Below, piece after piece: positions 1-59,088 of a DNA stretch of 59,088 nucleotides. How positions within the stretch are numbered: the stretch's first letter is position 1; the number at the start of each line of letters is the position of its first letter. The notes below the pieces were generated by a model. That model was not told the origin of the DNA. It worked only from the letters and a program-made list of their open reading frames with translations, and did not search any database. The stretch covers positions 1 through 59,088 of the IMG/VR virus record IMGVR_UViG_3300035388_000078, one strand, 5' to 3'. Origin of the DNA: a virus. Its lineage: Duplodnaviria > Caudoviricetes. Position numbers and translations under genes: made by a program.

Positions 1-12400: not shown

Positions 12401-15400
12401 TCTGATACCAACAAGGGCTTTTATCTGGGACTCACGCTTTGATGTTTCTTTTGCGCTTTTTACAGAGTATTTGTGGGCATCATCTAATTTAGCAAGACGT
12501 TCACCCCGCACCACATACAAACCACCATCTTTTGTAGTGGTGATACTGTTTTGTCTTTCTTCGGTGTTATTGCTAATATACTGGATGTTATCGGTTTTAT
12601 TTCGTTTGGTCATTATATCGGCGGGGATTCTTTCGGATAGGGCATTTAAGACACCTTCATACCCATTTTTTCTTTCAACGATCATCCCTTCACGGCCCTG
12701 GGTGGTACCATGGCCAACGGTCATATTACCAAGGACATTTTCCGGTTTATGACCCCAATATTCATTTACTTTAATCACTCTCCCATCTGTTGCCTTTACT
12801 TCATTTCCCCGGGCATCTTTCATGGGAACCGATTCCATCCATGGAGCATGATGCTCTGCTTTGTTCTTCCCGTCATGTTTCTGGAAAACAAGAATATCAG
12901 CCACAACCGATGTGCCAGCATATTTTTTAAAGGCACCCATGGGCATACGATATGCCGCAACAAGAGTACCTCTTTTTTCCATCTGGCGCCGGGCAACTTT
13001 CCCTATTTTATCCATGGTCCCTGAACTGGTGATACCTATTACAAAACCACCATCCCGGACCTGATCCAAAGCTTTAACGAAAAAGTAATCATGGAGGGTT
13101 AGCCGATGTTTGTTATATCGCCTGTCTGCTGGTGATTCTGCTGCAAAAGGCCAGTTACCGATGACAAGATCATAAAAGCCGTCTGCAGTCTTGCTTTTTT
13201 CATATCCCATTTGCTGGACGTTGGTATCGGGATAAAGCATCTTGGCCATTTCCGCCGTGGTTTCGTCAAGCTCGATGCCGGTCAATTCACTGGTGACTTT
13301 CAAGTCTTTAGGCATTAATCCATAGAAATTACCTATACCCATGGAAGGTTCAAGCACCCTACCCCCCTTGAATCCCAATCTCTTTACGATATCCCACATG
13401 GCGGTTACAGTTGGTGGGTCTGTGTAGTGGGCATTGATGATAGAAGCCTGGGCAGATTTCCAGGCGGATTCTCCTAAGTGATCCCGGAGCCAATCATTTT
13501 CTTTCTGCCATCCTTCCTTGTATATAGGATTGCCCCAAAAACCCTTGAACATTTCTTGACCAAAAGAACCCCATCCAATATATGCAGCAATGGCGTCACG
13601 TTCCTCTGCTGTAGGGTTTCGCGCCTCATTCATAACCTTGTTAAAGGTTTCTATGGCTTTTTTATTTCTTTTGAATCTTACTTTAGGAGTGCCGCCTACT
13701 AATTTTTCAGGGTCATCAATGTGATAATTGCCTAACCCATCTCGTTCTCTTCTTCCGGATCCATTATCAACCAATCCTGTTCCGCCATCATCCGAGCGTC
13801 CGATCTCGGTATTCCCGCTTCCCTGTTCTTGTCCATTGCCTCCTGAGCCTTGCAAGCCAGAACGTAGGCCGTCTGTTCCAATATCCCCAGGTCCGTCAGG
13901 TTCTTGTACATCTTCGGGCGGCTGTCCTTCCAACAAGTCAACATCATTGTTATGTAAGGGTGTTTCATCCCCGGCCAGATCTCCGTTTCGTCCTCCTGGA
14001 ATCGTTTCGTCTGTTCCAGTACCCAGGTCTTGTACGTCTGATCCTCTTTCGATATCGGCATTGGCCTTTTCCTTTTCAATGGATTGAATTTCATCATATT
14101 CTTTAACAAGAGAATCGTCAATAACCATGTCATTTTCAACGAACTTTGCAAAGTATGGCCTACCCTTTGGGCTCAAGCCCTGGACAACCATTTTAGCGAA
14201 CTCGGCAGCATCTTTACCGGCCATCAATACTTCATTCAACATTTCTTGAAGCATGGGCTTGAGTTCGGCATAAAGATTTTCATCTGTTTTTTCAGTAGAA
14301 AAGCTGCCACGCTCACCCAATTTTTTATTCATTCTTTTTAAAAGGTCCGCAGCATTTGACATATGCTGCTTTGCATCCACAAGTTTTTGCTTGGATGTTA
14401 CTTTTTTGGCTTCTTTGTCAAATTCTGCAAGAAGGTTCGCCGGGTCAAATCCTTTGGGGATCTTGTCCGTTTTCGATTCGGCTCCCTGTTTAGGAGTTGA
14501 ACCATGGTCCGGTTTTTTCTCAACCAAGGGCCTTGTAAAGCCTTCCAATTCTTCCGCCGTCAAGAATTCATCTTCCCCGGCATCATACAATGCCTTTGGA
14601 GTTTTATATCTTTGCGGGGATGTGCTGGAATGGCCGCTTGAATGGTCTATCTTTCTAACCCAAGGAACGTCCTTGTCGATATAAAGCACCTTCCCGTCAC
14701 TATTTTTGCCTACATTTTTAAACCGGGTTTCTACTTCGGATTCCTTAGACTCCCCACTTTCCACAATTTTAGGAGTTTTTTCGTCAGATTTGACGGAATC
14801 AGCGGATAAGGCCCCAGGGGAAGAAGCAGTCAGATCCTTTCCACTGACAATTGTTTTCTTGCCCCCATCGACCTGGACCCGATATCCCAAGGACTTATGT
14901 TTCCCCAAGATTTTACCGGTCATGGGCTTTCCCTTTTTGGTTTTCCAGGAGACGCCCTGGCCATCTTCAAAGGTAGTAATGTCATTTTTCCCGAAATCCG
15001 TTGAATCCCCCGTTTTTTCGGTCCTTTTGTCCGTGTCCGGATAAGAATTTTTATCACTTGTTTCTGTTATATTTTGGGAACCATTTTGGGAATTATTGGA
15101 GCCAGAAAATGAATTTCCTGTTTTAGAATTATCCGGGCTTACAGCCAACGGTTTCTTAGTCCGCTTTCCATCCTTCAACCAGGCCTTAAAATCATCCTGA
15201 CCCATTTCAGTAATCGCACCAAACCCGCCCCAGCCCTTTTCATAGTTCGACATATAAAGGTCTTTTGCTTCCTGCTCGAACTCCGTGCCCATCACAACCT
15301 TATGCTCATCAAAGCGGCCCGTTTCCGGGTCCACCTGGTCTACAACAAATATCTTGGGGCTTGTCTCGGTACCAGCTTTTACAACAACATCCACCTGGTC

Positions 15401-17545
15401 TCCATCTTTGCCCATGGTCCTATTGAAGTACCCATAATGCCCGGTCATGGTGGATTCCCATTCTTTCCCCAACTTGTCCTTTCCTTTCCGGGTAGATCCG
15501 TCTGGGTTCTCAATGGAGATATTCAAGCCGTCAATTTTGATATGGGATTTTTTATAATTGCCGGCCTCTTTCTGAGCGTCTGAAGGATCAGTATTGACCT
15601 TATCTGGTTCAACCTCATGCTCAGGAACTGGCGAATCCTGTAAGACAGTTTCAGATTTAGAGTCAAAGACCGGTTTCATCCTGCCGTCAATATTTGCACC
15701 GGGAACATCTTGATTGCCACCGGGGGTATTTGTCATCCCGTTTTGAAATTTTCTTTGATCATGAACAGATTCGGATTCAAACTTAGCATCTGATACGTTT
15801 ATCCCATCATCATAATACACAGGATTGTTCGGCACCGATTGTGGTTGAGGCTTGAGCTTACCCTTATCAAGGTCAGCGAAAGGCAGATATTTTCCACCAT
15901 CATTATAATCCTGCATTCCACGTTGAGACTTTGGCATATCGGCGGGCATTGTTGGAATTTTACTTTCATCCGGACGGGTTTCCAAAGCGTTTTGGAAAGG
16001 TATAGACTGATCAATCCCCCTTCTTGAATCCTGGTGTTTTTGTAACGCCTGCGCTGCCTTTTCTCTCTTGAAAGTCTCTATCCCGGCCTGTTGCTCTACT
16101 TCTCCCTGGTTGTGTGTGGCAGGGGGGGCATAAAACTTTTTGGCCTTCGCTTTTACATACTGGCTTTCTGAATCGTTATCCGGATAAAGTTCTTCCACGG
16201 CTTCAAGGGAACCCACCTTTTTAATCAGGTTGTCTATAAAAGTCTCCCGTTTTACGTCCCGGGCAGGCACCGGCCCTTTCCCGTCTTCATAATCAAAGGG
16301 ATTTACATCTGCATACCGAGGATTGCCCCGTGTGTCTGTTTGGGGTAAAGTCTCCTGATCTTTTATCCCATGCTTAAATTGTTCTTTTCCTTGTTGGGTA
16401 AGGATTTCTTGTTCTTGTTTTTTCCAATATTGATTTTCAGTTTCGGCCTGGTCCCTCTTTCCCTCCGCTTCGGTCTTTTTCTTTTCTAAATCATGAATCC
16501 TTTGTTTCTGATCAGGACTTGGTTTCTTAAATTGCTTAAGGTTCTTAATTTTAGTATCCAAGGCATTAACGGTTGCACCCATGGCTGCACCAGTAAGCAA
16601 GCCCATAGCCGCCGCCTCATCAACCCCTTCGCTCAAAGGCCGGTTAAGGGCAGCATTCTGCCAAACCTGCTCCTGAACAGATTGGGGCAATTCTTCAAGA
16701 AGGCCCTCAGAAACCCCACCTTCAATAATCCGTCTGATTACGCCTTTCTCACTGATCTCGGACCCAATTTCTACCATCATGGTATCCGCATCGGCAAAAC
16801 CAAATTTTTTGGCTAATCGACCACCAACCATACCAAAGGCCCCGGTCCCGACACCTGATCCAGCAGCATAAAGAGACTGTTTTGCAGAAAGAAGTTTATT
16901 GTCTGTTTGTTGTCTGATTTGTTCAGCAGCAGATCCGGCAGCAGCGACACCTTCACCAACGGCACCAGCAACCCATGGAGCAAGCTTAAATCCTTTACCT
17001 GCAATCTTCCCGACCGCTCCCCCGGCGACCATCAAAGGTAAAGATTCAACAACGGCTTCAATAACAGTAGATGGATTTGTTATTATTTTACCGGTTTTCC
17101 CCCAAAATCCATTGGCATCCGATACACGTTTTTTTGCTGCTTTTTGTGCAGGGGACATCATGGCGTCTGCATTTTCCCCGGCCTTTTTAAAATCAAAGCC
17201 AAGGGTCTCATCAACAAATTTTCCGACATGCCCCGCTGTGGGAATATCCAATAATCCTACAGCCGATTCAGGAACCGCCATAAAACCCTTAGCAACCGCT
17301 ATACCCAAATCTTTGGCTGTCCCTGAGAAAGTCCGGCCAGGCGTTTCTTCTTGAATACCATGTGCCCGATCATACAAACCATCCAAATCATCCCCATTTT
17401 TTTTGGCCGGCATCCGATCATAAAGATCATCCAAAGGATCTTTATTCTTCTTGACAGGAAGATTTGGTGTCTTTTTTAAGGATCGTTGAAAGTCATCCTC
17501 TAAAATTTTTTGAAGGTGATTTTTTTCTATAGCATCGTTTTCCAT
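3449..17545 (-). CDS. Giant DarB-like polyvalent virion/ejection protein (InPase-like, N6-adenine MTase, SNF2 helicase, PRTase, zincin peptidase)
   Basis: GNYKKSH..HYGYF..DGDQVD..FDEHKV (~15170-15600); EPSMGIGNF (~13340) and IGNWPF (~13150); HEVGTGKT (~11260), DEAH (10721-10732), QRNGRGHRQG (~9560); IIVDDVVAQGGT (~7990); HELIH (~7260). Confidence 0.9.
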   Translation of the reverse strand: MENDAIEKNHLQKILEDDFQRSLKKTPNLPVKKNKDPLDDLYDRMPAKKNGDDLDGLYDRAHGIQEETPGRTFSGTAKDLGIAVAKGFMAVPESAVGLLDIPTAGHVGKFVDETLGFDFKKAGENADAMMSPAQKAAKKRVSDANGFWGKTGKIITNPSTVIEAVVESLPLMVAGGAVGKIAGKGFKLAPWVAGAVGEGVAAAGSAAEQIRQQTDNKLLSAKQSLYAAGSGVGTGAFGMVGGRLAKKFGFADADTMMVEIGSEISEKGVIRRIIEGGVSEGLLEELPQSVQEQVWQNAALNRPLSEGVDEAAAMGLLTGAAMGATVNALDTKIKNLKQFKKPSPDQKQRIHDLEKKKTEAEGKRDQAETENQYWKKQEQEILTQQGKEQFKHGIKDQETLPQTDTRGNPRYADVNPFDYEDGKGPVPARDVKRETFIDNLIKKVGSLEAVEELYPDNDSESQYVKAKAKKFYAPPATHNQGEVEQQAGIETFKREKAAQALQKHQDSRRGIDQSIPFQNALETRPDESKIPTMPADMPKSQRGMQDYNDGGKYLPFADLDKGKLKPQPQSVPNNPVYYDDGINVSDAKFESESVHDQRKFQNGMTNTPGGNQDVPGANIDGRMKPVFDSKSETVLQDSPVPEHEVEPDKVNTDPSDAQKEAGNYKKSHIKIDGLNISIENPDGSTRKGKDKLGKEWESTMTGHYGYFNRTMGKDGDQVDVVVKAGTETSPKIFVVDQVDPETGRFDEHKVVMGTEFEQEAKDLYMSNYEKGWGGFGAITEMGQDDFKAWLKDGKRTKKPLAVSPDNSKTGNSFSGSNNSQNGSQNITETSDKNSYPDTDKRTEKTGDSTDFGKNDITTFEDGQGVSWKTKKGKPMTGKILGKHKSLGYRVQVDGGKKTIVSGKDLTASSPGALSADSVKSDEKTPKIVESGESKESEVETRFKNVGKNSDGKVLYIDKDVPWVRKIDHSSGHSSTSPQRYKTPKALYDAGEDEFLTAEELEGFTRPLVEKKPDHGSTPKQGAESKTDKIPKGFDPANLLAEFDKEAKKVTSKQKLVDAKQHMSNAADLLKRMNKKLGERGSFSTEKTDENLYAELKPMLQEMLNEVLMAGKDAAEFAKMVVQGLSPKGRPYFAKFVENDMVIDDSLVKEYDEIQSIEKEKANADIERGSDVQDLGTGTDETIPGGRNGDLAGDETPLHNNDVDLLEGQPPEDVQEPDGPGDIGTDGLRSGLQGSGGNGQEQGSGNTEIGRSDDGGTGLVDNGSGRRERDGLGNYHIDDPEKLVGGTPKVRFKRNKKAIETFNKVMNEARNPTAEERDAIAAYIGWGSFGQEMFKGFWGNPIYKEGWQKENDWLRDHLGESAWKSAQASIINAHYTDPPTVTAMWDIVKRLGFKGGRVLEPSMGIGNFYGLMPKDLKVTSELTGIELDETTAEMAKMLYPDTNVQQMGYEKSKTADGFYDLVIGNWPFAAESPADRRYNKHRLTLHDYFFVKALDQVRDGGFVIGITSSGTMDKIGKVARRQMEKRGTLVAAYRMPMGAFKKYAGTSVVADILVFQKHDGKNKAEHHAPWMESVPMKDARGNEVKATDGRVIKVNEYWGHKPENVLGNMTVGHGTTQGREGMIVERKNGYEGVLNALSERIPADIMTKRNKTDNIQYISNNTEERQNSITTTKDGGLYVVRGERLAKLDDAHKYSVKSAKETSKRESQIKALVGIRNKYGQLLDAERGGKSSAENLRKELNRQYQNFVLNHGSINESFALKIFDKANDPLFPAMAALENNTGNKKKPIYKPSLIFKESTQRAKKSIKNPSVSDAFVLARNDSARTVDVDAIAKMANTTPDAVKKELFEKDALFETPAGTFEVKDIYLSGNIREKLSDAEDAQERNGLDMKRNIESLKKVMPADIPYFSIETNLGATWIPANVYQQFIGETANLPPEITKTIKLKPSINGWIVKFDNASSIDSRDETRTLWSTPGAPFTRIVRAAFTGQSITIKARDEHGNDYTDIAASAKANEKVEAFREALQDWIWKDVDRRVSLEKHYNEIMNAWATPEYDGSFLSFDGMMLKMGEEEFNLRKHQVDAIWRGVANGRGLYAHEVGTGKTYTMGGIAIESRRYGLAKKPLILGHNANSASVASDIQEMYPGAKILYIDNLTPKTIDQKLYQIANDDWDAIVLPHSLLSRLTLSRETLDRLAAEEIEALEAEAIASAEEDGFDIAGILDDEDALRKVRGASTAKELVKQRNKIIANIERQAMAASKENAVLFEQLGIDMIIIDEAHEFKKPPISTRMKVKGLNTQTSDKAIALNFLTGYVKELNSGKGVHIFTGTPITNTLNEIYNHMRYTMSDEMEKADVLSWDAWFNTFASVESDVERTTKGDYESVSRLSGFHNVSELRRFAGQYMDIVFADDMPEFVPRETKSGKSLHDKDITEKEKDELLNGRVDTGKVVGRPYKKLLNEVAEMSPEQRNILAEIVERSNSFANASGKERREIMLSGDNRNPVIIETDAAKAGFDPRLYDKDLSDHPDNKINRCVTNVIGHYAEHELASQVIFMEKGYSDTAKRSAGKNDAGEKMTRTVDVFNAAKDLKDKLIAKGILAEEIALVTGKVSKKKRKEIADKVNSGEIRVVVGLTATLGTGVNMQENLRAMHHLDAPWMPGELEQRNGRGHRQGNRWNTVYEYRYITDNIDARRWQVLAKKQKMITDFLKAKDGLRSIQGDAVELGNSDLDDINASFSEAAGDARILIREKLKKDIKKLEKKQRTHDFGIVEAKDKIKDIGKRVLPEYKEKIAAFKSDMDHFASVVNDPYSITINGKKFTKRDKAGVKLEQVSIAAAMKDNKGQFVQGDWDEKKIGEYRGFDIMAERNSFWGVSYYLKRETDHKVKPSIGSIDHNMRSMGKLYESGLVQIEEKERALERFKEVAKEPFGQEATLKVKKEMLSQVEADLSANPDAPPSWLAQGAPIGTEIYYEGEKYEVEGHRKGDVGYYLMIKKGEAREVVSYLDVMDENNLQVYEPLEGDEPVKKSGAIGRGAAGFTQQKFDNADLPGSNKVKFSISSVKPWAENFPNIYGHTSTAALKRHPDYEKAKAGDAKSAARLVSDLIKVDRVKKLGEQFPDAEVVAVHAEEKSGKNAIPGMIADAIGHITGLRVDITIMQSYRAEHTQKGSADRMLSRAEFDGQVKKGLQYIIVDDVVAQGGTISELRHYIENNGGKVVAVSSLSYARGSGTVAIQTSTIGELKKRFSQNEFEKLLQEYNVSGTIESLTEREGKYLLKFKTLDSIRNKFFEEKQEGSPRVLYSLLQRESPDLGSDQSGQVDKPSETLKTKEQHGRNLAARRVASESDKSGSGKTARKKFQSLLGFRDKDGTTKLTYPIDKKSEQLRKIAKAFGKTLHFFISKNPEINRINGLTNPATGTEIFVNINSTDPLISIVGHELIHQLKANHPDLYEFLTYQIEVSDQNFNKYVATLTGSREGSFTSVSDQDVLYEEFIGDFAADQFQRIEFWQRFLNHNRTFTERIIDILQGILDKLKTLFPRAEHLVSNLQESQETLAFVMSEAVRMEKAGNEDVYSWDAKGQTSKQAPMFSTSENMDIPASEKKEAYGQIFSGMKKVFTNRKNKGPNFKEDIGVIENVFGLMSHYSEKIPALAKTFDELLKRPEWKFQKENELAKDGETAMVGILTDLQKENLPAYNELEGYLHNRDIDQIGNLVVSHTETGDVPIEGYENPNQKRTWKVLSEKNEKTGKRKILQSGFKSKTEARKWSIEHEVDNYINIEGREALKAFRTMTANLHDYYAESWEAIIKEYEERGLAVPEVVTETKAGESRINLKVALAQMGERSSYYFPRQRSNGDWKITATKKGEPTIIDYRDYKATADYFAGTLEKQGYTVDTPEKVGSMSEDVYASIRDILGVQAAVNQALAETKMEKKERDLKSEFRLDGKWQGKDYVVQNGGQYEWSSAVLGELGGEEYSHRGITDESWAPGFRFTNAPKDMHEIVSNALFASRGLETDVSFQIAQSLAKQLADQLHSRGSQARMISRSEAVGIDVPQGYKTDPAKAIAQAINSAAGGFAKKQVALNTSKAITGQHFTWAEFQKQHPDYDSLKDIEEEKQGLSENSKADDTRIAKIDQQIKEMQIEAAGVKNESEASKQDRLYRIGALYRERGIIQKWKDPAHVKTLNKQIVRLRGGMHKEYRAFIEDNMIDSKRQKRAHGDAVNAVENVLRNKEASDRVIDTFRGLASVWFLGGRLSSAAINLTSLGTTVPACMSSYGDIPMRQVARLLGVSCKAYSSFATGKGKISDKDRVVLEEINSRGWLAAQLNMETVNALKSGPAKKYSRMVELLMTPFKVTEEFNRGTTLLAAYKGIRQTDTSISHENALLKAKKVSDRAHGIYGIENQPALLRKGRGLNAARSMYIFQTFIHNYFTTLAYMVGNKEAKAATYMLLSPIIFGGAGASVLLVATKMIFKAMGEDDPEEKIYQIAEQLFGETGGDVARYGLPGLTGISLKGSLAPNLPDFDGPMDILGPIGGMGQNIYQGGVNLTRGNYLKGLEKITPSFIGSGIKGVRESTQGITTKSGDPVFFGNKQLKGDLKTGITRGLGFNPIKISKPREVQWNETTLKRQYTERKRKLYNRIIKHFAQPGKDRNASEWQNIIFDIKKFNARVYGNAIDRFVPPITERTIKNRIKRAFRPRKSERLRNTKRKREGVL
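13732..14061 (-). CDS. Nested out-of-frame ORF (109 aa, TnpV-like pattern) inside the giant gene
   Basis: Internal promoter and AAGGAAAAGG RBS precede the ATG; product WKDSRPKMYKNLTDLGILEQTA...AEQDWL looks helical and protein-like; the main frame here is a G/D/R-rich linker. Confidence 0.6.
   Translation of the reverse strand: MPISKEDQTYKTWVLEQTKRFQEDETEIWPGMKHPYITMMLTCWKDSRPKMYKNLTDLGILEQTAYVLACKAQEAMDKNREAGIPRSDARMMAEQDWLIMDPEEENEMG
14093..14121 (-). promoter_or_regulatory. Intragenic sigma70-type promoter for the nested ORF
   Basis: TTGACG (14121-14116), 17 bp, TATGAT (14098-14093), 31 nt upstream of the ATG at 14061. Confidence 0.6.
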
Positions 17546-17556
17546 GCAGAATACCT

Positions 17557-18243
17557 TTAATTATTGAATTGTTGCATAAGAAGATCCTGAAGGTTCCTCG
17601 GTGCAGATTTAAAAATTTGTTTCCATTCATCACGATTTTCAGCTTGATCAAGGAGTCCTTGAAAATGGCGAAGGGCCTCCCCAGAATTAATAGTATCCAT
17701 CTCCCTCAAAGCATCCATGGATCCAAAAGATTTTTCTGCGGTGAGTGATCCGGATTCACGATCCATGATGTCCAGGTACAAACTATCCCTTCGTTTTACA
17801 TCAAATTGATGCTGGCCTTCATTCAAAGCCCTACTTTTCAATCCAAAATCACGATTTGAATTAGACCGGTCATTCTTAAAGCGGTCTCTGTCAAGATTCA
17901 ATCGCCCCATATTTTGGCGAAGCTGCCCGTTATTCTGCTCTTCCCGAAGGTCAAGTTCCCGGCTGCGCAAGTTAATATCATCTCTGTGTTCCACTTTCCT
18001 AAAATCAAGGCGGTCGTGATCCATACCCCTTAGATGTTCGTTTTGATAATCCCTCTCTGAGGCTGTATCATTGTATTGGTATTGCTGACTTCTTAGCTTG
18101 TCTTGAGCCAATTCAAGATATTTATCCTGTCTTTTGGAATTTTCAAAATCCCTTTGTCTTTGATAGTCAGATGATCCCCAGCTACTGGATACTACACCGA
18201 CCCTGTTGGCGTTGGTTGGTCCCCGCCTCGCTATTCTAAGCAT
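17557..18243 (-). CDS. Putative internal virion/ejection protein
   Basis: R/D/Q-rich helical protein immediately upstream of the giant gene. Confidence 0.5.
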   Translation of the reverse strand: MLRIARRGPTNANRVGVVSSSWGSSDYQRQRDFENSKRQDKYLELAQDKLRSQQYQYNDTASERDYQNEHLRGMDHDRLDFRKVEHRDDINLRSRELDLREEQNNGQLRQNMGRLNLDRDRFKNDRSNSNRDFGLKSRALNEGQHQFDVKRRDSLYLDIMDRESGSLTAEKSFGSMDALREMDTINSGEALRHFQGLLDQAENRDEWKQIFKSAPRNLQDLLMQQFNN

Positions 18244-18257
18244 ATGTTTTTCCCTCC

Positions 18258-20165
18258 TTATTTATAATTATAATTATGGCTCACAGAGGTTGATGTTGAC
18301 GATGACGATGAAGTCGACTCTGACGTTGATCGGCTATATGAATCGTTTGCCGATATACCGGCAGAGGCATTGATCGCGTTCATGGCGCTGGCGGCAAGCT
18401 GTGCACCGGCATTCAGAACTCCCTTGGACGCCTCCACCTTTAAAGTATTGAGCGACGTATATCCTTGAATTGCAACTTGAGCTATTGTTTCAGATTGCTG
18501 AAGCTCTAATTTAGCCCGTTCTAATTGGGCACGGATATTTTCAATCGTAATTGAATTCTTAGATGCAGCCCCTTGGATTTTTGTTGCATAAACTTCAGAT
18601 TCAGTTTTATACAGACTGACATCAAAACCAGCTGCTTTAATTTGGGCATCTATCTCCTGCGCCCATGCGGAAATCTCCTGACCCCATTTGTCAATTTTCT
18701 GCTGGTTTGATTTGAGTACATTTTCAGAATCAAGTGCCTTGATCCTTGCCACTTCCAACTTTGCACTTACTTTAGATTCATATGCCTTGACGGATTCTGA
18801 ATATGAAAGGACGTTGTTTCTTTCTGCTTCGGTCTCGACCTTATATATTTCAGATTTTAAAGACTCAGCTTCAATTTTGGCCCTATAAATATCATTAGCA
18901 ATCTTGGCCTGTTCAATTTTTTGAGATTGGATGTCAGATTCAATACGGGCAGATTCCAATGTAAAATTATAAATTTTTGCTTTGGTTTCAATTATTGATG
19001 CCTGGTGACCAAAAATTTTATATAAGACTTCTTTATTTTCAAGAGAAAGCTTGGCTCCTTCCATCTCGATTCTATAAGAATCTATCCTGATTTTTTCTGC
19101 TTCAATCCTATCCTTGTAAGCCGTCACCCTGGTTTGATATTCGCTAAGCTTCAACTTCTGAAAGGCCACCATGGCATCATATATTCTGACACCGGCCTCG
19201 TTATTAATTTTTATGGATTCAAGGCTTCTGGCTTCGTTTGATACATAGAATTCCCGAAACATTTTTTCAATTGCAACGACCTGTTCGACAGAGAACTTAA
19301 TATTACCTTGTTCAAGTTCTGCCTGACTGATCATAATTTCCCAGCCGATCTGATCATTTTTCCGGGAAATCTCTTTGCCGACATCTGCTAATTTGGACGC
19401 AAATGCAATCGGGGGAAGGTCAAACCCACTTGACCCGTACATATCTTCTGTATTCCTATAAAGAATTTCATTTTCAACCCGTTGCCGCTCTTTCCCACGA
19501 TCATATATAGCTCTCTCAATATCGATATTCATTCCGGTTCCGCCGTTTTCAATGTCGTTTAATACTTTTTTAAGCAACGACAACATAACGTCAGAATTAT
19601 AAATCGATCCTTGATACACCTGAGAGGTAGGGATTGATATATCTTCAATTTGCGGGGCTTGAACCGAAAACGAAGGTATATTCAAAACAGGAGCTACAGG
19701 CATGACAATTTCCTGATCTTCAGGTGCTTGTGGAATAGTCAAGTCTGGAACATCTGGAAGTTGTATGGAACTTAAAAGAGGTACTCCCGGTGCCGAAGGA
19801 ATGTTTATAATAGGTTTCTCAATAGAATTGGGGGAATAGTTTTCTGGTTCTACCGGCAATGTCGCTATATTAATGCTGGGTATATCAGAAAGAACCGGGT
19901 CAGAAGGCGCATCTGTCAGTATCAAATGTTTTTCCAGCACAGAGCTAGGGATCTCCGGCATTGAAATCTCAGCAAAGCTACCATCTGGAATATCAATTTC
20001 AGGAATACTTCCACTCAACGGGATAGCAAACGAATCAGCAAGTGTTGCTAAATTTTGAGCGTATTGCCTGGCGATTTCAAAACTTGCATCAGCCTTCTGG
20101 CTTACCCCGTTAAACACCTGGACAGTGTAATTATCAGCACCCCAATCTGTATCAATCATAGACAT
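18258..20165 (-). CDS. Phage structural protein (Pro-rich region, long coiled coil, Ser-rich tail)
   Basis: 635 aa with amphipathic coiled-coil pattern, within the tail/ejection block. Confidence 0.55.
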   Translation of the reverse strand: MSMIDTDWGADNYTVQVFNGVSQKADASFEIARQYAQNLATLADSFAIPLSGSIPEIDIPDGSFAEISMPEIPSSVLEKHLILTDAPSDPVLSDIPSINIATLPVEPENYSPNSIEKPIINIPSAPGVPLLSSIQLPDVPDLTIPQAPEDQEIVMPVAPVLNIPSFSVQAPQIEDISIPTSQVYQGSIYNSDVMLSLLKKVLNDIENGGTGMNIDIERAIYDRGKERQRVENEILYRNTEDMYGSSGFDLPPIAFASKLADVGKEISRKNDQIGWEIMISQAELEQGNIKFSVEQVVAIEKMFREFYVSNEARSLESIKINNEAGVRIYDAMVAFQKLKLSEYQTRVTAYKDRIEAEKIRIDSYRIEMEGAKLSLENKEVLYKIFGHQASIIETKAKIYNFTLESARIESDIQSQKIEQAKIANDIYRAKIEAESLKSEIYKVETEAERNNVLSYSESVKAYESKVSAKLEVARIKALDSENVLKSNQQKIDKWGQEISAWAQEIDAQIKAAGFDVSLYKTESEVYATKIQGAASKNSITIENIRAQLERAKLELQQSETIAQVAIQGYTSLNTLKVEASKGVLNAGAQLAASAMNAINASAGISANDSYSRSTSESTSSSSSTSTSVSHNYNYK

Positions 20166-20209
20166 TGAGTCACCACCCTTTCATTAATAATAAAAATTGC
20201 ACGTTTCAT

Positions 20210-21634
20210 TTAATTCTCTTCTGGAATATTAATCACTTCTTCATCTTCGGTTATTTTGTACTCAGTAACCCTCGGCGTTACTCCTGCAGCCCACCAGTCG
20301 GTATTACCACCAATAGTGCAAGCCCCCGGGTAATCCCCACCAGTGTTCCAAACGACAAATACGCCCCCTTTCGTGGCAATAGCATCGGTTGCAGTATCAT
20401 TTCTACAAACGTCCGGGCTGATTTCCAAATAATGAATATTCTCTGTTTTGTAATCTTCATCATCCTCTGTGATTTCAACGACCTTGATACTTTCAAGTTC
20501 GTCCTCGCTTGCTTCGTTCACATCAAAGGCCGCTGCATTTTGTATCACCATGGATGAAATTACGGCCACATACCCAGATTCTAAATTAGGTTCGGATAGA
20601 GGAGGATGCCTGAACTCCCCCCCACCGACATACAAATTACCAATATCATCAAAGCCTAAAGTGGCAACGCTAAGGACTGAATCAGCTATTACACGCTTGA
20701 TGTCTGTATAATTCATATACGAAGTTGGGAAACAACCACCCTCAAACCATTCGCTTTCTTTTAAAAGTTTAATTTCGCCGGTATTCTCTCCATCCCCAAT
20801 ACCGAATACCAAATTATTGTTGGCATCCACGGCAATGGATGAAGATCCTCCGGGAATAGGATAGCAAAGGCCCTGAGAAAAAGAAGACGCATTTGTCACA
20901 TCCAAAAATGTAACACCGCTCACAGCACTTTCGCCTTGAACCACCCACTGGCCGCCGTTAATCACCAGATGGGTTTCTCCCACCCATACTGCATCATAAT
21001 GGATTTCCTGATATACCTTAACATCAGGATTAGGGTTAATGTTAAGATCTGTCGGTATGGCCGAATTGAGAATACTGGTGTCAAAGACCAGGAGGTTCTG
21101 ATTCCAGCCAAGGCCCAGTGCAATCTGGGACCCTGAAGGAGAAATCCTTACAAAAGCGGGATCCATATTGTTTTCAACCTTTGCCACCTTTGTCCAAGTG
21201 GAACCGCCGATAGTGTCCTGGATATAAAGATCCTCTCCAGTGGCTGCCAGCATCTTGCCTTTATTGGGTCCGGCCCTGAAACAATCCAAAGCCGTAAAAT
21301 AAGAACCGTCAGACATCGGTGCATTAAAAGAATCAAGCCTTTCCGCTTCAAGGGCAAACCTCTCCTTACATTCTCTCTCTTTTTTTTCTTTTTCTATGGG
21401 CACAATTAAAGGTACCGGAGTAAAGATATCAACCCGGGAGATACCATGGCAAACAGTACACTCAATCACCACACCTGCCTGCCGGTCGGTAACTCTACGT
21501 CTGCTTATATCAAGACACCTTAAACGCATCTCAGATCGAAGGATTTCCAGTTGGCTCAATGCCACCCCTCGCAATTCATGACAATGCATACGATCACCAT
21601 GGTATGAAACCATTGCAGGCATATGTTGGTACAT
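20210..21634 (-). CDS. Phage protein with probable beta-propeller (possible receptor-binding or tail protein)
   Basis: Start reassigned to MYQH, next to the upstream stop; repeated strand motifs (ISPSGSQIA, IAVDANNNL, LGFDDIGNLYV). Confidence 0.5.
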   Translation of the reverse strand: MYQHMPAMVSYHGDRMHCHELRGVALSQLEILRSEMRLRCLDISRRRVTDRQAGVVIECTVCHGISRVDIFTPVPLIVPIEKEKKERECKERFALEAERLDSFNAPMSDGSYFTALDCFRAGPNKGKMLAATGEDLYIQDTIGGSTWTKVAKVENNMDPAFVRISPSGSQIALGLGWNQNLLVFDTSILNSAIPTDLNINPNPDVKVYQEIHYDAVWVGETHLVINGGQWVVQGESAVSGVTFLDVTNASSFSQGLCYPIPGGSSSIAVDANNNLVFGIGDGENTGEIKLLKESEWFEGGCFPTSYMNYTDIKRVIADSVLSVATLGFDDIGNLYVGGGEFRHPPLSEPNLESGYVAVISSMVIQNAAAFDVNEASEDELESIKVVEITEDDEDYKTENIHYLEISPDVCRNDTATDAIATKGGVFVVWNTGGDYPGACTIGGNTDWWAAGVTPRVTEYKITEDEEVINIPEEN

Positions 21635-21635
21635 T

Positions 21636-22085
21636 TCACCTGACAATTGGGAGGGCCTTGATATAATCAATAGAGAAATCAGAGCCACTATCCCCATTGC
21701 CAATCTGTATAGTCCAATACGTTCCATAAACACTCCTGGGAGAAGAAACCCTTACCTCAGTTTGTCCTACCTGTTTAAAGGGAATATCTATGACTGCTGT
21801 TTGCCCTTCTTCAGTAGAAACAGTCATTTTCAACGGACCCGTGGTTTCCAACCCGATATAAAAAAAACGGATTCGCTTTTTTCTATGAGTTCCAAGATCC
21901 ATGGAGTTGAGTTCAAAGAAGGCTGATACTACGACGCCATCATCCTGCTGTCCTTTATAAGAGAAAAGCCCGGAATCATTTGCTATCAAAAATCCATCGC
22001 CAAACTTGACCATTGAATCGGCGTCAATTCCTATAAATTGCGTTGTCGCAGCCTTAACATTCAAGCTTGTATCAAGCATCAACAT
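21636..22085 (-). CDS. Phage tail-region structural protein
   Basis: Beta-rich 149-aa ORF translationally coupled in the structural operon. Confidence 0.55.
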   Translation of the reverse strand: MLMLDTSLNVKAATTQFIGIDADSMVKFGDGFLIANDSGLFSYKGQQDDGVVVSAFFELNSMDLGTHRKKRIRFFYIGLETTGPLKMTVSTEEGQTAVIDIPFKQVGQTEVRVSSPRSVYGTYWTIQIGNGDSGSDFSIDYIKALPIVR

Positions 22086-22777
22086 TATTGCACCCTCTGT
22101 GAATCGTATCTTAAAACACCGGTTGAAAAATTATTAACTTCCATATAAGGCGCCAAAACCGGGAGGATTATATTTAATGAAGCCTCCGGGACAATATTGG
22201 CAATCATTTCCACATCCGGTATAGAAATCCATGGAATGTCAAGAAATGCCATTTTTCCCGGAATAACCAAGGCGGAAAACTCAAACGACGGTATATCGGG
22301 CTCTATTGTAACCAAAGCTCCGGGATGAGCCCGGATAAGAATCCCTGGGGCCTGCATATTAATAGAAATAATGCCGGATTGAACCATTGAAGATGCCATA
22401 ACAATGTCTGGCGGTGAAAAAGAAATTTCAAGAAAAACAGAATTCTCAGAATTGGCAATGATCTCGACACAAATTTCCGGAATCCCGACATCAATATTCC
22501 CACTTGTAAAAATTTCGGGCTCCTGCAGAGAGACCGAGGCCTCCATGGCACATGAAATACCAGTCAGGACTTTCGCGACAATATCGGGTGTCTCAATTAG
22601 GACCTCTATTGATGCCCCGGCGAATATTTCAATACCAGGTGTATCAATGGAAGCTGTAATTATTTGCCCAGGAAAGATTTCAATTTCAGGATTATCTATT
22701 GAAATTGAAATCTCTGACCCGGTATAAAACTGAACAGGATCGAGTTCAGGAGCATTAACTTGTATAATGTTTGCCAC
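22085..22777 (-). CDS. Acidic Ile/Pro-repetitive structural protein
   Basis: Repeated I-x-I-x-x-P-x-I-x-I units; coupled to neighbours. Confidence 0.5.
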   Translation of the reverse strand: MANIIQVNAPELDPVQFYTGSEISISIDNPEIEIFPGQIITASIDTPGIEIFAGASIEVLIETPDIVAKVLTGISCAMEASVSLQEPEIFTSGNIDVGIPEICVEIIANSENSVFLEISFSPPDIVMASSMVQSGIISINMQAPGILIRAHPGALVTIEPDIPSFEFSALVIPGKMAFLDIPWISIPDVEMIANIVPEASLNIILPVLAPYMEVNNFSTGVLRYDSQRVQ

Positions 22778-22791
22778 GGAGACCTACCCCT

Positions 22792-23247
22792 TTACGCTGC
22801 AATCGGCATGGGAATATTTACAGTATCAATTGTAGTTGTGGCTCCTGTAACAATAGAAGTGTTACTCATATTGATTTGCGCTCCAGATGTGCCAACTGAC
22901 AAATCCCACCTGATTGCCGTTGTGCTGCTCCCTGTAATTTTTGTATTACCGTAAATTCTTGCCCAGCCGGCAACCCCGTCCACAAGCCCCACCCCTGACC
23001 ATACCTCCCCGGCTTTTTTATGTAATACCTGGCTTGCTTCAGCTCCGAATTCAAGCCCGTTTGTCGGGCTACCGGAAGTGAATGCCCCGGAATTAAGGGT
23101 AATGGATAAAAGTTTCTGACCGGTTTCTGCAACATCAGATGATGGCGGCTGGGAACCCGTATAGAAATCAATGGTAAAATCTGTGAAAACCTCTGCAATC
23201 TTGCTTAAAATTGCACTTCTTGCTGCACTTGAAAGTCTTGATGTCAT
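22792..23247 (-). CDS. Phage tail-associated structural protein
   Basis: IDFYTGSQP..D...G..L and G.AGWARI...D.SVGTSGA pattern, typical of a small phage structural family. Confidence 0.6.
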   Translation of the reverse strand: MTSRLSSAARSAILSKIAEVFTDFTIDFYTGSQPPSSDVAETGQKLLSITLNSGAFTSGSPTNGLEFGAEASQVLHKKAGEVWSGVGLVDGVAGWARIYGNTKITGSSTTAIRWDLSVGTSGAQINMSNTSIVTGATTTIDTVNIPMPIAA

Positions 23248-23248
23248 A

Positions 23249-24154
23249 TTATTTTGCTCCGTGAATAAAGTGATATCCCATCAAACATCCGAATCCGGTT
23301 CGAACATTTTCAGGGTAAATAATTTTGTCTTTATTTAGATTTTTGACAAATCCCTCTGGTGAACCTACAATAGCCCCCTCTGGAGAGGCCCATAAAACCC
23401 CAAGCCCCCCTGACTTAAACCCAATTTCTGCTAAAGGCACTCTTTGAATAGCGTCTGACCACTCAACTGCCGGGAAGTTCGCAACCGTACGTTTCTGAAA
23501 TTCCATGGGCTTATTGCCGGCAAGGAAATAAGTATTTTTCTCGGTTGAAACAAAAAGCCCTGTATCCACAGACCGGACCATCCGAATTTTGGTATGGAAC
23601 TGGACGCCAGATTCACCCAAGTTGAACAGCCCGAATTGAAACATTTCAGACCACCAAAGAACATTTTCCTGGGCAACATACATCCGCCCGGAATGAATCG
23701 TCAGATGACTTCCAACCGGCCTTTTAGAAAAATGACGGGTGGTATCAGGTCCCAAATACTTATTCATTTCCCATAGAGAAACCATGCCATTTTTGACATA
23801 ATCACTTTGGTAACCGTTTGTGAAAAAAGTTTTCTCCCCACTTTGGGCATAAGCTATCCTGGTGCCCTGTAATCCACTGGCGATCTCGGTTAGAGAATAA
23901 TCCGTACCAACTTGATAGAGATGATCATCTCCAGCTACCAGGCATGCGCCACCGTCACAAAATAGGCTGTGAAAGCTTCCTGTTTGAAGTTTCTCTATTC
24001 CCCTGCGCATGGATACCCGGCCGGACCGATCAATGGAAACATTTACGGCAGCCGTCAGATCACAAAGTCCATTCCTCTGAAACTTGGCCCGATAAGACGT
24101 ATCAACGGTATTCAGGCCGAGTGCCCCGGAAAAAATGGTAATCGGCTTACTCAC
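23249..24154 (-). CDS. Podovirus-like tail nozzle/hub protein
   Basis: GTG start with GGAG RBS; FSGALGLN..NVSID..G...RRG N-terminus; follows the adaptor gene. Confidence 0.55.
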   Translation of the reverse strand: MSKPITIFSGALGLNTVDTSYRAKFQRNGLCDLTAAVNVSIDRSGRVSMRRGIEKLQTGSFHSLFCDGGACLVAGDDHLYQVGTDYSLTEIASGLQGTRIAYAQSGEKTFFTNGYQSDYVKNGMVSLWEMNKYLGPDTTRHFSKRPVGSHLTIHSGRMYVAQENVLWWSEMFQFGLFNLGESGVQFHTKIRMVRSVDTGLFVSTEKNTYFLAGNKPMEFQKRTVANFPAVEWSDAIQRVPLAEIGFKSGGLGVLWASPEGAIVGSPEGFVKNLNKDKIIYPENVRTGFGCLMGYHFIHGAK

Positions 24155-24812
24155 AGTAAGAATCTCCTGAATCAGGGATATTATAACCGCCTTCATCCCT
24201 GCCGATATGAAGTTCAAAAGTTTCAAGGGCCAGGTCAACCATATCGGCGTAATACCCTGTATTGGCTTTCCTGCCTTCCATGCCATCCTCAATTAAACTA
24301 TAAATACCCCGGCAAACCTCCCCACAAATCAACTTTTCATGGAGGGTATCAGGGATACAATCAGGGGTGTCATCATTGGCGGTCAAAACCGCAGGTTTGG
24401 CATAATAGAAGACGGTCATTCCCGTTACCGTCCCCGGGACATCCCCATAAGCAATCTTTGACCCAGATTGACAGACACCCACAACCGGCCCTGTCTCCTG
24501 AACCGGGAATTTATCCCGAAACAAAGGCAGGGAATTGTATATGGTCACGGGATCACCTTCGACCAAAACCTTTTTCACATCCCGGCAAAAATCATCCGGC
24601 AAATTGGCACGATTCATGCCTGACACGGTTTGCACAGTATTTGACTTATACAAATCCGGTAAAGGTGGGCTTAGTTGGAATTGCCCCCTGCGCTTCATAC
24701 CTTTTGCAATTTTCTGAACAGCCGAATTAATCCTGGCTTTGATATCCGCAACGGAGAAAGATGTATCCTGAATTACGGCGGTTATGAATATTTGCATTTC
24801 CTGGAAGGTCAT
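24147..24812 (-). CDS. Head-tail adaptor protein
   Basis: MTFQEM...LPDDF...YYAKP..L....DTP..IP..LH pattern; downstream of capsid genes. Confidence 0.65.
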   Translation of the reverse strand: MTFQEMQIFITAVIQDTSFSVADIKARINSAVQKIAKGMKRRGQFQLSPPLPDLYKSNTVQTVSGMNRANLPDDFCRDVKKVLVEGDPVTIYNSLPLFRDKFPVQETGPVVGVCQSGSKIAYGDVPGTVTGMTVFYYAKPAVLTANDDTPDCIPDTLHEKLICGEVCRGIYSLIEDGMEGRKANTGYYADMVDLALETFELHIGRDEGGYNIPDSGDSYCE

Positions 24813-24828
24813 GTTTTATTCTCTTTTA

Positions 24829-24865
24829 AAAAAATGGAGGGGAAAAGTAGCCTCCCCCCCCCCCA
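24829..24865 (-). terminator. Possible intrinsic terminator
   Basis: G-rich arm pairing with CCCCTCC, followed by a T-run on the minus strand, after the decoration gene. Confidence 0.4.
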
Positions 24866-24872
24866 TTATTGG

Positions 24873-25226
24873 TTATTCTTCATGCACCGTGCAGGTCGGG
24901 TCAAGTTCAAAGGACACATTATAGGTGGCCGCTGCCGCTGCCGACGTGGTAAATTCAAGAATGTCACCTTTGGACAGCACCTTGTTACCATTGGTGGCAT
25001 CCTTGGCAAAGGTGGCCTTGGCTCCGGCCGCAATGCCAGAGCCGAAAGTCAAGGTTGCAATAGTATCGGCACCATTTACAATGTAAATTTCCTCGGCATC
25101 CCCAGGATCTCCGTTAACGATTGCATCTGCATTCCTCACAACACAGTCATACGGTACTATAAATCTTTCCGTGGTTGCACTTCCAGCAAAGGCCCCTTGG
25201 ATAGTGAACAAATTACTTTGAAACAT
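24873..25226 (-). CDS. Probable capsid decoration/cement protein
   Basis: A/T/G-rich 117-aa ORF after the capsid gene, GGAG RBS before MFQS. Confidence 0.55.
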   Translation of the reverse strand: MFQSNLFTIQGAFAGSATTERFIVPYDCVVRNADAIVNGDPGDAEEIYIVNGADTIATLTFGSGIAAGAKATFAKDATNGNKVLSKGDILEFTTSAAAAATYNVSFELDPTCTVHEE

Positions 25227-25256
25227 ATTAAAAGCTCCTGTTGAATATTTTGATTT

Positions 25257-25285
25257 AAAAGGGCCGTGAACCATTCACGACCCTT
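25257..25285 (-). terminator. Hairpin/terminator after the major capsid gene
   Basis: AAGGGTCGTGAA-TGG-TTCACGGCCCTT then TT. Confidence 0.55.
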
Positions 25286-25296
25286 CATTAAAAAGG

Positions 25297-26268
25297 TTAA
25301 GCAGCCTCGGTCAGTCCTGTATGTCTGCAATGAGACTTACGATGATTGGTAACCAACTGGCCGATATACCTCTGATTGGCCAGAAGACTATCCGGTTTAT
25401 CTGTGGACAGTTTTTCCCACACAGGCCGGGTAAAGGCATAGTCTTTGTGGGTTTTCATATCCATATGGTTCAGGTTCAGGCCATCGCAAGTTCCATCGCT
25501 CTGCTTGTCATCCGCCACAATGGGCACTTTACCGAACAGGATGGTATCAAACCCAGCGTTTGCCAGATCCTTATCTTCATAACGAACCTGAGCCTGCAAT
25601 GTCCTTTCAAAAGAATCCTTTAAGACATCCGTGGTGATATACAGATTGGGTTTTGCTTCCCGTGCTTGACCAACAGCAGCGGCCCTTCGGATTTTCTGCA
25701 TGGTCTTATAATTCATGTTCTCAGCAGTAGTAATGACATTGGCTTTCCAATTGGCCATATCGTTTTCCTTGATACCACCGTATGCGATTGCCTTGTCTAC
25801 ATTAAACAAATCCCCCAGGCCCAAGAAATCAATATTGGAAGCGGCACTGGCATAAACATTGGTACCCATTTTATCCCTGAGTGTTTTCTGAATATTCATC
25901 AACTTGGCCTGTGCCAAATTAACAACCATTTCAGTTCCAGTATTCTGAACCTTGTCATCCAAGTCAATAAGGTTGGCAGCCACATAACCGGCCCATCTGA
26001 AACGGGCAGCCTGGATAATTCTCTTTTTGGAAACGGGAATAGTGGATGACGGGCCATATGCGGACACATTGGAACCTGCATACTCAAGGAATACCTTGAT
26101 CCGTTTACCACCATCCACCAGTTCCCCGGCTGTTACCAAGGTATCCTGGAATTTAGTGCCGTTCATAAGCATGAACAGCAGAACATTATCCATGAAGAAA
26201 ACGTCTACCGGAGTTTTCTCGGTAAAGTCATCGGTCGCTACCTGTAATTCTGTCGCATCAAAAGTCAT
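25297..26268 (-). CDS. Major capsid protein
   Basis: 323 aa after the scaffold; GG.RI, F.GL..L, AGF..I.F...PIVAD pattern of HK97-fold capsids. Confidence 0.85.
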   Translation of the reverse strand: MTFDATELQVATDDFTEKTPVDVFFMDNVLLFMLMNGTKFQDTLVTAGELVDGGKRIKVFLEYAGSNVSAYGPSSTIPVSKKRIIQAARFRWAGYVAANLIDLDDKVQNTGTEMVVNLAQAKLMNIQKTLRDKMGTNVYASAASNIDFLGLGDLFNVDKAIAYGGIKENDMANWKANVITTAENMNYKTMQKIRRAAAVGQAREAKPNLYITTDVLKDSFERTLQAQVRYEDKDLANAGFDTILFGKVPIVADDKQSDGTCDGLNLNHMDMKTHKDYAFTRPVWEKLSTDKPDSLLANQRYIGQLVTNHRKSHCRHTGLTEAA

Positions 26269-26301
26269 AACGTAGATCTCCTAAATTTATTTAACCCCAT
26301 G

Positions 26302-27036
26302 CTATCCAACTTTAGCGCTTTGAACAGCTTGGAGCATACTTTGTCTCATTTGTGATTTAGACAAGGGCTGGCCAGTATTTTGGCTTCCTTCTCCAATATC
26401 CTGTTCAGACCCGGATCCGGGCTTCGAAATTACCTTTCTAGTGTTCTTGTCTCCATCGGCAATTTTTGCCGCTTCAGCTTTCCCGGCATCAATACCTTCA
26501 AGCCGTGCCGCTTCAACGGCCTGGCTGTTTTGATTGGCCTTGTGTGCATAATAAGCGGAGAAGTCATCATGCAGACCTGGTAAAGTCTTTCCAACAGCTT
26601 TAAGTGTTCCGTTTTTCTGCAACTCCTTAAAGTCTGGGTTGTCCTTGTAAAACTGGTTCTGGGATGTAGTTAGTGTCTGTTTCTCCTGGTCCTTCGCAAT
26701 TCGATCCATGGTTTTATTGGATGCCAATTCCGCAGTAAGGGAACTGGTTTGCATTAGGGCCTCGTCGATACTCAAATCACCAGTTCTTACCTGTTCAGCG
26801 ATAGACGAAATTTCTTTGTCATAGTCGGTTTCCGGCTCATCTTTCGGCGCTTCTTGGGCCTGGCCGTCAAGCTTTCCCATGAGCATTTCATTCATTTTCC
26901 GGGTGTCTCCCAGTTCTTTGCCCTGTTCCCCAAGTTTTATTTCAAGTTCTCCATAGGCTTTCTGGTAATCAATCCCGCCGTCTCCGTCTCCGTTTCCGTC
27001 TTCATTCGCATTCACATTTACATCGTTTCTATCCAT
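26302..27036 (-). CDS. Capsid scaffolding protein
   Basis: Acidic helical protein with KAYGELEIKLGEQGKELG and F...NPDF motifs, directly upstream of the capsid gene. Confidence 0.75.
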   Translation of the reverse strand: MDRNDVNVNANEDGNGDGDGGIDYQKAYGELEIKLGEQGKELGDTRKMNEMLMGKLDGQAQEAPKDEPETDYDKEISSIAEQVRTGDLSIDEALMQTSSLTAELASNKTMDRIAKDQEKQTLTTSQNQFYKDNPDFKELQKNGTLKAVGKTLPGLHDDFSAYYAHKANQNSQAVEAARLEGIDAGKAEAAKIADGDKNTRKVISKPGSGSEQDIGEGSQNTGQPLSKSQMRQSMLQAVQSAKVG

Positions 27037-27051
27037 TTTCTTTCTCCTCTT

Positions 27052-27149
27052 GCGGACCCTCTTCAGGACTCCCCGCTTTGATATTGCGGACCCTCTTCAG
27101 GGTTACCCGCTTTTAATGATTTTCACGGACCAATTGCAGTGCTACCCGT
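27052..27149 (-). promoter_or_regulatory. Three tandem 25-nt bulged hairpins in the scaffold gene leader
   Basis: 27125-27149, 27086-27110 and 27052-27076: RCGG-GNA-5 nt-tetraloop-5 nt-CCGY; the last one abuts the GAGGAG RBS. Confidence 0.65.
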
Positions 27150-27162
27150 ATTGTTCTGCAAC

Positions 27163-27444
27163 TTAATTTTTGGGCTGCAGGCTATTCTTTTCTAAAACTC
27201 TTTTTAATTCTGCCCGGGTTTCGATAGGCTTTTCCGGGATATCACTGTCTTGCAACTGTGCTCGGACCGAATTATCTATCCATACTGGGGTATCCGTCTG
27301 AATACCACCATGCCCAGGTTTCAATATCTTTTTAGACTTCCCGTTACAATTCGGACACAGCGGCGCTACTTTCCATTTCTTCATAGGGAAGAGCAATTCA
27401 AATTCAGCCCCACAATCAAGACATTCATAATCATAAAGAGGCAT
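27163..27444 (-). CDS. FmdB-type zinc ribbon protein
   Basis: MPLYDYECLDCG...CPNC motif. Confidence 0.8.
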   Translation of the reverse strand: MPLYDYECLDCGAEFELLFPMKKWKVAPLCPNCNGKSKKILKPGHGGIQTDTPVWIDNSVRAQLQDSDIPEKPIETRAELKRVLEKNSLQPKN

Positions 27445-27446
27445 CT

Positions 27447-28304
27447 CTATTTCTCCGCATTCAACAATTCTGCGTGTGCCATACCGGTTGACATCGAGAC
27501 GATATCACTCAAAGAAGGAGTATTATCTAATTCAAAAAAGTTTTCTTCCGTAATCGTTCCATGCTCCTCACAAAATCCAATCCCGCCTTGTTCTTTTAAT
27601 GGTACGGGCTCTTTGCCTTCCGCCCGACAACGAGGGCAATACATAGCATTCACATCCTGGCTGACATCATCCTGATTATCTTCTTCTTCCAGGGAGACAA
27701 TGTCCTGGGCGGAAAGCTCGGGTTCTGATTCGGTCTTAATATCTGGAACAACTTTCCTTGACACAGCAGGAACCGGTTCCATTTTGCCCTCAACCCCAGT
27801 ATTGATCCGGACCTGTGTTCGGGCATCTTGCCAAGCCAAAGCACCATCAAGGCATTTAATGGTCTGGACATTTTCTTCACACGGGAAAACATTATTAAGG
27901 GATTGAATCAGGTGCCGGCTGTATTCAATTATATCCTGGGCCTGACAGCCATTTACCCCAACCTCACTTACTGGATCAGACTGAATGATAAAACACACGA
28001 CTGGAGTAACCCCGGGGATTTCTTCCTTATTCTCAATGTGGATAAACGGTATTGATTTCGGGTTCATGCAAGCAAGGGCCTTAACGACATGACGCTGTTC
28101 CTTTGGCGTGGGAATGATTCTGCTACACCAGTCCTGCCATTGGATTGAAGGGTTGGCCACATCAATATTCTGAGACATCATAAAAGCAGAAATCATCTGC
28201 CCCGCCTCCATTGTGGGCAAGTTGGATTTTTCATGGTCAGAAAGAAAGGCCATGAATGAACACAGAGCTCCAGACACCACATGATTTAGTTTTTCCTGGC
28301 TCAT
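27447..28304 (-). CDS. Multidomain protein with a central Tad1-like sponge domain and C-terminal Zn ribbon
   Basis: IQSDPVSEVGVNG..DII...FPCEEN...L..AL.W..RT..R..GVEG; CPRC...CEEH; start MSQEK coupled by TAATG. Confidence 0.65.
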   Translation of the reverse strand: MSQEKLNHVVSGALCSFMAFLSDHEKSNLPTMEAGQMISAFMMSQNIDVANPSIQWQDWCSRIIPTPKEQRHVVKALACMNPKSIPFIHIENKEEIPGVTPVVCFIIQSDPVSEVGVNGCQAQDIIEYSRHLIQSLNNVFPCEENVQTIKCLDGALAWQDARTQVRINTGVEGKMEPVPAVSRKVVPDIKTESEPELSAQDIVSLEEEDNQDDVSQDVNAMYCPRCRAEGKEPVPLKEQGGIGFCEEHGTITEENFFELDNTPSLSDIVSMSTGMAHAELLNAEK

Positions 28305-28462
28305 TATAACGCCGCCCTTACCAAGCAATCCTTGGCCTCTAAAAGTTTGCGTAATCCAGCAGTCTTTTCTGCACTATCCGGAAGGGTATTTTCATATGCA
28401 AAGTGCTTCATGATAGGGGCACACCCTAAATGCTCCTGGTGATAAGGTAATTTTTTTTCCAT
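28304..28462 (-). CDS. Short Acb2/Tad1-hairpin-like protein, possibly internally deleted
   Basis: GGAGGT RBS; FAYE-NTLPDSAEKTAGLRKLLEAKDCLVRA. Confidence 0.5.
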   Translation of the reverse strand: MEKKLPYHQEHLGCAPIMKHFAYENTLPDSAEKTAGLRKLLEAKDCLVRAAL

Positions 28463-28463
28463 A

Positions 28464-28937
28464 TTACTCACCTCCTTTAAAGCCATAAATCCCTGACTGA
28501 AGCAGGAAGCCAAGAAGAAACCATATCTTGTCTTTGATCTTTTCCATGCAGCACTCAGCACCGATCTCTTCAGAATAGTTCTTTGGATCAACACAGGCAC
28601 TGGACTCGGTAATAACGAAGCCATTGACCAGAACACAGGTGACGATAGTGGTTTTGGTTTGGACACCGGGAATATCGGTGGTTGTGGTAAAGACCTTGCC
28701 GATCATGGCTTCAACATCTTTGATATTGATTTTGTTGTCTTCACCAACAATGGCAAGGTTCTGTTTGTCAAATTTTGCTTTAGGGCACCAAGAGACATAA
28801 CCGTCTTTATACACAACCATAGACCCTTCCGTTTCCGGATCTTCATCAGCAGGAATATCCCAGCCACGATATATATTGTATTCACCCAGGGTCATAGGCT
28901 TAGCATCTACCAATTTCACTCCAATAAACTTTTTCAC
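28464..28937 (-). CDS. Two-domain protein: GxKxV..YxDGYxSWxPK domain fused to a Gp49/66 (Acb4-like) domain
   Basis: IGVKLVDAKPM...YKDGYVSWCPK..F followed by TIVTCVLVNGFVITESSACVDPKNYSEEIG...KIW.LLGFLL. Confidence 0.7.
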   Translation of the reverse strand: MKKFIGVKLVDAKPMTLGEYNIYRGWDIPADEDPETEGSMVVYKDGYVSWCPKAKFDKQNLAIVGEDNKINIKDVEAMIGKVFTTTTDIPGVQTKTTIVTCVLVNGFVITESSACVDPKNYSEEIGAECCMEKIKDKIWFLLGFLLQSGIYGFKGGE

Positions 28938-28949
28938 ATTCTTCTCCTT

Positions 28950-30896
28950 TTAAGCCGGTACCCCGGCAGTATCTTTTTCGGCAGCAGCTCCGACAGCCCC
29001 CGCCTCCATTTCTTGTTTCTCTACTTCCTGAAGGTCTGACTGTTTCTGCATAAGATATTGTTTCAAATGCTCGGCCCCTTCTTGGGAAAGACCGGCATCA
29101 ATTAATACTTGCATGGCAGGTCCGAGCTGATCTTCTCCAACTCTTTCCAGGATATCTTTCCAATTTTTGACATTCAGACCTTCAAGTATGGCTCTGCGGT
29201 CAATGACCTGGTGGTCATACAACCATTTTAACTGATCCTCTTCCTGGAGACTTGTCCGGGCAACTGTGGACCCGGATTCCACGACATAATTGTATCTCCG
29301 CCCACAAAGACTAACGCCCTGGAAGTCAACCCGGGTTCCCTTCACTTCAACCGATTCCATATTAACGCCAAAATTCTGGAAGAAGGAAATAGCCCACATG
29401 CCCCGTTGCATTGCGATCTGATCAACACTCCTGATCTTATGCTGAATCAAGACTGAATTGCGCTCTTGCAAGGCCACAATAGCCGAAGCCGCCGTCACGC
29501 CGGTTGGCTGAACGCCCCGGTCTGCATCCTCTATCTGATGTATTCGATCATGCAAACCGATTAAAATATCCAGTATCTTGAAAAAGTCATGTGGCAAATT
29601 AGGTACCTGGATAAACCGGATATCTGCATTGGGTCTGGTGGGCATCAAGACTAAATTGGGTTTATTGTTAATCATAGATCTAGTAATTCCGCATCCGGCC
29701 TCTACAATCAAAGGAGGGAACATAACCCGCATGATATAGGATGTCATTTTTGAGACAATTTCATCCACCTTTTTAATAATGTCCCCGGTCTGTTCCGCTG
29801 CCGAAAATCCCCATATGGACGTGGTATCTTCATATGAGTTAGCCCAGAAGAATGGAACTTTCCCCCAGGCATGGGTTTTATTGGTCTGTTCCGTAGGGAG
29901 ATTCCAGTTAATATTAGGATTTTCCATATCGTTGAGATAATGATTCCCACGATTGCAAACAGTAACAACCCGGATACCATCAGGGTACCGTCTCTGTCTG
30001 ACAACTTCCGTAACCAACTTCCCTTTTTTGTCCAAAATTGGTTCCCCGGTTGCATCATCCAAAACAGGAACATCTGTTTCAATAAAGCTATTATCCTTGA
30101 ACCACATTTCAATAAGCAGGCATTGACCACGACCACCTGAAATCCCCAGGGAATTGGCCCCTGACTGTCCATGGGCTCCACCAACACTTGACCCAGATGA
30201 CTGATACCCGGAAATTGTAGCATTCGGGCGGACAAGCTCCCGTTCCTCAGTGCCCAAAAGGTCCTCAACATTCTCAGCGACAATGGAATTCTTATCCATT
30301 TCGTAAAGCTGTTCTGCTCTTTCCACATCCATGGCGATGGCATGACAGCAATAAGGCATTTCTTGAGCATTCTCAAAATATCCCGGAGCCGGAAAAAAGG
30401 AATATCCGTCAACCAGCAAAGAATCAGGATGTCGATTCGCTCCCCGATTCCAAAAGAATTTCTCTGTTGTAATTCCTTGGATCTCATTTTGGATACTGGT
30501 CCTGGCCAACTTCCCTTGTTGGTTTGTGCTATGCCACCATTTTTTCAAATGGGCGCTTAGAACTTGGTCAGAATGATCTTGGCTGCCGTCCAGGTCAACG
30601 ACACTAATCATAGGATTCTTGGCTGTAATATTGGCAACGGTCCGACTGACATTCGCAAAGAACAAGTTGATAGATAAAGCGTTTTTCTTTTTATTCTTTA
30701 ATGCGCCCCAATGATTCCCACGAAACAGCCGATACGTACTTTTCCACCTGGCCCTAAGACCAAGTTTCTCCTTTTCGTTCCATGAGGCTTCAAAATGTCT
30801 CCACACCCATTGACCTATGTCTGGGTGACCTTCGGGTGGAGGATTATATAAATTATATTCTGATATGTCGGACCAATTTTTGGATTTATCAGTCAT
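28950..30896 (-). CDS. Portal protein
   Basis: 648 aa after the terminase; INLFFAN...NP, WGFS, G..P.GVTAASAI..LQE motifs. Confidence 0.85.
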   Translation of the reverse strand: MTDKSKNWSDISEYNLYNPPPEGHPDIGQWVWRHFEASWNEKEKLGLRARWKSTYRLFRGNHWGALKNKKKNALSINLFFANVSRTVANITAKNPMISVVDLDGSQDHSDQVLSAHLKKWWHSTNQQGKLARTSIQNEIQGITTEKFFWNRGANRHPDSLLVDGYSFFPAPGYFENAQEMPYCCHAIAMDVERAEQLYEMDKNSIVAENVEDLLGTEERELVRPNATISGYQSSGSSVGGAHGQSGANSLGISGGRGQCLLIEMWFKDNSFIETDVPVLDDATGEPILDKKGKLVTEVVRQRRYPDGIRVVTVCNRGNHYLNDMENPNINWNLPTEQTNKTHAWGKVPFFWANSYEDTTSIWGFSAAEQTGDIIKKVDEIVSKMTSYIMRVMFPPLIVEAGCGITRSMINNKPNLVLMPTRPNADIRFIQVPNLPHDFFKILDILIGLHDRIHQIEDADRGVQPTGVTAASAIVALQERNSVLIQHKIRSVDQIAMQRGMWAISFFQNFGVNMESVEVKGTRVDFQGVSLCGRRYNYVVESGSTVARTSLQEEDQLKWLYDHQVIDRRAILEGLNVKNWKDILERVGEDQLGPAMQVLIDAGLSQEGAEHLKQYLMQKQSDLQEVEKQEMEAGAVGAAAEKDTAGVPA

Positions 30897-31165
30897 TATA
30901 CTTCCACCCTGTCAACAATCAATCGTCCATCAGGTGCCAGCATATGACTACAACCAGGACAAATCATATCGCCGTATCCATTGGTTTCATCCTGGAGGCC
31001 ATCACTCCAACCCCACCCTTTCCACGGTTCCATGATCTCAATCATGCCCGCATGAGGCATAACTTTTTCTCGGTTGACTGTGGCACGGTAAGATTTGGTC
31101 ACTCGGAAGTAATGCTCCCCACAATTTGGACACTTAACGTGCCGTTCTATTTTCTTTTTAGCCAT
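30896..31165 (-). CDS. Small zinc-finger protein
   Basis: CPNC...CPGC; coupled to the portal gene. Confidence 0.6.
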   Translation of the reverse strand: MAKKKIERHVKCPNCGEHYFRVTKSYRATVNREKVMPHAGMIEIMEPWKGWGWSDGLQDETNGYGDMICPGCSHMLAPDGRLIVDRVEV

Positions 31166-31665
31166 CAGGCATCAGCCTTTTTCTTTATGGCCATTGCTGA
31201 CGCCTGTTCTGCGAGAGAAGAACTTATTTGCTCCAAAAAATCATTATTTGCCGCAAACGTGGGACCAGATTTATTTCCATCTGTTCCCGGTACCCCAAAC
31301 GCCATTGTATTTACAGCCGGGTCTTCAAGGTCACCTGCAGGATCATCCAGATTAAAAGACTGCCCTTTTTCAAATCCGGTCCGCAGGAATGGATCATATG
31401 GATCACGCTTTGTGTGATAGACCAAATATCCACCCAACAGAACACCGGATAAGGTAAAGAGCCATCCCAGCACGAGTAAGGAGAGAACGAAAACCCCGAA
31501 CAGGAATGGCCCTTGAAGTACTGTGCCCCCTGATTGGACAGGTCCGCTTATAACTTTAACAGACAGCCCTATCAGCCCCATAAATAGGCACAGCACCAAA
31601 ATCGAACAGATTGCAATTGACACATTTTTCAAAATCTTCAACCAATTTATTCCCTTAAAATTCAT
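31165..31665 (-). CDS. Membrane protein with two TM helices
   Basis: Two long hydrophobic segments; AGGAG RBS. Confidence 0.65.
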   Translation of the reverse strand: MNFKGINWLKILKNVSIAICSILVLCLFMGLIGLSVKVISGPVQSGGTVLQGPFLFGVFVLSLLVLGWLFTLSGVLLGGYLVYHTKRDPYDPFLRTGFEKGQSFNLDDPAGDLEDPAVNTMAFGVPGTDGNKSGPTFAANNDFLEQISSSLAEQASAMAIKKKADA

Positions 31666-31675
31666 ACTCTCTCCT

Positions 31676-32398
31676 TTAATCCTCTAAATTAAACGCCTGA
31701 CCAGCTTTTGTGGTTTCCAGCCATGGACGTTGTGTTAATATTGTGTGCATCATTCCGCCCAAGAGCCCAACCATGGGGAAATCATCATATTTTCCATTCT
31801 CGGCGTCTGATTGCCTGATTGCCTGAGCATATGTGGAAATATTCTGATGCCCATTTAAATCAAGCCAGGCAGGGTTTCTAAGCTGTAGATTTCTTGATCT
31901 GAACAATTGCCGAATATATAGGGGGAACGAATGTTTTTCACCGAAATCAACCGGGGGTTTAATATAAAGTCCCTGGCCTTCACCGTGTTTTTCTTCCAGC
32001 TTCACACTGGTCCGGGAAACCAGGGGCTGAAATTTGTCCGGATCTCCAATCCACATTGGTAGAATCCTGGCATCCTTGCCAAATCCATATATCATCCGTA
32101 GTTGCAGCAGAGTTTGAAATAGGGCGAACACTTCCGATTCTTCTGCTGCCTCAAGAACTTTAAAAATTGGCAGGCCTTTGGATAGTACAATCCCGATAAC
32201 GATGACAACACCAGGTGCAGACACCGAAGGATAGGCAATACCCCCGACGATGTCGCAATACCTTTCCGCCGCTTCCATATCCCAGAACACCGGATTTCTC
32301 AGCATAGTATCCTGACCGTAAATTACCGCGAAATCTTCCCGGGCCTGCCTTGTATTGGCCATGTGTTTGGCCTGTTCCACCTTGATGATACATTTCAT
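31676..32398 (-). CDS. Terminase-adjacent hypothetical protein (possible RNase H-like fold)
   Basis: Coupled to TerL; IVGGIAYP..PGVVIVIGI strand pattern. Confidence 0.55.
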   Translation of the reverse strand: MKCIIKVEQAKHMANTRQAREDFAVIYGQDTMLRNPVFWDMEAAERYCDIVGGIAYPSVSAPGVVIVIGIVLSKGLPIFKVLEAAEESEVFALFQTLLQLRMIYGFGKDARILPMWIGDPDKFQPLVSRTSVKLEEKHGEGQGLYIKPPVDFGEKHSFPLYIRQLFRSRNLQLRNPAWLDLNGHQNISTYAQAIRQSDAENGKYDDFPMVGLLGGMMHTILTQRPWLETTKAGQAFNLED

Positions 32399-34014
32399 CA
32401 GAACAGCCCCCCGAAAAAGCCAACGGGTGCAAATGTGGTGATAACAGCTTCTAATTCATCAGGGGATTGTTGCAAAATCTTTTTCATATCCGGTTTCCGC
32501 ATTATCCGAACCTTGCCATCATCAGTACAATAAGTTGGCGCCAACGATTGCTTGATCAAATCCTTATCAGGAGGGAGCATGGCCGTATCATCAGTCCTCA
32601 ACCATTCTCGGTATGCCCAATAAAGCTGGTCCCTCAAGATACCAAAGTCCCCAAGGTCTGTTGTCTCCGTCGCAGTACGAGCAACCTTGATGGAATGGGC
32701 AGCAACTCTTGAATCCTGATCTTTCATGCCCTGGGCAACACCTGAACCAACACCGGTACCATCCACGTTGGCATATTGGATATCACCACATTTCAAATAA
32801 TAAGCGGCACCTATTCTGGCTGTAACGGTAGTATCCACACCTTCCCATTTTTTCAAAGGAGGAATAAACCCGCCATACCGCCTTGCTGCAACATTTTTAT
32901 CCAACCCTTGTTCAGCAACATCAATGCCCATGATACCCATGGTCCCGGTCGGGGGTTTTTCCCCATGGACAGCAACATATTGATCATATCGAAACCTGGC
33001 CCGGTTCACCCATTCCTCAGATATCAGCTGTGATTCTGATTGTGCAGGGTACCGGCCAAGGACCATATAAGAGAAAGCAGGCTGAATTATTTTATAAATA
33101 CCGGCCTGCAATGGTTGATATGGTGAATTATCGCTGGTCCTGCAAGCAATGGCACCCACCAGGAAATCAGGAAGAGTAAAACAGGAATATTCTGAATAAG
33201 TTTCATCATCCATTAACGGCCGGCACCATTCATTGATTCTCCTGACCGTCACCTCCCTGGACACCGCACCTTTGATAACAGCCTCACCCGAAATAACATT
33301 AGGATGAGTGAAAGCAGTTAGGGGAACAACATTGGCCGTTTTGTCACTTTCCATTCTGTGTGGGGTTCCGGCTGCTGCCCTGGGGTTGAACATAATCAAT
33401 AATCTGACATGGCCACCCGTCATACATGATTCGGTACCGGCATAAACCTCATCAGGAATTGCGTCACCCTCGTCAAAGATAAAGAGCATGTACGGTGCAT
33501 GTTTCCCGGAGAACTTGGCCTCACGTTCTTTAGATGTCCCGGACGATGGGATAGCAACACCCTTGATGAACTCAAGAGGATTGCGCTTGATGGAAAGATT
33601 TTTACAGGTATCCCCAGCAAAGATCCCCGGGAATTTAGCGGTCAAGCTGCCGATCTCTCCCCAAAGAAGTGTTTCAAGGTTGTCTTTGGGTGGGGCGGCT
33701 GCCGTATATACCTGGGCCCCTGGATGACACTTATAAAACCATGTCGCAACCCGGGCGGCTGCATGAGTTTTTCCCGTGGCATTAGCAGACTTGGCAATGG
33801 TGATGACATTATCCCGAACTGACTCCATCATAACCTTGACATCATTGGTGTATGACTCTTCAAAGGTGTTTTCACAAAACCCAATCGGATCAGCCTGATA
33901 TCCCAACATTTCATTGTTTACCCGGGGATCCTGCAAACTGGAAAGAATCATATCAGGGGAGAAGGATGATAAGATGGAATCAACAATACTGTTATTTTGA
34001 ACAGTATCAAGCAT
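32398..34014 (-). CDS. terL: Terminase large subunit
   Basis: Walker A SANATGKT, Walker B FIFDE, nuclease MGIDVA, VDGTGVG, SPDELEA. Confidence 0.92.
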   Translation of the reverse strand: MLDTVQNNSIVDSILSSFSPDMILSSLQDPRVNNEMLGYQADPIGFCENTFEESYTNDVKVMMESVRDNVITIAKSANATGKTHAAARVATWFYKCHPGAQVYTAAAPPKDNLETLLWGEIGSLTAKFPGIFAGDTCKNLSIKRNPLEFIKGVAIPSSGTSKEREAKFSGKHAPYMLFIFDEGDAIPDEVYAGTESCMTGGHVRLLIMFNPRAAAGTPHRMESDKTANVVPLTAFTHPNVISGEAVIKGAVSREVTVRRINEWCRPLMDDETYSEYSCFTLPDFLVGAIACRTSDNSPYQPLQAGIYKIIQPAFSYMVLGRYPAQSESQLISEEWVNRARFRYDQYVAVHGEKPPTGTMGIMGIDVAEQGLDKNVAARRYGGFIPPLKKWEGVDTTVTARIGAAYYLKCGDIQYANVDGTGVGSGVAQGMKDQDSRVAAHSIKVARTATETTDLGDFGILRDQLYWAYREWLRTDDTAMLPPDKDLIKQSLAPTYCTDDGKVRIMRKPDMKKILQQSPDELEAVITTFAPVGFFGGLF

Positions 34015-34690
34015 CTTTACCCACCTTTTTAGCCATGGCCTTTTCTCTAATTACTTCCCTGACTTCCAATGGCAACATATTCAGGACCTCATTCAAGGCC
34101 ATCTGCTTACGAGTTGTCTCATCGGTGTCCGGATCATTGAGATTGTATGCCTCGCGTTCAAGCCCGATCCTTTGAGCACGGACACCGGCCAGGTTTTTAA
34201 GAGTCGTGGCCTTTTCAGAAACCGTAAGATTGCAATTAGTGGGCGTGACATTGCCCAGGTAAGACGAAAAATGTGTTTTCTGCGGAGTGTTTATCAATTC
34301 CTGAAGCAAAACGGCCTCATGCGCCAATAATTCATTTATTTCTTTACGATGTTTAATGACGATATTAGAACCGGCTTCGGCAGCGTTCTCTATAATATCG
34401 TTATCAGAAAAACCCGGTTGGTCACAACCTGTGACTGAGTTTGTGACCAATTTCTCTTTAACCCGGGCCAGAACCTTCTTAGCCAGGTTCCGCGTCCATT
34501 TCCCAGCCTTGGCTTTCTTTATAATTGCCGTGTGGTGAACAGTTTTTTTCCAAACCTGTGAATTGATGTGATCAGCTTCATACTGAGCACAAATATCATT
34601 GAGCGATAAAGAACCGGCACGATATAAAGGTTCAACGGAATCCCAATCAATAAATTTTCTTTTTGCTGTTGTTTTTTTCTTGACGGTCAA
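34007..34690 (-). CDS. terS: Terminase small subunit
   Basis: IDW..VE..YRAG..S...I...AK...W.R HTH pattern, overlapping terL. Confidence 0.75.
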   Translation of the reverse strand: MTVKKKTTAKRKFIDWDSVEPLYRAGSLSLNDICAQYEADHINSQVWKKTVHHTAIIKKAKAGKWTRNLAKKVLARVKEKLVTNSVTGCDQPGFSDNDIIENAAEAGSNIVIKHRKEINELLAHEAVLLQELINTPQKTHFSSYLGNVTPTNCNLTVSEKATTLKNLAGVRAQRIGLEREAYNLNDPDTDETTRKQMALNEVLNMLPLEVREVIREKAMAKKVGKDA

Positions 34691-34780
34691 AACAATTATT
34701 CCTTTATGGGTTCCCTTTTAGAATAGAAATCCCATAAAAAAACAATTTAATCAAATTAGGATTTAAAAATATCTCTCATA

Positions 34781-34942
34781 TCAACCTTTTTTATCTGATT
34801 TTTTAAAAAGTTTCTTAATCAACACACAACCCTGAAGCAGGCCAACCCCAATTGAAACAAAAACTAAAATTGTAGCCGGGTCAGGAAGATAAGCTATAAT
34901 CAGACCGACCGCCGAAACAAACCAACCACTATTTTCATTCAT
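34781..34942 (-). CDS. Putative holin (53 aa, not in ORF track)
   Basis: ATGA overlap with the endolysin stop; MNENSGWFVSAVGLIIAYLPDPATILVFVSIGVGLLQGCVLIKKLFKKSDKKG has two hydrophobic segments and a basic tail. Confidence 0.6.
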   Translation of the reverse strand: MNENSGWFVSAVGLIIAYLPDPATILVFVSIGVGLLQGCVLIKKLFKKSDKKG

Positions 34943-35379
34943 GATCGTTTATCCCATCTGGCTTTCCCTGGCCTTACGTCAAGGTGTGTAAAATCGTCAT
35001 AACGACCTATACCATACGAATCAGGGTATTCACTCTCAAGATAGTCTGCAACCTCATCAGGGGGCACCTGGACCCATATACATTTCCTTTGCACATATCT
35101 TTCCACGATGAAATCATCTGCTTTACCGGTCATATGCCAGGAATGAGAAGAGAATGGGATATAATCCGGGTTGTTCTCATGCTGAACTTTTTCATTATAT
35201 GCCCGGCATCTGCAACCACTGGTAGGTGTTACCCTCGCCCTGCTATATTTCTCAGTAAAATGAGCCCTCATGTCCTCCTGGACCCGTATAAGCTCCCCAT
35301 CAACGGTATCTTGTCCACAACCACACCGGCAAGCAAACTCTGATCTCCAAAAATGTTTTGATAATTGTCCTTGTTTCAT
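34939..35379 (-). CDS. Peptidase M15A-type endolysin
   Basis: HF..SEFAC.CGCG, SGCRC, S.H..GKA.D, GIG.Y..F.HLDVR motifs. Confidence 0.88.
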   Translation of the reverse strand: MKQGQLSKHFWRSEFACRCGCGQDTVDGELIRVQEDMRAHFTEKYSRARVTPTSGCRCRAYNEKVQHENNPDYIPFSSHSWHMTGKADDFIVERYVQRKCIWVQVPPDEVADYLESEYPDSYGIGRYDDFTHLDVRPGKARWDKRS

Positions 35380-35419
35380 AAAAAAAGCCTTCCCTTTTTG
35401 GTTTCCATATGGGAAGGCT
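35380..35419 (-). terminator. Intrinsic terminator overlapping the endolysin RBS
   Basis: AGCCTTCCC-16 nt-GGGAAGGCT, then a T-run directly before the ATG. Confidence 0.6.
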
Positions 35420-35454
35420 ATAATAAAATCTTATAATTTTAACAAGTTTTTATG

Positions 35455-35652
35455 TTATTTTTCCATCTGATCCTTATACAAATTCAATGCAGCCTCTACG
35501 ATATCTACCTGTTTCTTTTTCTTTTTTTCTGAATAATTTAGCAACCAATCCTTTAATTCCGGATCTATTCTAACATTGAGAACTTTTTTTGGGTTTGGTT
35601 TCCGGTACCCCGTTTTTCTACCTGCCCCTTCTCTTTTGCCGCCTATTGCCAT
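35455..35652 (-). CDS. Ribbon-helix-helix DNA-binding protein (Aca-like position)
   Basis: GGKREGAGRK motif, then LNVRIDPELKDWL...DIVEAAL. Confidence 0.75.
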   Translation of the reverse strand: MAIGGKREGAGRKTGYRKPNPKKVLNVRIDPELKDWLLNYSEKKKKKQVDIVEAALNLYKDQMEK

Positions 35653-35835
35653 CTATTCCCCTTCCATCATTAATTCATCAAATCCAGCGGCACAAATGCC
35701 TGTCAACTGATAAAAAAGTTTGTATGTTTGGTAATATGTCCAACCACATCGGTATTGTAATTGCTCTGCAATCTTAACGGCCATCTTTGCATCCTGTTTT
35801 GCTACGGCTATATTAACGGCTTCATAGATTTTCAT
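35653..35835 (-). CDS. Small hypothetical protein
   Basis: 60-aa ORF from MKIYE with GGGG RBS, abutting the RHH gene. Confidence 0.55.
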
Positions 35836-35848
35836 ATCATATTCCCCG

Positions 35849-36016
35849 TTAAAAAGTAAATGCAATCAGTGTCACAACAGTACCGGCCAAAATCCCAGCA
35901 ATGAGGGCTAAGGCCATTTCCATGGCGTTTGCAACATCATTTTTTACGGCATCCTCTTTCTTTTTGTTTTCTTCCCGGTATTGATTCCAGTACCCGCTTG
36001 ATATACTCTTGTCCAT
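35849..36016 (-). CDS. Small membrane protein (55 aa, not in ORF track)
   Basis: AAGGA RBS; C-terminal [21 protein letters not shown] helix. Confidence 0.55.
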
Positions 36017-36104
36017 GGTAAATTCCTTTCTCAGCTTTGGGGGTTTATTGTGTTGCCCTGGGGGAAGGTTGCCGCCTCCCCCTGGGGCTTTTCATTTCCT
36101 GGAG

Positions 36105-36545
36105 TTAAACGTCATATCCCCATGTTTGATCGATGATGATGTAGTTTTTACGGCGGTTGACATAGGCATGGTCTTTGAAAAACCTGCCCACGCCGCCAGA
36201 ATGTGTCCCTATGTTTAATTTATCAAGGATTTCATCATTGGTCAGGTGGGAGAGCCCTTCTGATTTGTATATCCAATAATTAACCCCACCATCCATGTCA
36301 TCTTTGCTGTAATGCCGGGTGTGGGTCTTGACCAGGACCGGGGCTTTGATTTTAAAGGCATCGTTAAGGGCCGAGATTAACCATGGGTCAGTGGGGGCCT
36401 CACCTTCAAAATCCCGGAAGGAATCATACATAGAACAGTTATATTCTTCGGAATATCGATTTATTTCTTCTATGGCTGCATCAAAAATGCTTTGCCGGGG
36501 GAAATTTTTTAAAGCTGCTCTTGCTTGTGCGATACGTTCTTCCAT
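36105..36545 (-). CDS. Hypothetical protein (candidate anti-defence)
   Basis: GGAGG RBS; part of the small-gene operon. Confidence 0.65.
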   Translation of the reverse strand: MEERIAQARAALKNFPRQSIFDAAIEEINRYSEEYNCSMYDSFRDFEGEAPTDPWLISALNDAFKIKAPVLVKTHTRHYSKDDMDGGVNYWIYKSEGLSHLTNDEILDKLNIGTHSGGVGRFFKDHAYVNRRKNYIIIDQTWGYDV

Positions 36546-36594
36546 TGTTAAGCCTCCATTTCTTTAATGATTTCTTTGATAAGATCAGTCATTT

Positions 36595-36918
36595 TTAATA
36601 TTCATCCCCCTCAATCGTTCCCCTTGCGATTACTTCACCCTCGTCATCATATGCGACAGAGGTCCAGCAATTGGCATCTTCCCGGGTGGTGACAACCTCG
36701 AACACATCCCAATTTTCCTCTTCCAAAAGGGTTTCAATCCATTCTTCAATAGTGGTTATGGCGGCGTCATCATCATCTTCCGTTATCCATTTTTCAGTGT
36801 AAGTGTCTCCGTATTCTAATTCCAGTTCACATTCATAATTGACGGTCTTGACAGTGATATCCATGTTGATTTCCTCCATTGAGACTGCTGCTGCTTCGAT
36901 CATTTCTGTTACTGTCAT
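36595..36918 (-). CDS. Highly acidic small protein (candidate DNA mimic or anti-CRISPR)
   Basis: About 33 Asp/Glu versus 4 Lys/Arg in 107 aa (hand count); AGGAG RBS. Confidence 0.65.
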   Translation of the reverse strand: MTVTEMIEAAAVSMEEINMDITVKTVNYECELELEYGDTYTEKWITEDDDDAAITTIEEWIETLLEEENWDVFEVVTTREDANCWTSVAYDDEGEVIARGTIEGDEY

Positions 36919-36922
36919 TTTC

Positions 36923-37501
36923 TTAGACTCCTAAGCTATTGATTAAATATTTTCTGGTATAAATTCTTGCCTTGTGTTCATTTCGGGGAAGATCTGCCAT
37001 TGCTTCTTGGGCATCTTCTTTATATTCCCATCCGGATTGAACACGACCATTCTGGACAACAAAATGGGTGTAATGCTCATTGTCATAAACCAGGGAATGA
37101 TTGTCCTGGCGAATAGTGTCATTATTAACGTGGATGGAACTACAAGAAAAAACCGTTTTAGGATACTTGACCATAATCTTTTTTATCTGCTGGTGGGGGC
37201 TTACATCTGCATCAAACCATTCCTTGTAGCACATCATTTTCCCTGCTGGCAGCGTGATGGTATCCCCTTCCTTCAAAGTGGTTGTAACCTGGTATTTATC
37301 ATACAGGGCCGTGTGAAATTCATCTATGATACTTTCGGCGGTGTATCCACAAGAGTCCGGGGATACATATTCCTTAGTGTCGATCGGTTTATCATCCCAA
37401 GCCGTGTCCTCTCTCCATTTAATTGTTTCTGGATCAGCCTTCAATCCTTCGATTACCCACATTCTGCCGTCTTTGTTTTCTTTGAGCGTGTAATCTGTCA
37501 T
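36923..37501 (-). CDS. Hypothetical protein, first gene of the accessory operon
   Basis: AAGGAGG RBS directly downstream of a strong promoter. Confidence 0.7.
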   Translation of the reverse strand: MTDYTLKENKDGRMWVIEGLKADPETIKWREDTAWDDKPIDTKEYVSPDSCGYTAESIIDEFHTALYDKYQVTTTLKEGDTITLPAGKMMCYKEWFDADVSPHQQIKKIMVKYPKTVFSCSSIHVNNDTIRQDNHSLVYDNEHYTHFVVQNGRVQSGWEYKEDAQEAMADLPRNEHKARIYTRKYLINSLGV

Positions 37502-37538
37502 TTTTTTTAAGCCTCCTTGATTTTAGGTTTTTTCCTTT

Positions 37539-37578
37539 AGTATGAAGGCTTTCAGATTATATGTCAATACATTTAATC
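37539..37578 (-). promoter_or_regulatory. Sigma70 promoter with a palindromic operator over the -35
   Basis: TTGACA (37567-37562), 17 bp, CATACT (37544-37539); inverted repeat GATTATATGT-CAAT-ACATTTAATC at 37555-37578. Confidence 0.7.
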
Positions 37579-37614
37579 AATTTTATTTAAAACTCTTATC
37601 AATGAGGCTCTTGG

Positions 37615-37919
37615 TATATTAATTACTTGACTCTTGATCCGGTAAAAGTTGCCCACACTTAGAACACCTTTTGGGTTCCGGTGGTGGCTCTTTTCTTAGT
37701 TCTGATATGTAAACTTCTGGTACAGCCCCATTGTCTGACCGAACCGTAACAAAGGGGCTACCAAGCTCTTTTGGTTCAAATTCAGCATAACAATACCACC
37801 CAACCCTTTTCCTATCTGGATGCCAAAGAACATCCCCATAAAACACTGGAGTTCCACTATCCAAAGTAAATAAAAATTTTGCCATTTTAGTGTCCTTCAA
37901 AATCAACTTTATACATTAT
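37615..37919. repeat. 305-bp exact direct repeat, copy 1
   Basis: Identical by eye to 50252-50556. Confidence 0.95.
37619..37885 (-). CDS. 88-aa hypothetical protein with C-terminal CxxC (copy 1)
   Basis: AAGGA RBS before MAKFL; CSKCGQ. Confidence 0.7.
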   Translation of the reverse strand: MAKFLFTLDSGTPVFYGDVLWHPDRKRVGWYCYAEFEPKELGSPFVTVRSDNGAVPEVYISELRKEPPPEPKRCSKCGQLLPDQESSN

Positions 37920-38557
37920 ATAATATCATCGAAAACAATCGGTACCCGGGCCTGAAGCTCTGCAAGCAAAGGTTTCATTAATGCGCTCATCTGAGGATGG
38001 GCAGCTTTAGAACATCGAAGGGAAAAGATGTGCCGCCATTCCCTGATATTGGCTTTCCAGACGATTTCAGTTTTAAGGGAATTTGGGAGAACTTCCCTGG
38101 CTTGTTCCGGACGCCAACCACTATCTAAAAGGCGCTTATACATGATCTCAGAATTCAAGCATGCATCCATCCAAGTATATTCAGTGTCGGTGTACTTTAT
38201 TGATTTTAGTTTTTTAAAAGAAGCACCGACTACGTCTTTGTCGCACCAGACAGGACGAATAAATTCCATTTCACCGTCATACTTTACATACCGGGTGGAT
38301 TCCTGGGCAAAAGAAGATAGTCTGTGCCGTACAATCTCATGGGTCACACCACGATTTGTAACGAACTTGACAATTATATTACCAAATTCAATCATGGCGT
38401 GGTGGCCTCTCTTAATCAGCATTTCAACAAATTTTTCAGCGCTATCCGGTGTTATTTTGTCCTCTGATTTGTAGCAAGTCCGCCCTGCCCGTTCCATCAT
38501 CAGAAGGATATTTTCCGGCAGGGATAAAATTTCATGTGACTGTTCGATAATTTTCAT
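37916..38557 (-). CDS. thyX: FAD-dependent thymidylate synthase
   Basis: THEIVRHRLSSFAQESTRY signature; AREVLP, N.REWRH, AHPQM. Confidence 0.95.
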   Translation of the reverse strand: MKIIEQSHEILSLPENILLMMERAGRTCYKSEDKITPDSAEKFVEMLIKRGHHAMIEFGNIIVKFVTNRGVTHEIVRHRLSSFAQESTRYVKYDGEMEFIRPVWCDKDVVGASFKKLKSIKYTDTEYTWMDACLNSEIMYKRLLDSGWRPEQAREVLPNSLKTEIVWKANIREWRHIFSLRCSKAAHPQMSALMKPLLAELQARVPIVFDDII

Positions 38558-38949
38558 TTTTTTCTCCATATATTATAAATTGTTGACATTGAGCAATTAG
38601 CTTTAATAGAAGCTTCACGAGCTGTTATTTTACCTTTACATTTTTTTATTTTCTTGATGGTTTCAACATTATTTAAAATTTTATTTTTGTTATTCCCGCC
38701 ACCTGGCCTTCTTGCCCATCCCCATCTTTCCATCCAAAAACAGATAGGTGGTGGAGTCTTGTCAAGCAGGTCACTAATTTCTATCAAATTGCGGTCATGG
38801 GTATAATAATGGTCATAAACAAGTTCAGAGACATATTTATATCCATGAGATTCTACTGCCACATAAAGGTCGTCTTTGTAAGTAAATTGGACCATGGCAT
38901 CCAGGGCTTTGAAATCTGGTTTTTTCTTTTCCTTTTTTTTTGCCGGCAT
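38554..38949 (-). CDS. Hypothetical DNA-binding (HTH-like) protein
   Basis: C-terminal TAREASIKANCSMSTIYNIW. Confidence 0.55.
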   Translation of the reverse strand: MPAKKKEKKKPDFKALDAMVQFTYKDDLYVAVESHGYKYVSELVYDHYYTHDRNLIEISDLLDKTPPPICFWMERWGWARRPGGGNNKNKILNNVETIKKIKKCKGKITAREASIKANCSMSTIYNIWRKK

Positions 38950-39293
38950 TATAGTTTTCCTTGTCGTTTTTTAATTTTGGTTCCTTTCATCCCAGACCGA
39001 CTATCAAGCATTCGTCTATGCATAAAGACAGGCCTGGGCACCATTGACTTATATGTTTGTTTTTTCGGTACTGGTTGGTAATAAGACTGGAAGGTATCCC
39101 AGACAATGGGTTCCCTATCTATAAATTCAAACGGTTGGACTTCAATCTGATTATGAATTTTTTTCCATTCGTTGGTTTCATCATCAACGATCATGATAGG
39201 GACTAATGCATCTGCGAAAATTTCAGAAATACGACTGGACATAGGGATCATCGTAATAATTATAAACGCACCCTTAACCTTATTTGGTTTCAT
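38949..39293 (-). CDS. Hypothetical protein
   Basis: ORF coupled to the downstream gene. Confidence 0.45.
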   Translation of the reverse strand: MKPNKVKGAFIIITMIPMSSRISEIFADALVPIMIVDDETNEWKKIHNQIEVQPFEFIDREPIVWDTFQSYYQPVPKKQTYKSMVPRPVFMHRRMLDSRSGMKGTKIKKRQGKL

Positions 39294-39381
39294 AACAACG
39301 TTCCCGATAATTAAAATTTATTTCCATTTATGTTTCCTTTTTGGGTAATAATTGAGCAAAAAAAAGGCATACCATTAACTT

Positions 39382-40665
39382 TTAACGGACCCCAAAACCC
39401 AAAATAAATTCTGTTATGTTTCCCTTTTTATGGGTATACCATTGATCCTTAGGACAACGATTCATTTCATAACAATTTTTTTTTGAAATTAAGCAAATAT
39501 AATTTTTTGCATGCACACAATTGCGACCATGAGCACAGGTTTTTATCGTCATTTTTTTGGTTTCATCTATTTTGGTTTCATCTATTTTGGCATTTTCAGG
39601 TTTTGATTTTATTTTATTTTTTTTCTTAGGTGGTAATGATTTTTGCACAAATCGTTTTTCATCAGCTTGTTTTTCAAACCAATCACGTAAATTAATTCCT
39701 TTTTCATATGCTTCCCCAGGGTCTTTACCTGCAGGAACTGGACAGGTTATAGTTCCAGGATATTGAATTTTCCACCATTTCACCTCTTCCCGACCTGCAT
39801 CATCATTATCAAGACATAAAAGAGGTTGATTTTTAGACAGTTCTTCATGTGTTTGGACATCTGGCCGGGCGGTTGAGTTCCCAATGGCCTTAACATCACT
39901 TAAATCGCCAAATTCTTGCCAGGAAAGCCATCCATCAAGTTCCGCTTCAACAAGAAAAATACTTTTAAAAGGATTACTCTTGGAAGGATATGAAAAATAT
40001 TCTGTGGAAGACCCGGCTAATAAAATATATTGATCATCATTAACAGGCTTATCTTGTCGCACACGGATTCTGGTTATTTTACCATTCAAGAAAAAAGGAA
40101 TAAGAAATCCCCTGGGCACCCATATAGTCTTTGAGTATCCAGCTTTATTTAAAGATCGTTCTAAGCCCCATGTTTCCCGGTCAAACTTACGAGTGTTGTT
40201 ATTCCATCCGATACGAGCCTTTTTGATTGTCTCAATTGTAAGCCCTCTTGAATAAAGGTATTCCCGGTGTGGTTTTCCCATGGGAGACATCAGATATTTA
40301 AACGCCTGGAAAGTAACTGTTTCTGCATTTTCCTGCCATACTTGTGGAGGTGATTTAACTTCACGGGGATTCCAGTTTTCTTTCTTTGCAAACTTTTCTT
40401 CAAGAAATGTTTTTTTAAATTCAGGCGTCCTGTCAGCTTTTAAACAGGCCTCATGGTATGACAATCCATCAAAATCACGATAAAATTGAATAATATCCCC
40501 TGCTTTTTTACATCGGCGGCAAACATAGTGATCTTTTTCAGGAAGAATCGAAAAACGATCATTTCCACCACACCATGGACAAGGGCCTTTATATTCCCCA
40601 CCACCTGTTGACGCCGCTTTTTTATAAACATGTCCAATGTTTTCAATTGCTTGCAAAATATCCAT
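39382..40665 (-). CDS. DNA primase (Zn ribbon + TOPRIM)
   Basis: GPCPWCGGNDRF..CRRC..GD, VEAELD, DNDDAG, GKDPGE. Confidence 0.85.
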   Translation of the reverse strand: MDILQAIENIGHVYKKAASTGGGEYKGPCPWCGGNDRFSILPEKDHYVCRRCKKAGDIIQFYRDFDGLSYHEACLKADRTPEFKKTFLEEKFAKKENWNPREVKSPPQVWQENAETVTFQAFKYLMSPMGKPHREYLYSRGLTIETIKKARIGWNNNTRKFDRETWGLERSLNKAGYSKTIWVPRGFLIPFFLNGKITRIRVRQDKPVNDDQYILLAGSSTEYFSYPSKSNPFKSIFLVEAELDGWLSWQEFGDLSDVKAIGNSTARPDVQTHEELSKNQPLLCLDNDDAGREEVKWWKIQYPGTITCPVPAGKDPGEAYEKGINLRDWFEKQADEKRFVQKSLPPKKKNKIKSKPENAKIDETKIDETKKMTIKTCAHGRNCVHAKNYICLISKKNCYEMNRCPKDQWYTHKKGNITEFILGFGVR

Positions 40666-40681
40666 ATTTCATATTTCCCTA

Positions 40682-41001
40682 TTCTGGTGAGTTTTTGAAA
40701 AAATCAAAAACTCACCAGAAATGTTATTGATATTATTAACAAAACCTGTTTTCTGGTGGGTTTTTAAAAAAAAATCTAATAATAGGCTTTCCTGCGCGGG
40801 TGTGCGCGCGTGATGTGCGCGCGTACGATGTATCTGTATATAATTATTAAAAACACACCAAGATTTTAATATATATAATAATATTAAATAGTTATAATAT
40901 AAGTCTGGTGAGTTTTTGAATGATTCTGGTGAGTTTTTGAATGATTCTGGTGAGTTTTTGATCAATTCTGGTGAGTTTTTGGATGATTCTGGTGAGTTTT
41001 T
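40682..41001. repeat. Iteron array, probable phage replication origin
   Basis: TCTGGTGAGTTTTT at 40904, 40925, 40946, 40967 and 40988 (21-bp period); perfect 17-bp inverted pair at 40682-40720; degenerate copy at 40751; AT-rich tract ~40860-40900. Confidence 0.85.
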
Positions 41002-41005
41002 CATT

Positions 41006-42637
41006 TTAAAAAGCATCTCCTGGATTAATGGTAAGAATAATGCCTTTGTAATAATAACATCCAAGATAAGGAGATGGCGGTTCAATTTTTTTTAGAATAG
41101 CTTCTTTAAAATGTTTTTGATTTAGATGATTAAAACCAGATTCTTTACACCAACTTTTATAAACAAAATATAATTCTTTAGGTTTTGTCCGTAGGGATGT
41201 ATTTCCCTTTTCGATGAAACAACATTCTTCAAAAAAATAACCTATTATATCCTCTTCTTCACGATATTTATGTTTAGCGGCAAGTAACGACTCTGGTATG
41301 TTCAATCTGTCTTTTATCCATAACGATGTTCCCTGAACCAACCATTTTAAAATACCCGGTGCTTCTTTTTTCAACTCTTCCCCAAGTTTTGGATTTTTAA
41401 GGCGTTGCCATGGCTTTAACGGATCAGGTTTATCAACGAATGACAAACTGAAAGGGATCAGGATAACACGATCCCAAAAGGCATCATCATCAGCATCGAC
41501 CTTGGGCAAAGGATTGACAACAGTGATAATGGTATGCGTAGGAGGGAAATCTGTTTCTTTTCGGTCAAAAGGGTTTCTGGCAGAAATTGTATCCCCTCCG
41601 GATAAACCCTTAACAATTGCTGTGTCAAGATGGTCTTTTTTGTTGGCCTCACTGGTCCAGACAATCCTGGCTCCTCTGAACTTCATTAAGGTGGCATTCG
41701 GACCAGTACCGGTTGACTTGATCCCTTGCATAACCAATTGTGTTGGGGCTCTGTAAGCCATAAGGCCGAGAATAATTTTTAAGGTTTCAAGAATAGTGCC
41801 TTTCCCATTCCTGCCATGTTCACCCCAAAAAATAGGATAGATGTGTTCTTCTCTAAGCCCGGTGATGGCATACCCCAAAAGTCTTTGCATAAAATCAACC
41901 ATCTCTTGATCACCTTCAAAAATTTCCAATAAAAAGCGTTCCCAGGCCGGACAAGTAGCATTCTCATCCCATGCAATTGGGGATACAGTTTTGATATAAT
42001 CTTCAGGCCTGCCATCCCTAAATTGTCCTTTTTCCAAATCAATCACTCCATTCCGGCAACCTATTAACCAGGGATTTAAATCCCAACCATCACCAACATA
42101 CCCAAGGGAATTCACTCCCATGGATGCCAATTTTAGAATACTGGATTTCCGTTTCAGAGTCTGAAGCTGTTTTTCTCTTTCCTTGAGTATTTTGATTCGT
42201 GATTTGCAATATTTTATTTCTGTATCCCTTTCTTCAGCTGATAATTTTTTATTGTTTTCAGCTTTTTTAATTTTCCAAATTTCTCGCTGATGCTGTTCAT
42301 AATATACACCAACCACCTCTCGAACTAATTTGAATACCTCTTTTTGTTCATCCTCTCGCCAATGATGGTCATTCCAATAATACCAGGCAGCAAGCGGGTT
42401 CACCCGTTGGTCATAAAGCCGATGCCCCTGGAATAGTTTAATAAATAAAGCGGCATCACCATCTTCATTTTCGTCCAGGGCTTGATATATTATTTTTTCA
42501 GGAAAGCGGCCTTCTGGAATTTCTTTGTCAACAGAAGAGACCTCTTTTGAAAGGCCTTGCTCTTGTAATTGCTCTTTTGCGGCCTTATTGAGTTCTTTGG
42601 CTGATATGCCTTTTTCCTTCTTTTCTGGTTTGTTCAT
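41006..42637 (-). CDS. D5/P4-family SF3 primase-helicase
   Basis: NGVIDL..G.FR, GRNGKGT Walker A, VKGLSGGD.I.AR, DDAFWDR. Confidence 0.9.
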   Translation of the reverse strand: MNKPEKKEKGISAKELNKAAKEQLQEQGLSKEVSSVDKEIPEGRFPEKIIYQALDENEDGDAALFIKLFQGHRLYDQRVNPLAAWYYWNDHHWREDEQKEVFKLVREVVGVYYEQHQREIWKIKKAENNKKLSAEERDTEIKYCKSRIKILKEREKQLQTLKRKSSILKLASMGVNSLGYVGDGWDLNPWLIGCRNGVIDLEKGQFRDGRPEDYIKTVSPIAWDENATCPAWERFLLEIFEGDQEMVDFMQRLLGYAITGLREEHIYPIFWGEHGRNGKGTILETLKIILGLMAYRAPTQLVMQGIKSTGTGPNATLMKFRGARIVWTSEANKKDHLDTAIVKGLSGGDTISARNPFDRKETDFPPTHTIITVVNPLPKVDADDDAFWDRVILIPFSLSFVDKPDPLKPWQRLKNPKLGEELKKEAPGILKWLVQGTSLWIKDRLNIPESLLAAKHKYREEEDIIGYFFEECCFIEKGNTSLRTKPKELYFVYKSWCKESGFNHLNQKHFKEAILKKIEPPSPYLGCYYYKGIILTINPGDAF

Positions 42638-43131
42638 ATTTTACAAAACTCCATCTTACCGCCCCTTTGACGGTCATCCCAAAAACGATTCAAGGTCAAA
42701 AATATGTGTTTTTCTGTAAAACTCCGATTTGGGCATGGCCATGGCTTAAATCCATACCGTTGAGAAAAAGCCAAAATACTTCGATACACAGTTTTTGGTA
42801 GCATCTGTGATAAAGGGGGTGGGTCTTGAAATATTGTTTGAAAATCCGCTTCTATGACTAACTCGGCATGGTCAAATTTTGACATTCGCTGTATCTCACA
42901 TTCAAAGCGTTCTCTGCCCCGGCCAAATGATTGAAAGAGGTCAGGCAAAGATTTCCGTTCGATGCAAATTGAATGTGAATCGTCTGGAGTTGACATGCCT
43001 TCAATAGAATAATCCCCGGTTTTCAAGGTGGCGAACTCATATTGCAGATTAGGGAAATCCGGATCCCCCACTTTGTCAAATAAGACAGGTAGTTGTTCCC
43101 GGGTGTCGATTAATATTAGTGGGTATTTCAT
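42634..43131 (-). CDS. ERCC4-family nuclease
   Basis: IDTREQ, L.TGDYS, IERKS..DL motifs. Confidence 0.88.
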   Translation of the reverse strand: MKYPLILIDTREQLPVLFDKVGDPDFPNLQYEFATLKTGDYSIEGMSTPDDSHSICIERKSLPDLFQSFGRGRERFECEIQRMSKFDHAELVIEADFQTIFQDPPPLSQMLPKTVYRSILAFSQRYGFKPWPCPNRSFTEKHIFLTLNRFWDDRQRGGKMEFCKI

Positions 43132-43154
43132 ATTGGTAAAATCTATGTCCTCTA

Positions 43155-44726
43155 TTATAGTATCAGTTCTCTACACAGGGCCTCAGCAACCCTACCCGGG
43201 ACCGCATTACCTATCTGCTTAACAATCTCACCCTTGTTGCCGGCAAACTGATAATCCATAGGGAATGATTGTGCTGCAGCAAGTTCATGGGGCTGTAGCA
43301 TCCGCAACCGGATATCAAGCCATATGCTTTTTTTAAATATTTCAATCAGGCCATACCGGTCTCTTGTGGTGACGGTCCCTATGGGCTTATCTACGGACTG
43401 AGCTTTGCTCTGACCAAAATATTTAATCAGGTGAGCATGGACCAAGGCATGGCTTTGCTGAGTTATGACTGTGGGAGCTGGCTTGTCCAGGGAACGAACA
43501 TAACTTTCCCCGGCTGATTTGTGATCGATGCCGACCAGAAATGAAGGCTCAACCAACATTTCGGCCCCGGTGGTTGTCAGCGTGGACAAGGGCTTCTCAA
43601 TAGATTTTACTCGTAGCTGGCCCGCCCCACCTTGTTGCTGAGGCAGGATGAAGGGTTGGACAAGGGCCTTGCCAGGGCGGGTCGTCAAAGTGGGAAAGGG
43701 TCTTTCCAATGACCGGACCCTTTGGGGCCCTGTGTGAGTATAATTTTGATCAATCAAAAATGGCTGGCAGAGATACATATTCTGTTTTGTGGTCAAGGTA
43801 GGCATAGGGAAATTAATGTCCCGTGACATGCTCTTTCCCTTCATGATCGTAAGGAATGGACTACATAAACCTATGTGTTGCCCATTGGCCGTGATAGTGG
43901 GGACCGGGTTATTCAGGGACACCCCTTTACTGGTACCAAAAAATTTCACAAGGAAATCCTCACCACCAAATTTTTTTAAACCATATTCAATCCGGGCCAG
44001 GGTCTTGACTGCCAATGGTTTTTTTCGGGTAAAAATAGATTGCCCCTCGAGGGACCAGTCAATAATATTTTTAGCTGGCACCCATGGCTTAATTACTTTC
44101 CCTCCATAACCATTATATCCTTTTTCGGCATGAGTGGCACTCGGCCAGCTGATCCGCTTATTTCCTCGCTTGGCAATGAGAAAAAACCGCTTACGACAAG
44201 TGGGGTCACCATAATCCGCAGCATTTAGCACCCGGAACTCCACCCTGTACCCAAGAGACTCAAGAGCAAAAATAAAAGCTTTAAAAGTTTGCCCTTTTTT
44301 GGATTTCATGGGCTTGCCGTTTGCCCCAAGAGGCCCCCATGATTGAAATTCTGGAACATTTTCAATCAAGATTCTATCAATATATAGAGCCTCAGCCCAA
44401 CGCACCACCTCCCATGCACCGGCCCTGGATTGATCAGAACAAGGGGTACCCCCGCGGGCATTGCTATAATGGGTACACTCAGGGCTTGCCACAAGTAATT
44501 TGATCCTGCCTCCCGGAAAAACTTTCCGGGGATTTAAATTATTAATACCTTCACAAAGGTGCCGGACCTGGGGATGGTTTTTGGTATGGGTTTCAATTGC
44601 TTTGTCCCAATGGTTTATGGCTGTGAGTTCTACTTTTTTTCCCAAGGATTTAGCAGCCCGAATCAAGCCGGTACTTGTTCCGCCTGCACCACAATAAAAA
44701 TCTGCAACTTGAATTATTTCTGTCAT
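43155..44726 (-). CDS. DNA (cytosine-5)-methyltransferase
   Basis: DFYCGAGG, SPEC, ENV, R.RFF, KQIGNAV motifs; repetitive variable region. Confidence 0.92.
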   Translation of the reverse strand: MTEIIQVADFYCGAGGTSTGLIRAAKSLGKKVELTAINHWDKAIETHTKNHPQVRHLCEGINNLNPRKVFPGGRIKLLVASPECTHYSNARGGTPCSDQSRAGAWEVVRWAEALYIDRILIENVPEFQSWGPLGANGKPMKSKKGQTFKAFIFALESLGYRVEFRVLNAADYGDPTCRKRFFLIAKRGNKRISWPSATHAEKGYNGYGGKVIKPWVPAKNIIDWSLEGQSIFTRKKPLAVKTLARIEYGLKKFGGEDFLVKFFGTSKGVSLNNPVPTITANGQHIGLCSPFLTIMKGKSMSRDINFPMPTLTTKQNMYLCQPFLIDQNYTHTGPQRVRSLERPFPTLTTRPGKALVQPFILPQQQGGAGQLRVKSIEKPLSTLTTTGAEMLVEPSFLVGIDHKSAGESYVRSLDKPAPTVITQQSHALVHAHLIKYFGQSKAQSVDKPIGTVTTRDRYGLIEIFKKSIWLDIRLRMLQPHELAAAQSFPMDYQFAGNKGEIVKQIGNAVPGRVAEALCRELIL

Positions 44727-45997
44727 ATTCCATACTCCAATTGCCTGCGTTCCTGTTGAATTTGGGCTAAAAAACCGGTTAATTTTGTATGACGATCATT
44801 GGGTTTCCGGTTTCGAATGGCCTTGGTAATGGTATTGAAAGCCCCAACTGTAATAACAATTTCTTTGCCTCTGGATATGGCCGTGTAAATCCAACTATTA
44901 GAAAGGAACATATTAAATTGTTTGTGTACGGGAATTATAATTACTGGAGCCTCACTGCCCTGGAACCTATGACATGTAATGCAATAGGCATGGAGTAAAT
45001 GTTTGTCTTTTTTCGGGATAACGACTTGCCGGTCCGGGTCAATGAAGGTAACAATCAAATCCTTGGGCTTTATCTCATTAACAAAACCAATGTCACCATT
45101 GACAATGTATTCCTCACCACCGTTGCCATCTGCCCCGGCATATTCGGTGTTTTTAGTGTTGATAACCTTGTCACCCACCCGTAAAGGATAGTCACCGGCA
45201 TCCCAAGCTTTTGGATTTAGTCTATCCCGCAACTGCTCATTGATGCTTTTACAAGACAACAGACCCTTTTCGTTGACCGGACTGATAACCTGGACATCAT
45301 TGATAGGATCATATCCCCGAAGCGGCATCCGATCACAAAAGATTGCTTCAATTCCTGCCAAGGTTTTTTCAGGTGTCCCACATTCGACATGAATTAGATT
45401 GACCGGGGATTCAGCTTCTAAATCCAGAATGGTGGGAGGCGAATAAAGAATCCCCTGTTTAATTTTATGACAGGCAGAAACAATGGTCCCGGAGTTCCTT
45501 TGGACAATATCAAGCTCAGTATGGGGTATGATTTTGGATGCAAGCAAGTCACGAAGTACGGCCCCTGGTCCCACACTTGGTAATTGATCCTGATCTCCAA
45601 TAAACAATACTTTTGTTTTTCTGGGATCAACGGCTTCCATAACCCGGCACATTAAATCATTGGTAATCATGGATATTTCATCTATGATAAGCAGATCACA
45701 AGGCAAGGGTTTATTTTTGCCATGAATAAATTGGAATTTTCCATTAATATGTTCACACCCAAGTAATGCATGGATGGTAGAGGCATAATGTTTTGTGGCA
45801 TCCATCATCCGCTTTGCCGCTTTCCCCGTAGGAGCTGCTTGGGCGATATGTAATTTTTCAGTTTGTGCCCATTGGATAATTTTTAAAGTTGTGGTTGTTT
45901 TCCCGGTCCCGGGACCCCCGGTCAGAATGGAAATTGAATATTTTTTAACCATATCAATCGCGGCTTCCTGCTGAATGGTTAGGATAATTTCACTCAT
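44723..45997 (-). CDS. RecD2-like helicase, motor half
   Basis: TGGPGTGKT, APTGKAA, IDEISM, GDQDQLPSV, H.FQGSE, YTAISR. Confidence 0.9.
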   Translation of the reverse strand: MSEIILTIQQEAAIDMVKKYSISILTGGPGTGKTTTTLKIIQWAQTEKLHIAQAAPTGKAAKRMMDATKHYASTIHALLGCEHINGKFQFIHGKNKPLPCDLLIIDEISMITNDLMCRVMEAVDPRKTKVLFIGDQDQLPSVGPGAVLRDLLASKIIPHTELDIVQRNSGTIVSACHKIKQGILYSPPTILDLEAESPVNLIHVECGTPEKTLAGIEAIFCDRMPLRGYDPINDVQVISPVNEKGLLSCKSINEQLRDRLNPKAWDAGDYPLRVGDKVINTKNTEYAGADGNGGEEYIVNGDIGFVNEIKPKDLIVTFIDPDRQVVIPKKDKHLLHAYCITCHRFQGSEAPVIIIPVHKQFNMFLSNSWIYTAISRGKEIVITVGAFNTITKAIRNRKPNDRHTKLTGFLAQIQQERRQLEYGI

Positions 45998-46893
45998 TAT
46001 GATGCAATCCTTTCTAATGATATAAGCATTTTGGCTATTGCCAGTTCATCTTTGGCCATGTTGAAAAAAGCGATGTCCCCGTCAATATCAATCAATGTTT
46101 CATCTTCAAGCAATGCTTCTAACCCTTCCCCCAGGTTCTTTATTTGAATAAGCTCATAGACTTTTTCGATAAGGCGTTCTTTTTGGATCCAGACGTTTCC
46201 ATCTTGATTCACACCTTTCATTGCATGAATGGTGGCTGCTTTTTTCCGTTCAAGGCTGTCGCGGGGAATTTCGACGCTGAGGATGGCTATCTTATCAGCC
46301 AAGGCAAAGCCGATGCCATGGAATTGAACCAGCATATAGGGATTTTCAAGAACCCGGTCAGCAGCTTCATGTTTATATGCTGTTAATAAATCCGGTATAA
46401 GAGATTTCCGCATACCCGGGATATTGAGAAGTGATTCAAGTTTGATCATCACATCCTCATATTCAGCATGTTTGATAAGTTCTGCCTGTATATCCAGGGC
46501 ACGTTCAATTGTTATTCCATGAATGTTTTCAGAAAAGCGTTCCGGTTCTTCTTTCATAATTCGCAAGGCATCTTCTCCGAAACTATCCAATATCTGGTTA
46601 CCAATGGCAGGTCCGACAAATTTACAGATTCGGACCAGGTAATTAAAAATTCCCTTGGCATCGGTCGGCTCAACTGTTCGGTATATGTCAAACTTGAATT
46701 GTTTGCCAAACTTTGCGTTATCCTGCCATTCACCGGTAAGAACATATTCCAGGCCTTCCTGGGCATTAGGCAAAGTACCTAATGTGCTAAAAGGTCCAAT
46801 CGGCCCGTCAAATGCAGCAATGATAAAATGGGTTTCGTTATTTGAAAAAATAATGCGGGATAATCGGCCTGATACTTCTTGTCTTACTGTCAT
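45997..46893 (-). CDS. RecD2-like helicase, N-terminal OB/HhH half
   Basis: G.W....FG.QF, VGP, ENPY.L...GIGF..AD.IA motifs. Confidence 0.85.
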   Translation of the reverse strand: MTVRQEVSGRLSRIIFSNNETHFIIAAFDGPIGPFSTLGTLPNAQEGLEYVLTGEWQDNAKFGKQFKFDIYRTVEPTDAKGIFNYLVRICKFVGPAIGNQILDSFGEDALRIMKEEPERFSENIHGITIERALDIQAELIKHAEYEDVMIKLESLLNIPGMRKSLIPDLLTAYKHEAADRVLENPYMLVQFHGIGFALADKIAILSVEIPRDSLERKKAATIHAMKGVNQDGNVWIQKERLIEKVYELIQIKNLGEGLEALLEDETLIDIDGDIAFFNMAKDELAIAKMLISLERIAS

Positions 46894-47655
46894 TTATAAA
46901 GCCTCCAGCATAACCTGAACCTCATAATCGTAGTAATCCAGTGAAATGGGGATAAAATTAGTTGGTGTTATATGGATAAGGGCTCTACGGTATCCTGAAA
47001 CAGAAGGGAAATAACCCTCAAGATCCATAATGTATTGGTAAGTTGATAATTGCAGGGTATATTTTGATATATCGGAAGTCTGAAGGTGATCAATAGGGGA
47101 TAGACATTTTTCTTGTTGAAAACCTTCTCTTTTAATTTCTTTGTTTTGTTTCCAATCAAAAATAAGTATTTCATTGGTGGCCGGGTCATACATAACCAGA
47201 TCGACCATACCGGACAAACCAAGAATCGGGGAAAATACAACCATTTCGGCTGCAATAAAGATAAATCGTTTTAGGAGACCTGTAACAGCCCGGTCAACCT
47301 GAAAAAAGAGTTTAATACATCGTTCTGAAATTGGGGCGGGGATTTGGGATTGCGGCCAGTCGGAAATTTTACTTTCTGCATATAGGTGGGTATTGTCCCC
47401 CTCCCCGCTGCCCCGGTCTCCCTCTGCTTTCCATTCCGCTCTGATTTCTTTGGGGTCTCTTCCTGCGTATTTGGGATTCTTCCCTTTGGAACAACGGACA
47501 GCCACGGCTTCAGCGTCAAATTTTGGGAAAAATTGCCCCACGAAAGAAGTCCCGGAGAGGAACTGCACACCACGATTATCAATATAAGTGTGCGGTTCCT
47601 CCCGGAACGTAATGAAGGCTTTCCCATTAGGGTGATATGCCTTCTTATCAGCCAT
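46894..47655 (-). CDS. PD-(D/E)XK exonuclease
   Basis: G...H.YAE, SG.VDL, DWK.NK, Y.LQLS.Y. Confidence 0.8.
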   Translation of the reverse strand: MADKKAYHPNGKAFITFREEPHTYIDNRGVQFLSGTSFVGQFFPKFDAEAVAVRCSKGKNPKYAGRDPKEIRAEWKAEGDRGSGEGDNTHLYAESKISDWPQSQIPAPISERCIKLFFQVDRAVTGLLKRFIFIAAEMVVFSPILGLSGMVDLVMYDPATNEILIFDWKQNKEIKREGFQQEKCLSPIDHLQTSDISKYTLQLSTYQYIMDLEGYFPSVSGYRRALIHITPTNFIPISLDYYDYEVQVMLEAL

Positions 47656-48296
47656 TAGATTCCTGAAAAATCATTTGTGTTGGCAGGTGCATTAGCGCCC
47701 GGACTTACATTGGTATTGCTCACGGGAAAATCATATCCGGCCCAACCCACACGGACACTTTTTTGAATTTCTCCTAATTTATCTTTCCATACATTCCATT
47801 CTGTTGTGATAACAGCCGTATGTCCAGGAGCATTGGCCCAAATTGCACCACCGATATTCGTATCGTTTGTTGTAATGAGGCCCAGGCGTTTGGCAACAAA
47901 AAGTCGACGTTTTTTTGTTGCTTTTTTCTCTTTTGGATGGAAAAGGAAAATCTCATCCGTAATGAATTGCCCAAGGAACAAAGCTTCAATTTCTGTTTGT
48001 TGGGCAGGCAAGATATCCTGTACTTTTTTGACAATTTCACCATCACGTTTGATCGGATTTCCCTTTCCATCCATAATGGGTTGCTCAACTTTGTAAATGG
48101 CCTTAATACGCATTCTCAACTTTGCGACCATGCAACTATAATCACTAAGAGTTTTTTCAATGGGGGTGCATTCAAACACTTCACACAACATTACACCAAC
48201 CGGCATCCGAGTCTCAATATCATTGGATTGAAGATGGTCCGTTTTTGTAATATTTTCATCAACGTCTACCTGATCCCATGTGTATTCTTCTGTCAT
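47655..48296 (-). CDS. Putative OB-fold ssDNA-binding protein
   Basis: Position in the recombination block; flexible C-terminal tail ending NDFSGI. Confidence 0.45.
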   Translation of the reverse strand: MTEEYTWDQVDVDENITKTDHLQSNDIETRMPVGVMLCEVFECTPIEKTLSDYSCMVAKLRMRIKAIYKVEQPIMDGKGNPIKRDGEIVKKVQDILPAQQTEIEALFLGQFITDEIFLFHPKEKKATKKRRLFVAKRLGLITTNDTNIGGAIWANAPGHTAVITTEWNVWKDKLGEIQKSVRVGWAGYDFPVSNTNVSPGANAPANTNDFSGI

Positions 48297-48393
48297 TTTA
48301 AAGCTCCTTAATTGTTGTTTTTACCATTTTTGTTGTTTATTTAGGTTCCCATTTGGGAAAATCAACTATAAAAAAAATCAAATAAAAAAGATA

Positions 48394-50229
48394 TTAAAAA
48401 GGGATTGGTTCAATGCGGTCAGCTTCGGGCAAAGGCTTGTTAAGCATTGAAATAAAGGCGTTTCCCTGATTAAAAGAAAATTTTGTTGCACTGTCAAATG
48501 GTTCTCCATTTTGATCCAAAAAAAACATAACATGATTCAACCAATTTTCTGGACGTAATTTTCCAATGGATTCAAGTTTTGTTTTCAATTTAACTATGAT
48601 TACAAGTTGTTCATCCTGAATCTTGCCGGATTCCGTATCAAACTTTCGAAAGTCTTCTATGGATTTTGGATCTTCGACCTCTTGATTGTCGGTATCCTGA
48701 TTTGATTCAGTTTGTGGGGACGTTTCTTCCTGAATATTTTCTGTTTCACCTCCTTTATTTTTGGGTTCTTCTTTTGTTTTTACAGAAGTCTCTTTGGTGC
48801 CGATCATGCTCTCAGCTAAGGCAATCAATTCTGGTATATCTAAAGTTCGATTAATAGGTATTGGATTAAAAAACTTTGTCATGACATCAGCAACCTGCTT
48901 TTGCTCTGTCATTGCGGTAATTTCAGCCAAAAAAGGATGTTGCTCTGTTTTTTTTCCCTCAATGACTGGAGCGTTTTCGAAAAGAACAAAATCTCCTTCC
49001 AAAAGAAGTTTAATTCGATCAAGATAATCAAGCTTTTTGGGGACACCTGGGCCGGGGAAAGTGATTTCCGGGTGTTCTTTTTCGAACCAAATTGCCAGAT
49101 AATCTTTCGTAATTCGTTTTGCCAACTTGAATGCCTCGGTGCGGTCATCTTCGGCAAGGGCCACCATAAAACGATTATAAAGCTTGGCATACTGTGTTTT
49201 CTCTTCAAGCAAACGGCCATCCAGGTTAATTATGGGCTTATTTTTAGGCAATTCTTTTTCCGGCAATTCTTTTTCCGGCAATTCTTTTTCCGGCTGAAGG
49301 TCTTTACTATCCTGTTCAGGGCTCTGGTTTTTTTCCTGCCCTGCCCTTTGCTTTTCTTCCTGTTTAACTGGTTCCAATTCAGTTTTGAATTCTGCTTTGT
49401 TGTCCTGGTCAGCCTCTTCTGTTGAATCTGGATAGAACTCTTCTACAAAATCCTTTTCCTCTTCTGAACCAGGACTTATAACAAGTCCATCATCTTTCTG
49501 AGGCATGGTTAAAAGATAGTCTTTTTCCTTCATGGCCAATTCACGAACACTGTCTCGAAGGTCCTCCATGGTTCCCCGAAAACACACAGAGACAATATAA
49601 ACAATCCCCTTTTCAGTATGCTTGGCTGTAAGAGTCAACATCAAGGGCAACCCGGCAATTCTGCCTTTGGTAGCGACTTTAATCAGTTCTATTCCGCCCC
49701 AGATCCCCCGTACAGAATTGATGCCGGTGGTTCTGAATGTATGGGCTTGCCCAAAAAGACCGGCCTCGTCAATCATGCACACAAGGCGACCATTTGGTTT
49801 GCATCTATTTTGACCATCATAATTGGGATCCAACCGACCGCATGGGCAGGGGTGTTCTTTTTTGTAATCATCCAACCGTTTATGAGCAACTTCCCCATCA
49901 CCATAGCAGCTTAAATGCTTACCAGCATAGCAGGCGTAACGAGTGGGGAAATTCAATTCTACCTCATCATAAAGCAGTCGGATGGGGATACCCACCAAAT
50001 TGCCCTGTTCATTTACAAGACCGGTCTTGTTTTCTTTAATTCGATCCATAAGTGCAGTATCATGGATATAATTTCCGTTTTTATCTTTTTCAGTGGTGGT
50101 CAAAAGGATATAGTCCAGTTTTTGGGGAAGGCGAATATTTTTCCCCTTGCTGGATATTTGTTCTTCTCCTTTTGTCCCGATTTTAATTTTTCCTGCTTCG
50201 TTGAGTTGAAGCTGTAAATTCTTAATCAT
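48394..50229 (-). CDS. Gp3-like / recombination directionality factor-like protein with long acidic C-terminus
   Basis: GKIKIG.K, P.KLDY, C.GDG, CPC..CKP.GRL, FRTTG.NS. Confidence 0.7.
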   Translation of the reverse strand: MIKNLQLQLNEAGKIKIGTKGEEQISSKGKNIRLPQKLDYILLTTTEKDKNGNYIHDTALMDRIKENKTGLVNEQGNLVGIPIRLLYDEVELNFPTRYACYAGKHLSCYGDGEVAHKRLDDYKKEHPCPCGRLDPNYDGQNRCKPNGRLVCMIDEAGLFGQAHTFRTTGINSVRGIWGGIELIKVATKGRIAGLPLMLTLTAKHTEKGIVYIVSVCFRGTMEDLRDSVRELAMKEKDYLLTMPQKDDGLVISPGSEEEKDFVEEFYPDSTEEADQDNKAEFKTELEPVKQEEKQRAGQEKNQSPEQDSKDLQPEKELPEKELPEKELPKNKPIINLDGRLLEEKTQYAKLYNRFMVALAEDDRTEAFKLAKRITKDYLAIWFEKEHPEITFPGPGVPKKLDYLDRIKLLLEGDFVLFENAPVIEGKKTEQHPFLAEITAMTEQKQVADVMTKFFNPIPINRTLDIPELIALAESMIGTKETSVKTKEEPKNKGGETENIQEETSPQTESNQDTDNQEVEDPKSIEDFRKFDTESGKIQDEQLVIIVKLKTKLESIGKLRPENWLNHVMFFLDQNGEPFDSATKFSFNQGNAFISMLNKPLPEADRIEPIPF

Positions 50230-50251
50230 AATTCTTCCTTTAAGTTGTTAT

Positions 50252-50556
50252 TATATTAATTACTTGACTCTTGATCCGGTAAAAGTTGCCCACACTTAGA
50301 ACACCTTTTGGGTTCCGGTGGTGGCTCTTTTCTTAGTTCTGATATGTAAACTTCTGGTACAGCCCCATTGTCTGACCGAACCGTAACAAAGGGGCTACCA
50401 AGCTCTTTTGGTTCAAATTCAGCATAACAATACCACCCAACCCTTTTCCTATCTGGATGCCAAAGAACATCCCCATAAAACACTGGAGTTCCACTATCCA
50501 AAGTAAATAAAAATTTTGCCATTTTAGTGTCCTTCAAAATCAACTTTATACATTAT
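50252..50556. repeat. 305-bp exact direct repeat, copy 2
   Basis: Identical by eye to 37615-37919; offset 12637 bp. Confidence 0.95.
50256..50522 (-). CDS. 88-aa hypothetical protein with C-terminal CxxC (copy 2)
   Basis: Identical to 37619-37885. Confidence 0.7.
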   Translation of the reverse strand: MAKFLFTLDSGTPVFYGDVLWHPDRKRVGWYCYAEFEPKELGSPFVTVRSDNGAVPEVYISELRKEPPPEPKRCSKCGQLLPDQESSN

Positions 50557-50600
50557 CTACCATTCTGTCCGTCAACCGTTCCTTGACAGTCCAAGCAAAA

Positions 50601-51149
50601 TTAATTAACATTGTCATTGCATCCGTTTGGATGTGGTAAGATACGTTTAGGCCCGGGAGATTCTGGCCGAGTCTCCCGGGCCGTTTTTTTAATGTGGTTA
50701 TTCACAAAAGCCTCTACCTTGGCCCTAAATTTCCGGTAAAAATAATCGTCATAAAAGGCATGCATGGGACTTAAATCATAATCCAAACGGATGTTATTTT
50801 TTTTAAAAGAGAACGGGATACTTTCAGCTGGCCCTATGTCTAAAAGGAAATAGAATCGGCCCTCCAGCTCTTTCAGGAAAACCATTTTTACCGGTTTGCC
50901 CTGGTGTTGAAATTTTAGGTGTTTATCCACCTGGGACTGCAACATCCGGTCAAAAAAACCAGATGCGTTGGGTACGGTTGTTTCCTCTCCTATATCCTGG
51001 GGCGGGTTTATTCGTGTCTCAAAAATCGGGGTCAAAGCTTTTTCAACCGCTGCCCGCATTTCCTCGTCAAGCTCGATTTCCCCATAATTGGTCATGATGG
51101 CAGTTGCCGTGGGCAGTTGCTTTGCTATTGCGTATAGATATTCATTCAT
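50601..51149 (-). CDS. Hypothetical protein
   Basis: GGAGG RBS before MNEYL; start reassigned from the ORF track. Confidence 0.6.
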   Translation of the reverse strand: MNEYLYAIAKQLPTATAIMTNYGEIELDEEMRAAVEKALTPIFETRINPPQDIGEETTVPNASGFFDRMLQSQVDKHLKFQHQGKPVKMVFLKELEGRFYFLLDIGPAESIPFSFKKNNIRLDYDLSPMHAFYDDYFYRKFRAKVEAFVNNHIKKTARETRPESPGPKRILPHPNGCNDNVN

Positions 51150-51813
51150 GGTTTGCCTCCTCTGCGGCCTGGGGCTTTTCAGTTCGTTCGAATTCAACCA
51201 CCCATACCCATGGATTCGTGGCAAGCCCATAACCACGATCAGCGTTAATGTGGTTCCATAGCCTAAAAAAAGCATCCCGGTATGTATCTGTGCCATCCTC
51301 ACCGAGCGCAAGAGGGGAGGCGGCAAGCGTGACACCTTCGGCCTTGGCATCCCTTTCGGAAATATCCTGCAACCTTTCCACCCGGACACTGATCACCTTA
51401 AGCCAGATCCGGCTGAACTTTTTCGGCAGGAAAAGAGAATTGCGTTTATGGTATCCGAGCATCCCAGATTGATACCGATTAACCCGCTCCGGTTTATTAT
51501 CGAAAAAACAAATCGGATGATCGTTGTCGGCCCTGTCATGGAACCGCCATTTGCGGCGGCCTGTTTTTGTATATCCCTCTGTAAACCATGTGCCATAGGC
51601 ATAATGTTCTTCTTTTACCCAAAGAAAATCGCCAGCATACCCGTATGGGGATAATCCATTGTCAGGGTCGGCCACATACTCAGGGGTGAACATCCCGGGA
51701 CCTAACCATTCCAGTGCGGTTTTCCCCAGAACAACTCTCCTGGTCATTTTTTTAATGTTATCAATGATGGCCTGTACCATTTCTGTTTTATATAAAAGCG
51801 AGGTCTCTTCCAT
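51142..51813 (-). CDS. ASCH/PUA-like phage protein
   Basis: EMV.AI....K..TRR, PYG..GD.LWVKE, VRVERLQDISE.DA.AEG, NPWVWVVEF. Confidence 0.75.
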   Translation of the reverse strand: MEETSLLYKTEMVQAIIDNIKKMTRRVVLGKTALEWLGPGMFTPEYVADPDNGLSPYGYAGDFLWVKEEHYAYGTWFTEGYTKTGRRKWRFHDRADNDHPICFFDNKPERVNRYQSGMLGYHKRNSLFLPKKFSRIWLKVISVRVERLQDISERDAKAEGVTLAASPLALGEDGTDTYRDAFFRLWNHINADRGYGLATNPWVWVVEFERTEKPQAAEEANHE

Positions 51814-51843
51814 GGTGTCTCTATCTCCTCTTAAGTTGATCTT

Positions 51844-52158
51844 TTAACCGGGCTGAACATCATCGATTTTGAATTCATACCCACACTCAGGACACTCGAC
51901 ATCCATTCCCTTGACCTCATCCCATTTGTTATTGAAAATGGGCACGGCCAGGGTCCCGTCGTCTTCATCTGCAAGGTCAACTGTGCACTCACATTTGGGG
52001 CACTCTGTTGTAAACTGCCAAGCGACGTACAGGATTGGTTCGGCTGCAGCCAACCGGTTTTCTTCCTTAAGCTGATCCGCCTCATCTTGCATACGTTCCA
52101 TTGTTCGCTCAAATGCATCGTCAAGTTCTTCCTTTGTTTCAAACTCTTGAATTGCCAT
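51844..52158 (-). CDS. Zinc-ribbon hypothetical protein
   Basis: CPKC...CPECG; GGAGG RBS before MAIQ. Confidence 0.65.
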   Translation of the reverse strand: MAIQEFETKEELDDAFERTMERMQDEADQLKEENRLAAAEPILYVAWQFTTECPKCECTVDLADEDDGTLAVPIFNNKWDEVKGMDVECPECGYEFKIDDVQPG

Positions 52159-52162
52159 ATCC

Positions 52163-52345
52163 CTACCTCCCGGCCTGTGGTTGATTCTCAAGTTCACGAA
52201 TCATCTCGGCCCGTTGAACATACTCATCATCATGCAGGCCAGGCACCCAAAAGCGGCACTCAAAACCATCTTGAAATGTTACTTTCACGACCGAATCTTG
52301 GCCTACTTCTGGGTCTTCTTGGGTTCTGTCTACTATGCCTAACAT
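52163..52345 (-). CDS. Small hypothetical protein
   Basis: GAGGGG RBS; 60 aa. Confidence 0.5.
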   Translation of the reverse strand: MLGIVDRTQEDPEVGQDSVVKVTFQDGFECRFWVPGLHDDEYVQRAEMIRELENQPQAGR

Positions 52346-52486
52346 CTATTTCCCCTCGGGAGTTTCCCCGGTTGTCTGTTTGGTTAATCCGGTATTAAGT
52401 TGAATCTTTAATGACTCTTCTGATTGATTTTTCTGGGGTGGTGCGGTATGGGTTCCTAATCTGTAAATCATGATCAGGAGATTTGT

Positions 52487-52957
52487 ATGGATAAAGTATT
52501 TTTCACACTTCTCGGTGTCATAGTCGCGACCTTTCTCAATCATTTCACAGCGACAAAAAGAGATGAAAAACAGAGATTTGATGCTGCCGCAATGAAATTT
52601 CGCTCCAAAGTTATTTATAAGCTGGAGGCTGCGCGTTCCTTTGAACCTGGATATAAGTGGCAATTCCATGATTTTAACACTATAGCCAGTTCGATCTACG
52701 GCGTAACCGCCGCAGCTGCAGAATTTAGCTACTTTATAGAGAAGGAAAAAACAGAACAGTTTAATGAGGCGGTAGTTACATATTGCAAATTCAGTAAAGA
52801 TGTTCTCACTAATCATAGCGAAAGAAATAATGCGGAGTACCAAAAAAAATTCAATAATATTGTTGAGCACCTTTTGGATTTTGCAAAAGAGAAGCCTAAT
52901 AACACATTGTGCAGAGTGCCAGGGCTGCCTCAAAAAATTAAAAAATATCTTTCCTAA
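52487..52957 (+). CDS. Moron-like protein with N-terminal TM helix
   Basis: AGGAG RBS; hydrophobic N-terminus; opposite strand to all neighbours. Confidence 0.65.
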   Translation: MDKVFFTLLGVIVATFLNHFTATKRDEKQRFDAAAMKFRSKVIYKLEAARSFEPGYKWQFHDFNTIASSIYGVTAAAAEFSYFIEKEKTEQFNEAVVTYCKFSKDVLTNHSERNNAEYQKKFNNIVEHLLDFAKEKPNNTLCRVPGLPQKIKKYLS

Positions 52958-52959
52958 TC

Positions 52960-53802
52960 TCATGCGAATAGCTCCATCTGCTGTTGGTTGTCATGGCAGG
53001 CTGGATTTAACCACACACATTCAGTTCTAGTGTCTGTACCTCGGCCAGCACTAATACGGGCCGTCATAGAGTGCTTGGTCCAGCTGCTCAATAGGTCATT
53101 GTACAGATCACAGTCGTAACCAGACAAAACGACAAAACCTTCCAGCTCGAGTAATTTCGAAAGCAAAAGTTCATGTTCTGAATCTGACATCTCGTGCCGG
53201 TAGCACCTGTTCCCCATTACTCTGGTATCGTGGGTGTATGGCGGATCCACATAAAATAGAGTATCAGGCCTATCATGATTTTCAACGATCTGTAGTGCCG
53301 GGCGATTTTCGATGAGAACGCCCTGCAGCCGTTGTCCGAACGATGAAATATAGTCTGGATATTTTGCCCAAAGGTGAGCAGCTGTACCGTATTTCCTCGC
53401 GCTGTCGATCCTGAAACCGGTTTTCCCTTTTGTCGCGCCAGCAGACCCAAAGCCCATACTTGCCCGGACCAATGTCCGCCTGGCGCGCTCAACTGGATCC
53501 GGTGACTCTTCATAGGCAATTTCAAATTCACGCCTTGAATAAGGTGTTAGTATAAGCAAATTTTGAAGGCGGTTTGATTTTTCTGGATCCTGAAGAACGC
53601 TGAAAACGTTTGATACATCACTATCAATATCGTTGTATACCTCTGACTCTGATCGTGGCTTTTGCATCAATACACCGGCTGCACCACCAAAAAGCTCTAT
53701 ATAGGTGTGATGAGTTGGGAAAAAATCCATTATCCAACTTGCGATCCGGAATTTTGCACCGTGATATCTCATAACGGGTCTTTTTATCCTCTGTTCAGTC
53801 AT
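52960..53802 (-). CDS. Dam-family DNA adenine methyltransferase
   Basis: RYHGAK, ELFGGAA, EVYNDID, YVDPPY. Confidence 0.92.
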   Translation of the reverse strand: MTEQRIKRPVMRYHGAKFRIASWIMDFFPTHHTYIELFGGAAGVLMQKPRSESEVYNDIDSDVSNVFSVLQDPEKSNRLQNLLILTPYSRREFEIAYEESPDPVERARRTLVRASMGFGSAGATKGKTGFRIDSARKYGTAAHLWAKYPDYISSFGQRLQGVLIENRPALQIVENHDRPDTLFYVDPPYTHDTRVMGNRCYRHEMSDSEHELLLSKLLELEGFVVLSGYDCDLYNDLLSSWTKHSMTARISAGRGTDTRTECVWLNPACHDNQQQMELFA

Positions 53803-53936
53803 TGGTTTCCTTGTAAATTAAATTACATATTTAATGTAGTGTGGTTGTTCTACTCGGCACCTTAAATTCCTGCATTTTTTTTAACTGTGGTGCTTCATCT
53901 GGATCCGCCAAATCCTCACCCGGGTGTGGTCATCGT

Positions 53937-54590
53937 TTATTCCAGCAATCCGGCTATTTCAGCCATTAAATAAAGTTGGAAGGTTAAATCACAATCTTCT
54001 TCACAATATGTGGCAATGTGTGATTTAAGGCCCATATCCCAATAGTCTTGAACCATTTTACCGTCGATACCGTCTGTTTTTTTCCTTCCAAGGAATTTCT
54101 GGGTAAAAAACTCAAGTTTTCCTGGGGCAAAACGATCTTCCCCGGCCAAAACCTGGCGCAAATCCGTATGGTTCCCTTTATTGTACCGTCCCTTGTCAAT
54201 ATTCACCGCAGGCCGGATACCGTATTCCATGCCATGTAACAATATACACCGCAGATCAAAGGGCCTGCCGTTGAATGTGACAAAGTGGTCATACCGGGAT
54301 AAAATCTCCCAGAATTGCATCAACAGATCTTTTTCCGCTTTGGCCGATTCTTCTTCTAAAAGAATGTTCCCGGGTCCATTTTCATCACACCATCCAGCGC
54401 AACAGATCATATTCAGCATGGGAGACATACCCATCTCTCGAAGTTGTTTTGCTTTTTTTTCGGTGATATCTTTCTGAATTTTTTCAGGTGATTTAAGGTT
54501 TGCTTTGGCTTTAATTTCAGGAAGGCGGTCCAACATTCCTTTGTTGGCAATTGTTTCCAGATCCAGTGCCAGAACTTTTTTCTTTTTCAT
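53937..54590 (-). CDS. DEDDy 3'-5' exonuclease (PolB-exo-like)
   Basis: DLET, FNG..FD, YC..D motifs. Confidence 0.85.
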   Translation of the reverse strand: MKKKKVLALDLETIANKGMLDRLPEIKAKANLKSPEKIQKDITEKKAKQLREMGMSPMLNMICCAGWCDENGPGNILLEEESAKAEKDLLMQFWEILSRYDHFVTFNGRPFDLRCILLHGMEYGIRPAVNIDKGRYNKGNHTDLRQVLAGEDRFAPGKLEFFTQKFLGRKKTDGIDGKMVQDYWDMGLKSHIATYCEEDCDLTFQLYLMAEIAGLLE

Positions 54591-54747
54591 ATTATACTCC
54601 TAACTATTTTTTCTCTGTGGTGGTGGTTTTATAGGGGCAATTACGGCATTCCCAGAAGTAGCGAATAAGACAGGGTGACTCTAACCATTTTTTTAATTTC
54701 ATCCATTTATTACATTTTGGGCATTGCATTATTTAAGACTCCCTTGT

Positions 54748-54784
54748 TTAATCCCCGGCAAATGTTATCCTTGCCGGGGATTAA
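54748..54784. terminator. 14-bp inverted repeat, probable terminator
   Basis: TTAATCCCCGGCAA-9 nt-TTGCCGGGGATTAA in an intergenic region. Confidence 0.55.
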
Positions 54785-54813
54785 TTATAAATCTACCTCT
54801 TTGACAATAAGGG

Positions 54814-55530
54814 TTACGCAATGATGGGGATCTCTTTACTGAGTCTTTTCAGGGCTTCACCCAAGAAGGCGGAAATCTCCTGAATGGCTTCCTGCTTCCA
54901 GTCTTCTCCATCAGACTCATACAAAGCGCAAAGGGGTTTTTCATTCTGGAGTTGCATACGGAAAACAAACTGAGAAATCGGTTGATCAATTTCATTGAAA
55001 GTCCGGAAAGGCTGGAGGTCAACCAAGTTTTTAATAGGGATTTTATCAATAAGGGAGGATACTCCCTGTTTGGCTGTTATTGTCTGGGAAATACCGTCAT
55101 CATTGAGTACCGCATTGGCATCAACTTTAATGCTGCTGATAAATTTCAAGGTATGATCACGGTCTTCTGTCTTTTCAAACATACCATTCAGACTGATAAT
55201 AAAATCCTCAACACTCATTTTATTTCCAAAATGGAACTGACAGGGCCGGGATGATGCAATAATGATGGGTATTCGTTGGTTGAAATCGCCGGTTTTGGCC
55301 TGATAAAGAATAACTTTATTAAAGTCCCGCACATGGATAAACATATCCTGCCACTCTTCCGGTTTGGATTCAATAAAATCAACGATGCCGTTCAGGTTGT
55401 TGATTTCCAGGTGGTCCGGATAATGATCACGGGCTGGGACATAGGACTTATCAAAATAAATTTTTCCATCGACATCAATTTGTTCAGGTTTTTTCAAATT
55501 CATGATGTAGGTAAGCGCTTCTTTAAGCAT
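54814..55530 (-). CDS. Conserved phage protein
   Basis: MLKEAL.YI, DDGISQ...K.G, L.PFRTF.EI.QP.S.FVFRM, AL.E.DG..W pattern. Confidence 0.7.
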   Translation of the reverse strand: MLKEALTYIMNLKKPEQIDVDGKIYFDKSYVPARDHYPDHLEINNLNGIVDFIESKPEEWQDMFIHVRDFNKVILYQAKTGDFNQRIPIIIASSRPCQFHFGNKMSVEDFIISLNGMFEKTEDRDHTLKFISSIKVDANAVLNDDGISQTITAKQGVSSLIDKIPIKNLVDLQPFRTFNEIDQPISQFVFRMQLQNEKPLCALYESDGEDWKQEAIQEISAFLGEALKRLSKEIPIIA

Positions 55531-55882
55531 TGTTTGTTCCTCCTTTCTTTATGGGGGTTATGTTTCCAAAATCTTCGGGAAAAAGGGTTGGCTGCACAAC
55601 TTCAGACATTTCCTGATTACCAGCGTTATCTTCTCCGAAATAAACCTGAGTCATGTGTTCTGATACCGGAGCCAGCTTAGAGGTCGCCTGGATTGTGACT
55701 GCTCCCGCCGATCTGTCATCAGATGGTTTGATTTTGATCTTTACATTAATTTCACGGCAAACCTTCAGACTGGTATTTGGGTCTTTGATGTTCTCAAGAA
55801 CCTTTACCAATTCGAGGTTTGCCCTTTCGATGGCTGCACCATTTGAAAGATTTTCAAATTTCACGATCTGGATGTTTGTCAT
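55523..55882 (-). CDS. Conserved small phage protein paired with the preceding gene
   Basis: GA..ER...L.KV..NI.DPNT.....R.I...I...P...R...SKLAP. Confidence 0.7.
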   Translation of the reverse strand: MTNIQIVKFENLSNGAAIERANLELVKVLENIKDPNTSLKVCREINVKIKIKPSDDRSAGAVTIQATSKLAPVSEHMTQVYFGEDNAGNQEMSEVVQPTLFPEDFGNITPIKKGGTNNA

Positions 55883-56209
55883 TTTCAATACCTCTTTTTT
55901 TGTAATTTATTACCATTTATGTTACCTTTTTGGGAAAACTAAAATCAAAAAAAACCGAATGAATTGACCATTTATTCAAAGATTATAGATTATTTTTGAT
56001 AGTATCTTCATGATACTGTTTTTTTGAAAATCTTTTTGGAACCTACTTAGAAACCTTTTTGGGAAAAGCTTTTGTCTAAAAAAATGACAGATTATGTCAT
56101 CTTTTATTCCCTTTATGTTACCGTCGTGGCGGAACCCATCATGGCTTCGTCATCCTCTGGGAAACTTTTTAAAGGAAAAATATAGAAACAAGGAGGAATT
56201 TTCTCTTTT

Positions 56210-56611
56210 TTAAGTAGTTTCCGAATTCCGAACCCGGGCAATTTCTTGGTCGATAAGATTTTCAACATTAATTCCTAAGTCTGTAGCCACGGCACATTTT
56301 TCCCGTAGGCCCTTTGTCTCAAAATATTTAAGACCGTTTGTGTAGGCTTCTTCAACCTCCGTCATATCTATCTTTTCTTTTAGTTGATCCACGGTTATAA
56401 TTCCTCCAATAATGAAAGCCACCAAAAATTTTTCACTAAGTGGTCGCCTGTATTTTTCGAATTTTTTAATTTCGGTTAACCGGTTTTGCGCTACTCCGGT
56501 CTGTTCGGCTATCTCTTTATCTGTCCAGCCTTCTATATTCATGATCCTTAATTTTTTTCCTACACATTCTGTTATTTTTTCTAACAATTTTTTTAATTCG
56601 GCTTTTCTCAT
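56210..56611 (-). CDS. HTH transcriptional regulator (probable repressor)
   Basis: GWTDKEIAEQTGVAQNRLTEI HTH; divergent from the integrase. Confidence 0.75.
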   Translation of the reverse strand: MRKAELKKLLEKITECVGKKLRIMNIEGWTDKEIAEQTGVAQNRLTEIKKFEKYRRPLSEKFLVAFIIGGIITVDQLKEKIDMTEVEEAYTNGLKYFETKGLREKCAVATDLGINVENLIDQEIARVRNSETT

Positions 56612-56743
56612 AATACCTCTCCTTTTTTCTATATTCTAATGTTTTCCCAAAAAACACATTTATTCGGATTACCACAACAAATAAGAAGCTGTCAACTCTT
56701 TTCCCAAAAAAATACCCAGAATGGTTCGAAAAAAATAAACTCC

Positions 56744-56772
56744 TTGACTTTTCCCTTTTGGGAAACTAAAAA
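56744..56772 (+). promoter_or_regulatory. Promoter-like element with a palindromic operator in its spacer
   Basis: TTGACT, then TTTCCCTTTTGGGAAA (56750-56765), then TAAAAA at 17-bp spacing. Confidence 0.5.
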
Positions 56773-56911
56773 GATAAAACAACGAGATTGACATAGTTTT
56801 GAGCTTTTTTTGAATTAACCTGCTAATATATAAGGAAATTAGCGCTTGACTTTTCCCAGCGATATTCCCAATACTGCACCATTCAACAACCCATATTTGG
56901 GGGGGTATTGC

Positions 56912-58183
56912 ATGAAAGGGAATATCTATTGTGACCAGCGGTGTCGTGAACCAGGGTGTGGAAAGCTGTTAAAATATGTTAGCCGCAAAACACATATGGC
57001 TTGTGAAGATCACCCAAGGGAAATATGGGTTGGGGCTTGCCGGGTCCAGCTCGGGAAAAAGCACACCAAACGTTTTAAAACCGTTATACAAGCTGAAGAT
57101 CACCTTATTGAAATCAATCAACAATATCGAAGAGGCTCCTTTGACGTAAGGGATTGGCAGAAGGCGGCACCATTATCTTTCCTCTTTCTACGAAAAAGCT
57201 TTGTAATATCCAAAGAAAAAAAATCAGGGGTGAAACCTAAACAAATCCGGCACATTTCCTATGTATTAGAAACAGCCGGAAAATTTTGGGACAAAAAAAG
57301 TATTAAGGATATTGCAGAGGGTGAAATTGAAGATTTTTTTGATTTTGATCATAGAAAAATCCGTACAAAAAAACTGAAAAATGGGAAAATCAAAACGACT
57401 GATGATGGACCCGTTGGGAACAATACACTTTCAAAGTGGCGGTCAGTGTTACATGATTTTTGGAAATGGGTTGTTAGGCGGGAGAAGAAAAAAAGCAAGC
57501 TTGAAATGCCTGAATTCCCAGATATTAATTTTGAAATGGAAATGAAGAAAGTTGTCAATATGGATGACCAGGCCGCAATTATTGAAGAAGTGCGGCGGAT
57601 CACATGGGAAAATAATCCAAGAATTTGGTTAGGTATTTGGCTAATGTCATGGTATCCAAAGGTAAGGCCAGGGGAAATGCTTAATCTCTTAGAAGGGCAC
57701 ATAAACCTTGCGGAAAACTGGATAATATTTCCCCATCCAAAGGAAAAAAACAAACCCAAATTTATACATCTACTCCCTGAACATTCCGAGGATATTCAAA
57801 AAGTGATCAAAATGGCCCCGGCCGCATTGCCAGAAGTACCTTTTTTTAGGCACCTGAAAACAAAATCAGGTGTCCGGGCCGGTGTAAAATTTGGGCCTAA
57901 ATACTTCAATATTTGGTGGAAAAAAGCTTGTGAAAATTTGGGGATAGAAGGCGTTACAGTTTATCCAGGTGTAAAGCATTCAACCGTCACCGCCTTAGGC
58001 AAAATCATGTCTCCAGAACAGATTCAACATGATGTAACCGGCCATGTGTCAAAAGCATTTAAAAGGTATTTTTTACCGGACGTTAGCCGGGCAAATGTTG
58101 CTACCCGGCAGCTTGCTGATATGAGAAAAACCACTGATAGAGTTCTGATAGAGTTTTCAGAACTCAAGAAATCAGCTAACTAA
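56912..58183 (+). CDS. int: Tyrosine integrase
   Basis: RPGE, PKEK, YPGVKHS, TGH..AFKRY; N-terminal Cys/His cluster; adjacent to tmRNA; start reassigned to MKGN. Confidence 0.88.
   Translation: MKGNIYCDQRCREPGCGKLLKYVSRKTHMACEDHPREIWVGACRVQLGKKHTKRFKTVIQAEDHLIEINQQYRRGSFDVRDWQKAAPLSFLFLRKSFVISKEKKSGVKPKQIRHISYVLETAGKFWDKKSIKDIAEGEIEDFFDFDHRKIRTKKLKNGKIKTTDDGPVGNNTLSKWRSVLHDFWKWVVRREKKKSKLEMPEFPDINFEMEMKKVVNMDDQAAIIEEVRRITWENNPRIWLGIWLMSWYPKVRPGEMLNLLEGHINLAENWIIFPHPKEKNKPKFIHLLPEHSEDIQKVIKMAPAALPEVPFFRHLKTKSGVRAGVKFGPKYFNIWWKKACENLGIEGVTVYPGVKHSTVTALGKIMSPEQIQHDVTGHVSKAFKRYFLPDVSRANVATRQLADMRKTTDRVLIEFSELKKSAN

Positions 58184-59088: not shown

What the first reader, a model, noticed from the sequence alone, without database searches (positions are those of the whole stretch)
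13732..14121. Complete overprinted gene with its own promoter inside the giant gene, ending where the methylase begins
Seen: main-frame residues IDDSLVKEYD encode TTGACG-17 bp-TATGAT, followed by AAGGAAAAGG and ATG at 14061. This opens a 109-aa same-strand shifted-frame ORF (MPISKEDQ...WKDSRPKMYKNLTDLGILEQTAYVLA...DARMMAEQDWLIMDPEEE). The main frame over this stretch is a low-complexity G/D/R linker, as expected if the other frame carries the constraint. The stop falls at the start of the MTase-helicase unit (NYHIDD...). Recollection: the W/LKxxRPxxYxxLxxxGxL pattern resembles TnpV-family proteins, which I recall near methylase-helicase genes in conjugative elements. Inference: a hidden partner (inhibitor, chaperone or regulator) of the DarB-like module that can be expressed independently of late transcription. 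Annotation pipelines would miss it.
Basis: partly seen in the sequence, partly recalled or inferred. Interest (0 to 1): 0.87.

Follow-up and report, generated by a model that had tools for sequence, protein, structure and literature searches.

The report
Hidden conserved gene inside giant gene
A small, well-folded protein is encoded in a shifted reading frame inside the flexible linker of a giant phage anti-defence gene, and both readings are preserved in dozens of distantly related phages, so this is a real gene within a gene that annotation usually misses.

Summary
The ORF exists as described: minus strand, ATG 14061, stop 13732-13734, 109 aa, +1 frame of the 4698-aa giant gene. Its length alone is not significant (gene-wide P=0.21). 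Comparative evidence settles it. In 50 of 50 loci examined, including cultured Pseudomonas phage vB_PaeM_USP_18, a homologous ORF lies in the +1 frame of a giant ORF and ends where the LPD36-methylase module begins. The shifted and giant frames have 0 stops; the third frame has 279.

In the overlap, the giant frame's third codon positions become its most conserved. With the small protein fixed, the giant frame should carry about 8 stops (P<=0.0008 in 5 of 10 lineages). A profile of the product finds 208 small proteins. It folds as a five-helix bundle at pLDDT 93.7.

A start codon is found in 50 of 50 loci. A Shine-Dalgarno motif is enriched before it (27 of 48 against 14% background).

Codon usage suggests the small gene is the older reading. 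The promoter-like site recurs in only 2 of 10 lineages, and TnpV membership is not supported. Function is unknown.

The parts
13732..14061 (-). Embedded small gene: ATG 14061..14059, 109 codons, stop TAG 13734..13732. It lies in the +1 frame relative to the giant gene. The product is a five-helix protein of an unnamed family.
   Evidence: sequence, translation. (a homologous +1 ORF in 50 of 50 loci). (208 profile hits). (pLDDT 93.7, pTM 0.85).
14065..14074 (-). Shine-Dalgarno-like AAGGAAAAGG; its AGGA lies 8 nt before the ATG.
   Evidence: By a blind rule, an SD 4-mer lies 4-10 nt before the start in 27 of 48 loci, against a background of 0.136.
14093..14121 (-). Sigma-70-like TTGACG-17-TATGAT (10 of 12). 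The -10 element ends 32 nt before the ATG. It is not conserved across lineages.
   Evidence: a comparable site in 2 of 10 lineages, with 0.011 expected per 150-nt window.
13733..14062 (-). Main-frame linker of the giant protein (residues 1162-1271), rich in G, D and E and of low complexity. This is the stretch read in two frames.
   Evidence: with the small protein fixed, the main frame is expected to hold 8.2 stops, and none of 4000 redraws had zero; across 50 loci the linker is G 21.6%, A 14%, D 9.7%, with hydrophobic fraction 0.22.
3449..17545 (-). Giant polyvalent (DarB-like) gene of 4698 aa. Domains: InPase 656-791, helical domain about 1058-1149, linker, LPD36 plus adenine methylase from 1273, SNF2-type helicase 2070-2666, PRTase 3141-3224, HExxH motif at 3426.
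   Evidence: The domain scheme follows passages of PMC5512222 read.
12410..13729 (-). LPD36 plus methylase module (NYHIDDPEKLVGGTPKVRF...IGWGSFGQ...), which begins directly after the small gene's stop.
   Evidence: 56-74% identity to the window across 9 lineages. (the start motif lies -16 to +128 nt from the small gene's stop in 48 of 50 loci; a variant is visible in the other 2).
14099..14374 (-). Upstream helical domain in the giant frame (...PYFAKF...). In some metagenomic 222-aa proteins this domain is fused in frame to the small-protein domain.

Best explanation
This is a genuine, widely conserved gene embedded out of frame (+1, same strand) in the disordered linker of a giant phage polyvalent-protein gene. 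The linker lies between an upstream domain and the LPD36-methylase-helicase (DarB-like) module. The same nucleotides encode two products: (a) a low-complexity spacer of the giant protein, rich in G, A, D, R and P, and (b) a compact five-helix protein of about 110 aa.

Shown: both frames are kept open, the small frame is under amino-acid-level purifying selection, and a start codon with a ribosome-binding motif sits just before the conserved core.

Inferred: the small protein is made as a separate polypeptide by internal translation initiation on the giant gene's (late) mRNA. An internal promoter may add to this in some lineages, including this one.

Inferred from codon usage, the fold and in-frame relatives: the small gene is the older reading. 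The giant gene came to read across it in another frame, joining the flanking modules while keeping the small protein free.

Inferred from its fixed position only: it works together with the methylase-helicase module or the polyvalent protein, for example as an assembly or packaging helper or an activity regulator. I put that role at about 35-40%.
For: Conservation of the arrangement:
- 42 of 42 further viral loci have the ORF in the +1 frame of a same-strand ORF of 1525 to more than 4100 aa. None has it in the +2 frame or in frame. Two of the 42 are re-fetches of contigs already seen.
- Searches show the same for the window's closer relatives and for Pseudomonas phage vB_PaeM_USP_18.
- (50 loci, G+C 0.43-0.69): 0 stops in the small frame, 0 in the giant frame and 279 in the third frame.
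- the 50 products form 29 groups at 60% identity.

Selection on the small frame:
- in the giant-frame register the flanks vary most at codon position 3 (0.53-0.76). Across residues 1170-1259, position 3 varies least (0.22-0.34) and position 1 most (0.42-0.48). This is the pattern expected if the +1 frame is the constrained protein.
- product identity is 0.388 for the small frame and 0.283 for the giant frame over the same nucleotides.

Selection on the giant frame:
- with the small protein fixed and codons redrawn, 1.3-8.2 stops are expected in the giant frame.
- P(0 stops) was 0, 0, 0, 0.0008, 0.018, 0.12, 0.27, 0, 0.02 and 0.03 in the 10 lineages.

A real protein:
- 208 hits at E<=1e-3 and 79 at E<=1e-10. 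The 150 listed are 71-275 aa.
- pLDDT 93.7, pTM 0.85, five helices.

Its own start:
- an ATG lies between the upstream stop and the core in 48 of 50 loci. The closest ATG carries an SD 4-mer 4-10 nt upstream in 27 of 48, against a background of 0.136.
- the 2 exceptions have ATG with GGAG, and GTG with GGAGG.
- In several loci the small frame is closed 1-6 codons before the start.

Age of the two readings:
- synonymous-codon log-odds are +0.158 for the small frame and -0.356 for the giant frame in the overlap. The small frame scores higher in 42 of 50 loci.

Position:
- the LPD36 start motif lies -16 to +128 nt from the small gene's stop in 48 of 50 loci, and a variant is visible in the other 2.
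Against: - ORF length in this window alone is unremarkable (P=0.21 gene-wide).
- There is no expression evidence of any kind for any member.
- No Pfam, PHROG, PDB-sequence or confident fold match gives a function.
- The promoter-like site is seen in only 2 of 10 lineages.
- In-frame proteins of 222 aa join the upstream helical domain to the small domain: P0168, and the P0131 cluster of 19 members on many contigs. That is what would be expected if a +1 ribosomal frameshift joined the two here.
- The AlphaFold model of P0168 does not pack the two domains (pTM 0.49), so it gives no support for a helical-domain partnership.
- The best viral fold match is a piece of a large phage protein (Q8W6J4_2: E=0.011, TM 0.59), so an in-frame version may exist somewhere.
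- In the blind count, SD motifs are missing in 21 of 48 loci. Some loci are near-duplicates (46 groups at 95% identity).
- The partner role rests on position alone.
Confidence: 0.8

Rival explanations
1. Programmed +1 ribosomal frameshift. Some ribosomes translating the giant gene slip into the +1 frame after the upstream domain. They make a truncated protein (about 1160 N-terminal residues plus the small domain) that ends at 13732, while the rest make the full-length protein. On this reading the small domain is not a free protein.
For: In-frame relatives exist. P0168 (222 aa) joins the helical domain to a small domain closely similar to the window's. The P0131 cluster has 19 members, mostly 222 aa, on contigs up to 67,862 bp. 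P0041 (185 aa) is a third case. SD-like sequences can also stimulate +1 shifts (recalled from the prfB case).
Against: - A start codon sits just before the conserved core in 50 of 50 loci, which a frameshift would not need.
- In several loci the +1 frame is closed 1-6 codons before that start, leaving almost no room for a shift site.
- I saw no shared slippery motif in the upstream sequences printed.
- L011 and L012 have no helical domain within 110 residues upstream.
- No in-frame form of 278-2000 aa was found (weak evidence).
Confidence: 0.1
2. The small protein is a distant TnpV-family member. It would then carry whatever role TnpV has beside methylase-helicase genes in conjugative elements.
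For: The TnpV model has 111 positions, about the same size as this family. A language-model search puts a cluster in which 13% of members carry PF14198 at score 0.83 with 180 shared features.
Against: - PF14198 matches neither the window's product at E<=1, nor any of the 5 members of A2 at E<=10.
- It matches none of 10 family representatives and none of the 67 members of A3 at E<=1.
- It matches nothing in six-frame scans of the window and 5 related viral records at E<=10.
- None of the 13 hits carries a precomputed Pfam domain.
- A tblastn search of 72,556 plasmid records with P0169 found nothing.
Confidence: 0.1
3. Chance open frame: a hydrophilic linker has few codons with T in the second position, so the +1 frame stays open without encoding anything.
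For:: T at the second codon position is 0.18 in this region against 0.24 gene-wide. The gene-wide chance of a +1 run this long is 0.21. Locally, P=0.088.
Against: The product is conserved with HMM E-values of 1e-25 to 1e-40 across 50 loci. It has 208 database relatives. The codon-position pattern is reversed in the overlap. The model reaches pLDDT 93.7. Start codons and SD motifs are conserved.
Confidence: 0.01
4. The giant ORF is not translated across this stretch. The true genes would be an upstream gene, the small gene and a methylase-helicase gene, and the giant frame would be open here by accident.
For: The main-frame linker is poorly conserved (identity 0.283) and has atypical codon usage. 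Modular relatives with a separate 222-aa gene appear to exist.
Against: The giant frame has 0 stops in 50 of 50 loci, while the third frame has 279. With the small protein fixed, P(0 stops) is <=0.0008 in 5 of 10 lineages and <=0.03 in 8 of 10. I did not check whether the methylase module has a start codon and ribosome-binding site of its own.
Confidence: 0.03

Closest known systems
Embedded out-of-frame phage genes such as lambda Rz1 inside Rz, or phiX174 E inside D (recalled, not tested here)
   Same: A small gene lies wholly inside a larger same-strand gene in a shifted frame, has its own start codon and ribosome-binding site, and is missed by gene callers that forbid nested genes.
   Different: - The sequence and fold are unrelated to those examples.
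- Here the host stretch is a disordered inter-domain linker of a protein of roughly 3500-4900 aa.
- The embedded gene appears to be the older reading.
- The arrangement is kept across at least 29 groups at 60% identity and G+C of 0.43-0.69.
Polyvalent proteins with the LPD36-adenine methylase-SWI2/SNF2 module, archetype phage P1 DarB (Iyer et al. 2017, PMC5512222; passages read)
   Same: The host gene has the InPase, LPD36 (GxGU motif, here IGWGSFGQ), methylase, SNF2-type helicase, PRTase and HExxH elements described for phage-type polyvalent proteins.
   Different: The main text of that paper has no occurrence of 'overlapping', 'frameshift', 'TnpV', 'linker' or 'disordered'. I could not see its supplements. 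A gene in a second frame upstream of LPD36 is not described there.
TnpV (Pfam PF14198), a small protein of Tn4451-type elements
   Same: Similar size (the model has 111 positions). Both are helical. There is a recalled similarity of a W/L-K-x-x-R-P...L...G-x-L motif and a weak language-model lead (score 0.83).
   Different: The family HMM does not match any of the proteins or records tested.
Programmed-frameshift gene pairs in phages, such as lambda G/GT (recalled)
   Same: A second frame continues a protein, and relatives exist in which the two parts are fused in frame.
   Different: Here the second frame has its own conserved start and ribosome-binding motif, and the frame is closed just upstream of that start in several lineages. 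I saw no shared slippery site.

Membership tests
Embedded (nested, out-of-frame) overlapping protein-coding gene | Both reading frames are kept open across divergent relatives, beyond what composition allows | tested here: met
   0, 0 and 279 stops in the small, giant and third frames over 50 loci. P(giant frame open, given the small protein) is <=0.0008 in 5 of 10 lineages and <=0.03 in 8 of 10. Taken alone, the window's ORF is not significant.
Embedded (nested, out-of-frame) overlapping protein-coding gene | Amino-acid-level purifying selection on the embedded frame | tested here: met
   in the overlap the giant frame's third codon position is its least variable (0.22-0.34, against 0.53-0.76 in the flanks); identity 0.388 against 0.283; 208 profile hits.
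Embedded (nested, out-of-frame) overlapping protein-coding gene | Its own translation start (start codon plus ribosome-binding site) | tested here: met
   an ATG in 48 of 50 loci, and an SD 4-mer in 27 of 48 against a background of 0.136; the 2 exceptions have ATG with GGAG, and GTG with GGAGG.
Embedded (nested, out-of-frame) overlapping protein-coding gene | The product is detected (RNA, ribosome footprints or peptides) | not testable with these tools
TnpV (PF14198) | Match to the family HMM at or above the curated cut-off of 27 bits | tested here: not met
   No match at E<=1 for the window's product, for 10 family representatives or for 67 family members. No match at E<=10 for the 5 members of A2. 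No six-frame match at E<=10 in the window or in 5 related records.
TnpV (PF14198) | Profile-profile or fold-level relationship to TnpV | not tested
   No TnpV sequences could be obtained: the control genomes held none over the cut-off. The only hint is the language-model lead at 0.83.
Phage-type polyvalent protein with the DarB-like module (the host gene) | LPD36 (GxGU motif) + adenine methylase + SWI2/SNF2 helicase in one polypeptide, with further effector domains | tested here: met
   ResIII 3.1e-5, SNF2-rel 3.7e-4, Helicase_C 8e-11, InPase 2e-50, PRTase 2e-4, and a weak Eco57I methylase match (0.026). IGWGSFGQ after NYHIDDPEKLVGGTPKVRF. The definition is taken from PMC5512222. The methylase assignment rests on a weak Pfam hit plus conservation.
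Programmed +1 ribosomal frameshift | A conserved shift site with the shifted frame open upstream of it | tested here: not met
   The +1 frame closes 1-6 codons before the conserved start in several loci. I saw no shared slippery motif on inspecting the upstream sequences; this was by eye, not a formal motif search.
Programmed +1 ribosomal frameshift | Relatives in which the two frames are fused in frame | tested here: met
   P0168 (222 aa), the P0131 cluster (19 members) and P0041. Their genomic context could not be fetched.

The most novel reading that the evidence does not exclude
A free-standing small gene that once lay before a DarB-like methylase-helicase gene was 'bridged'. The giant polyvalent gene arose by reading across that small gene in another frame, turning its DNA into a disordered linker. 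Selection has kept the small protein as a separate polypeptide with its own start for a long time. It is an obligatory trans-acting subunit of the injected anti-restriction module, acting as a chaperone, packaging adaptor or activity brake. Nesting guarantees that the two are inherited together and made on the same mRNA. If so, this would be a general route by which giant multi-domain phage proteins are built, and a missing component of DarB-type counter-defence.
Probability: 0.3. Interest if true: 0.88.

Novelty: new variant of a known kind. Interest (0 to 1): 0.82.

Why it matters
- It adds an unrecognised protein family of about 110 aa, with no Pfam, PHROG or PDB match, to the giant polyvalent (DarB-like) proteins that phages package and inject to counter host defences. 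The family is conserved at one fixed place in at least 50 phage genomes, one of them a cultured Pseudomonas phage in which the gene is not annotated.
- It is an unusually clean case of long-lived dual coding, in which both frames are demonstrably under selection.
- The older reading seems to be the small gene and the newer reading a disordered linker. That suggests how separate modules can be welded into giant genes without losing an intervening gene.
- Gene callers that forbid nested genes will miss it or mis-call it. Functional studies of DarB-like modules that express the 'giant' ORF, or delete parts of the linker, will unknowingly add or remove this protein.
- I found no description of it in print. 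Searches gave nothing relevant, and I read passages of PMC5512222. Supplements were not visible.

Tried and rejected
- Length statistics alone do not make the ORF significant.
- Pfam and PHROGs on the product and its family gave no family.
- A profile search of PDB sequences gave nothing better than E=0.38. Foldseek against PDB gave nothing better than E=1.6. In BFVD only Q8W6J4_2 scored (E=0.011), and I could not fetch it.
- The TnpV HMM in six frames matched nothing, and none of the control genomes held TnpV over the cut-off, so no profile-profile test was possible.
- Complex prediction of the LPD36-methylase domain (A7) with the small protein (A3) returned no verdict (score 0.00). This says nothing about binding.
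- AlphaFold of the 222-aa fused relative P0168 gave pTM 0.49 with the domains not packed. Its N-terminal alignment was shallow.
- The look-up of sequencing runs listed no RNA holder, only three DNA runs that may be the source of the window.
- Metagenome scan with the main-frame protein: no relative.
- Viral scans with P0041 and P0131: none. The scan with P0168 found only giant ORFs that share the helical domain and lack the small ORF (L014, L015).
- tblastn of the plasmid collection with P0169: no match.
- Scan of 401 genomes of the phylum of L002's genome: 1 of 401, which was L002's own genome.
- Search for longer in-frame forms: none (weak evidence).
- Antisense ORF 13728..14087(+): no antisense frame is consistently open (0 stops in 26, 14 and 20 of 50 loci), so I rejected it as a gene.
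- Earlier findings of this scan: nothing.
Full report
**What is in the window**

The window is a 59,088-bp provirus record, rated 94% complete. It carries an integrase, primase, a DNA methyltransferase, terminase, portal and major head protein genes. Apart from the integrase, these genes are on the minus strand. The giant gene 3449..17545(-) lies downstream of the head and packaging genes on the minus strand.

The giant gene encodes 4698 aa. Pfam finds InPase (residues 656-791, E=2e-50), ResIII, SNF2 and Helicase_C (2070-2666), a PRTase domain (3141-3224) and a weak Eco57I-type methylase match. There is also an HExxH motif at residue 3426.

This fits the phage-type 'polyvalent proteins' of Iyer et al. 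2017 (PMC5512222), whose archetype for the LPD36-methylase-SWI2/SNF2 module is phage P1 DarB. I read passages of that paper. The LPD36 GxGU motif is visible here as IGWGSFGQ, shortly after NYHIDDPEKLVGGTPKVRF.

**The observation**

- A +1-frame ORF is open at 13732..14151.
- An ATG at 14061 gives the quoted 109-aa product, with stop TAG at 13734..13732.
- AAGGAAAAGG lies at 14074..14065.
- TTGACG-17-TATGAT lies at 14121..14093. It scores 10 of 12 and is the best of 13 sites in the gene, but shuffles give 21.6 +/- 4.7 sites.
- The main frame over the stretch is a linker rich in G, D and E.
- The stop abuts the first residues of the methylase module.

**Chance**

Taken alone, the ORF is not remarkable.
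- With the giant protein fixed and codons redrawn from the gene's own usage, the longest +1 run averages 126 +/- 26 codons. P(>=146)=0.21 and P(>=109)=0.71 (300 redraws).
- The local chance of no +1 stop is 0.088 for 110 codons and 0.015 for 146 codons.
- A codon-order shuffle gives P=0.0006. That null changes the protein, so I give it less weight.
- The linker has fewer codons with T in the second position (0.18 against 0.24), which lowers +1 stops.
- Antisense frames of the gene hold runs of 139-160 codons.

**Relatives decide it**

Two relatives at about 60% identity in the giant protein were examined first: L001 (an IMG/VR contig) and L002 (a Desulfobacterium MAG contig). Both have the same +1 frame open over the same linker. 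Each has an ATG, and each stop falls at LGNYHIDD. The +1 product is visibly better conserved than the linker. L004 and L005 show the same.

In the giant-frame register, variability among the window, L001, L002 and L004 is highest at codon position 3 in the flanks (0.53-0.76). Across residues 1170-1259, position 3 becomes the least variable (0.22-0.34) and position 1 the most (0.42-0.48). Giant position 3 is the second position of the +1 codons. This is therefore the signature of amino-acid selection on the +1 frame.

The converse also holds. With the small protein fixed and its codons redrawn, the giant frame should contain 1.3-8.2 stops. The chance of none was 0, 0, 0, 0.0008, 0.018, 0.12, 0.27, 0, 0.02 and 0.03 in ten lineages (a first version of this test was). 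Both frames are therefore maintained.

**Breadth**

A profile of five +1 products (A2) was searched against 1.84 billion representative proteins. It found 208 at E<=1e-3 and 79 at E<=1e-10. The 150 listed are 71-275 aa.

Scans of IMG/VR with sub-family alignments brought in 5 loci and then 36 and 8 more. In one search, 42 of 42 loci had the ORF in the +1 frame of a same-strand ORF of 1525 to more than 4100 aa. None had it in the +2 frame or in frame. Two of these, L045 and L056, are re-fetches of the contigs of L009 and L011.

The cultured Pseudomonas phages vB_PaeM_USP_18 and USP_25 have the same arrangement inside a CDS annotated 'hypothetical protein' that spans 14,844 bases. The small ORF is not annotated there.

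For pooled counts I used 50 loci: the window, L001, L002, L004, L007-L012, L016-L055 without L045, and L058. I dropped the following:
- L003 and L013, which are the window and L002 again;
- L005, which is 98% identical to L004;
- L006, L045, L056 and L057, which are contigs already in the set;
- L014 and L015, which have the helical domain only.

Over the conserved core of these 50 loci, the small frame has 0 stops, the giant frame 0 and the third frame 279. Mean pairwise identity is 0.388 for the small product and 0.283 for the giant-frame product of the same nucleotides. The linker is G 21.6%, A 14%, D 9.7%, R 8.9% and P 8.1%, with hydrophobic fraction 0.22 against 0.40 for the small product.

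The 50 products form 42 groups at 80% identity and 29 at 60%. G+C ranges from 0.43 to 0.69 in the loci for which it was printed. No antisense frame is consistently open. The start motif of LPD36 lies -16 to +128 nt from the small gene's stop in 48 of 50 loci, and a variant is visible in the other two.

**The product**

With a 67-sequence alignment (A3), AlphaFold gives a five-helix protein with mean pLDDT 93.7 and pTM 0.85. No function could be assigned:
- no Pfam or PHROG family;
- no PDB sequence match below E=0.38;
- no PDB fold match below E=1.6;
- one viral fold lead, a piece of a large phage protein (Q8W6J4_2, E=0.011, TM 0.59).

The median pI of the core is 5.4, and many members end in an acidic EPE-rich tail.

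**How it is expressed**

I applied a blind rule: take the ATG closest upstream of the HMM-defined core, within the open frame. By this rule, 48 of 50 loci have such an ATG. In 27 of those 48, a Shine-Dalgarno 4-mer lies 4-10 nt upstream, against a background of 0.136 in the same regions. The two exceptions have ATG preceded by GGAG and GTG preceded by GGAGG.

The rule sometimes picked a second ATG where an upstream one carries the motif (L016), so 27 is a lower bound. An earlier count of 7 of 10 used starts that I had partly chosen by eye. In several loci the small frame is closed 1-6 codons before the start.

I therefore favour internal initiation on the giant mRNA.

The promoter-like site is a weaker point. 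A site scoring >=10 of 12 within 150 nt upstream occurs in 2 of 10 lineages, namely the window and L004/L005 (TTGACA-17-GAAAAT). The expectation is 0.011 per window. That is more than chance but far from general, and high-G+C lineages have none.

**The rival: frameshifting**

Some database proteins join the upstream helical domain to the small domain in one frame:
- P0168 (222 aa), whose small domain is closely similar to the window's;
- the P0131 cluster, with 19 members, mostly 222 aa, on contigs up to 67,862 bp;
- P0041 (185 aa).

This is the classic hint of a programmed shift. Against it stand the conserved start codons, the closed frame just upstream, the absence of any shared slippery motif that I could see, and lineages without a helical domain directly upstream (L011 and L012). 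I could not fetch the contigs of these fused proteins, so I do not know what follows them. A model of P0168 does not pack the two domains (pTM 0.49).

**Which reading is older**

Synonymous-codon usage was scored against the giant gene outside the overlap. It is typical for the small frame (+0.158) and atypical for the giant frame inside the overlap (-0.356). The small frame scores higher in 42 of 50 loci.

Taken together with the confident fold, the in-frame and short database forms, and the low-complexity nature of the linker, this suggests that the small gene is ancestral and the linker is the newer reading. It is an inference, not a demonstration.

**TnpV**

- There is no PF14198 match at E<=1 for the window's product, for 10 representatives or for the 67 members of A3. 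There is none at E<=10 for the 5 members of A2.
- There is none at E<=10 in six-frame scans of the window and five related records.
- A language-model search gives only a weak lead: score 0.83 to a cluster in which 13% of members carry TnpV.
- I could not run a profile-profile test because no TnpV sequences were at hand.

**Function**

Function is not shown. The one constant is position. The gene always ends at the start of LPD36-methylase-helicase, is always in the +1 frame, and was never found in frame with a giant protein. The longest of the 150 listed hits is 275 aa, and nothing was found at 278-2000 aa (weak evidence).

My best guess, at about 35-40%, is that it is a separate subunit working with that module or with the assembly, packaging or processing of the polyvalent protein. 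Other possibilities are an independent early or anti-defence factor, or a role tied to the upstream helical domain.

**Novelty**

Nested out-of-frame genes are known in phages (recalled examples: Rz1 in Rz, and phiX174). This family, its host context and its breadth appear undescribed.
- Searches found nothing relevant.
- The main text of PMC5512222 has no occurrence of 'overlapping', 'frameshift', 'TnpV', 'linker' or 'disordered'. Its supplements were not visible.
- Some pipelines do call members as 'hypothetical protein', for example WP_011736958.1 of Pelobacter propionicus.

Noticed in passing
window 13728..14087 (+): A 119-aa ORF lies antisense to the dual-coded stretch. Across 50 loci no antisense frame is consistently open (0 stops in 26, 14 and 20 of 50), so it looks like a by-product of the constraints on the other strand.
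   Followed up: yes
database proteins P0168, P0131 cluster (P0154-P0167), P0041, P0004: Proteins of 185-222 aa join the upstream helical domain and the small-protein domain in one frame. The P0131 cluster has 19 members, on contigs up to 67,862 bp. Their gene neighbourhood could not be fetched. They may represent the unfused, ancestral layout.
   Followed up: partly
L014 and L015 (IMG/VR contigs), match at 8001-8285: Giant ORFs, open for 4922 aa within the locus, carry the same helical domain (40% identity to P0168) but are followed by different sequence and have no embedded small ORF. The helical domain therefore also occurs without it.
   Followed up: partly
L012 = MT491207.1 23782-41988 (Pseudomonas phage vB_PaeM_USP_18), small ORF about 8908-9261 of the locus: A cultured phage has the same nested gene inside a CDS annotated 'hypothetical protein' that spans 14,844 bases. 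The nested gene is not annotated. It is a ready experimental system.
   Followed up: partly
L004 3896-3924 and L005 3896-3924: A second lineage has a sigma-70-like site scoring 10 of 12 (TTGACA-17-GAAAAT or GAGAAT), 44 nt before the embedded start, at a position equivalent to the window's. It is absent in the 8 other lineages checked.
   Followed up: yes
BFVD entry Q8W6J4_2 (fold search): This is the only fold match with high probability (prob 1.00, E=0.011, TM 0.59 over 98 columns, 21% identity). It is a piece of a large phage protein, so the domain might exist in frame in some phage. The entry could not be fetched or identified.
   Followed up: no
database protein P0140 (275 aa): A family member carries about 170 residues of extra C-terminal sequence of unknown nature after the small domain. 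It is a single sequence on a 1108-bp contig.
   Followed up: no
window 7253..7270 (-), giant protein residue 3426: An HExxH motif (HELIHQ) lies in the giant protein. It is consistent with the zincin-like peptidase that Iyer et al. propose cuts polyvalent proteins into units. If so, the dual-coded linker may be a processing spacer.
   Followed up: no
window 43155..44726 (-): A separate 523-aa DNA methyltransferase gene (phrog_116, E=1e-76) lies in the replication block, so the phage has a second methylase besides the one in the giant protein.
   Followed up: no
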